Shown piece after piece: positions 1 to 64,000 of a DNA stretch of 64,000 nt; position 1 is the first letter of the stretch, and each line of letters starts with the position of its first letter. Under the pieces are notes generated by a model, which saw only the letters and a program-made list of their open reading frames with translations, searched no databases and was not told where the DNA came from. The translations under genes were made by a program, and so were the position numbers. The DNA comes from Cercozoa sp. M6MM (lineage: Eukaryota; Protista; Endomyxa: Ascetosporea), in the NCBI GenBank assembly GCA_040357565.1, contig JBDODJ010000061.1; one strand, 5' to 3'.

Positions 1-121
1 CCCCCCCCCCCCCGTTTACCCCCTCGCTGTTTCCCCCTGCTTAACCCTTGTTTATTTACCCCCCTGTTTACCCCCGTTTATTCCCCTGTTTACCCGCCTG
101 TTTACCCCTACCCATCTGTAG

Positions 122-2244
122 ATGTACGCGGTGAGTGCTCCCGATGCCGACGGAAAGAACCGCGTCTGCACGCGTATCGCCACCTTCTTCGGTCCCGAGG
201 ACTCTGTGTTCGCGCTGCCTGGTGGTACTTTTACCCTTTCTTTTAGCTCTCCTTTTACGCCCTACCCCCTTTCATTCTCTTTTACCCGTGCAGAGCGCAA
301 TGTGGTGTCGATTGCGCCGAGTCAGTCGCACTGGGCGCTGCTGGACTCGGAGGGTGAGGTCTGGTCGCGCGGCAACAACATGGTTTTCCCCCTTTTATCC
401 TTTTATCCCCCTCCCCTTTTACTCCCTCTTTTACCCTCCCTTTGTACCCCCTTACTTTCTCTTATCTTTCTTCGCAGTACGGTCAGTGCATGGGCGGCAG
501 CGACGACGACGCGCATTACACAGAAAGTCTGTCCTCCATCCAGCCGGTACAGTCTGTGTTTGTTTAAGGGGGTGTATTACACATCCTTTATGTGCATGAA
601 TTAAACTGCACAGAAGGAGGAGAAAAAACAGAGGAAACCTTCGATTTTTGACGAACTCGACGAAGATGACAATTCCGACTCACTGGTGGTCGGTGTATCT
701 TTACCCCCTCCCCCTTACCCGACCCGTTACTCTTCTATCCCTATTATTCTACCCCCGTTTATCTCGCCCCGTTTCCTAAACAGACGTCAGGATCCAGTAG
801 TACAGGCATCGACCTCATGATCATGAATATGCTCAATGTGAGCGACACCTTCCGGCGTTCTGTCGATACTGTATTCCTCCTTTGTCCTTTTACCTCCCTT
901 TACCTCTCTTTTCCCTCTACCCTCCACTTGACCCTCCGCTTTACCCTCCACTTGACCCTTTGCTTTACCCTCCGCTTGACCCTCCGATTTACCCTCCACT
1001 TTCCCCCTCCCTTGCTGTTTTCCCCTACCGATTTTATATTATGCCCCCGTTTACCCCTACCCCTATCTTCTTGGTCCCCAGGAAGCGGCACGCAGCGGCG
1101 ACACGTTGTCACACAAGGTGGTCCAGGTGTGCAGCACGATGCGCAACACGCTGGTACGCACGTCGGACGGTCGCATCTGGAGCTGCGGCTGGGGTCCCGG
1201 CATGCTCAACGGCGATCGTAACTTTAATGTTCTTGGGATCTGTTCAGGGTCAGCCCATATGTACTGTGTACGTATGGACACATTGTAGCCGATGTCATGG
1301 CACATCAGATTCAGCCTGCACTGGTAGACTGCGTGTTTTTTCTGTGTCCCTCTGGTTTACCCCCCCCCCCCAGATCCGCGCGGTGGGAGGACCCGAGGAC
1401 CCTGTGGAACAACTCGCCACCGGCACCTATCACGCCGTGGCACGGACACGCGGAGGTACGTCTTGTGGCGTACTCTTAAATAAATAGCTCCCTTAAATAT
1501 TTCTCCTGTGCGTGGACAGGCAAGGTGTACACTTGGGGTCTCAACTACGCTGCTCAGCTCGGACAGCCACGGTCGCGTGCGCTGCTGTGGTGGCGGGAAC
1601 GGATTGAGGTGTGCTTTACCCCCTGCCCTCCCCCACCCCCTTCCCCCCCCCCCCCCGGCCATGAGGAAGGAGATGGATCAAAAGTTTGGCGAGGCCGGTC
1701 TGAAAGGCCGAGGCAAGAACCTGTACGAACTGGACGAGGTGGGAAAGGCTGTCTCTCTATGCCTTAACCAAAATGCGTGAAACTCTTAAGTGTGCGTAGA
1801 GTCAGCGATCGGAAATGTTCTCGACTCCGCCGGGTGAAGTTCATTTTGCTTTCCCTGGTATCGTCCTTTTATTTTTTTATTTTATTTTCTTTTTGGCTAA
1901 TGCTATGTCCCGTCGTGCTTCTCAGATGGCCTGCGTCCTGCCCGTGTTTTCGCCGGCTTCCACAGGTACCTTTGCATAAAACATCGATCATGTTGTGTCC
2001 TTGGCATTTTCTGCTCCTGTCAGGACCGGCATTCTGCTGGATGACAAGCAAACCTTGTACATTTTCGGTGCTCAAAAGGGCCCGTCCGAGGTACATTGTC
2101 GCCCGTCTCACTTGAGCCAAGCTTACTGCTGCCGATATGTAGGTGATCCAACCGTCGCGTCTGCGGCTGCCGGCGCGTGTACTCGACGTCAGCTTTGGTG
2201 AAGCTCACGCCCTCGTGCTGACGGAGGAAGCACAAGCGGACTAG
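122..2244 (+). CDS. RCC1/BLIP-II beta-propeller repeat protein, multi-exon, 5' part outside window
   Basis: Spliced exons give RCC1-type repeats: VVSIAPSQSHWALLDSEGEVWSRGNN-YGQ, VVQVCSTMRNTLVRTSDGRIWSCGWG, VEQLATGTYHAVARTRG-GKVYTWGLNYAAQLG, VLDVSFGEAHALVLT. Stop TAG at 2242-2244. Confidence 0.8.
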
Positions 2245-2437
2245 GAGTGTCCAACGACCTTCTCGGATTTTATCCGCTAAATAAAACACAATTCCGATAG
2301 TACACGCAGTTCGGTAGCTCCTTCTAGAGCATCAGCCATCAGTCGCTGTAGAATTTTGTTAAGAGTGCGGGCACAACCGTTGTTTTGAATCACGGCGCGC
2401 AGCACTGTGGTGTGCCGGTGCGTGGCAATCTAACAAG

Positions 2438-4051
2438 ATGATGTACGAAGCCAAGCATGCATTGTTATCGGCTCTGACCGAGACTCTGAAGCCACTGCGC
2501 GAGACGCAGGTGGGAGCATGTGTCACTGAGGCCTTCGCTCCATTTCCTCTCGTGGCAGAGACGTACCTCCTCCTTCTCCCGTTGCTACATAACGGCACTG
2601 TAGTTCTTCTGTGATGATTGTAACGCAGATGGCATGTAACTCTGCTCGGGATCATCGCAGCACAGATCGTGGTACCCCGTCGTGTTGTGAGTGATCAGGA
2701 CTGGCAACCTTGTCATGTTGTCTGCCGGTGCAGTACATGATCGCGCGGCGTGCACTGCCGGTGCCACGTGCACTGATGCAGAAGCAGTCGCTGGATGCGC
2801 GCACGGCCACTGGCGATGTCGGCAACGGCGTTGTGGCTGTTCTTCATGTACTGTTGTTCATGTGCCCAAGGTTGTCCTCCTGATGTGGCCTCTCCTAGTT
2901 CACCACCATGCTTTGCTTGCGTGCAGGCCCTTGTAGTGGGTGTCGGTGCTGCTTTGGTCAAGTACTACCCGGCAGAGGAGGTGCGAGCATGGACACCGGC
3001 CAATGCTTTTGTGACCGACGCCGAGTTGCTACCGCTGGTGGCAACGTCACTCGCCTATTTTATTTGTACACGAATTCTGAATGATGTGTTTTTTTTGTAA
3101 CATACCTATGGTACGCGCAGGGGACACACTGTGGATGTGCACTCACCGACACGTCGATAACATGCGCGTTTGGGTATGACTTGCAAGTATGCCCCCCCCC
3201 CCCCCCCGTGTATCAATGGTATGTGCAGATGGCACACCACATCGCCGCACTGATGTGTTTCTCGGCACTGATGGTTCCGTTCGGACACCGACCGTTCGGC
3301 GTCGGCGGTCTCATGATGTAGCATGAGTTTTCTTCTGTGTGCTTTCACCCTGAGTGATACACCCTGAGTGATACACCCTGATGATACACCCTGAGTTATC
3401 TTTGAGCAGGGAACTCTCGGGTCCCTTTATGAATGGCCTGATCCAACTGGAAAACTACGGCCACGGCGAGGTCCATCCTGGCGCGGGCGTACCTTGTTTC
3501 AGTCTCAGTCTCAGTCAACTTGTTTGCAGTGTCTGTCAGTGTTATGATACGTGTTGTATTCCAGAACGAGCACGTCGAGCCGAGTGCCATGGGCAAGGCC
3601 GTCTACCTGTTCACACAGCTGTGCTTTGTGATCACCTTCATGTACGCGCGCATCTTTGCGTGGTTGCCGCCGCTCTTCACTGGACTGCGTGATGTTGCCC
3701 TGCCGTGGCTGCATGTACCCTGTTTACCTTTACCCTTTCTATTATCTCCCATCCCAACCGTAAATCCAGGCTCTGTTCGTGGAGCACAATCACGAGGTGC
3801 TCAAGCACTTGCCCGTGTCTATTGGTACGGCGCAGTGGGCCTCACTCGCGCTGTACTTGCCGACACTTTTCTTGACTGCCCTGCAGAGTACCTCCCTCTA
3901 TACCGACACCTCGTTATTTGATATACTGGGTCGTATGTGGCGTGCTTGGGCAGTCTTCTGGGCCGGCCAGATCGTGATTGCCATTCTTCGTGTGGTCGGT
4001 GTGCTACCGTCGCCTGCCAAACCTGAGAAGAACGACGATAAGCGCGACTAA
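2438..4051 (+). CDS. TLC (TRAM/LAG1/CLN8) domain multi-pass membrane protein, multi-exon
   Basis: Hydrophobic exons with TLC hallmarks MAHHIAAL, ELSGPFMN and FVITFMYARI. Stop TAA at 4049-4051. Start codon approximate. Confidence 0.7.
3346..3396. repeat. 14-bp tandem repeat (CACCCTGAGTGATA, ~3.5 copies) inside a TLC-gene intron
   Basis: Read directly from the sequence. Confidence 0.85.
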
Positions 4052-4413
4052 TTTATCTGAGTAGATCGGTGCGCCATTGCCGCATTATTGTTTCCATTTG
4101 TCGCGTCACGCGCGATTCTGAACCTAGTGCTTGAAAGTACAGTATGTCATCTGGTTATTAGAGGACAGTCGCCCGTTGCGTTGTACTTCAGCTTTGTCCA
4201 AAAATACGAAATTTGACTTGGCGGTTTCTCGTAGCCACAGGTAGCCACGCGATGCTGGAGAAAGTTCCAGAGCTCCGGAGCGAGAGATTCACCATTCTTT
4301 TGTCATTTTTGCGTTGACACGAGTTCAGAGACACACGTCCGACCCTCAGCTAGCAACAACCTTCGTTTGTGCCCAATCGAGTCAAATTTGTGACCACCCG
4401 GAACAGCCACAAC

Positions 4414-5328
<915 letters not shown>

Positions 5329-5624
5329 ACTGACCGCAGCCCAGATAGCACCCTCGCTTTAAGGAAATACTAACTAAAAGAGCAATCAGAGTCATCCCGG
5401 TGAGAAGAATGTCACTGTTAGCATCGGTCATTCTACTCGACTCGGCTGACTACTTGCTCCATGTCCGTCAAGCCAAAACAAGGTGGTAACTTAACAACTG
5501 AGTTTTGCCAAGCTTCTTGTGTTTGTAGCCCTCTTTCCTGATATCAGGTACCTCAAAAGATATTGAGCTTGTTGACACCAATAGTGACTGACATACTCAT
5601 CTTGAGCAGCAAGAGGGTTTTGTA

Positions 5625-5840
5625 GGGTATGGCGGGGTTTCAAGGCAAAATTAGAATCAAATCGAGAGGCTAAGGGGGTCGGGGGTATAAGGGGGTAAGG
5701 GGGTAGTGGGGGTAGGGGTTAGTGGTTAGGGGTTAGGGAGCAAAGGGTTAAAGAGGAAAGACGGGTAAGGCGGGTTCAGGGGTTAAGCGGGTAGATATTT
5801 TGGGGGGTTCGGTCTTGCCTCGAAAAACCCCGCCATACCC
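5625..5840. mobile_element. MITE-like non-autonomous DNA element with ~26-bp TIRs, imperfect 8-9 bp TSD and G-rich interior
   Basis: Left end GGGTATGGCGGGGTTTCAAGGCAA matches the reverse complement of the right end, GGGTATGGCGGGGTTTTTCGAGGCAA (16 bp perfect, then a 2-nt indel). Flanks are GTTTTGTA (5617-5624) and GGTTTGTA (5841-5848). Confidence 0.75.
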
Positions 5841-6095
5841 GGTTTGTATGTTGAGTTCTTCGATCATACCCCTTTGCCTACTCAGCATAACGACGGCCGA
5901 CCTTGCGTTGGGGAACTCCTTCCTTCCGATATCTTTCAGTTTACTTATTGAGACGTCGAACGAACACTAATTTAAACAACCTTACATTCTTACTTTTCTT
6001 TAGTCGTTGTTCACTAAGATTTGCATTTGGCAATCGAATCTCGCAACAGAATTATTCATTACAACACGTACTGCACCGCACCCACCGTGGCACGA

Positions 6096-6597
6096 CTACT
6101 GCAGATGACGAAGTAAGGCACGGCGAAGCATCGCGCTAATGCCAGTCAGTTCCGTAACGTCGTGGTATGGGCGCTAAAACACAACAACAGCGAATGGTGT
6201 CAATACGAGGCATTGATAATACACAACGGTACCCACATAGTGTCCGACTTGTCTATGCACAAAAGCACTCACATAACGTCCACATACACATGACAAGGTG
6301 AAAGTACTGTAGGGAACTGTACTTTGAGTTGCGAGAAAATGCAGTGCTAGAGTTATAAGACCGCCAAAATCGACGCTGAGTAGCCACTCCAGCAGCTCAC
6401 CGACCACATCCACATTGGCTGCATAAAGTGGCGACGCCGGCGACGTCATCCACTGCGCGATCTCCGAAGCAACTCCATCAATCTACCAATACCAAAGTGA
6501 ACACACTTACACACTTACACACTTACACACTTACATTTACACACTTACGCACTTACACTTGCACTTACACTTACACTTACACTTAGACACACACATA

Positions 6598-6662
<65 letters not shown>

Positions 6663-9500
6663 ACGATACAATCACACAAACATGCAGGTAGGCAAGCAGG
6701 CAGACAAAAAAAAACTCACCTGCCGTTCAAAGAGCTGCTGCGCTGTCCACTCTTGGCCGTCTCGTGCGATAACACATAGAACCGCGGTGCCCCGGAGTGA
6801 GTCGAGCGCAGCTTCTTCGCAGGTGTATCGAACCAAGTAGACGTGCCCCGGACTGCAGCCTCTGGCGACCGCCTGGCGACATGCGGTGTACTGTCGTGAC
6901 CGCGACCTAAACACAGTCTCAACAATCGCACAAGAAATCATTTTATAAACCCAGAACGTGAAAACACAACTTACAGCGCGATCAGTAATGACTTGAAGTA
7001 CAAATGGTCATTGTTGTAGACTGAAGTTGGCATAACTGACGCGTCCACCAGGCTCTCCTGCGCACAAAGACAGTCACCCAACAACACTCAAGGGTCCAAA
7101 CGTTGAGCCATGGCGGTACCGTGAATGTCGTCCACCTGCGGTAGCTTGTAAGCTTGACGACCGCAAACGGCGGCCTCATTTCGGCAGCGAGACGCCTTTA
7201 ATAGGAAATTCACGGACACTTCGGAGTGAATCAATGTAAATACACGGAAGAAAGGCACCTGGCAATTCGAATTTCCGTGTGTGCATGCACATGGAACCTC
7301 ATTTTTCGCAAGGACCCGGACTCGCGCAGCCAGCAGCTGTGACAATGCCGGTCAGCTGGGTGTCCGTTCGGTGACCGACCCTGTCGTAGCAGCCAAAAAC
7401 GTCGGTGGTGTCGCAGCACGTCGAGAGCCGCCTGTGTACAAATTTACCCAGTACCAACGCAACGGTACTACTCGAGAAGTCTCGAATACCATCGAAAGCA
7501 CCGAAACTGTATCAACGTGGCGACCAACAGCTACAGCATTGGCCATTTTAAAGAGCACAAATTAAGGACAAGATGGTGCCAGGTACTCTGAGAGAGTGCA
7601 GGGCTTCTCTCACGCCGCAGCTCCTGCAACATTCGTCGCACGGACTCCCAGTCGCGCAGTGAAGGCGCCAATGGCAGTGCGCACAACAGTTTGTTCACTG
7701 TTTCCACGAAGGTGTTCTCGGATACTTGCAACTACGGCACACTTATACACAGCCACACACACACACACACACACACACAAGCAAAAGGCTAAACAAAGGT
7801 ACGTTGTAAAGCCCTAATCGACCCGTGGTCGATCCCTACAGGAAACAAAGCCACACACATACACACACATACACACGTGTAAATACACACACACACACAC
7901 GCACACGCAAGCACACATCAGCTACCTGAATTGACATCACCGCGTGAGTACGACGCAAGGAATAGTCAGCGATCTCCCGCAGCAACTGGCGATACACTGC
8001 GCCGCTGTGACGATTGCTGCGCGTGTGCGTGAATATGCAGAGAAGATAGGACACACACTAACAATACAGAAAGGTGGATACACGAGGCGCGACACATGAG
8101 GCGACACCACCGCTTCGTACAGACGATCCCGCTCGTCTAACTCGGCTTGTGTGCATAGGTCCAGATGTCTTCGAAATGCAGTGCACTTACGTACAGACAC
8201 ACGTACACAGACTCATGCATGTATATAAAGACTCGAGAGTGCCAACACACCAAGTTGCACTCCTCGAGGAGCATACGCGCATACTCGCGATAGGTTGTTT
8301 CGCAGGCTGCTTTGTCGTGCAGGTAAATATTGAATTGCCATTTGTAGTGCTGGGACACATCAACAACGTAAATCAACAGAGACTGGGATAGAGACCACAG
8401 GAAAACACCAGAAGCGTGTACCGCAAGGCTTTGCAGACTCAGCGTGTGCAACTCCTCCAACTGCGCCTCAACCATCGCGTGTTGCACTCGTCTCTATTGA
8501 TCAACACAATTCGCAAAGTAGAAAACAAATTAAAAGACACGTCAATACCTGATTTAAGACGATTTTGTTGTGCTTTAGCTCTCGCATGACTGAAGCGTAC
8601 CAATGACACGATGTCATAGGCGACAGCAAGCGATAAGTGCGCTTCAGCGGCTCTAATCGCAACGATTTTTGCAAAGTAGCGGTATCCGTGACGCCTGCGC
8701 GCAGCTGTGCCACCAGCAGTCGCAGGTGTCTGCTTTCTGCAACCTAAAGAGACAGGCTATCAACAAAGAAAGAATGGACATCAAGCAAATAAAATACCCA
8801 CACGTCGGCGTCGTCGCACAGCTGCGACACATCCAGTGCGCGCAGTATCTGAACCAGCCGCTCGCAATGTTCGACAGTGAAGGGTGTCCTTGGATGAATA
8901 ACGGTTCCACACTGACCGCTCCTTATTCATGGCTAGAAGGTTCGATACCTTTTACAAACCGTGCCTTTTGTAATAATGCGCACATGTAGACGAGGGATGC
9001 GCAGCACCCTACAAGTTGCAGATCAAATAGCATCGTAAATTAAGAACAGAGGGTGAAGATTACCGCGCAGTGAGTGATTCTAGCATCGTGTAGACGTGGA
9101 GTTGGTCCAGCAGAGAGGTCGCATCGGTCAGAAGTCGGTCTATGACGACAATCAACAGTTTCTGCAGTGCAGCATATGTTTCTTGTTTGACTGCACACGT
9201 CGTGTCTGCTGGGTCCTTCAGCGTACGTAGAAACCTCTTCGGTAGGCAACGGTTCGAGGAAGACCGCCAGAAACTTAGGCGCGCAGACAGTTGCGGTAGC
9301 AGGCGGGTACACAACGTCGAGGTTTTGGACCTGTTGGACAAAAAAATCCACCAAGGGAGGCAAAAATGGATGCAACAAGCGAGCTCACAGTTCTCCCTTC
9401 AAGAAGCCGACTGGCGTTGTGCCGATCTCTTTCCACAACGCACGAAAGTCATCCATTTTCTCGTGTACACTTACTTAAAGGACATCCCATCAATGGGAAT
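6096..9500 (-). CDS. Hypothetical multi-exon protein, helical-repeat-like; boundaries approximate
   Basis: Series of open, amphipathic exons on the minus strand bounded by GT/AG, e.g. QETYAALQKLLIVVIDRLL, VSENTFVETVNKLLCALP, VDVVGELLEWLLSVDF. No family recognised. Confidence 0.5.
6502..6660. repeat. (ACACTTAC)n grading into (AC)n microsatellite, intronic
   Basis: Read directly from the sequence. Confidence 0.9.
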
Positions 9501-9678
9501 CCTTCCATATGGAGTACTGTATCGATAGCCGTCGGGTAAAAATAGTGAGCCGATACATTGTCGCTCTTCACTGACCATTGACGGTTTTATTGAGTGGATC
9601 GATCCTCAGAATACAAGACGGGAAAGCACTGTCAGATGAAGTCCAGTCCGCTGGAACGGACTCAAATTAACTCAAAAA

Positions 9679-12244
9679 ATGGTGTCCGCACACCGTAAGC
9701 GCCTGCTTGCGCGCGTAGGTTTTATTTCGTTTTTTGTGTTCTTTGCGTTGCGCAACGGACGCGACGCGTTGAGCGCCTTCTGGGACATGGGCGCCGCGTT
9801 GAAGCGTAGATTGTGTTCTTGACTTTCAGAGTGCGATCTTGGGAATCTCTAGTTGTTCTCTGTGTTTTGTGTAGACAAGTTCGACATTGTGTTTGGCGCC
9901 GCCGTGTTTGGACAGGCGCCTCAGTACCTCGATCTGGAGATGCACACGGAAGCCCTATCGAAGGTGGTGGTGTCACCACCAGTGGCACAGCTGCCGTTTC
10001 TTGGCGTCAGTGACGGCAAAAACAACAATAACAGGAGAAACAACAAGAGGAGTAACGTTGATGACGGTGGCGACTCGTTGCAGCTTCACGCTCTGAGTAC
10101 CGATCAGGCCAAGTTCTTGTTGAATAGGTAGCTTTACCCCCCCCCACCCTTATCACTTACCTCCTTTACTCTCTAACTATTACCCTTTTTATCGTCTTTA
10201 CTTCCCCTTACCCCTCGTAGCGAAGGCGGCGTGCTGCCGCGTGGCGTGAGTTTCGTCTCGCTGATTGGCGGTTTCCTCAAGCGGCAGATCTTCTGGCAGG
10301 GCGCCTCGGCCGACGCACAGCTGCTGCGACGCTTCGTGCGCGAGGTCAGCGAGGTGTCTTACCCCTGTTTACACCTCCTCCTACATACCCCCATTTTAAC
10401 CCCCATTTTACCCCATTTTTTTCCCCTGTTATACCCCTATTTTACCTTTATTTAACCCTTCTTTATCGCTCTATTATGCCCCTATTTACCCCCTATTTAC
10501 ACCTCCTATTCAACTTTCTATTACTTCCCAATTTGCCACCCGTATACCCTGTATTAACCCCCTTACATCACTATTACTCCCTATTTACCATCCCCCATCT
10601 ACCCCTTCCCCATATCCCCCATAAGGTGGCGTCGGGCAGCAGGAGTGCGACGGAGGAGTTGTCGGAGGTGCGCAAGGCGGCATCACTCGCGGCCGACGAG
10701 AGCGGCAACTCGGCGAGCGTTGTGCTTGACACGTTTCCTTCCAGCGACAGTCGGATACTCCAGGTACGAGTGGTTTGGACGGACTGTTTGGACAGTGGTT
10801 TGGACGGGGGATGAACGGGTGGGTTGGACTGGTTAAGGGTGCGTTGAAACACAGATGGTGCAGAGTGTGAGCGACGGACGTCTCGATCTGCGCGTGTTCG
10901 AGGTCGAACTGCGGTCGCAGTGGAATCTCTTCAACGTTGGCGTGCTCATCACGGCGCACCTCGCGTTTCCCGAGTGGTGCGTGTGTCTTACCTCCTTTAC
11001 CTCCCTTTTACTCCTCTTTACACTCTCCATTTCCCCCCATTTTACCCTTCCCCCCATTTTACCCCTTTTTGCTCCTCTTTACATCCTTGACCTTCGCTTA
11101 TTTATTACGTTTATTACCTTTAACCCCCTCAGGCTAGCGACGTTGTTGGAGTGGACGCTGCCGCACTCGACGGTTTCTGTGGCCACTCCAGTGGAGTCGC
11201 GACGGTGTCGATCACTCACTCAGTGTAAGTGTGTGTACGTGTGTGTGTGTGTGTGTGTGTGGTGCCACGTGCCACGACTGGACTGGACGCATGTGTCTGT
11301 GTGTGTGACGGTGACAGGGATCAGTGAGCACGTGCTGGTGCCGACAGAGGGCGACGGTGTGTACCACTACCTGGACACGTCGGCATCTAGCGTCGAGTGG
11401 GCACGTGCCACCTTGATACCGCGCACGTGCCACGTGCTGCTGCACTCGCCGGCGACGGAGCTGACGCACGTGACACCGTCGTGGTCACTCGACGTCAGTG
11501 GCAATCTGTGTGCGCACGTGCCACACCGACACAGTGACTCAGACGGTGACACTGATGGTGACTCAGACGGTGACTCGGACGGTGGTGTCACGTGGCAACG
11601 CGACCGACGGCACTGCGTGACGGTGCAACAGGTGCCAGTGACTGCGCAGTCGCGCACGTGGCTGCCACTGGGCGTGCAGCACGTGGCCCCTGTCGGCACT
11701 GACGGCGTGCTGACGATGTCGCACGTGCGCGCACGTGGCCCGTCCTCCGAGTCGCGTGCATGGCTGCGTGTGTACTCGCGAAACGCTTTGCACACCTCGT
11801 TGATGTCGCCGCCGTACTTTACCCCCTTTGACCCTCTCTTACCCACACCTTACCCCCCCCCCCCCGGTGATGTGATGGAGCAGACTGCACGGTCCGCCCA
11901 GTGTGCACGTGGGTGACGGTGCCGTCGGCGTCAGTCTGTCGTCCACGTGCGTCTTGGTGGATGCCAGTGGGCATGTGCGCCGCATCCCTGTGGGTGCGTT
12001 TTCCTTGACCCCTACCCCTTTTTCCCCTACCCTTTACCTCTTTTTATTCCCCTTTTATCTCCCTGTTTTCTTCCCTTTGTTTACCTCCCTGTTTACCCCC
12101 CCCCCCCCCTGTTTGCCTCCTGTTTACCCCCTATACCCCCGTATAGCGGAGATGCTGAGCGAGCACTTGAATGCGACGGTGATGCGACACGTGCGACACT
12201 GCATTCCGAGTCAAACTGGTACCTTCTGTGTGCCTGTGTGTGCT

Positions 12245-12278
<34 letters not shown>

Positions 12279-13055
12279 CGGGATGATACTGCAGACGACA
12301 CACTGATCGTGGTACTGGAGGACGGTTACTTGGTCCAGATGGACGGCGCGTCGGACAGCGTGCGGCGACTGTACCGACTGCCGTCGGAGTGGCAGCACCG
12401 CTCGGTGCGACAGGCGCAGCTGCGGCACTCGTCGCTGCTGCTGCTGTCGCACGACACCTCCAGTATCGTCGTTGATATCGCCACCGATGATACCACTGAC
12501 ACTGATACCACTGACACTGATACCACTGACACTGATACCACTGGCACTGACGGTGACGCTGACACTGATACCACTGACACTGATACCGCTGACACTGATA
12601 CCGCTGACACTGATACCGCTGGCACTGACAATGACACTGACAATGACACTGACGGTGACACGGCGGACAACGTCAGTTGGTCCGAGTGGTTCTCCCTGTC
12701 GATTGACACCTCGCTGAAACTGACCTTTCTGACACTTGCTGTGGCCGTCTTGCTGCACCGCGTACTGCCTGTCCTTCCTTCCCTCCTTCCTTGCACACAT
12801 ACACACACATGCACACACCTGTGCTTGTGCAGAGCTGTACAAGGCGGCGTCAGAGACAAGAACGCGTCCAGCAGCAGGTACCCATTCCGTACTGTATCTG
12901 CATGTGTGTGTGTGTGCATGTGTGTGTGGGTGTGTGTGTCTGTGTGTGTGTGTGTTGTTGTGTTGTGTCTGTGTGTGAAGCTCCTCGAACAAAGGCTCGC
13001 CCAAAGACGACGCCTGCGCCAACGTCGACGTCTGGCACTCGATCGCGAGGGATAG
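9679..13055 (+). CDS. Hypothetical multi-exon protein with a D/T-rich low-complexity tract
   Basis: GC3-rich exons between C-rich or TG-rich GT-AG introns. Starts MVSAHRKRLLAR and ends LLEQRLAQRRRLRQRRRLALDREG*. No family recognised. Confidence 0.6.
12488..12662 (+). repeat. Coding 15-bp minisatellite (ACTGACACTGATACC) encoding TDTDT repeats
   Basis: About 11 degenerate units, in frame within the 9679-13055 gene. Confidence 0.85.
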
Positions 13056-13488
13056 CTAGCTATAGTCTCCTAAATCTGACTCGAAATAGACTCGACTGAG
13101 ATCACGTGAGAGAGGCATTGGGGAATTCTACTGCTGCCCCGACGCGAGAACAAGGGCTGCGTATTTTCGGCGTACTTACGCTGAAAGACGACTCCTCCGA
13201 ATCGGCAATTATGCATGAATTACGCCAAGAATACGCCTCAATTGTGTCGAGATTACGCATGAATCACGTCAATGATACGCCTGCACGTGTGTCTGAGTTT
13301 TTTATTCTAGGCTCGAATGATACAACAGCACGGTGCGCCGACTCGAGAAAGCGCGTTTGCAACTTGGCACAAGTTTGACGGGGAGACCGAGTGGTCGCAG
13401 CGCCTGTCGAATCTCCGCAGCTTACGGCAGACGTGCCTGCTTTGAGTCTAAGCGCAAAGCAGACTCAGAGCAACCGATTCAAAATATC

Positions 13489-13575
13489 TCAACTCAAAGC
13501 AACTCAACTCAAAGCAACTCAACTTGCAACTCAACTCAAAGCAAGTCAAATCCAACCAAAGCAACTCAACTCAAA
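13489..13575. repeat. AACTCAACTCAAAGC satellite (same family as in introns at 31364-31443 and 31567-31675)
   Basis: About 5 degenerate 15-bp units; the reverse complement of the TTGAGTTGAGTTGCTTTGAG tracts in the uS10-like gene. Confidence 0.8.
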
Positions 13576-14165
13576 AAGAAAAACGAACAATCAAAAGCGA
13601 CAGGAATGGTGATGCAAATCGCTCTGTGATTCCACCGTCTGCTTTCAGGGGGGGGGGGGGGGTAAAGGGTAGGGTAAACAGGGGTAACGCGGGATAAACA
13701 GGGGTAAAACGCACTTGCGACACGCGGGACAGCGTAGCCGCGTCGGCGTAACCCGCGTTAAACAGCGTCTGTAGCCCCACTGCCTATTTGTTGTTTTTCT
13801 TGTTGTTTTCTCCGTATTTTCTAGTGCTTTCCCAGTCATGCCAAAATACAAAGAAAAGGCCTTACCGAGCGACCAATCACGGCACTGCCGACAACGGCGT
13901 CCTGCGCCAGCTTTGAACACACGTGCGCCCTGGCGATAAAGGGAAGGTAACCAAAACTGAAGCTGGAATTTCAAACTGGAGACTCGTACTTGTAGCGCGG
14001 ACTTCGGTGTCTGGGGAATGTCAAAAGTTGTATGGTCCTACCCTAAGCGGGCGGTAGACACGGCCTTGCTCTTGTGACCTATCCAGACTGGCGCAGGGTA
14101 ACTACATAGTTGGTTTCCTAGAAGACTCAACTAACATACTAAACTGGAGACTCGATATGCTATAA

Positions 14166-14476
14166 TTAGTAGCGCTCAACAGCAGCACGTTCAGCCAGCA
14201 GACGGCGTTCGGCAGCGTCGGGAGCGTTGGCGATGCGTGCTATCAGGGCACTTGTGGACAGCACGGCTTGTTTCAGGCGCTGCCACACATTCTTTTTTGC
14301 AGGAAAATGAAATGCACGATGCGAACAAGTAAAGTACCAGAGTGTACTCGACATGAGAAAAGTGACTGCTCCGATTCGAGTTGTACAGTCGCACCAGCGT
14401 GCGACATAGCAGCGGCGACAGGTCAAAGTGCCGTTGTAGTGCCTCTACTCGTCATAACAAGCATCACAAAACACAC

Positions 14477-14512
<36 letters not shown>

Positions 14513-14883
14513 CAAACCAAGTCACGTCAAGTCAGATCAAAGTCAAATCAAGTGAAACAAGACACCAATGAAGTCGGCGAAAGTGTCATACTCGGCGTAG
14601 TCAATCACGAGTGCTGCTGCCTCTTGCAGTACCTAGATGCAGGCCCAACTACGATACACCCCAACGTATGTAGGAAGGAGGTACCCTTGGTACTTCGGCT
14701 ATAGTACGTGGGACATCGATGGCTTGGACCACCTCGCCTTCTGCAGTTCTGGTTGTTTGAATCGGTGGCAGTCAGTTAAACCTACTGCGTACCATAGAAT
14801 ATCCGACACAAGGAGGCATCGCCTGAGGGTAGACTCGGGTCGAAAGCAGACGCTGCCAGGGATACACACACATTACCTCGAAA

Positions 14884-14937
<54 letters not shown>

Positions 14938-14947
14938 NNNNNNNNNN

Positions 14948-14996
<49 letters not shown>

Positions 14997-15250
14997 GTAT
15001 CCACCTTGAGACACCTGGTTTCATAGCTTCGCGCGCCTCTTTGTCGTGGCGCAACGACGCGTTTATCAACTCGAGCTCCCTCTCATTCATACTGTCGAAT
15101 GGCAGGCATCCGCGCGGAATACTGCGTGCTATCCGCGCGTTTCTCCGCGTGGACCACCGCTTTGCCGTGGCCGGCAACAAAGCCACCAAGGCCAAGCCGA
15201 TGCCGCACACCAACACGTGCTAAAACGACACACACACGCACACACACACA

Positions 15251-15302
<52 letters not shown>

Positions 15303-15410
15303 ACGTGCCAGTGTACTCGATGCAGAGACAGCTGAAACACATACCGTCAGGGTGATGTTCTCCCAATCCGAAGCAACGGTATACTTGCCCCACAGCCACC
15401 ACAGCCACAT
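14166..15410 (-). CDS. Hypothetical multi-exon protein with an N-terminal hydrophobic segment
   Basis: Exons VLVCGIGLALVALLPA...ELELINASLRHDKEAREAMKP and NVWQRLKQAVL...ERAAVERY*. Introns carry TG repeats on the sense strand. Confidence 0.45.
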
Positions 15411-15567
15411 TAAGACGCAAACTAAAGATGTTGAAGCATTGTAGCGATCTAAGTTCCCGCAAAATCGTGCAGCAGCGCTGAGCCGACAGAGTCTAGAGTC
15501 GGAACATGAAAAAACGAGTTTTATCGCTACGTGGTGCACAAGCAAGAGTCTTACCACTCGCATACAC

Positions 15568-17309
15568 ATGTCGGAACGTCCAATGAAGCGACGGCGCACA
15601 AAGCACGGCGTGAAATCACGCAGTGCGGTTGATGCCGCAGCGCGCCCATCGCGCAAGACTGTAGCAACTGATTGGATCGTCCTGCAGACTGTAGGACATG
15701 TATGTTTAGGCCATCAAGGAGGACGACTCACAAAATTCAGTTCCCGTGCGGGGTGCGAAACAAACCGTCTCCATCGCGGTGAGTTGTTTCATGCATTATC
15801 GTCTTGCTGGGCTCTGCCCCCAGTGTACTGTATCTCTTGTGTACGCTGATAGGTCCCGGGCTCCTTCATCGCAAATGCGCAGTCGGCTGAGCTGAAGACT
15901 TACGTGGCCGGTCAGATCGCTCGTGCTGCTTGCATCTACCGTGCCGACGAGATCGTTGTGTTCAGGTAGAGCTGTGTAGAGTTGGTACCCTGTAGTACCC
16001 GTGTGTGTGTGTAGTGACGATGCCCAAGAGATCGACACGACGGGCCGTGTGCGTGGCGCATCGCAGAGCGAGCCAAACGCTTTCTTGGCGCGTGTTCTCG
16101 AGTTCCTGGAAACGCCGCAGTACCTGCGTCGTCACTTGTTCCCGATTGTAATGACCCTACCCTCATGTATGTACCTGTATCAGAATTCTGATGTTATTTT
16201 TGTTATTTGTAGCACCGCGACTTCAGTTGCGCTGGGCTGTTGAACCCTCTGGCAGCGCCGCACCACCTGCGACCGCAGGACATCAGCAAGTTCCGCGAGG
16301 GCGTCGTCGTTCGACATGATCGCACCACACAGGTACCATCCCTAGGCTTGTTGTGTCTCTGTGTTTGTACTGCACATCTTGGCGGTACAGGTGTCGCGGC
16401 CCACCGACACGCAAGAAGACGAGACGAGCGACCTTGTTTATGTCGGTTTGCGCAAGCTCGTGCAACTGCCGACGCAGCTTCCGTTCCCTATATTTATATA
16501 TATATATATATATGTATGTATATATATATATATATATATATAAATATGTTGGCACTTGTACAGAGTCGGCATGCGCGTGACAGTCCAACTGAAAAACCCA
16601 AAACAGGGACGCGAGCCTCGTCTTCCGCGCGGACGTCGTCCTCGTCCGTTCGATTTCACTGTGTGATAAGTGTGTCGGTATGTGATAAGTGTGCACAGAG
16701 GAGACGAATGAGCGACTGCAGGGCGTGCCCGTGTCAAGTCGCGAGCCACTGCGTCAACTCGGCACCTTCTGGGGCTACACGGTGCGCACTGCAGCCGGTC
16801 TCGGCGAAGCACTGCGCAAGTGTCCCTTCGACGACAACGGCGAGGTCGCCGATCAGGACAAAGGCGGTGTGTCTGTTCAGGTTTTCTGTTTCTGCGTGCG
16901 TGCAGTTTTTATTCCGGTGGGTAGGCAAGTACGACGTGCGTATTGGCACCTCCGAGCGAGGTGACAAGTGGCAGTGCGACAAAGGCGCTGCGGAGAACAA
17001 GATTCCCGCCGACTTTCGTCACTGCATCGTCGTGTTTGGCGGCGTCGACGGTCTTGAAACTGCCGTGCAGGGCGACGAGTCGACGCGCCTGTTCTGTGCT
17101 GGCTCTGGTGGCGACCCGCGACCTCTGTTCACGCATTACATCGACGCGTGTGCTGGACAGGTGCTTTAGTCTTTCAGTGTCTCAGAAAGTTGATCCTGCG
17201 TTGTCTAACTGAGCAGGGTTCGCTCACAATTCGTACCGAGGAGGCTTTGCTTGTGACGATGTCGATGCTGCACGGCGCGCTCAACCTTCAACCCGCCAAG
17301 TCTGTGTGA
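15568..17309 (+). CDS. SPOUT1: SPOUT-family RNA methyltransferase (C9orf114/CENP-32 type)
   Basis: Motifs TVSIA-VPGSFIANAQSAELKTYVAGQIARAACIYRADEIVVF, LARVLEFLETPQYLRRHLFP, GLLNPLAAPHHLR, GTFWGYTVR, IGTSERG, IVVFGG and GSLTIRTEEA. TGA at 17307-17309. Confidence 0.93.
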
Positions 17310-17518
17310 TCAATATCTGTCTACGAAACTAGTGTCCGCTACGGCTAGGTCAACTGTGGTTCTAGGTCGGGTTTCGCCTCCTCTTCACCTCTAGTTTTGT
17401 TGGAGTAAGTAGGCGTGTCCACACGTACAATGGATTGTTGCAGGGCAATGTCGTGTTTGTTTGCTGTACCACTAGACCATAAAATATACGATACGTTGGC
17501 TATGGTAGGCGCTAGCTA

Positions 17519-22394
<4,876 letters not shown>

Positions 22395-22795
22395 CCTATC
22401 AGCGCTCTGTTTGACCCCTTAAAACCTGCTTCGGGTGTAGTGGCTCCAGAAATCGAACCCTCATCTCCGCGTTTCTCCGAAAGACAACCCGCGTTTCTCA
22501 CACGTGAAACCAATACAAGAAAAAGAAGGCCGTTTAGAGTTGTAGTGCTCTTGAACAGTGTTATATTTATGCAAAAATGCAGGCACTACCACTAGTGACG
22601 CCCGAGTGCCCTGAACAGCACACCATTTTACAGGCCGAGCTCGCGGGTACAACATGGCGGGTGGGTTTTCGTGTCACATGACGTTTGTTTGTGTGCCTGC
22701 AGGGACAGTGGTCAGTGTTCAAGAGTACAGTCAGTTGTTGCGGCAGCTGCGTATCATTTGCGGAAAGGAAGGTGCAGTTGAACACCTTGTTTAAA

Positions 22796-23095
22796 ATGGG
22801 TTACTGTATGGGTTGCTTGTTTAGGAACGCCTGTTGAGTTCTCGCGAACGTTGTTCCAGCGACTGAACAGCTCGATTGTACTGTGTCCAATCTGACATAG
22901 TCAACTTGTTGCATATGCTGTTGTGTGGCTGCAGAACAATGGTGTGGACGTATTGCGAGTTGAGACAGCCGCCGGCTCGGACAGCAGCGAGCACTCACGC
23001 CTGCTGCTGTTCAGTCGTCCGCAGCAGCCAAAACAGACGTGCTTTCTCCTTATCTGTCATAAAGTAGGTCTAGTGTGTGTGTGTGTATATGTGTG

Positions 23096-23150
<55 letters not shown>

Positions 23151-23686
23151 TTCTTGCATTGTGAAATGACACAGCACGTCGCTGGTGAGAAGGTGCACCA
23201 GCAGTTTCGTGTCGTTGCCGCACGCAACCGTGACCACTTTGTTGGGCTTTACGTAGCTTTGCCTGTTCCCTTCATCTCCCTGTCCTCTGCGTATCTGGAT
23301 ACACTGAGCAATATAGTGCAAGTAAGAATCTGAGAATGCACGGTATGAGGTACCAAATCGCGTCAGGTGTGCACGTTGGTGTCTACCTGTGCGAACAGGA
23401 ACATGCGACTACAGGTGCCTTTCTTGGCCATTTGACCGGAGTGTGTTGTACGACTACTGCATTATCAGGAGTGCCCGCTGGCGTGCTTGAAGTCGTTGCA
23501 CAAGCTTCTTTGAACAAGACTGTGCAACAACAGGTGAATTGTCCTTTGTGCCGCCCTTATGGATTGTTCAACTGAAGAATGTTTGGACAGGCGACCCAAA
23601 CCACGCAGCTCGAGCAGCGTCTCCAAGCTGCTGCTGCCGCTCTACGTGACTGTGGCGTCTCTCTGTTTCGCCCGCCTGCGTACTAG
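22796..23686 (+). CDS. Small hypothetical multi-exon protein
   Basis: Short open exons with GT/AG borders ending QAAAAALRDCGVSLFRPPAY*. Start uncertain. Confidence 0.35.
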
Positions 23687-23821
23687 GTCTACCTCAATGA
23701 ATTCGGTCCATTAAATACTAGCTAAAGCCATTTCCCGTCCGAGTCGAGTAAATTTCGTTTTTTAGTCAACGCAACCAACACACCATCCTGATCAGCTGAC
23801 AGGCCCTGTTCCGTTTTCAAA

Positions 23822-24739
23822 ATGAAACACGACGGTAAGGAGCGCGTCAGCGCGACCGAAAACGTGACAGCTTTCAGTTTTGTTCGTTCAGTCGAGCTCG
23901 GACTTTTGTCCGGCGGCTTGACCTACATGGTGTTGGCGTGCGAATCGAAGTCAGACTTATGCTGTCAAACTAAACTGAAACTCCGATGCTACCGTTGTCA
24001 CGTCTCAGGTCGTATGGGAGTTGAATTGGAATCATTCGAATGTGCATCCCGATTCCTTTGCCACGTGGTCGCCGCGAGCGACAGCGGCGCCGAGAGCGCC
24101 GCGAACGCCGAAGAGCTCGAGAGCGAGACCGTAAAGGTGCCCAATCTTTTTTCACAGTTTCATGAAAAACGGATTCAGTCAGTTTTTGTAGGTCGTGGTG
24201 ACGGCGGTGACCTCAGCACGCTCAGTAGCTCCGAACGCACACAGCCTCGCCGTTTCTGTTGGGTCTGTTGTATACCACTGGATCTCTTCTGCAACGTGTG
24301 CTGAGTCAACCGGAGTTCCAGTCATTGGAAGTTGGCACTCGAAACAACTAAAACGATACGAACTCAACTGAAACCAACGCAGCTGGACTAAAAAGAAAAC
24401 TATACCTCAACTTGAAAGATTCCGTCAACGTCCTTTAATTAACGCAACTGACCAGTCAAGCCTCGACCTATAGATGCAGTAGCTGCAGCACGCAGTCCAG
24501 TCGACAGAAATGCTACCTCGGAACAGAAATCAACAATCGAATGCATGCGTGTTGCACTAGCGTCGCAGGGCGAACGCGCTCGCGACACTCTGGGTGCCAT
24601 GCGCCTCAAGCACGAGCAATGCGCGGCTAGTGTTCGCGCACAGTCGTGGCAAGTCAGCCATGTACTGGGTGATGAAATACTACTCGCAAGACTGTTTCTG
24701 GCGCGGGTCGCAGTCGTCGATCGGCGCAAGGTACTTTGA
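23822..24739 (+). CDS. Hypothetical multi-exon protein
   Basis: Open exons such as FLCHVVAASDSGAESAANAEELESETVK and MRVALASQGERARDTLG...RRKVL*. Converges on NDUFAF5. Confidence 0.35.
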
Positions 24740-24792
24740 TTAGGGATATTCGTACACCGAATCACCACTGTGGTACGGTTTCCGAGCGCTAG

Positions 24793-26506
24793 CTATTGCG
24801 GCTTCACGTTGTGCACACGCGCCTGTCCGAAGCGACTCAGATCGAGCGGGTCCTTGGAGTCCTTCTGCTCGCTCGGTGGACCGCGTTGATCGTCCTCCTG
24901 GCCCTCCTTCCTGCAACACACACAGTGCGTACAAATACAGAAGCGAGGCACACTGGAGACGAAGCGTGAAACCTTGTCTTCCACGCGATGAAATAGATCA
25001 CGTCAAATGTGGCAGGAATCACAGTTTGCTGTACTCGAGAAATGCAGTACTACATTGAAAAAGCACACACGTTAGAACAGAAGGTACCTCGCCCTGCTCC
25101 TGTCCGTACATGGCGTCGTAAATTGCACTCGCAGCAGCCATGGTGTCGATCGAGGCGTGTGCACCCAGTGCAGGTGCATGCTGCTCGCCCATGCCTGCAA
25201 GCAGTGACATGACAGCATGACAGCTGGCCCCAACACAGCACGTGTACCTTGCAAATGACGAGCGAGATGAGGCAAGTTCTCAAAGTGGGCCGTAAGCTAC
25301 CCAATAACAAAAGTATAGACCCCCCCGTAGAACACGCTAAAAGATTGCAGTGTGTACTGTTCGAGCGTCGACAGTGGGCGATCGGAACTTTGCTCGCTGC
25401 AGCAGGGATGCCACGTCCGACCCTACACGCATAATATATCAGACACTGACACAGTATATTGACATAAGAGGCACCTCTGGTAAGAGGCGACGTGTGGTTG
25501 CCCATGGCTCCCACGCGTTCCTCGTCCGCCAAAGCAAAGGCACTCCGCAGTTCGCTTAAAGTATTGCCACCTGTCCACAAAGCACATGATACAAGGCAAG
25601 AATATCATACAAATCTAGGTACCCAGCATGGCACCCAGCAGTGCCCCGCCTGGCCGCAGCACGCGAAACGCTTCGGCGAAAGCTTCAGGCAGCGCATTGA
25701 TCCTGTCAACAGAGAGATTAACAGAGGCATTACCAGAGGCAATCTCAATTAGCACGACAATTAAGCAGCGTGGTACCAATGGAGAGACAGATTGGATACG
25801 ACCAGATCGACACTTTCATCATTGAATGGAAGTGGGGCTTCCGGGTCAAACACCTGTCAGCGTGAGTTGAAGGTCACAACAGGTACATCAGTGGCACAGC
25901 AATACACTGGATACCACGCGTTCCGTCGTGACACCGCCTGGAAGTCGGTCGCCAATCAAGTGTGCATCTCTGTTCAGCATCTCCTCGCACTCTTCCAACT
26001 GCAGCGCGAGCAGCACCACATATCACAGTCAAACGCACAACGTGTGAGGCACACACCTGAGTGACATGTTGGATGCCTGCGAAACCGCGCGGACGAGTGT
26101 TCAACAACCGGAAGAAATTGCCTGAGGAAAGCAGGTTGTGTACATTAGAGTCAGCGGTTTAGCTTGAATACCGGCCCACGCTCCGTGATCAAGTACATGC
26201 GGAAACTGCCTATCTTCTTCCTGGGCAAAGCGAAGTGCACCAGAACCGTGCAAAGACAGAGCAACGCACCTTGATGTCCAAGAGTCGCTCCAACAGCTCG
26301 TCGCACACCTGCAAACAAAAGAAACTTGGCAAATACCGTGCCAAAACGAGGACTAAACGGCGACATACGCTGTCACGCAAGTATTCGAACTGATGCGCGT
26401 CTGGTGCAGTGGCCGCCAGTGCCTTTTGACGCTGTTTCAACGTGCGATCAAACACGGTGCTGGCGACACGACGTTGCGCTAGCAGCCTCTGAGAAACACG
26501 TTGCAT
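24793..26506 (-). CDS. NDUFAF5: Mitochondrial complex I assembly factor, SAM-dependent methyltransferase fold
   Basis: Arg-rich presequence, then VFDRTLKQRQK, FEYLRDS-VCDELLERLLDIK, LPFNDESVDLVVSNLSLHW, RVLRPGGALLGAMLG-GNTLSELRSAFALADEERVG, HLQGMGE and IPATFDVIYFIAWK. Confidence 0.93.
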
Positions 26507-26667
26507 AAGAGTGTAGTATCACACCTTAGCGCTAGCCGACAAGGCTAGATTATGCTGTTTCGAGTCGCTCTGTTCTTTGCTTGGCTACAGTACAATACTC
26601 GAAAATTGCACGCGATCGTGACTAATTAGATGCGCATGTGTGTGGTAATACAGGGTTTATTGATACA

Positions 26668-28770
26668 ATGAGGTGGCGTGGGCGTGGCGATGCGATTCTG
26701 CGCGAGATGGCGGAAACGCGCCGGGTGAGTCAGGCCGCCTGCCGCGAGCTGTTGCGACTCAGTGGTTCGTTGTATCGATTGTGCGTGTTTGACGCTATCA
26801 CACGTGCTTAACCACTTAACAGGTGCACCGGCTCCCTTGTGGCAAGACGGCGGCCAACGTGTCTGCGTTGCGCTCAGCGGCGGTGTGGACTCCACCATGA
26901 CTGCTCTGTTGGTACTTTGCGTTGTCACTTCGTTGACACTGGAGGGTCTCATGTGTCTGCAGTTGCAAGGCGCAGGTCACGAAGTGAGCGACGCCGTCTT
27001 CATGCAGAACTGGGACCCGGCTGACGAATCCGATGTCAATGCAAGGTACTTGGGGCACTCGTGGTGCTTATACCCCTTCACAGCGTGTTCTACAAAGACA
27101 GTGTCCCATCGAGCAAGAATGGCGAGATGCGCAACTGGTCGCTGAACATCTGGGCCTGCCTTCGCTTCGGTATTTTAGTTGCCCGGATGCTTTCCAAATC
27201 TTCGCTGATGCTGCTGTGCAGACGGGTCGAGTACGTCAGCGAGTACTGGCAGCGCGTGTTTGAACCTTTTTTGGAGCAGCTCGAGCTTGGCGTGTACCGC
27301 TGCCTGTGTTAATATGAAACCGATATCGTAAGCAAGGGATTTTGTTTGGGCAGATGCACACCGAATCCAGACGTGCTGTGCAACAGAGAGATCAAGTTTG
27401 ACACCTTCATGCAAGATGTGAGTCCTATGTGTACTCTGTTTTGTGCACTTTGTCTCAAGCAAGTGTTTCTAGGCACTCGGCGGCGGGGCCGACTTTGTGG
27501 CGACTGGTCACTATGCGCGCACTGTCGCGACTCCATCTGGGGTATCGTGTCCCTTCCGAGCCGTGCACTTGTGTAAGGTGCACTCCTTTGATAGAGCACA
27601 CTCGGCGCTGGCGATGACAGATGCAAGGACCAAAGTTACTTCCTCGCCATGAACCGTCCTAAGGTGACTTTATGTTAACACCTTGGCACATTAATGCATG
27701 TTTACTTTGACTGAATGCAGTGCTGGGAACGGACAGTGTTTCCGATGGGCGCTCTTTCGAAAGAAGCCGTGTACTTCTAGCTGTGGTTTGCACACATACT
27801 GTGGGACCGTGCATGAGTGTCTGCACAGACGCGAATGCGTAGAGGCGCTGGGACTCGGCTTTGTGATGGAAAAACGATCGTCACGTGGCATCTGTTTCAT
27901 CGGCAAGAGGCGGTATCTTTTTTTTTCTGTCTTTGTGTACTGTTGCATCAAGGCTACTGCTGTACTGTGTTGTCGGCGCAGATTTTCCGACTTCGCCAGC
28001 GGCTACATTGACACTGCGCAACGTCGCGGACCTGTCCTGTGTGGCGATACGTAGGTTGCACATACCTCGTGTGTTTGTACATACTGCCTCATGATGCTGT
28101 AGTGGCGAGCAGTTAAGCGAACATGCAGGACTTGCACTCACCACCATTGGTATCCTCCAGCCGCCCCATGTGCCGTTGACATGTACTGTTGACATTTACT
28201 GTTAACATGCAGGCCAACGTGTGTCGGTGCATGACTTACCGTGTCGCTACTACGCTGCCAAAAAGATCGGGGGTGACGTTAATGCTGTACACTGTCCTTT
28301 CTCCTCTCTGTTTTTCCCTTGAACTTGCTCTTTCGCAGATCGTGGCAGTAAAGAACCCGCAGCATCCTCTCATGTTTGCGCAAGAGGTGCACGTGGCACA
28401 TGTCGTTTGGCAGGTCACTCAGTTGCAACCGACTGCGCAAAGTCCACCCCTGGGATCAAAGTTCATGGCCCGTGCCAAGTTCCGGTACAACGAGTTCGGC
28501 ACGCCGGTCGAGTGCACAGTCGACTCGCCTGGCTCGCTCGTCGTTCGCGTGACCGGTGACGGTGCTCACGCTGTGACGCCTGGACAGGTGTGCTCACTCT
28601 ACGTCGACATCGACACGCTGGAGCGACTCTCCTGCGACACGAACGTCGCTCTCGACGGGGGGAACGACGTTCGCGGTGTCGACGAATTTGACGTTTGTGT
28701 CGCCGGAGGCATTATTGCCCGCACCTTGCGCGACGGCCAGATACTAAATGATGCTGGTTTCCTGGAATAG
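26668..28770 (+). CDS. TRMU: Mitochondrial tRNA-specific 2-thiouridylase (MnmA family)
   Basis: Hand-spliced in frame: VALSGGVDS, VFMQNWD, TPNPDVLCNREIKF, ATGHYAR, KDQSYFL, SRGICFIGKR, AVTPGQVCSLY. TAG at 28768-28770. Confidence 0.96.
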
Positions 28771-28780
28771 CAATGCAAAA

Positions 28781-30191
28781 ATGCTGTTATCTGACCTACC
28801 ACAGCTACGCAGTGGAATAAAAAAGACTGAAACAGTCCCAAACAATGAAAAAATCGTCCTCAAGTTTTTCACGGTGCATTGGCGCGTATATCAGAAGTAC
28901 TACAGTGCAAGAGCGTGGGGGATGTTTCGTATTGCGATCGGGCGCACGCGCATTGCGTGTCGCTTGAACTCGACGTTCCATAAGGTGCATTATTTTGTTA
29001 TCGATTGTGCTTGTCATCTGTGAGACAAGTACCCTTTCTTGTGAGCGTAGTTAATGACAATGGTGAAACTGGAGGAAAGTGGAAATCCACGACCTTTAAT
29101 CTCAGGATACGATGACTGCAAGACTGCCGTGTTGGGTCCTTTCACTGGTGCGGATAAGGACGAACCTGCTGATGACGAGAACATGAACGTCAACGAGTTG
29201 ACACAGCTGGCTGTTGCTGCGTGTCTCATGCGCGATTTAAAAACTGTTCGCACAGGTAACAAGAATTTATAAATCTACAGTCTGTGAGCATATCATATTT
29301 CCCTTTCTCAGTTTTGAAACTGCTGGGCAAACAAAAGTCATCTGCGTACTTAAGCGTTGCCACTTTCAATGCTCTCGCTGTGCAGCTCTGCTCAATTATC
29401 GAGGAGATGTACGTGCCTCCGTGTCTTCCTACTGCGTTGAGTCAATGTTTGTGGTGCTGAGTAGCGAGGATCCGGAAAGCACTCAGCTTGCCTCACTAGT
29501 GGAGTGTCTCCCGATGATGTGGAAAGCGATGTGTCTGCAGACGTTGTATCACCACATGGTACATTTTTGTGCTGTACTGTGCCTACTTTCTGACGTCCTG
29601 TAACTGCTGAACTGAGGACAGGGCACTATGCAACGCTATTCCACCCTGTATGCACTGACTGGGCGCCTGGTCCGTGCACAACAACACGCGTGTGAGGTGC
29701 TCTATGGCTCGGACAGAATCGATGAGCACATTCGTCTTTTGGTCCAGCATCACGTACATTGTCTTTATGCATCCAAGTGAGCTATTGACATGCGGCTTTG
29801 GCTTTCAAAGGAGACGAGCGTAACGGCGTTTTTGAACAATTCACCTTCGCTGTACTTGGCGTCACTGCATGCGCTGTGGAAGCCACTTCGGTTTGTGCAC
29901 GCCTTTGTCAACACAACCTGCTGTGCTCTCATACCTCTGATTCTTGGTTCGCAGATGGGCTTGGAAACAAACAGAATCTCGAGAATCGAGAGATCTGATC
30001 AGCAAACAGGTGTGCTCAACTGTCTTGAAATATGTGCGCTCACACTCCCACTCTGCGTACAGGCAAAATTTGTTCGCGTCGCAATGCGTCGTCGATACAA
30101 TCGAGATCAGCTGTATTCTGTCACCGCGTTACGGGACATCCGAACATTGACACGGCCTTGTCACCGCAGCCCTCCATCAGATAGGGATTAG
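28781..30191 (+). CDS. Hypothetical multi-exon protein
   Basis: Consecutive open exons, e.g. VNELTQLAVAACLMRDLK, TQLASLVECLPMMWKAM, FLNNSPSLYLASLHALWKPLR. Start uncertain. Confidence 0.4.
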
Positions 30192-30901
30192 GCCTTGGTA
30201 AATTGAGGGTACTTTGCCAGTGATACAAAAAAACTAAGGAACGAAAGAAAGTCTGTTCTTGGAGGGAGTGGCCAAGTGTCAGTTTGAAAGAGTGAGTTCC
30301 CCGTACAGTTGAGCGGCAAAGCACTGGTGGACGGGAATGACACCCGTCGGGTGTTGTTATTGGGTTGGCGTGAAGGAAAGAAGAGGAAAGGAGAGGAAAG
30401 AAGAAGGAAGAAGAAGGGCCTCTGTAAAGAAGGCAGGGACCGGTAGAAGCGGAGACAACTGGTCCTGGAGGGATCAGATTACCTGGTCTTTGAGTTCAGC
30501 TGCAAAAGCTTGCTCAAGGCTGTTCCACGGACTGAAGCTCTTAGTAGGTCAGGATCTAAGTTTAAACACACGGCAAAATCTTCCACACCCTCTCTTGAGG
30601 TATTTAGTAAGTCTTAAAGCGGCTGCCGCGCGGTTAGTAGATCGTGCTGTGGCAGCATCAGCGCAGGGCCAGGGGCCACCATTGTTGATTTCAAAGCACT
30701 GCAACACTCACGAAAGGTTGTGCATCACTGCAACCCCGCCCTTCCGATACCGCTGTTGTGCAACAGGCAAAAAACAAAATATGACACCCCCTTAATCAAT
30801 CTGAAGACTGCCCCCTGCCAGCCTGCGCGAGCACTGCACTCTACGCAATCCGGGCCATGAACGTGCCGAGTCGCGTAGGTAAGCGTAATCCGCAGGGCGC
30901 A

Positions 30902-33900
30902 ATGCAGCCAGATCTTTTTTCCGGTTGATTGTTGTTTGTTCGCGCGTCCCGCGCGTGTGTGTGCTGTTCTGCAGGTATAATTTTATTGGTAAATGCGCAG
31001 TGGCGAGGAGAATTGGCGCCACCCGGCGCGTTCTCTCATCTTGGGTGCTCGAGGAGGTAGCAATTTATTTGTTTTTGTCTTTTTGCGCCGTGAGAAGAAC
31101 GCGTTTTTTGCTGCATTAGGATCCGTCGCCGCCACGCAAGCACAACAACGCGGCGACCGTGGCTGACCTTCGTCGCATCTTTGAAGAGAATGGCGACATG
31201 TGCGTTTTGCTTTGCGTTGGTACTGCTGGCTGACTGACTGGTGTGTCTGCACAGCGAGTCGTTCACGCCGGAGGACCCGCTGGACGGCCCTGCGCGCAAC
31301 ACGCTGCTCGGTGAGACGTCGATGGTTCGTCTGCGTACGGGCAAGCAGGACCTCGATACGGCGGTAGGATTTTTGTTGAGTTGAGTTGCTTTGAGCTGAG
31401 TTGAGTTGCTCTGAGTCGAGATGAGTTGAGTTTTGCTTTGCAGGTGATGACGACGCCGAACTACGCCGAGTCGGAAGCGATGACGGTGACTGGTTCCGAC
31501 TGGGTGTACCGTCCGTCGCTCGATCGCGCCGATCGCTCGTACGGTTCGCACTACACGGAGCGACAGGCGCGTGAGTTGTCTGCAATGACTTCGGTACGAC
31601 TGGCTTTCGCTTTGAGTTGCTTTGCGATGAGTTGAGTTGAGTTGAGTTGAGTCGACTTGAGTTGCTTGTGCGCAGGAGCACCGCGTGCGCCAGCTGCGGC
31701 AGAACGTCGTGGAGGACATCCAGGCGGAGCATGCGCAGCTGCGCGAGCGACTGTACGGCGAGTTCCTGCAGTCGGACGGCGCTGGTCTGCAGCTGCAGCA
31801 GGAGCTGGGTACCTGGGCTGCTGTACCCTCTGCTTACTTCCCTTTACCCCCCTGCTTGCAGGCGAAATGACGGAGGAGCAAGTGAAGCAGCAATTCGAGC
31901 AATGGCTCCAGTCCTCGCGATCCGAGCAGAAGTAACATTCTTACTCCCCCCTTCCCCTCCCTACCCCTTGCCGTGCAGATGGTCGTCGGCGATGGTGAAG
32001 GCACTGGACGCCGTGGCGCAAGGCTACAGCATCGAGGAGCTGCTGCCGCAGATGCGTGTGCACGAGCGAGTCACTCTGCTGGGTGCCATGGGCCAGATGG
32101 ACCGCGCCTGGGACCAGGTGGCGCAGCTCCAACAGGACGCGCAGCAGGTCGACGGCGAGCTCGTACCCCCTACCCCTTTACCCCTCCCCTTTAGCCCCTC
32201 ACCCCCACCCTGGCAGAACGAGCAGCTCGAACTGGCCGAGTTCGCGTTCGCGCAGCGACTGCACCGCATCAACGACGGTTTCGACTGCGACGGTACCTCT
32301 TGCTTTAGGTGGCTGTGTGTCTGGTCGATCAAGACCGAACGGTACTGGACCGAAACCGTCCTTGCTTCCTCACTCAGGTAAGACACGTGCGCGTGCTGAG
32401 TTCGCCAAGCGTCGCTTCCGTCTGCCGACGGATCAGGTGCGACTTGCCCCCTCCCCCCCCCTCCACCCCTTTACCCCCCCCCTTTCCCCCCCCCCCCCCC
32501 CAGGCGCTGCGTGACTGGCTCGACAAGCGTCGTCAGGAGCGTTTCGACCGCGAGAACGCCGTGCGATCGGTAGGCCGATTTCTATCTTACGGGGCACTAG
32601 GATTCTTTAGGGGGTGGTATTAAAGGGTGATATGGTTAAGAGGCTGTGATATGTACAGGTGGCACGCGACATTGTCGAGCGTGCCAACACGTGGGAGAGC
32701 GAGGACATCACGCGCACCATCGAGCAGCAGGACGACGAGTGGGCCGACTGGAACCCGAAGCTGCCCTTCCCGGCGCTCAAGCGCGACGAGCTGCGCTTCG
32801 AGATGGCCGAGCACGGTTTCATCCCCCACCCTACCCTCTTACCCCTACCCACCCTCTTCCCCTACCCTATCTCCTACCCCCCCGTACAGGTCGCGCGCAG
32901 ACGCTCTTCACGAAGTTTGCTGGCGTTGACTTCGACGACATGGTGGAGCAGGTGTCTTGCGTTTTACCACCCCCCCCCCCCCCCCGTCGCCCCGTTTCCC
33001 CCCCCCCCCCCCCAGTTGCCGCCGCTGGAGCACCGTCTGCGCGAGACGCGCAGCAAGGCGATTCGCAAGATGCGTTTCCGCAACCGTCACGACACCGATC
33101 GGTATCAATTGGATCAGTCAGTCACGTGGTCACACAGGGGTGGGTCATACTGGGTGGGTCACTGAGGATTGCCACGTGCGCAGCTACCCGTTCCAGCAGA
33201 AGGATCAGTTCGGCCTGCTGCGCCGCGAGCGCAAGGGCATCATGGGCTTCCAGGTACACAAGTTGTCCTGTTGGACGGATGAGTGGTCCATTTGGACCGA
33301 CGTGTGTGCGTGTCCGTTTGGACCGACATGTGTACCGGTGAGGACAGGCGTTTTTGTCGCGCGGCGATCTGTCGCAGCGCAAGTCGCTGTCGGAATTTGC
33401 GTTCGACCCGCGCTTCATGCCGCAGACTGTGCGTTTATACCCCCCCCCCCCCACACACAGCCCCTACCCTTACCCCCCTGTCCTCAGGTGACGCCAGGCA
33501 GTGCGTGGCCGTCGACGCTGCAGGTGAAGCTGACGACCTACCTGCCCGAGGATCTGGAGCGAGCCACGCTGCGACTGGTCGAGGAGATGGGCCATCTGAG
33601 TCGGTACCCGCGATCCCATCCTCCCTTACCCCTACCCCCCATCCCCCTTTACCCCCTCCGCCCGCAGTCGTCGCCGCATGCGCGAGCCGGTGCGCGAGTT
33701 GTTGGTGACGGGCGTGTCGACCAACACGCCGGCCATGAAGGCGGCCGGCACGCACCGCAGTGAGGTGCTGCACCACAAGCTGCGCGTCTTTGTCGGCGCC
33801 TTCCTGCGACAGGAGGTGGCTTTACTACCTGTTTACCCCCCCCTCTTACCTCCCCTGTTACACCCGTCTTACCCCCCTGCAGCTGCTGAAGGACGCGCAG

Positions 33901-36832
33901 GCAGCGGGCAAGAGCGAGAACGACGAGTTGCTGGCCGAGTTGGACGCGCAGGTGGCTCCGCTGGTGGCCAACATGAGCATCGAACGCAAGGGCGACTGGT
34001 ACCTTTTCACTGGGGACACGTAGCTCACTCGGGGCACTGGGTGTGTGACCCATGGGTGTGTGTGACACGTGTGACACGTGCGCAGCTTCTGGCTCACGCT
34101 GCCGCACAGCGAGTCGGAGCAGTCGGGCCAGCTCGGAGTGACGTACCGTGCCACGCGCGAACTGCTGCGCCGACTGCACCTAGACAAGCAGCAGCGCCTG
34201 CGTCGCTTCCTGGAGCTGCCTGGTACCTCTTCCTTACCCCTACCCCTCCCCTTCTTACCCCTACTTCACATCTTACCCTCCGTACTCCCAGTGCGTGAGT
34301 GCGTGCCGGACAATGTGATGACGGCGGCCAATCAGGACCATCCGCTGATTGCCAAGTACTTTACTATCTGCCAATCTTGTTGTATATTGGATGAACACGC
34401 TTGTTCGACAGGTACGTCGATCGCGGTCGCGACTACCGCATCGACACTGAGTTCGACGTGGATCTCGACGTGGCGCGCTCTGCGTCGGTACTACCCTTTA
34501 CCCTCTTACCTTTTTAACCCTCCTACCTCCCCCTCCTGCAGTCGGTACTGGGTCACTACCCGCGTGCCGACACGGAGCAAGGTCGCGCCATGCTGGACGA
34601 GGCCGTTGACGACGCGCGCGCGCAGAAGCGACGCGGCAGTGGTTTTACCCCCCCCCCATTTACCCCCTTTCCCCTCTTCCCCGCCCCCCCCCCCCCTGCA
34701 GGCTCGCTGGACACGGACCTGAGCGATCTGCTGGACGCGCAGGACGATGAGCTGCAGCAGCGTATCGAGCAGTGGCTCGAGTCCAACGGTAGTCTGTCCA
34801 TGTTGGACCTGTCCATATGGACCAGTGATTAAGTGGGATGTATACTATTGCTGTGTGCGCAGAGGCGGGCGCATCACTACGCGCGCAACTCGGCGCCGCC
34901 GCCGGTCGTCGTCGCTTTGACCGTACATTTTTTATTTAGGGGGTGCAGATTAGTTAGGGGGTATTGATGGGGTTGGTTAAGGGGGCCTTTATCTTGATTA
35001 AGGCTGCGTATGCCAATAGGTGCCGTGACGGCGGCACTGGAGCGTCTGATTCCGCAGCTGCAGGCGTCGGTGGGTCCGTCGCTCCTGTCGCGCGACGATG
35101 TGGCCGACGAGTCGTCGCTGGTACCCCTCACCCCCACCCCTTCCTTTACACCCTTTACCCCCCCCCCCCCCAGCTGCCCGAGTTCCGGTACTGGCTGCCG
35201 TCGCCGGCGCAGCGACGACACGGCGCTGCGCGCGTCTACCACGCCAAGTTGGCGGTATACCCCCCTGTTTACCCCCCCCCCCCCCTGTTTACTCCTCCCC
35301 GGGATGAGTAGGCGGCGCGAGCGGCCAAGCTGCTGACGGCGCAGCAGAAGGCCGACGTCGAGAGGCAACTGATGTCGCTGCTGTCGCACGAGGTGGCCGA
35401 GGCGTTGCAGCGTGGCGAGGAGGTAGCCCCCACCCCTACTTCCTCACTCCTTTCCCCCCCCCCCCCCCCCGTACAGCTGACGACGGGCGCGTCGGAGGCC
35501 ATGGAGAACGCGGCCAGCGAGGGTCATCTGCTCGAGATGGTACCAAGTGACAGGACAACTGGACAGTCTGTGGACTTGATATGTCTGTACATTTGTACGG
35601 TACAGGTGGGCGGTACTATGGCACAGTCGGTGCGTGGACACGCCGAGTTGCGTCAGCAGTTGCTGCAGCGTCTGCAGGAGCACCGAGTCATCTCGCAGGA
35701 GGTTGGCCTTCCTGTTTACCTCCCCCATCTCTCTCATCTGCCATTACTATTGATGTGCACAGGAGGCCGATAAGTTGCGTGCCTCGCACAGTGAGGGTTC
35801 CCTGCCCTGTGTTTGCTTCGAGGTGTGTCGTTACGGTTTGTGTGATAGAGGCCTTCCGCGCGGAGGAGAACTACGTGCCGCAGGGCTCGCGCGACAGCAT
35901 GGCGACGGACCTGCTCACGGATCGCATGCTCGGCGGCGGTACTGCTGTTTTATACCCCCCCTTTCCCCCCCCCCCCCCATTTTACCCCCCTGTTTTGATA
36001 GGCGAATTCGGCGACGAGGTGTTCGATCCGCAGCTGCAGGGCCATCCGTTCGAGCAGCAGTTCCCGGTACTTATCCCCCCTGTACATTCCTTTACCCCAG
36101 TTACCCCCCCCCTCCCCGGCAGGGAAGCACGCTGACGAACGACAGGCAGGACACGGCGTTTGAAGAGTTCTCGCCGCGCGCACAGGCGCACACGCGCGTC
36201 GACACGGCGCATGTGGGTAGTTTTACCCCCACCCTTGCCCTCCCCTTTTACCCATGTCTCTATGTCTCTGGTAGGCTATGATGAGCCGTCGCTCGATCAC
36301 GATCACATTCCGCGACGCAGTCACGCCGATGCTGATCCGTCGGGCAACCAGGTGATTCTTACCCCACCCACCCATTTATCCCTTGTATGGTTGTGTCTGT
36401 AGGGTGAGGCGCACCCGGTGCGTGTCTCATGGATCGAGTCGCAGATCTACGGTAGGTCTTGTGCTGTTGTTTTACCACCCCCTTACCCCCTACCCCTTGG
36501 TTAGGTGACGAGAACGACGACTTCTCGGCCGTGGACGACGAGGCCGACTTCACGATGCTGTTGGAGCGACCTGAGGCGCGATACGAGGCCACGACGGTGC
36601 TTTACCCCCCTCCCCGCTTAACCCTCTCCTTACCCTCCCTGTGTCTGCAGCGTGCCTTCAACCCGAACATGATGTTCATGAAGACAAACCGGCGCCTCAA
36701 GGACTTCACGATGCGACGTTGCTACCTGTCGTCGCCGCACGTCCACGCCAAGTTCGGCAAGGAGCACTGGGAGCTCCGCTACGTGCGCGTACTACCTGCT
36801 CTTCTTTTCTGTTGTACATACGTAAGATATAG

Positions 36833-36863
<31 letters not shown>

Positions 36864-36986
36864 GCACAGCAATCCCTTACTTTCGAGAACGTGCCGCCCG
36901 AGGACCGCGAGGAGATCACCAAGATGCTCCGCACGCTCGCAGGTGCGCAGGTGGCCGTCAACTACAAGTTCACCGAGCTGCTCTAA
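30902..36986 (+). CDS. ~1,180-aa, 39-exon protein containing a split ribosomal protein uS10 domain (candidate mitochondrial uS10m)
   Basis: 38 introns join in one stop-free frame (37 GT-AG, 1 GC-AG). Arg-rich presequence-like start (VARRIGATRRVLSS). uS10 N-half LQVKLTTYLPEDLERATLRLVEEM in exon 33488-33603. uS10 C-half RRCYLSSPHVHAKFGKEHWELRYVRQSLTF...LAGAQVAVNYKF at 36651-36986. First exon uncertain. Confidence 0.72.
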
Positions 36987-37388
36987 GAGCTCTACTAACC
37001 AGGGTTTATCGGTGACCGGTCTGACGCCTTTGTCTTCGGTTTCAGTTCGAGTCTTATCTTACGCGTTTCGATTTATACCTCGGGTCGGGTCGGGTAGATG
37101 TACAGGCATATCGTATATCTGTATATCGCGGGACAAGCAGGACGATGAGATGCAATGCGACTTAAAGCGCGACTCAAACCTGGCACAGAAAGCGAGATGA
37201 TGGGATACCTCGCTTCCGTTGCTTTTCTTTCCAGAATCATTTGATTCTGTCGCTTCGTCTATTTGACGACTTACTTCTTTCATTTAGTTCTTTTCACTGA
37301 CAACCGTCAGTAACACTAGCAACAACTAACTCCTTCAGTTAATGGTCGCGAATCACTCGAAGTCGAAAGTGAGCGATTCGCGGGTGAC

Positions 37389-37440
37389 TCGACTCGTGGA
37401 CCTTGATCAGTCGACTCGTGGACCTTGATCAGTCGACTCG
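37389..37440. repeat. 22-bp tandem duplication spanning the formin stop codon
   Basis: TCGACTCGTGGACCTTGATCAG at 37389-37410 and 37411-37432, plus a partial copy. Confidence 0.85.
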
Positions 37441-37981
37441 CGGCGGCAACATGCTGGACGGCAACTGGAAGCCAGGCGCCTGCTTACGCTCGCGGCGACG
37501 CTGCTGCACCTGCTGCGCGATGGCGGCAGCACTGCCGGACTGCAGCTGGCCCTGTTCACACAGACAAAAATAAACATTTACCACACACATGTGTTATGCA
37601 CATTTGTGTCGTGCGGATGTCTTGTGTGGATGTACCAAAACGTTATCGACAACATCATCGCCACCAGCGCCAGCCTTCTTGGTCGGCTTCTTCTTGGTCT
37701 ATGTTGAGACAAGGTATGCGCACAAGCGAGAGACCCCCGTATACATAGAACAGAGTGAGGGCACCCACGCGGCCTTGGATCGCGCCTCTCGCTCGCGTGC
37801 CTTCTGCGCTGCGTCCAAAAGGTCACCTTGCCGCTTGAAGTCCCTGTCAACAGGTCAGAAAAGACATGGAACACACTTCCTCAGTCCAGTTGATGGCACA
37901 CAAAGAAAACGCACTGCGAAAAGTCGCGGAACACGGCGAACAGTGCCTCCCATTTCATCGAGTTCTTGCGCTCGCCGAACC

Positions 37982-38032
<51 letters not shown>

Positions 38033-38715
38033 ATGGGTGTGTATAGGGGGGGGGGGGTTGGGGGGGGGGGGGGGTAGGAACAGAGGCAACCTGTGCCGTG
38101 TCGTCCGTGTCGTCGACGGCAGCCTGGAGTCGCTTCTCGAGTGCTTCCACCTTGGCCGAGGCCTCCTCATGGAAGCGGCCCATCACAGGTCCGAATCGGT
38201 CCTCGGGCGGTGCATTGGCGGCCGCCTTAAGCATGTTGCCGATCTTGCGCACATCACGTGCCAGCACCGTCACCTAGGGAAGGGTAAAGTGGGTCAACGG
38301 GTAAGATTGGTATAGATATAGCACCTCCTGCTTGAGCGCGTCCATCTCACTGCGCGTGTCTTCGAGCGGCGCCAGGTCGTCGCGGAACTTGAGTGCGTCG
38401 GGACGATCGCGTCGCAGCACCTGCACCAGGTACTGCAGAAGATTGCTCTTGTTGTCCTTGGTCTTGGTGGACGAGAGCTTCTTGAGTGTGTTGAGCTTGA
38501 AGCCATAGGCGCCGCCGTCCTTGGTGCTGCCGTTGAGGTAGTTGCCCAGTCGCAGCACAAAGGCGAACACGTCGCGCAGTGCCTCGCTCTGCCGCAGTGC
38601 CTTGAGCGACGCCTCCACCTGCACCAGCTGCCGATCCGCGTCCTCGAACATCTCGCCGAACTGCAGCGAGAAGTAGAACAACGACAGGCGCTGCTGGATA
38701 TTCTTGATGTCCTGC
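37429..38715 (-). CDS. Diaphanous-related formin, C-terminal part (FH2 end plus DAD-like motif); 5' part lost at the assembly gap
   Basis: FH2 signature VLRLGNYLNGSTKDGGAYGFKLNTLKKLSSTKTKDNKSNLLQYL, then WFGE...LFAVFRDF, and a DAD-like DVVDNVL-GQLQSGSA...RRRERK. TGA at 37429-37431. Confidence 0.92.
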
Positions 38716-38730
38716 CAGGGGGGGGGGGGG

Positions 38731-38830
38731 NNNNNNNNNNNNNNNNNNNNNNNNNNNNNNNNNNNNNNNNNNNNNNNNNNNNNNNNNNNNNNNNNNNNNN
38801 NNNNNNNNNNNNNNNNNNNNNNNNNNNNNN
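38731..38830. other. 100-N scaffold gap between a poly-G run and a (TG)n run
   Basis: N run; the genes on both sides lack their 5' halves. Confidence 0.95.
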
Positions 38831-38970
<140 letters not shown>

Positions 38971-39011
38971 TGGGTGTGTGTAAGTAACTATGGAGTGTTG
39001 TGCCTATTCAG

Positions 39012-39803
39012 TTGCTGAAGAACACACACCGGTATCACCCGGATCGTCAGTCTTTAAGGAGGGTAAACACAGTATACCACCACTCTTTCACATTCTCCGC
39101 TCTTAGTTCATGTGTGTGTAGGCGCTCAAGAAGATCAAGCAGTCGGCAGATCATGTTAACGAACAAGTGAGACGTGGCGAGAACATTGAACGGTGTGTTA
39201 ATTTGTACACAAGTCCGCGCAACTACAGTGAACCCATCCACGTGCTTGTGTAACTGTTGTGTACACAGGATCCGCGAGTTAGAGGCCGCGTTCATCACGA
39301 ATCCGCACTTTTTATCTCCAAGTCGACTGCTGCTGAAGCGCGGTCCACTGCTTAAAAAGGGCAGCAAGGTGCCACAATCGCTTTAACTTGTGTGGGTGTC
39401 CTGTACTCGTTACTTTGGTTGCTCTCTGTGTCGGTGTTTGTGCAGGGCAACTCGCGCTACGAGTTCATTTTGTTCAACGATCAGCTGGTGTATGCTAAAC
39501 CTTTCGCCGGCGGCAAGTTGCGTCTGCACGCGCGAATTCCGCTGGATCGGTGTGTGTGTGTTTTCGGCCTAAACATTCGTGTTTTCATGTATGTGTGTTT
39601 GTGCAGTGCCTTTGTGATCACGGAACAGTCATCAGTCCAGGCTACAGTAGGCGACAGTGATGATAAGTACCGTGTCTTTCCGGGGGGAGACTAAGCTTAC
39701 TACCCTTCTGTTTGGGTGGTCAGTTTCTTGTCGGCAGCAGTGCGAACACGCGGTCGAAGTTTCTTCCGGCGTAGTCGGTCTCCGTCCAGGTCAGTCTCCT
39801 GTC

Positions 39804-39875
<72 letters not shown>

Positions 39876-41771
39876 TGTGTGTGTGTGTGGGTTTGTGTGT
39901 GTGTGGGTGTGTGTGTGTGGGTGTGTGTGTGTGTTCAATGTGGGTGTGTGTGTGTGCAGTGCGCACTCGGGCGAGTCGCTCGAGTTCGTCATCAACAACT
40001 CGGTCAAGTCCTTTGTAGTGCAAGCTGCCTCGCCGCAGGATAAGCAGGTATGTAGTCTATATATCTATGTGGCCCTTTATATATATATATATATATGCAT
40101 ATATGCCCAGGACTGGATGACGGCCCTGCAAACGGCCTGGGAACACCAGGCTGCCACGGTGCGCATGTCACAGTCCACCGCCGCTGCCGCTTCTGTTGTG
40201 TGTTTGTCCACTTCTTAACCCCCTCCTTTGTTGGTATGTTCGCAATATGAAACCCTCAGGTAAGGCCAAAGAATCGAACACGCGACGTGTGCGTCCTTTG
40301 CCAGCGCAGTTTCGGTTTACCCCCCTCTTACCCCCTTGCCCCTGTCTGTATCACCTCCCCATAGGTCTAATGCGGCGCAAGCACTGCTGCGAGGACTGCG
40401 GACGCGTCGTCTGCTCCGACTGTTCGCAGCATCGGATGCAGGTACTTGCCATGGTCACTCTCTGACTGTGAGGGTGGTCACTCTGACACGAACACATAGG
40501 TGGCAAGGCTATTAGCACGTGGCGACGATAGTCTGCACCGTGTTTGCGATCGGTACCGCGTGAGCCCCGCCCGTTTACCCCCTCCCACAATTACTCCTCT
40601 CCGTTTACCCCATTTGCCCTCGCCCTGGTGTCGTAGTTGTCATCAGAAACACGAGTCGCATGAGGCTGAAAAAGCGACGGTTAGTGGCGATGTCGGTGGC
40701 CACGAGGAGTCCTCAGTGACCGACAGATCAGTCGCCGGGACAGAGGTACTTGTGTCGGGTAGGCAGGGTGCTGGTAGTAGTCTGTGCAAGGAACAAGCTT
40801 GTTTAGTCGACTCATTCGCGACACAACTCGACGGCGCAGATGCAGTTGTCGCGCGAGCAGGCACTTGTGCAGGGTAGTACTTTTACCCCATCTTACCCCC
40901 CTCTTACTCCTTCTTACCCCCGACAGAGGCGGAGAAGAACTTCCGGCGACTACAGGGAGCGCAGTTGGGTCTGCCGCCACCCACGTCGGTACTAACTCCC
41001 AGTGTCACACCTTGAATGATCGATCTCACCGTCAGTCAGTGTGACACACGTATGACACATGTGACACGTATGTGTGTGTGTGTATGTCGAACAGGCAGCA
41101 GCACCTGCGAAACCGTCCAAGCCGAAACTGCGATCGACACGGTTCCTGCGACCGCCGCTGCGACCACCCAAGGTACCTCTTACCTGCTACTCGTTTACTC
41201 TCTTAACCTTTACCCCCCCCCCCGCTACTTGTACAGCTGCAGCGACGCGAGTCTTATTCGGAACTACAGCAATTGGTACCAAGATCAGGGGTAAAGGGGT
41301 TAAGTGGGATGGTAATTCTTGGCGTGGACAGCTCGATGTGACGGCAACGAGCACCACGAGTCGTCTCTCGGCGGCCACTTCGGTGGACTCTCTGGGCGAT
41401 GACATCACCGAAGGTACATGGTACACTGTCCAACAGAGTAGACTCCCAGCATGTTTTGTCGACTCAGTACGAGGCGGTACGCCGATGAAACCCTTTGACT
41501 CGGACTCCGACTCAGACACTGAGGTGAAACACCAACGGCAGCAACAACAGCACAGCGAAAAGTCGTCTGTGTCGAGTGGCACGCCTTCTGTCCGAGTCAC
41601 TGTCACCAACACGAGTGCACCTGCCCTGCCGGTACCTGCTTTCACAAAGAACGTTTGACTGGTCGCGTGACCAGTCGCCTGTAGCCTGACTGGACTGATT
41701 GGATGTTTCCAACACAGGTACCACGACGACCAAGGCGGCCAGCACCGCCTGCCCCCCGTCCCGGCGTTTGA
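39012..41771 (+). CDS. RhoGEF (DH end)-PH-FYVE protein with Pro-rich tail (FGD-like); 5' part lost at the assembly gap
   Basis: DH C-terminus [11 protein letters not shown]...[17 protein letters not shown]; [13 protein letters not shown]...[14 protein letters not shown]...[20 protein letters not shown]; [33 protein letters not shown]...RVCDRC. Confidence 0.88.
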
Positions 41772-41966
41772 AATGCCGATTAAATTAAGTATGATGAGTT
41801 CGGTCTGACGTTCACGCAGAGCGACTCGACTGGATGGCGACGTTAACTTTGTCGAGAGCTGTATTTAACATAATTCTCAGCGGGCGGTAGACACAGCCAT
41901 GCTTTTGCGACCCACCCCGGACTGATGCAGGGGAACTCTTATTTGGTTTCATGTAAGCTCGACTAA

Positions 41967-43513
41967 CTAACCGAGCGTCGGCGCCGGCTTGTGCGGCCGC
42001 AGGATGAAAGCGATCAACAGGGCCAATGCAGCGATCGACGTGAGACACAAGAAGAAGTGCGCCGACGACAGGCGCGACTCGAGCACCAGAAACAACGCAT
42101 CGGACCCGATACTACAACAAAGAAAGGGTGCTTTGTGTTGCAGTTGCAAACAAACAACTAAGTGTACCCGGAGAGACCCCAGGCCGTCACAATGACACCG
42201 TAGATACGAGCAAAGTTTCGAATGCCGAATGCACGAGTCACCCTTAATACATCAAGTTGAAGCACTCAGACATCATATGTCTATGTATATTTTAAATAGA
42301 GGTACATTGGCGGAAAGAGTCCCAGAATGCCGCCATAACAAAAGGCCGACAGGAAGGTAAGCGCAAAGAAGAGTGGCCAGACCGAGAGTGCACCCGGCAC
42401 ACAGTACATTGCCGTCACTGCAGTCGTCAGGAGAGGCAACAAGATGCCTGTTCTTCGCACGCCAAGGTGGTCCTGTAAACAAACATTAACACCCTCTAGA
42501 ACGAGCCAGCACACATGTACCGACAGAGCGCCAAAACTCCAACGACCGGCAGCATTTGCGATCGCAGTTGCCTGCACAGGTAGCATATGTATTTGTACTA
42601 TCCCAATGATTTACACGAGTGGTACAGCAGCCAGTTGGGTCAGTGCAGCGTCGGAGAAATCGGAGCCAAAGTCTTTAAAAGTTCCCAGGACGAGGTGACC
42701 TAATTCATCCCAAACCTTTCAGTCAGTTCGAGTTGTGTAAGCACTCTCGCAGTACCCGGGACAGTGATGGTAACAAGCCACATCGCCATCACCCAGAAGC
42801 GAGTAGACGTAACTGCCTCGCGAAGCGTGCTGTCATCGCATGCGTCCAAGACTCCCTCACTGCTTTCTGGCAGGGTTGCCAGTGTGCTCGGTGCGTTTTC
42901 TGAGTCAGCATTGATGCTGTCGCTCTTGTTGTCCAACAGAGCGCTCTCTTCCTCCGGTGTGACACTCGGTGGTTGTGATATCTGCGCACTCTCTAGTATG
43001 AAGTAACAAGAAGCACACAAGACACCAGATCTACCAGGAAGGAAGGCAACGCAGCAAAGCAGAAGAACACGACGCTCATAATCAACAGCATGCGTGGCAC
43101 ACGTTCCACCACTATAGCAAGAGTTTGACCGGATAAAAACGTCGATAAAGCCTTAGACTATACCCGAAGAGTCGGGAGGAAAAAAGCCATTGTCGTCTCG
43201 GTCTTCGTTGTCGGGATTTACCACTGCACAAAAGGGGCAGGTCCAGTGGTACAAGACAGCAACTGTTAATCAAAGGTACAAAGCATCACGAGCGGGTTCC
43301 AAACGACACCACCGGCCCCAATGAACGCTTTGATTAGGCCTGAAACGGCACCTATCCTCCGAGGAAACCAGCGCTGGGCCACCACTGAGCAGACAGACAA
43401 GATTCAATTACTTGATCTGTCTCACAACAGACACACGGAATCACTGTCGGTGTGTACCCATTGGACCTATCTGGCACTGCAAAAGCACACACAAACTGTG
43501 TGTGTGTGTGTGT

Positions 43514-43559
<46 letters not shown>

Positions 43560-43569
43560 NNNNNNNNNN

Positions 43570-43657
<88 letters not shown>

Positions 43658-43804
43658 GCTTGCATCGGGAGTACGGGGCCGCTTGCTTGCTACGACGTTT
43701 ACGTTTTGTGTAACATAGTTGCCTGGCTGAGCGAGCGAGTCTTTTTGTTATACGAACATACGAACGGAACCCGCCGTCGCGTCGCTTACATTGCTTGCAA
43801 CCAT
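41967..43804 (-). CDS. MFS transporter (OFA/OxlT-like); 5' boundary uncertain
   Basis: QRWFPRRIGAVSGL, REAVTSTRFW, IANAAGRWSFGALSDHLG, FCYGGILGLFP and FGIRNFARIYG. Confidence 0.82.
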
Positions 43805-44169
43805 TGATTTTAAACGAAAAGCCCGGGTCGGTCAACAGCGCTAACGCAAGCAGCCGTCCGGCCAGTTAGTTCAGTGATACTGCACACTTTCAGTAGTCAT
43901 TGCTTCGACCCGCCCGCACGGAGGTCATAAACTTGAAGGTCCTGGAGTTTGATGCTGACCTTGATATCGACGATTAACTACCGTGGCAAAAAACATGAAA
44001 CTGTGCCGGTAAAACTACGGTAACGTTAATGTCTTGCAACTTGTAATTTAACAGGACAGTTTACTTATACCCGCTTGCTCACAGATCAGGAGTGCTGGAT
44101 CAAATTTGTATTTAAAAAATCATTTCATAAGGCAGGACGTTGGTTCAGTCCATTGTCCAATACTTGCAT

Positions 44170-44538
44170 TTATGGGGCAGTGCGAGCGTGTCGATGGTAG
44201 TGGTGCTCTATGGAGTTTCGATGGTGACGGTGTCCGGACTCTTGGCCTTGCACCGCGAGCACGGTCTGCGGCTGTTCCGGAGTTGCAGGCACTGGCACTG
44301 GCACTGGCACAGGAACGGCTTGAACCGGCACTGGCTGCGGCACCGCCACTGCTTGCAAGCGACCTTCATGATAGTGATGGTGACGGTGGTGATGGCGGGG
44401 GTGTGATCTCCCGGCTGGTTCTGGTGCTCCCTGAACTGCAACTGCCGCAGGAGGCTCTTGCTGCAGTTGCTTCTGCTCCAGGGCGGCTTGTTGTTGTTCG
44501 ACCGCAAGTTCTTGCTTCTCAGATCGGATAGCTTGCAT
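44170..44538 (-). CDS. Intronless orphan ORF, Gln/His/Pro-Val-rich, 122 aa
   Basis: Clean ATG...TAA ORF in an otherwise intergenic interval, with two His-rich blocks. No recognisable homology. Confidence 0.4.
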   Translation of the reverse strand: MQAIRSEKQELAVEQQQAALEQKQLQQEPPAAVAVQGAPEPAGRSHPRHHHRHHHYHEGRLQAVAVPQPVPVQAVPVPVPVPVPATPEQPQTVLAVQGQESGHRHHRNSIEHHYHRHARTAP

Positions 44539-44704
44539 TATGATCGGATACCTTTGAGATAGCTTGCATTATGATACCTAACCTTTTTGCCTCTCATTAT
44601 GATCAAATGGCTATCTCAGAACCGCAAAGTGGCTATTTGAGATAGCTTGCATTATGATCAAATGGCTATCTGAGAGCGAGACGTCGCCATCATAATGCAA
44701 GCTA
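44527..44704. repeat. Cluster of 18-bp GATAGCTTGCATTATGAT direct repeats plus one inverted copy
   Basis: Copies at 44527, 44558 and 44641, a partial copy at 44595, and an inverted ATCATAATGCAAGCTA at 44689-44704. Confidence 0.85.
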
Positions 44705-44775
44705 ACCAGTAAAACGACGTACTCCTGTCCGTCAGACGACCTCACGAGTACAGTCGAGCAGCGGAGCAGCGTACC

Positions 44776-46125
44776 TCAGCTCTGCTGCTGCTGAGAACGA
44801 CGTCGACGCGGACGACGACGGCGTCGTCGCTTGTCACTGCCCTCGTTCGTCAAGGCGGCGGTGTCAGCGTTGGCACTGCCACTCACTTGCTTGGAGGCAT
44901 CGGCGTTTCGGTTTGTACGACGACGTGGTCGCGTCTTTCGGCGTTGCTACAGAGTAGGGGTGTCAATTTGAACGCAGAGGCACGTGACACTTCTTTGTAA
45001 GCTTACCTGTTGCTGCATTTGCGTGCCGCTCTGGTGTGTATTCGCAATCTCGCCAAATGTCTCCAGGTCCATCTTTGCCATTTTACTCATAACCACAACA
45101 CACCCACACACCCACACTCGCACACCCACACCCACACACACTCCGCGAGTATAACGGCAAAGTACCTGCCTTTGCCTGTGGAAGGATGGACGCACTTCAC
45201 GCGGCTCGCCTTCCGCAAGGGTATCGAAGAAACTACGTGTGATGCAATGAAGTCAGGTAAGACACGCCATAGTGTGCAAAAGCCAGGGGAGTACCCAACA
45301 GACGGGTCAAAGGCAACGGCGGGTTGCTCGGTGTTTTTCTGACCACTCTTGGAGCGCTTCCTGCACACCACAACACCACGTGTCCACACACGTAAACAAA
45401 CGACTTGGGACGGTACTTTCGCGTGCGTCGCGGTTTCTGCTGCTGCTGTTTCGACTGCGACGATCGTTGTCGCTGCGGCTGCGGCGGCTGCTGCAGCTGC
45501 TGCGCAGGGTTTTCCGACACTGTTTCGGGGATCTTGGGAATGCGTGCTAAAGTACGAAAAAGGGTTATGACACATAAGAACAAGAAACAAGGCAAAACGC
45601 ACAGTGCACAGACGGCACACGCAGCACGTGAGAATCCGGCAACGTTCGCAGTGCCGCAATGTCAGCGCGGGCCAGCGTAACCTGCGTGCGCACATAAATG
45701 ATAAACACATCAACTGTGAAGATACATCCACATATCGATACAGACAGAGACACATACATACACAACACACAGACGCACACACACACAGGCACAGTACCCG
45801 AGGCAGCATAGCGTCATGTGGCGGAAGCTGCGTCTCACAATCTCGGTCCTCGGTACCAAAACACACGACCTGGACATGCAGACCGAAATTCACCGATGCT
45901 ACACATTCTACATAAGTATAACTAGAAAAAAAAGTACCTGCGTGAGTTGGACTTTCTGGTCGCGCAAATTCACAGCGTCGAGAATGCCCTCATAACGCAT
46001 CTGAAGAAAAAGGGAAGCCATCCAGACAAAAATACCAGGAAAAGACCACATTTTCTATCAAAAAGCAACGTGATTATTACCCCGCGTTTGGTGATCACGT
46101 CGACGTACTTGCCGACGTACGACAT
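44776..46125 (-). CDS. LSM14: LSM14/Scd6/Trailer-hitch family mRNA decay/P-body protein
   Basis: LSm domain MSYVGKYVDVITKRG-MRYEGILDAVNLRDQKVQLTQ-VVCFGTEDR, FFD box (FFDTL), TFG box (KMDLETFGE) and an Arg-rich tail. Confidence 0.88.
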
Positions 46126-46462
46126 CTGCTATAAGCGTCCTCACTCAGCAAAAAATCACTTTTAGCTCTTGAGCCAATGTTTAGTGCTTGCTCACAGACT
46201 CCTGGTCCGCACACGTTAGTGCACGTTAGTTCTGCACTCTATAGAACAGTGGCGCTCACATTTTGGCGCGGCTTTAACAAAAATACACTGCCGTCCAGAG
46301 CTCGAAATATTGAGTGCCAGATACTAAATTACAGGAATCTTTGTGCTGTTAAGCACATGTTTGGTGCTAGTGCGGCAGTTCGCCAACTCACCGGTAGTTT
46401 TCCAATATCCCAGGTCGCCACGGTGCCCTCTGTTTCTGGCAAGTCACCGACTAGTGGATGTT

Positions 46463-47958
46463 ATGCAACAAAAAATACTGTCAGGTGCCCTGTGTTTCTT
46501 CGTCCTCATCCCGGGCGCCGTGATCTTATTGAATGCCATTTGCGTGATCTTTCCGTTCCTGTGGCCTTTGTATGGCGTCTACATTGCCTATATTATGTGG
46601 GTACCGTCCCCAATAAAAAGGTCGATCTCGTGTGTTCCGTATGTGCTCTTTGTGTGAGCAGGATGATACCGAAACCAGGCCGAACGAGAGAGCTTGCAGC
46701 AAGTGGCGCAACCATTTTGTGTGGAACTGCTTGCGAGAATACTATCCCGTGTCAACTCATGCGTTGGAGAAACTAGGTGTGCCATGTCTTAAACCAAATG
46801 AACTAGCATGAATGAAAGCGTAAGTGAATTCTTTGCGCAGATGACGACAAAACTTACTTGTTTTGCAGTCACCCGCACGGCATTTTTGGACAGGGAATTG
46901 TATCGAGTTTTGCACTGCAATCTAAGGAGTTTCGCGACACGTTTGGCATGTATCACATCACTTACAGCTTAACCGTGTTCCTGTTCCCAAAACTGTTCGC
47001 TGAGTTTACTGAACTGGGCAGGTCGGGCGATAAAGTGCGTGTGACCACGCTGCCTCTCAATTTTAAAGGTAACCTTCCAACTAATGCAATGTATGTAAGA
47101 TTCCATCTTATGTCTGTGTGTGATTGTAGTTCCATTCTGGCGCGAAGTCGTGACAAAAATGGGCTTTGTCTCCGTGGACCGTATTTTTGTCGATCAAAGC
47201 AGAGTTTCCAATCCTTCATCCCGTATCCACATTTAGGCAAGTCATTCGACGCTCACCTGTCGCATGGCACCTCACTGGTCGTCGTGGTTGGTGGTGCCTC
47301 CGAGGCATTGGATGCGTGTCCCACGACGTACTCAGCGCCCTTCATTGTTGCTGTTGTTGCTGTGCTTGCAATACACCTTCACCTTATCTGTGTGCAGCAA
47401 CTGCGTTCATCTCAAGCACCGCAAAGGCTTCGTGCGACGAGCGTTGCACAATGGCGTGTCACTTGTGCCCGTGTTCACCTTTGGCGAGAACGAACTGTTC
47501 AACGTGCACAATGTATGTTGTGTTCTCAGAGTATTGGGAGGAAGAAGTTGTGAACTGGTGTGCTCAGTTCCCAGAGGGCAGCATCGGACGGCGCGTGCAA
47601 ACTTTTCTGAAACAACACATGTCGTTTTCAATGCCTCTGTTCTTCGGACGTTTTTTGGTACAGTATATTCTACTTTGTTTGTTTGCGTTGTATCACACTT
47701 TGATTCAGGGTATGCTGCCATTCAAGCGCCCGCTTACTGTGGTCACTGGCCGGCCACTAGAGCTGCCGCACCTGCCGTCGCCTACGCCGCTGCAAGTCGA
47801 CGAGTGGCACACGCGCTATGTTGAACGACTGCGCGAGACGTTTGCTGAGGGTACCTTTCAGCACTCGATGGTTTTTGTTCGCGCTCATATCGTTTACTCG
47901 TTGTTGCTCAGGCGTGAAACTGCACCCAGGTTCAGTACCGCCTCTCGAGATCAAGTAA
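46463..47958 (+). CDS. DGAT2: Diacylglycerol/monoacylglycerol acyltransferase, DGAT2 family
   Basis: FCSHPHGIF, VVVGGASEAL, LKHRKGFVRRALHNGVSLVPVFTFGENELF, GMLPFKRPLTVVTGRPL. TAA at 47956-47958. Confidence 0.92.
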
Positions 47959-48264
47959 TACCGTACTCGATGCGACGTATGAGTGACACTGCGCTCAAGC
48001 AGGATCCATCGTCCATTGAAATCGAATATATCCTGCCAAACAACCGTGACGCTGAGAGTGCGACATCAAAGGCAGAACCGACCAGAACTCGTGACGAGTT
48101 TAGTTTTTTTAGCCGTTTGCCCAAAGGCTACGCTACTGATAACCCGTACCATGCAGCAAATTTACACGACAGTACCTTAAAGAAAGCTGACTGGCGCGGC
48201 TTTGTCAGTTTTCGTGACTGTATCTTCTGCTTACTGTAGTTCAACTTAACTAAAGTATTTCAAC

Positions 48265-51200
48265 TTAGTTCGCAGCGGTGCCAGTGCGATGCCAGCTGCA
48301 GCCACTGGGTCGGTGCCAGGTGCCGTGCTCTAAGTGGTCACTCGAAGTAGATTCAACTGAAGGGTGAGACCGAGTGGTTTTACCATCATCGTCGTCCGAG
48401 AGGTATTCGGCACCCTTGCTGCGACTGACGCCGTTGTCAGCATGCTGATTCTTACCGGTGCTTGTAGTGTCGTTCTTTGGCGTACCAAAGGTTACAGGCA
48501 CGCCGTTGCGACTCCAGGGAGACTTGACGGAACGGTGTTCGTTGATGCGTTTCAGCAGCCGGTGCATTGAGTTCTCGGTTCTGTTGGTTCTGCTTGCAAC
48601 AAAAAATCGATACGGTAGATATGCAAACGCTTAGGAGATTGCAAGAAGCAAAAAGCTTACGCAGCCGATGCGTTGCCTGAGACAGGTGAGAGCACAGAGC
48701 GCCAGTTACCGGACATCCCCAGCGATGAGGCAGTCGATGCTGCTTTACATTTTCCTTTCACTGGATAGGATCATCTCTCAGAGTAAATTGTACAGATCGG
48801 CGAATCCGGCAACTCAAAGTCGAGCACTGCCAACGGACGCCGTCGTGCGCGTCGTAAGCGTTGCATCTACATGTTTATGTGTATACATACACATATCTGT
48901 GTATTTCGATATCGGTAGAGATAGAAACCGATACATAAAGATATATATATATATATATATATGCAAGATGGGCTGTGCACCAAGGACTGGGCCACGCGGA
49001 AGTTGTCCTTCTTGTGTCGCAGCGAATCGACGCCACGACGTTGCGTGCGCCAGAAGCGGTGCCACGCGGCTCCTTCAAAGCGACTGCAGTAGTCGAAGCG
49101 ACGCTGTGCTGCTTGTGCCCTGTGTTGCACATGTCGACTCAAGACTGACGGGAAGCCATACATTGAACACACATAGTGAATGGTACAGCGGGTGCTCTGG
49201 GTGCAGTCGCGTTTCGCAACAGAACTGGAGCGTCGAGTTCAGCTACGGACGTGTGAGAAACTCTTGACCCAAAGAAAACTGACTTTGTGTACTTACCAAT
49301 TGCACGTGCAGGTCAAGCGTGAGTGCGCGACTCTGCGTATGCTTGACTATGAAAGAGTTCTCTAGCACAGGCACAGAGACATGAGAGTACATTGTTCAGA
49401 ACGGTGGACGCCAACTCTTGCATTGCACTACGGTACAGTGATACACTCTGGCTTCCTTCGATACTGTGGAACAGTTAGAGAGTCTATTTACGCAAGGGCA
49501 TACTGTGCCGGCATTTGTGTTGCCTGCACCGACGTCAGATGGTTTGCCTGTCTCGGTGCGTGCCGACGTGTCTATAATTTATACTATATGAAAAACAGTA
49601 CATACTTTATATATGTAAGTTATAGTTGCTAACCTCGTTGCGACGAATAGCCTCACGTGCAGCGAGAACGATCTACTCACACGAGGTTTCGGTAGTTTAG
49701 TATTTACACAGTCAGCACGGAAGTACAAGACCCAAGTCGGCCAGTTGAGTACGACAGCCCGAGCTGTCAAAGTCGGAGCGACGTGCCAGTGCTCGCATGC
49801 ACCACTATGGCAAAGTAACTCTCCCGATATACACAAGCAAAGGCACTCACAACCGGTACCACGAACTGCGTCAACACTGGTTCATCGCAGCGTCGTCCCT
49901 GCCACAAGTGCACTCATAGACTGTACTACAAACACAGACAGCAGTCTTACCCGCAGGCGAGGCACAACAACGCACGCTGCGAGTGTTTCGAGCTGTGCCA
50001 ACGCCTGAGCCAGCGACCACTACCATGAACCAGTTGAAACTTCCCATCTGTTCTGAAAAATGAACACTCAAAGTTTACATTGTGCGTCGGCGTGTTGGGC
50101 TGTGCCTGAGGGTCAAACCCGAAACTGTACGCCATTAGCAACACCGATATCGACGTAGCGACCGCATTGTCCCCATCTTCACCTTCATTTGCAATATTAA
50201 AAGAAACTACAACATCGTTCAGTTAAAGAAGTCACCTGTCACTTGCGCCAGCTCATGCACCATATCCTCGGAATCTACAGTTGTGATCAGCATATGGACA
50301 CTCATGAAGAGTACATGGAAACCTACCAAACAACTTGCGAGCTGCGAAGAAGTCACGACGCGCACGTGCCAGAATCTGCAGTCTGTGCAACACGTCGGTT
50401 CGACTGAACTAGCTGCTAGTTAAAATCATGTGGAGATACCTCAAGTTGTAGAAGCGTGCACGTGGCCTACAAGGAGAATAAAGCGTGTCGTTTCAGTTCA
50501 AACGAGAGAATCAGTATACTTCAGCGCAAAAGCATTGTCGCAAGCAACGGCGGCATAGAACGCGTCGCTTTGTTTCCTATACAATAGAAACACGTACACA
50601 CAAATACGCACTTAAATGCCGTGTGAACGTGTGCCGTACCGAATGATGTCAGTGCAGTTGGTTCGGTCCATTTCGAGTTGCAACAGCAGCTTCTGAGTGG
50701 CATGGAGTAAGGTGTGAATTGCGTCGCCTTGTTGGAGCTGCAGCATACACAAGAACTTTATTCATGCAGTCCATGTCTGCAGTTACGGGTGGACTCTACC
50801 GGAAGAATGCCTCGTCTGGCACGTGCACGCCAAGCACCTGCATTAAAACAAGTATGTGTAGGGAAACAACCGAACTGATCAGTAAGAGTTTCTCACGTCG
50901 CTGGCGTGCGCGTCGACGCTCTGTCGCCGTGCGTCGTCGACTGCCTGCTTGGACACAGAAGGAGGGTCATGCAGGAAGGGTTTGCACAAGAGAGGATAAG
51001 GAAGAAGAGTTGATATACCGGTACTACCGGTGCTGTTGCTGCCCGTGCTGCCTGAAGACTCAGTCATGATGCTGTAGCCACTGTGTCCGTCGTCGCGATC
51101 TTCTCGGCTCAAGTCTTTGCTCAAGTCTTTGCTCAAGTCCTTGCTCAAATCCTTGCTCATCTCCTTGTCAGTTTTGTCCGTATCCTGACTGACAGCACCA

Positions 51201-51321
51201 TTGCCGGTGTCACCAGGCATGCGAGGCGCTTCGATGTTGTCGTCGCTCGACAGTTTCTCTCGCGGCTTGCGCGCACTACAAACTCGCTCAGTCTCTTCAG
51301 TTGCCCAACAAGAGAGAGAGG

Positions 51322-51373
<52 letters not shown>

Positions 51374-54300
51374 GAGAGAAAGAGTACCGAATCGAAGTAG
51401 GCGGACGGAGTTCGGATCCAAAAGCCACCAGAGCCGTGTCTAGCAGCTGCAGTGCGACCACGCGACCCTGTCCATTGCACCCTCATCTATTGTACTCACA
51501 GACGTCAGACAGGGAAACGGAAGTTCACCTCTGACACGAGAGGACTCTCGTCGGCATCGCTTGTGGCTGTGGTGGGCATGTCACCTTCACATATTGTATG
51601 CATAACTACACAAACTATCTCCCTGTATGCTGTACGCATACGTTTGTCACGCTCGGCCTCGTCAGTCTCGGTCTTGGTTTCGTCATCGACTGCATTTATA
51701 TGATACATACACATAGTCAGCATACCATATGTATTATTCCAAAAATACAGAAAGATATTGATTTAAACATACCCACAATGTTGGCAGCTGCACAGCACAC
51801 GCGGCGAACCGCGTCGAGTTTGTGCAGAGTATCCTGCACACAAGGCACAAAAATATACGTAGTGAATAGAGTCAGAAGGCTGCGACACACCGTCAGAAGT
51901 GAACGGCCTGTCTCGAACTTCTCAGTCTCGTCGACGAAACAAGCTGACAATGAACCCACAGTTAGACAGATGTGATAGAGCGAATGTGAAATAGCCAATA
52001 CAGCAAGCGTTGCGCCGGTCAGAAGCCACGCAGTACGCGCGCAGACTGCAGGAAGCGCGTGTTTAGCCAATACAGACTGAACTGAAAGGTGCTATACAGA
52101 GATGCATGTGCGAGAATGAGTTTCTCCAGTCGCTGTCCGACATCTTCGACGTCGCCGAGTGACTCAACAATCGAACTGTCCGTCTGCAGCAACTCTGCCA
52201 CCGTGCGGAAGTCGCCGCAACGCGACAGCAGCGATACGACCTCGCCAACCACCTTGGCGTCCATCGTCTCGTCACTGCCGATGTCGTCGCGCATCTCGGC
52301 GAACCGTGCCTTCAGTTCATCTGTTGCCAAGCAAGGTAATAGAGGCAAATGACAACTAAGTAGGGGTACCCAAGAAGCGCTGCGGTTGACGCAGTGAACC
52401 AAACACTGCAACGACTGCGCGGCTTCTGTTAGCCTCGACAAACAGTATTCAGGCCATATACATATATGTATATATATGTCTCTGGGTATTTTAATAATGT
52501 ATCCTGAGGTACACTTTGACATCGTCAAGTTTGATATCGGCATGTCGACGCACTTCGCCCAATGCCTGTAGCAATAGGATAAACAGGTAGTGAAATAACA
52601 AAATAAACGGTATTACAGCGTGCATGAGAGTGATGCGAGTCGTGTCCTGATCGTTGTCGCTCTGAGCACACGGGTCACTCGACGCCAGCACGCGCAAGAA
52701 GTCAACGAACGCATCTTTGACGAGAGCGACCGGGGCTTCCTGTGCCAGCAGGCTCAGTTGCTCCAGCAACGATTGCTGTAGACACAAACACACACACACA
52801 CACACACACAAGGAGTACTAGCAGAAACTTGAAGGGCAATCCCTGCAGCAGAGTTACAGCATGGGTGACAGCATCGCTTGCCAGGCAGCGGCATTTGCTA
52901 TGGGGAGGGCATGGTATAAACTGGGATAACTACTGAATGTGTATATATATTCTCTTATAGATAGACGTAGTATGCAGATATTATTTATGCGTGTATGAGT
53001 CGTACAGGACGAGTGCATGCCACTGCGGCGTCATGTGGCACGGCGTCAGACCCAGGTGCTGCTGCTGCACGGCGTACTGCTGCTGCTGCTCCAGCAGACG
53101 TCGCACACATGTGTCGATGTCGCGCACACCAATTTCGCTGTAGTGACTGCCCCCCTTGTTGCCTAAGAGGGTGCTTAGATTCTTCAAGGAGAGTCGATTA
53201 AAAATGCAACTACGATTCATGTCCTTCTTGTTCTCACGACACTGCTTGGCGTCCTTGAGTGCCTGCGTGCATTAAACAATACTAAAGCACCTCATCCAAT
53301 AGTCAATGTGCCAGTACGGCAAGCAAGGCTTCGATCGGCACAAGCCAAACGTGCTCCCAGAACCCATGACTACAGTATTTGCACATGGACATAAACTTAC
53401 TGTAAAAAGCACAAGTTAGGGAAAGAATCTACTTGTCGCCATAGTCGGCACTAACGTCGTCGTGTGAGACATGCGAGTCGTCTTTGCTCTTGTCCTCGTT
53501 TCTATAATGCGTTCACCAGCATGAAAGCAACATGGACGGTAGAGAACAGGGGGGAAAACAAGGTACACGAATAGACGCGGCAGCTGCTGCAGAAACGACG
53601 CGATTGCCGCTGCGTGTCCATCACACAGCGCGTCCAGTTTGCTTCTGTACAACGGTTACCAACTTAATGAAAGCACAGACAGTCTGCAAAGACGAGAATC
53701 TACTGCAATTCAATCAGCTTGAGCGTGTCTTCACGCGACTCGTGCAACTGCAAGACACTGTAGTCTTCGAGTACATACTATTGGGATAGAGTGAGCTACC
53801 GACGTGCGATGCACGGAACGCAGTTGGCGCACTTCGTTGCGTTGTGCGCACACCTGCGACCAGCGACGCTGTCGCTGCAAACAAAAGGAGCAAATAACAG
53901 CAGAACAGCAACAGAAGCTCCCAACACACGATCGAGTGACGACGAGCCGGCACACTCTCGGACAGCATCAATTCGGTCAGAGCGTTGTAGTCCGCCAGTG
54001 CAGCCCTTCATCAGAAAGACAGTGTGAGTGTATCGAAACTGATGAATTAGCGGATGCGACAAAGTGTAAGTTACTCGTAGAGAGTGATGAAGTTCGCCGT
54101 CAATGGCTTCATGCCTGTTGAGTTGTTTGGAATCCAGATTGAACCAAGCAACTCGGGATGGATCAGTTAATATGGCACCTTTCACGAGCGATGCGTTGAG
54201 CTCGGAGAGTTCGCGACGGAAGTTGCCGTTTCCACTACATAAACTGATCATATGGAACATGAGAGAGACAAGTACCACATCGGTACTGAAAGCGTACACA

Positions 54301-54520
54301 ACATTGTGGTCAGAGCCGTGCTGCTGCTTGTGCGGAGTGCGACGACGCCAGTTCATGCGATTCATCTTGTTTAATCACTTCGTAGCCGTTCGGCGAAGAA
54401 TAATAATAAGCAGATACGGAGAGGGGGACACGAGTTTCGGAGATTCTGTTGAGAACGGAACTGACAAGAGAACACGGATAACTGACTTTACTGTACCTCT
54501 TCAGACTGTCGTCGGCCAAA
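48265..54520 (-). CDS. Large hypothetical multi-exon protein (may be more than one gene)
   Basis: Many open helical exons on the minus strand, e.g. QSLLEQLSLLAQEAPVALVKDAFVDFLRVL, ELKARFAEMRDDIGSDETMDAKVVGEVVSLL, and DLSK repeats. Family not recognised. Confidence 0.5.
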
Positions 54521-54882
54521 CTGGTTTCGCCTTACAGCCTCTATGTTGTCTTCAGTGCTAGTGCACGCAGGGCACTCGTTCATTTTCGGCACGAAAAACG
54601 ACGCGTTTTCTGTTGTTTCGCGCGCTAAGAGGCGTTTCTCGCTCAAACTGTAGAATTCTTGTTGAGCAAAACTACAGTACTGCATTACGTAAACCCGCAT
54701 AGATAGACATCAAAGCGACATGAGCTTGGCTTAAATCAGTAAAGGCTGGATCTTGCAACTTAAGTTTCCGGACTGTTCTGCTCGCGAATCGCACACGGTG
54801 ACTAAAAAACTTACGCAATGCGGTGCTGAAACGACGTAAGTGCAAAATAGATTGTGGTTCCAGTTTCTTAATGAATCGCGCT

Positions 54883-55814
54883 TCATCTACGGAATTCAGT
54901 TTCGCCGTTTGACGGATCGAACGGCGCTGGAGGTTCGGGCTCAGGCGGAACATAGATTTTCTCTCCAGTGAGCGGGTTGACGCTGCTCGACCAGTTCTTT
55001 TGCAGTGCTCGCGCACGACATCGAGCTCGCCACTGAGGAACAGCAAAAGTGATGCAATACTAATGTTTAAATTGTTACTGTGTGTGTGACTGAGCGGACC
55101 TTCATCCTGTCATCTTGATACTTCAGACGCATGCCTTCGGTCGTCGGTTGGTACTCAAGAGTGAGAGGATTGTACGGAACACTAGGACGATTTGCGCTTG
55201 CTTTCGTGTTGTTCTTTGCAACCGAAAAACAAACATCAAACAAAAGCAGAACCTGTGCGCAAGTATAGTTTACCACTCGCGTACGAATCTGCTGCCACTT
55301 TTGCTGTTCTTTGAGCTTTTGTTGAAGTTCATTTTGCTCGTGTTCGGCGATGCGTTGCTCTCGTTGTCGACGAATGAACTCGGCGCGTTGCTGTTCGTGA
55401 AGGTGTTTCGCGTGCAAACGTTGGTGTTCACTGGCGGCAAAGTCGTGCTCAAAGCGCTCGCGGTCGCCGAGATAGCCCGGGTCACTTTTGTCCATATGGA
55501 AGATGCGCAAATCGTTTTCTTCAGGGTGCCGCATGAACCCAAAGTCACGTTCGCGCAAACGTCGTCTCTGCGGGGGAAAAAATAATCAAGCACCGAGAGG
55601 TACATTACGTACTGTACCTCCTTGTCTTCTGATGTCAAGTGACGTTCCTCTCGCGGAATTGTCTTTAAGAACCTCTGCACGCATTTATAGTTGCAGTTTC
55701 ACAAAGAGCAAAATGACGCGATTGTACGATCTTTCGAGGAGGTTCGACATGCTCGGGAGGCAAAGGTTTCTGTGTGTCCGCAAAGGGTTCTTTCTGAGCG
55801 ATGTTCGAAAACAT
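54883..55814 (-). CDS. Coiled-coil protein with two NPLT motifs (YNPLTLEY...VNPLTGE)
   Basis: Five exons join in frame: MFSNIAQKEPF...RFLKTIP...RERDFGFMRHP...SVPYNPLTLEYQPTTEGMRLKYQDD-WRARCRARALQKNWSSSVNPLTGE. TGA at 54883-54885. Confidence 0.7.
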
Positions 55815-56000
55815 TACACTAGCTGCAGTGCAGAAGGGCATCAGTTAGGGACACGCGAGGAGCTTAACCGTGGTAGTTAAAGGTGTATTCCGTATTCAAA
55901 CACTTCCGCGCGTTGGCGCTATTGATCCCAAATTGCAGAATTTCCAGGGACTGAGGACCGAGAACCAGGTTCGTGGAGTTGGGTAGCGAATGGCAGCTCT

Positions 56001-57384
56001 ATGGTAGCAAACACACTCCCGGAGTTGTTGCATGGTCTCTTGCATGGCGATGGCCACGAAATGAAGGCTTCAAGGGAAAAGCTTCAAATGGTTTTTGAAA
56101 ACCTTGAGAGGTACTTGGCATGCTGCATCTTGACGGAAAGAAACATCACACCCTTTGATGCGAAGTTTATAGGCAGCACAAAAAAGAAGAAGAAAAGAAT
56201 TTGGTTTGGGGACAAGACATGCTTCAACTGAAAAGTGGGGCTCTCGACTGGAAACTGTTCGAAGATAGCCTTCAAAAGGCAGGTCTGATTGACGTCAATG
56301 ACAGTGCTGTGGACGAAGCGAAAAAGCGCTGCCCCTTTTCAACCAAAAAGGTTGACGGTGCAGTTGACAATGACGCAGCTGTGGAAAAATGCCCTGTCAC
56401 CGGAAGCACCGAAAGCATCGGAGCTGAAGCAACGAGCACGGGGTGTCCTGTGATGAAAGGCGCTGAAATTCGCCATGTTTCTCGCGGCAGTCGCATAACC
56501 ATCGAGTTTCAGCTGCAAGTACCCTGGAGCAGCGATCCCATACCTGTCGCAATGCCACGCAAGCACCTGACAGCCCAACGATTTCTGCGTATCTATCACA
56601 AACTTATTGAACTGTGCGACATTCACATTCCAAACGTCAGTTTACTGGGACTCCATAGATTTCAGTGTGAATTTGCCGTATCAATTATGTTTGTGTAGCC
56701 AGCATGGCGTGACGTCCAGTTGCGTTCGACTCGGAAGGCGGCTCCATTCGACGCACAAGACGAACTCACCGATGAGCACGCCGCTCACGCGCTCGTCATC
56801 GAAACTCGAGCTTTGTCACAACTGACTGTGTACTGCATGCCGATGGGAGAGCGCATTGTACTGCACAACGTTCCTCGTGGAATGACATTGCGTTCTATGA
56901 AACTGGCTGTCGGCAAGCGTATCTTTAAGAACGAACTCGAAGTCGCCATTGCGCTCAATTTCGCTCGGGTGTCGCACTATCTACACTGACCGTAAGCCAG
57001 GAGAATTATTCGTAACACTTTTATCGTGTGCAGCACCAAGCCTACGCCACACGTGCTTGTCCGGCCAATGGCTTTGATGCAGAGCGCGTCCTGAGCAACG
57101 CTACTCGTCTCTACGCCCTCAATCTTCGCGACAGTGGTGACAAAATCATCCTGCAGCTACCTCGCTCCTAGTATGTTAAAAGAGCTATACAACTACTTTG
57201 CTGTACTGATCAACATTTGGCGTTTGACAGTACAAATCTTGCGCGCAACTGTGTTAAGAGCATGAAGACATGTGACGAAGCAGAGGAAGCGAGTTTTCGG
57301 GGCTGCTTGTTGCTACGAGTACTGCCTGTGGCTGTGTGCTTCCTTGCCGGTGCTGTAGCATACTATGCGCGGTGGCAAGAGTAA
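56001..57384 (+). CDS. Protein with three CP motifs, a ubiquitin-like domain and a C-terminal tail anchor
   Basis: RCPF, KCPV and GCPV within a ~45-aa linker; Ubl-like LTVYCMPMGERIVLHNVPRGMTLRSMK...VLSNATRLYALNLRDSGDKIILQL; final TM VLPVAVCFLAGAVAYYA-RWQE*. Confidence 0.65.
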
Positions 57385-57849
57385 CTAATCCGACAGTATT
57401 CTTTCACATCTTAGCACTGTAAAACTGTAAAAGCCACTTACGGCGGTCCAAGAAAAAAGTTCCTGGACTGGTGAGGAAGCACCGATTTCGTCCCGAGTGA
57501 GTTTTACTCGACGCATTTAAAGACTGAAGCCTACTATCATGTCAAGCATCAGATCACGTCACGTAACAGTACCGGCAGCATTGACTGTAGCTCGATTTGT
57601 TTCTGTCCACATCAATCAATCAACTCGGCTGACCACTCGTTCGCGTAGGAGCACATCCCAGGGCCCAGTCATGTCAGAAAGAAAGAAGTACAGTGTTTAA
57701 CTAAGGTTGAGAGCTGAGAGACGAGCAGCTCGAAACTGCTCCAGGCAAGTCAGTTTGTTATATTCTTCGACCAAACCACTTTACACTCTCCACTGTAACT
57801 TCCAACGTTTAGTTCAAAGTGTTCGAGACAGAGCTTCAACAAAGCATGT

Positions 57850-58110
57850 TGAGTGAAAACGATTTTCTGAAGGTTTTTAAGCGCCGCACGGTCCGGCCCC
57901 ACAAGTGGTCCCACACCGCCAGAAAGTAAATGCGGCACTCGCCTAGAATTTGCGAGAAACGCTCTCACATAACATGGTTTGCTAAACTATTGTGTTCAGT
58001 GACAGTTCAGATGCCCATACAGCCCGTGGGACACCTCCAGATACGCCAGCGAGCGAACTCAATATTTCTCTCCCCCGATATTCTGGGACGCTGCTTGACA
58101 GTACGCTATC
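57850..58110 (+). pseudogene. Possible decayed Tc1/mariner transposase fragment
   Basis: RLEFAR (57940-57957) followed, after a stop and a frameshift, by TIVFSD (57986-58003). Resembles the Tc1 RL.FA...W..V.FSDE block. No clear TIRs. Confidence 0.35.
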
Positions 58111-58361
58111 ACACTAGTAATCACGGCAAGTGTGTAGTGCTTTAAGCAGTCTAGGCACGCCTTTACGTCTAAGCAGCCACGGTGGAAGCAGATTTCGGCA
58201 AGTTTCTCATTTTCTTTAATCTTTTTCGCAGAGTGCACTAAGCACCTGGTGCATTATGCATTGGATGCGTTTTTCAACGATGGTTTTGGTTGCAATGCAG
58301 TAACGTAGTGCAACTAACCCTACCAGCTCGACTAAAAACGAAAACATGTCCATTTCGCAGT

Positions 58362-61300
58362 TTACTTGCGGCGCGAGCCGTCCGGGATCTGCAGTCCGAG
58401 CAGAGGGTAAAGGAAAACAAAAAGGCAGAGACAAGGAAACACTACGTAGAGCAGGTCGGCGACGCCGTTGTTCTCCTCGGCCGTCTTGTCGACAATGAAG
58501 AAGCCCTGGGGTGGGTGAGGGTAACGGGGGTAAGGGGGGTATGGGGTAAACAGGAAGCGAGACACCTTGCGCATGAGCTCGACGACGTCGCCCTTCTTGA
58601 GCGAGGCGGCACCGGCCTCCAGCAGCGCCTCGTGCACGCGCCAGGTCTCCTCCTGTCCACATGCATGCATACATACACATACATACATACATAAGCATAT
58701 ATGTATACACCAACATACCGGGTTGGCAGCAATGTCCTCAATGTTGGCATCACCGTCCTAAGGGCACACGAAAGGTAGGGAGTAGGGGGCAGGGGTGAGG
58801 GGTGGTAAGACACACAGGCAGACGCACCTTCTTGGTGGTGATGAGGTGTCCCAAAAAGATGAGACGCGCCTGCAGCGGCTGCACCGAGCGAGCCACCCAG
58901 GTGACCTTGCGCGCCTTCTTGACGTCACCCTCCGACAGGTTCAGACGCGTCGTGACGCCAGTGACGCTGCCGGTGTCGTCGCGCTCGATGCCCGTCACCA
59001 TCATCTGCCCGGGGGACGGGGGTAAAGGACAGGGGTAGGGTGAAACAGGGGGATAAACAAGGGGGTAGGGCGTATACCGGTCCCCAGTTCATAAGAACGA
59101 CGTCCTGACCCTCGACAAGTGCCTCAGCATCAGCACGCTCAATCAGCACTTGCTTCGACTATCGGGGGAGCGGGGGTAATAGGGGGGTAAGAGGGGGGGG
59201 GGGTAAAGAGATAATACCAGAGTGAGAGCACGCTCACCCGCCTCAGCCACACGCGGCACGCGGCGGATCTACTGGGGAGGGGGGTAAGAATACTTAAAGG
59301 GGTAATACTAGGGGGGTAAGGGGGGTAACCATCTTGGTGTCCGTGTCGGCAGCGTCAACGACAGTGAGCGGCACCAGCGTCGCCTCGGACGAGTGCTCCA
59401 CGGCAAAGAGACGCGTGGCCTGCGGGTCAATCACGCGCTTGTTACGCGCCCAGATCTTGTCCCACTCCATGTTGTTCGTGCGCTTGCTCGTCGCCTACTC
59501 TCGGGGGGGGGGGTAAGGGGGGTAACAGAGGGGTGAGGGGGTAACAGAGGGGGTGAGGGGGGTAACAGAGGGGGTGAGGGGGGTAACAGAGGGGGTAACG
59601 GAGGGGGTAAGAGGGAAGGGGTAAGGCACCTGCTCCATGCAGAAGCCGCGCAAGGCGTCCAACGTGAGGCCGCGACGCATCACGCCGCGAATCGTCGGGA
59701 AACGCGGGTCATCCCAGCCTGTGCATAGGGGGTGGGGTAAAGGGGTAGGGGTAAAGGGTGGGCAAAGGGGTAAAGGGGTAAAGGGTGGTAAAGGGGGGTA
59801 GGGGGTAAGGGGGTAAGAACCCTGCACGCGGCCCTCCTCGACGAACCACTTCAACTTGCGCTTCGACAGCACCGTGTACTCAAAGTTCTACGGGGGTAAG
59901 GCGGGGTAAGGCGGGGGTAAATAGGGGGTAAATAGGGGCAAATAGGGGGCAGAGAGGGGTAGAGGGGGGGGGTAAAGCCCACCTGTCGCGCGAAGGGCGT
60001 CACGTTGGGCAGCTTGAGTTCGCCCGACGCGACGCGGTCGGCAAACATGGCGTTGTCGCCCACCGTGAGGCGCCACATGCGCGCGTACTGCTCGTCGCGG
60101 TCCTTGTACTCGATGCTGCGCAGCGCGTGCGTCACGCCCTGTTGGGTGAAGGGAGGTAAGAAGGTACACACGGAGGTTAAGCGGTAGGGGCCCATGGGGG
60201 TAAAGGCACCTCAATCGAGTCCACAATGGGACAGCAGAAGTCGTACGTCGGGTACACCTTGTACTGCACACAGACCACGGAGTACATATGGACCGGACAT
60301 GGTCCGTACATATGGACTGTTTAGACTGGACAAAAACAAAAGGTACCTTGGTGCCATGACGCACGTGCGGCGCGTCCAGCACGCACCGGTAGCACACCGG
60401 GTCGCGCAGACAGCCTGCAACGACAGGAAAAGTAAAGAGGGCAACAGGGGTATAGAGGAGTATAGATGGGCATAGAGGAGTATAGATGGGGTGAACTACC
60501 ATTGAGCGAGTCCGGCACCATCTTGATGCGCACGCAGCACTGAGCACCCAGGGGGTAAGGGGGGTAAGGGGGGTAAAGGGTCAAAAGGGGAGGGGGTAAA
60601 GCCTACCTCGGCACCGCGCGGCGTGCCCTTGATCATCTCCTGCCACAGCGCGAGGCTACGCGGGTGGGGTAAAGGGGTAAGGGGCAAAGCGGGAGGTGAA
60701 GGGGGGCAAAGCCTACTTCTCCTCGACGGAGCGCGTGCGGCACGGCGACTCCTGACGGTTCATGCGGAGCTCCTTCATCTCCTCGGCCTGCACGCGGATC
60801 GACAATGATCCCCAGCGAGCACGTGTGCCAGTGAGCACGTGTGTACCGGAGTATCATCGACGTAGCAGACGCCCTTCTGGAGCAGGTGCTCGCACACCTG
60901 CATCAGCAGGTCGAAGTGGTCGCTCGTGTGACTCACCGAGGCAAAGTCCACCTGTGCAAGTGGGGGGGGGGGNNNNNNNNNNNNNNNNNNNNNNNNNNNN
61001 NNNNNNNNNNNNNNNNNNNNNNNNNNNNNNNNNNNNNNNNNNNNNNNNNNNNNNNNNNNNNNNNNNNNNNNNCCCCCCCCCCCCCCCAAAACAACAACGC
61101 ACGCCCAGTCGGTGCACATCGGCGAGAATGGCGTCGACGAATTCGCCGCTTTCCTTGGTCGGATTCGTGTCGTCGAAACGCACCAGCATCTTGCCCTCGA
61201 ACTTCTGTGCACACACAGCCTTAAACATAGCCAGCAGAGGTTCCCTTAACTGTAGCCAGCAGCGACCAGCTCCCTTAACACAAAGTAAAAGGAAGGCCAA

Positions 61301-62054
61301 CCTTGGCGATGGTGTCGTTGATGATGCAGGCCTTGGCATGGCCAATGTGCAGGTAGCCAGACGGCTCAGGCGGGAAGCGCGTCACCACCTTGCCTTGCCA
61401 CTCGGAGCCTGCGCCAATCACGTGTCCCACTTGCACACGTGTCCCATACACGTGTCCCACTTGACCGGACTCTCTTAGTCAACGAGAGGTACCAATGCCA
61501 ATGTCCCACGAGGCACCGTCGTCCTGCGACGTCTCCTCCTTCTGCAGAGGTGTAAAGAGGGTAACAGGCGGGTAAAGGTGCGGTGGGGAGGGAGCAAACT
61601 ACCGGCTGCTGCATGGCCGAAATCGTGGCCGCCCAGCGAATCGCATGAGCGTACTATAAAGGGAGGGTACGGGATACAGGGGGTAAAAGAGGTAAAATAC
61701 GATAAAATAGGGGGTAAATTTAGCCCTACCTCCTTGGCGTGCATCTTCTTAATCACCGTCCAACGCGGGTTCTTCATCAAGGCATCGTACACCTCCTGGT
61801 CGGCCTGCCGATGACACCCAGATATATATGCACTGTTGGGATCGACAAGCCAAAACGCGTACCTCGGAAGCAACGGCTCCGTTGAGGAAAGCACGCATGA
61901 ACAAGTGCGCGTTCAGCTCGGCCGCCTTTTGCGGCAGCGTGGCCTTGCTGCCCAGCTCACCGGCGAACGCGCTCCCTAGACATAGAAACCCCCCTATCCA
62001 AAGAAAGATAATTCCGCGCGTATGCAACATACAGTCCTGCGACGGCACCGACAT
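58362..62054 (-). CDS. EARS: Cytosolic glutamyl-tRNA synthetase with N-terminal GST-like domain, multi-exon
   Basis: [22 protein letters not shown] (HIGH motif), [62 protein letters not shown] and C-terminal IPDG. N gap at 60973-61072 lies in an intron. Confidence 0.96.
58400..61730 (-). repeat. Degenerate TTACCCC-type repeats filling GluRS introns (GGGGTAA on the + strand)
   Basis: e.g. 59498-59628 and 59720-59820. The same motif occurs in sense orientation in + strand genes at 1-1660, 10128-12146 and 31809-36650. Confidence 0.9.
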
Positions 62055-62221
62055 TGCTACTAACTTCACTCACACGCCAGCGTAGGGTGCGATGAGGCTT
62101 CCAGAGCAAGATCTTATATATCGGCTCCGGCTCACGGGTTTGTGAGCCCATAGAATTGCAACCACGAAGAGACTGAGCGCGTTTCTACTGCTGTATTCTG
62201 CACGAGACCGATCGTAACAAC

Positions 62222-62890
62222 ATGCTGGCCCGTGCCTCGGTTGCTGTGCGCGCTCGTGTCGCTCGTCATTTCTCGGGTATTTCCGCAGACGCTCATCTGA
62301 CCCGTTTTATTTGGCCAGGGGCTGTGCTTGTTTTTTTTTTTTGTCTGTTGTGTTTGGTTTGGATGTGCGGTGGTGGTTTGCGCAGTTTACTTCACCGAGT
62401 CGCACGAGTGGGTGCGACTGGACGGCAACGTAACGTGTTCCTCCTAGTCACTGGTGTCTCTTGTGGCATCATCGTACACTCATACGTGCAGAACGCCACG
62501 ATTGGCATCACGGACCATGCCCAGGAGCAGCTCGGCGAGATCGTGTTTGTCGAGCCGGTCGAAACCGAAATCGACGTGCAGAAGGGCGACGTACGATCTA
62601 CACTTTTTCGTAACTGTGTGTGGGGATGCTGTGGCCGTTGATTGTCTGCTGTGTGCTTGCAGTCGACGTGCCAGGTCGAGTCGGTCAAGGCCGTGGGCAG
62701 CGTGTACGCCCCGGCTGACGGCAGCATCACCAAGTTCAACGACGCGCTCGAGGACGAGCCCGAGCTCGTGAACGAGTCGCCCGAGGAGAGCGGCTGGCTC
62801 TTCAAGATGACGGTTGAGGACGCCGAGTCTATCAAGAGCGACCTCATGGACGAGGCGGCCTACAAGGAGTTCCTCACCACGGTCGAGTAG
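62222..62890 (+). CDS. GCSH: Glycine cleavage system H protein, mitochondrial, 4 exons
   Basis: Presequence MLARASVAVRARVARHFS, then YFTESHEWV, IGITDHAQEQLGEIVFVE, lipoyl motif VESVKAVG and PELVNESPEESGWLFK. Confidence 0.97.
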
Positions 62891-63230
62891 ATTGATAGCG
62901 TAGCCAGGGTAGTCAGTTAGTTCAGTCGACTAAGAAACCAACTGTCGTATGTAGTTTCAAGTTCCCGTACGTAGCGACTGCCGAACTAGACCGTAGAAAT
63001 CCGTTTCAGTTGAAAGCTCTTAGATTCCGGTGGGTGTGCTAATATTAAAAAATCCTACACGGCTTCAAAGGCGCTGGTCGTAACAGATTTCCGATTTGAG
63101 ACACTATTTTGGCTCGTGGGGAGAAACGAAATCCAGTCTTGACTGGTTGCGTTTTTCGGCTCGTCGAGAAAGAGAAACGCAGCCAACCGCATTTCGTACT
63201 TGTTTAGGTGTGTTCGCTTCTCCATGGCAC

Positions 63231-64000
63231 ATGCCGTCCTCTATGGCACCCGAGGTTGCCGTCAGTGGTTCTGAGGAGGTGAAACCAGTTCGCGTAATCG
63301 CTCGGGTCAGGCCTCCGCGTGAGGTTAATCGCGATGCGGTTCTTCCTGTCCAAGTGGCTGGTGACTGCATTCAAGTGCAGGTGCCACGCACTCGGCCTGC
63401 TTCAAGTCAAAAAAGGTGGACTTAAACTTATACTTCATTGTCGGTTCGCTTGCGTTGAGGTCTCCGCGTGCGTAGGTCAGGGCAAACACACGAAGTAAAC
63501 GAGTTATTCTTTGAGATGGACGCTGCTTTCGACAGCGATAGTACGCAGCAGCAGATGTTGCAGAGGAGTGGGGCTGTTGACGCGCTGGAAGCAGCTATTC
63601 AGGGCGGCAGGGGAACGGTGCTCGCGTGTAAAGCTGAATTATCAATTTTATTTTGGCTTCCGTCAAGAAAGCGAGCGTAGTCAAGCTAAAATAAATGTTA
63701 TGCTTGCAGACGGATCAACTGGAAGTGGAAAGTCGTACACGATGCTCGGGGGACAAAAAACTGCGTCAAGTCTGGCTGAACTCGCAAACGCGCCTTCTGC
63801 CGTCTTGCGTACAGTTTACTTTTAAGTTCAAAGGAAAACTGAAGGTTTCCGGCTTCGGGAGAGTGAGCTTATTGTCAGTATAAATTTACTTGCCGCAGCA
63901 TCGGATGCAGGACTCATGCCACGACTGTGTCTTGAGCTATTTCATCGTCTTTCAGACGACTGTACTGTTCGTTGCCAGGCTTTGGGTATCGGTTCTCTTT
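63231..64000 (+). CDS. Kinesin motor protein, 5' part; continues beyond window
   Basis: VRVIARVRPP, FEMDAAFDSDSTQQQM and P-loop TVLA-YGSTGSGKSYTMLG. Confidence 0.92.

Follow-up and report, generated by a model that had tools for sequence, protein, structure and literature searches.

A giant nuclear-encoded candidate for mitoribosomal uS10 in the amoeba Lemnamoeba sinaloensis

Gene structure and product

The window, a 64,000-nucleotide stretch of contig JBDODJ010000061.1 from Cercozoa sp. M6MM (the amoeba Lemnamoeba sinaloensis), contains a 39-exon gene whose introns are all of the GT-AG class and which closes with a TAA stop codon at 36984-36986 (Table 1). A splice-aware dynamic program recovered a stop-free frame running to this TAA with GT-AG introns of 47-122 nt, and the coding sequence comprises 3,573 nt including the stop (1,190 codons plus TAA). 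The product is identical to MES1909982.1 of NCBI (P0001), a 1,190-aa 'hypothetical protein' that was retrieved by phmmer using exon 38 as the query and that aligned to the window in exactly 39 exons at 100% identity. An independent log-odds gene finder agreed on the span of the gene and reproduced 35 of the 39 exons, while each exon mapped to this locus alone, indicating that the gene is present as a single copy in the genome. The introns are C-rich and of a uniform style along the entire gene.

Table 1. Features of the MES1909982.1 locus, with positions in the window
Feature	Position	Strand	Basis
Whole coding sequence	30857..36986	+	Identity to MES1909982.1; 39 exons, 38 GT-AG introns
Annotated exon 1 with start codon (MNVPSRV)	30857..30878	+	Mapping of MES1909982.1; donor GTAAGC
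Alternative exon 1 (first-pass annotation)	30902-30923	+	22 nt, same phase; donor GTTGAT
Exons 2-3, residues 8-53, Arg-rich and acid-free	31001-31056, 31120-31199	+	Presequence-like by composition
Exons 4-35, about 1,000 residues	31255..36351	+	Mostly predicted helical, net acidic (pI 5.5), no recognisable family
Exon 17, residues 488-526; proposed beta1-alpha1 at 498-521	33488..33603	+	Top PSSM site
Exons 36-37, residues 1060-1106; rival beta1-alpha1	36403-36451, 36505-36596	+	By eye: VRVSW strand, then acidic amphipathic stretch
Exon 38, residues 1107-1152: S10-like beta2, rRNA-binding hairpin loop (S-P-H...K...E-x-R), start of beta3	36651..36788	+	Pfam, hhalign, HMM
Exon 39, residues 1153-1190 and stop: S10-like remainder of beta3, alpha2, beta4	36870..36986	+	Pfam, hhalign

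A first-pass annotation of this DNA had proposed a giant gene in a single frame, with 39 exons joined into 3,546 nt from a start at 30902 and a product of ~1,180 aa. The giant gene and its exon number are upheld by MES1909982.1, but the proposed length is 27 nt short and the annotated start lies at 30857, the two alternative first exons being equal in length (22 nt) and phase. Both of the peptides quoted in that annotation are present in the product, at residues 498-521 (exon 17) and 1122-1190 (exons 38-39). An Arg-rich, presequence-like N-terminus had also been described, and this agrees with our count: the N-terminus is rich in Ser, Ala and Val, and its first 24 residues include five Arg and no Asp or Glu. 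By composition, the N-terminus thus looks like a mitochondrial presequence.

Searches with the protein and its parts returned little. Exon-by-exon searches of Pfam and PDB found nothing beyond a weak S10 match in exon 38, NCBIfam gave no relevant match and the ESM Atlas only noise; a stop-free frame at 36456-36983, in which two in-frame introns are read through, matched nothing in Pfam or PDB. AF2 without an alignment was uninformative (mean pLDDT 38), and Foldseek and VIA-align searches with the AF2 model made from an alignment retrieved coiled-coil and helical matches only. The first-pass annotation had suggested looking for orthologues, but no relatives were found in databases of 1.84 and 5.8 billion proteins: queries with the whole protein, residues 1040-1190, the 176-aa C-terminal frame and exon 38 (1.84 billion representatives) gave MES1909982.1 itself and one spurious repeat protein (P0002).

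The C-terminal S10-like module

The Pfam model Ribosomal_S10 (PF00338) aligned with residues 1117-1184 (profile positions 31-97/98; E 0.002). As the score of 18.8 bits falls under the curated gathering cut-off of 21.2 bits, we term this region S10-like and a probable diverged member of the family, rather than filing it under PF00338. Exon 38 by itself scored 12.5 bits (E 0.18, profile positions 32-63). The same part of the protein was picked out by hhalign against an S10 alignment (residues 1128-1182 onto S10 positions 48-100, E 0.02, with a probability of just 2.3%) and by a local HMM of proteobacterial S10 applied to residues 1117-1190 alone (9.3 bits, P 7e-5). Thus, the C-terminal S10-like part described in the first-pass annotation was located in the same place by three methods, with Pfam below its cut-off, whereas the N-terminal half of the domain did not follow: profile positions 1-30 had no match anywhere in MES1909982.1 by Pfam, hhalign or the local HMM. 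uS10 was not among the phmmer matches to all PDB chains.

We aligned the module with S10 from proteobacteria (10 sequences) and with the cytosolic uS10 encoded in this genome. There are 28 columns conserved at 90% or more in this set, at which MES1909982.1 has nine identical residues (S1134, P1135, H1136, K1140, E1147, R1149, L1172, G1177 and V1180) and five conservative ones. Both the S-P-H-x3-K ... E-x-R motif of the hairpin loop and the C-terminal G-x-x-V are kept; S-P-H is the form found in bacteria and mitochondria, and the cytosolic uS10 of this genome reads A-P-S at that point. The match stops six residues short of the stop codon, as in free-standing S10. AF2 with S10 rows in the alignment predicted strands at 1152-1158 and 1179-1185 and a helix at 1162-1173 (pLDDT 73-90), a result that is not independent of the alignment, in which residues 45-102 of bacterial S10 were paired with residues 1121-1185. 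Taken as sequence, the final ~70 residues resemble a divergent S10 of bacterial type, carried by a protein about ten times the normal size.

The complete mitogenome of L. sinaloensis encodes no ribosomal proteins, and rps12 and rps4 alone have been reported as nuclear genes (2026, PMC13746701). A six-frame search of the 23.6-Mb assembly using PF00338 and the S10 alignment found the cytosolic uS10 (contig C128) and one chance-level match only; this search also missed the present locus and so has low sensitivity to diverged, exon-split copies. Within that sensitivity, the other uS10m for which the first-pass annotation had advised searching was found neither in the published mitogenome nor in the nuclear assembly, which yielded no second bacterial-type S10. 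Since the mitogenome lacks ribosomal protein genes and the sole other nuclear S10 match is cytosolic, MES1909982.1 is probably a giant uS10m, and its gene is the best candidate for the nuclear uS10m that this species must encode.

This reading has to be weighed against two others that would dissociate the module from a giant uS10m. The S10 resemblance may have arisen by chance in an unrelated, lineage-specific helical protein, possibly a mitochondrial one, with the real uS10m located elsewhere or too diverged for detection. Such an explanation would fit the sub-threshold Pfam score, the low hhalign probability, the coverage of two thirds of the domain only, the lack of support from PDB and the ESM Atlas and the orphan status of the protein. 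Nevertheless, an E-value of 0.002 across 24,736 Pfam models is equivalent to about 1e-7 for one family, three methods chose the same residues, and the matching positions fall on the most conserved motif of the family, in its bacterial-type form, and run to the C-terminus of the protein. A nuclear uS10m is moreover expected and no other candidate was found, so that we regard chance resemblance as unlikely. Alternatively, a short uS10m-like gene occupying the 3' end may have been merged by gene prediction with an unrelated upstream gene, as genes in this genome are separated by a median of just 162 bp (PMC13746701) and the same log-odds finder joined adjacent genes on contig C4 by way of micro-exons. 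In MES1909982.1, however, no exon is shorter than 22 nt and the introns span 47-122 nt, and hence there is no bridging artefact of the type seen on contig C4. All junctions are GT-AG, the C-rich introns are of one style throughout, and the two independent finders concur with the published gene model, produced by funannotate with training and updating on transcriptome reads (PMC11069148). Were the 3' part a gene of its own, it would also lack beta1-alpha1, and internal Met codons would be its sole obvious starts upstream of the module. A fusion of this kind is very improbable.

Position of the N-terminal strand and helix

If MES1909982.1 is a giant uS10m, the strand and helix (beta1-alpha1) that make up the first third of the S10 fold would come from another segment or another protein. 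The first-pass annotation placed them at residues 498-521, so that the fold would be split by an insertion of ~590 residues. In these residues a strand precedes an amphipathic helix, much as in S10, and they score best in the whole protein with a PSSM for the N-terminal half of S10 (20.7, the runner-up scoring 19.4), but this score was equalled in 10% of shuffles (P = 0.10). No profile signal was obtained: Pfam on exon 17 found nothing even at E 10, hhalign against the S10 alignment gave no signal for residues 498-521, and the local HMM gave about 0 bits for windows over 496-535, with 480-640 scoring -1.6 bits. When the segment was joined in silico to the C-terminal module, a check put forward with the original claim, the HMM score did not rise (8.9 bits versus 9.3 for the module alone); fusions with other segments reach 13.6 bits, and the average maximum for shuffles is 15.3. 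The best BLASTP alignment with E. coli S10 shifts the register of this region and is non-significant (E 1.3).

Alignment-free co-folding of residues 480-535 with residues 1040-1190 in ESMFold2 scored 0.54, 0.01 and 0.64 (median 0.54, versus 0.00 for the best control), which is rated as 'weak support'; the runs share at least 39% of their contacts, and pLDDT ranges from 38 to 59 in the partner and from 31 to 41 in the other chain. By the calibration of this method, however, passes at or below 0.60 are wrong in the majority of cases, except where the proposal was likely beforehand. The AF2 run with an alignment predicted a strand (497-502) and, after it, a helix (507-524), both at pLDDT about 55, but this strand could equally pair with a nearby predicted hairpin at 607-620. 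There is precedent for ribosomal folds built from pieces in the uS3m of Tetrahymena and the uL2m of plants (PMC7326499). An S10 fold split by a ~590-residue insertion is thus not established, and we consider it rather doubtful that 498-521 acts as beta1-alpha1 and packs on the C-terminal module, with about 595 residues inserted after helix 1. A possible arrangement, to which we would give tentative credence, is a contiguous and highly diverged S10 with beta1-alpha1 at ~1060-1105, in which case the likeness in exon 17 is due to chance and the protein has an N-terminal extension of ~1,050 residues with no insertion. Such an architecture would be the simplest, and expanded mitoribosomal proteins usually have it (PMC8660880); the match in exon 17 does not stand out statistically. 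By eye, an alternating strand can be read at residues 1063-1070, followed by an amphipathic acidic stretch and by an 'A-x-x-R-x-x-x-P' that recalls the 'A-x-V-R-G-P-I-P' of S10. Against this, no profile alignment by Pfam, hhalign or the local HMM reaches upstream of residue 1117, the stretch is very acidic and has a proline, both AF2 runs give it a pLDDT below 50, and the co-fold docked 480-535 in two of the three runs despite the presence of 1060-1105 in cis.

Other candidates were rejected. A second, degenerate S10 domain at about 470-620 was not supported by the local HMM (-1.6 bits) or by BLASTP (E 1.3, in another register); a Pfam match to a SpoU L30e-like domain at residues 526-597 is sub-threshold (E 0.009, 17 bits versus a cut-off of 27). 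An N-terminal half supplied in trans was sought in a peptide on contig C18 that resembles S10 residues 3-27 (11.8 bits, genome-wide E 4.6); this was attributed to chance, the following exon is not S10-like and the motif resembles a PPR-type helix.

Proposed role and comparison with known systems

We propose that MES1909982.1 is a uS10m with an unusually large protein extension. One nuclear gene encodes the 1,190-residue protein, the Arg-rich N-terminal presequence would direct its import into mitochondria, and the last ~70 residues would make up a divergent uS10 module of bacterial type (beta2, hairpin loop, beta3, alpha2 and beta4) that sits on the head of the small subunit (SSU) of the mitoribosome. 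The preceding ~1,050 helical, acidic residues may then provide a lineage-specific protein scaffold at the SSU head, with beta1-alpha1 contributed by residues 498-521, by the adjoining residues ~1060-1105 or by another protein.

Elsewhere in the genome, a crude gene model predicts a protein of ~1,422 aa that has a presequence-like N-terminus and, further in, an S2 domain, which supports a second giant mitoribosomal protein, a putative uS2m of about 1,420 aa. The S2 match on contig C4 is the cytosolic uS2; the model there had chained genes through micro-exons and was discarded. Together with the ~1,420-aa uS2m model, the present locus suggests that universal mitoribosomal proteins in this species bear extensions of roughly 1,000 residues. 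A more far-reaching proposal is that uS10 is assembled from residues 498-521 and 1117-1185, ~600 residues apart, with the ~1,000 residues between and before them as a new head scaffold, and that, with uS2m, gigantism extends across the universal mitoribosomal proteins of Apofilosa; we regard this combination as improbable and offer it as speculation. To our knowledge, neither a structure nor an inventory of the mitoribosome is available for Rhizaria. The locus is a concrete candidate for the missing rps10 of L. sinaloensis and, if confirmed, would be an attractive cryo-EM target for studying how mitoribosomes gain protein mass. Confirmation would also imply that routine annotation overlooks core components of translation whose conserved module is short, divergent and interrupted by introns.

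The uS10m proteins of human (MRPS10), yeast (Rsm10) and Arabidopsis are each about 200-240 aa. MES1909982.1 resembles uS10m in being nuclear-encoded and in having a presequence-like N-terminus and a C-terminal bacterial-type S10 module with S-P-H...K...E-x-R. It differs in being about five to six times longer than a typical uS10m, in having no known orthologues and in matching the family below the Pfam threshold over profile positions 31-97 only, with no recognisable adjoining beta1-alpha1. Similarly, comparison with bacterial S10/NusE (PF00338; E. coli rpsJ, 103 aa) reveals 24-31% identity over S10 residues 45-102, with identity at the invariant positions (P, E, R and V) and also at S, H, K, L and G, whereas neither the conserved signature G-P-I-P-L-P-T nor the N-terminal strand and helix is matched and there are about 1,100 extra residues.

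Large additions to uS10m are known from Chlamydomonas, where they are thought to build a protuberance of the SSU head (PMC8660880). If the split reading is right, MES1909982.1 would resemble Tetrahymena uS3m, which is built from three proteins, and the split uL2m of plants in that a conserved fold is completed by a sequence-distant segment; those cases involve separate polypeptides seen by cryo-EM (PMC7326499), whereas here both pieces would lie in one chain and are read from sequence. In size and helical scaffold character, the protein is comparable to the kinetoplastid mS48 (1,788 aa) and mS49 (1,181 aa), the latter of which contacts SSU head proteins including uS10m (PMC8998825). These two are mitochondrion-specific and contain no universal ribosomal protein domain, whereas the scaffold proposed here would be joined to a universal one.

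Gene structure and product

The locus is one gene with one long reading frame, ending in an S10-like module in which the rRNA-binding hairpin motif is kept. Between 30857 and 36986 on the plus strand of the window, short exons alternate densely with GT-AG introns, each 47-122 nt long, and a splice-aware dynamic program found a stop-free frame to the TAA at 36984-36986. A phmmer search of 1.84 billion representative proteins with exon 38 (36651-36788) returned one real match, P0001, a protein of 1,190 aa with 100% identity across the exon (NCBI MES1909982.1, 'MAG: hypothetical protein MHM6MM_002654 [Cercozoa sp. M6MM]'). P0001 maps onto the window without mismatch (100% identity) in exactly 39 exons, and its CDS is 3,573 nt long; a second method, a log-odds gene finder, recovered the identical span and 35 of the 39 exons. 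The gene is single copy in the 23.6 Mb assembly, whose annotation was made by funannotate with transcriptome reads (PMC11069148). Full-length analyses were run on the database record of P0001; the joined exons served to check frame and identity and to run local HMM tests. Both peptides read by the first-pass annotation as parts of an S10 domain are present, one in exon 17 (residues 498-521) and the other in exons 38-39 (residues 1122-1190). The annotated start is at 30857, that of the first-pass annotation at 30902; both candidate first exons are 22 nt long and in the same phase.

Many introns are C-rich on the sense strand, with poly-C and TTACCCC-like units (31809-36650), and 23 of the 38 contain no in-frame stop when the frame of the upstream exon is continued. 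Neither intron 37 (54 nt) nor intron 38 (81 nt) contains a stop, and the length of each is a multiple of three, so that exons 37-39 are joined in a single open frame of 176 codons (36456-36983). Keeping one or the other would leave the frame open and add 18 or 27 residues, respectively, in or beside the S10 module. The last intron carries a (TA)n microsatellite at 36826-36860, midway through the S10-coding part.

The S10-like module and related genes in the genome

Pfam Ribosomal_S10 aligned residues 1117-1184 of P0001 with profile positions 31-97 of 98 (E 0.002, 18.8 bits, below the cut-off of 21.2), and scored exon 38 alone at 12.5 bits. With a comparison set of E. coli rpsJ and 30 proteobacterial loci, hhalign matched residues 1128-1182 to S10 48-100 (E 0.02, probability 2.3%), and a local HMM selected the same stretch (residues 1117-1190 alone, 9.3 bits, P 7e-5). 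In the comparison set, 28 columns reach 90% conservation or more; at these, P0001 has nine identical and five conservative residues, including S-P-H, K, E-x-R and G..V. S-P-H is the bacterial and mitochondrial form; the cytosolic uS10 of the same genome has A-P-S there. Neither phmmer against the PDB nor the ESM Atlas gave support for P0001 as an S10, and no homologue was found in any collection searched. The module is probably a uS10 relative, sub-threshold and thus without formal Pfam membership.

When the assembly was searched in six frames with PF00338 and with the S10 alignment, no second bacterial-type S10 was found, the only matches being the cytosolic gene and a chance-level one on contig C18; as these searches also missed the locus of P0001 itself, another diverged copy may have escaped them. 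The exon following the C18 peptide is not an S10 continuation and resembles a PPR/TPR-type helix, so this match is probably due to chance. Bacterial-type Ribosomal_S2 matches on contig C28 place a domain at about residues 646-887 of a model whose N-terminus is Arg/Ala-rich and presequence-like; this is apparently a second giant mitoribosomal protein of this genome. On C4, which carries the cytosolic uS2, there is a run of 100 N at 283779-283878.

Ribosomal protein loci and an S10-like peptide in the nuclear assembly of Cercozoa sp. M6MM (G000; C, contig; L, locus)
Feature	Location	Strand	Remarks
Cytosolic uS10 (eS20-type)	G000:C128:15205-15456, L001	-	Sole strong PF00338 match in assembly, 69 bits
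S10 3-27-like peptide	G000:C18:8357-8431, L115:1501-1575	+	14.3 bits against local HMM, genome-wide E 4.6
Giant uS2m candidate	G000:C28:59160-64801, L121/L122	-	Crude 16-exon model, ~1,422 aa, calibrated gene finder
Cytosolic uS2 (SA-type)	G000:C4:287329-288142, L118-L120	+	

This organism is an amphizoic amoeba of the Apofilosa. It was described in 2026 as Lemnamoeba sinaloensis, with a complete mitogenome of 48.5 kb reported to lack ribosomal protein genes and with rps12 and rps4 found in the nucleus (PMC13746701).

Candidate sources of beta1-alpha1

The first-pass annotation had placed beta1-alpha1 of the S10 fold at residues 498-521, split from the C-terminal module by a long insertion. 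These residues are the best PSSM site in P0001 for the N-terminal 24 residues of S10 (20.7 vs 19.4 for the runner-up), a score equalled in 10% of shuffled sequences. Exon 17 had no Pfam match, and the local HMM gave ~0 bits at this site and -1.6 bits for residues 480-640. In-silico fusion of the segment to the C-terminal module did not raise the HMM score (8.9 vs 9.3); fusions of other segments reached 13.6 bits, and the mean maximum for shuffles was 15.3. BLASTP with E. coli S10 aligned residues 469-515 in a different register (E 1.3). The sole positive result was an ESMFold2 co-fold, run without alignments, of residues 480-535 with 1040-1190: ipSAE was 0.54, 0.01 and 0.64 (median 0.54; best of three controls, 0.00), with contact agreement of at least 39% between runs; pLDDT was 38-59 in the partner and 31-41 in the second chain. 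The tool rates this as 'weak support', and by its calibration such a pass is wrong more often than right except where the hypothesis was probable beforehand. The split is therefore possible but less likely than not. It is at least equally probable that a contiguous but diverged beta1-alpha1 lies at residues ~1060-1105; by analogy with Tetrahymena uS3m, a precedent for a piece supplied in trans (PMC7326499), beta1-alpha1 may instead come from another protein.

Run on P0001 by itself, AF2 gave an uninformative model (pLDDT 38). For a second run, residues 45-102 of bacterial S10 were aligned solely to residues 1121-1185; the C-terminus formed strands and a helix like those of S10 (pLDDT 53-90), as expected from the S10 rows in the alignment, and confidence rose along the entire chain. 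In this model residues 497-502 form a strand and residues 507-524 a helix (pLDDT ~55), and a nearby predicted hairpin at 607-620 could equally be the partner of that strand. Fold searches with the model gave helical matches only. Residues 556-620 (~33757-34103) were the most confident part in both runs (pLDDT up to 89 with the alignment), forming two long helices and then a beta hairpin with no family match; a sub-threshold Pfam SpoU L30e-like match at residues 526-597 overlaps this region.

A possible role in the small-subunit head

We propose, as the most likely mechanism, that the Arg-rich N-terminus would direct mitochondrial import and that the S10-like module would bind the uS10 site in the head of the small subunit, where ~1,050 residues, acidic (pI 5.5) and for the most part helical, may serve as a scaffold. 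A head scaffold role has been proposed for extensions of uS10m, uS3m and mS35 in Chlamydomonas (PMC8660880), to which we liken this ~1,050-residue part of P0001.
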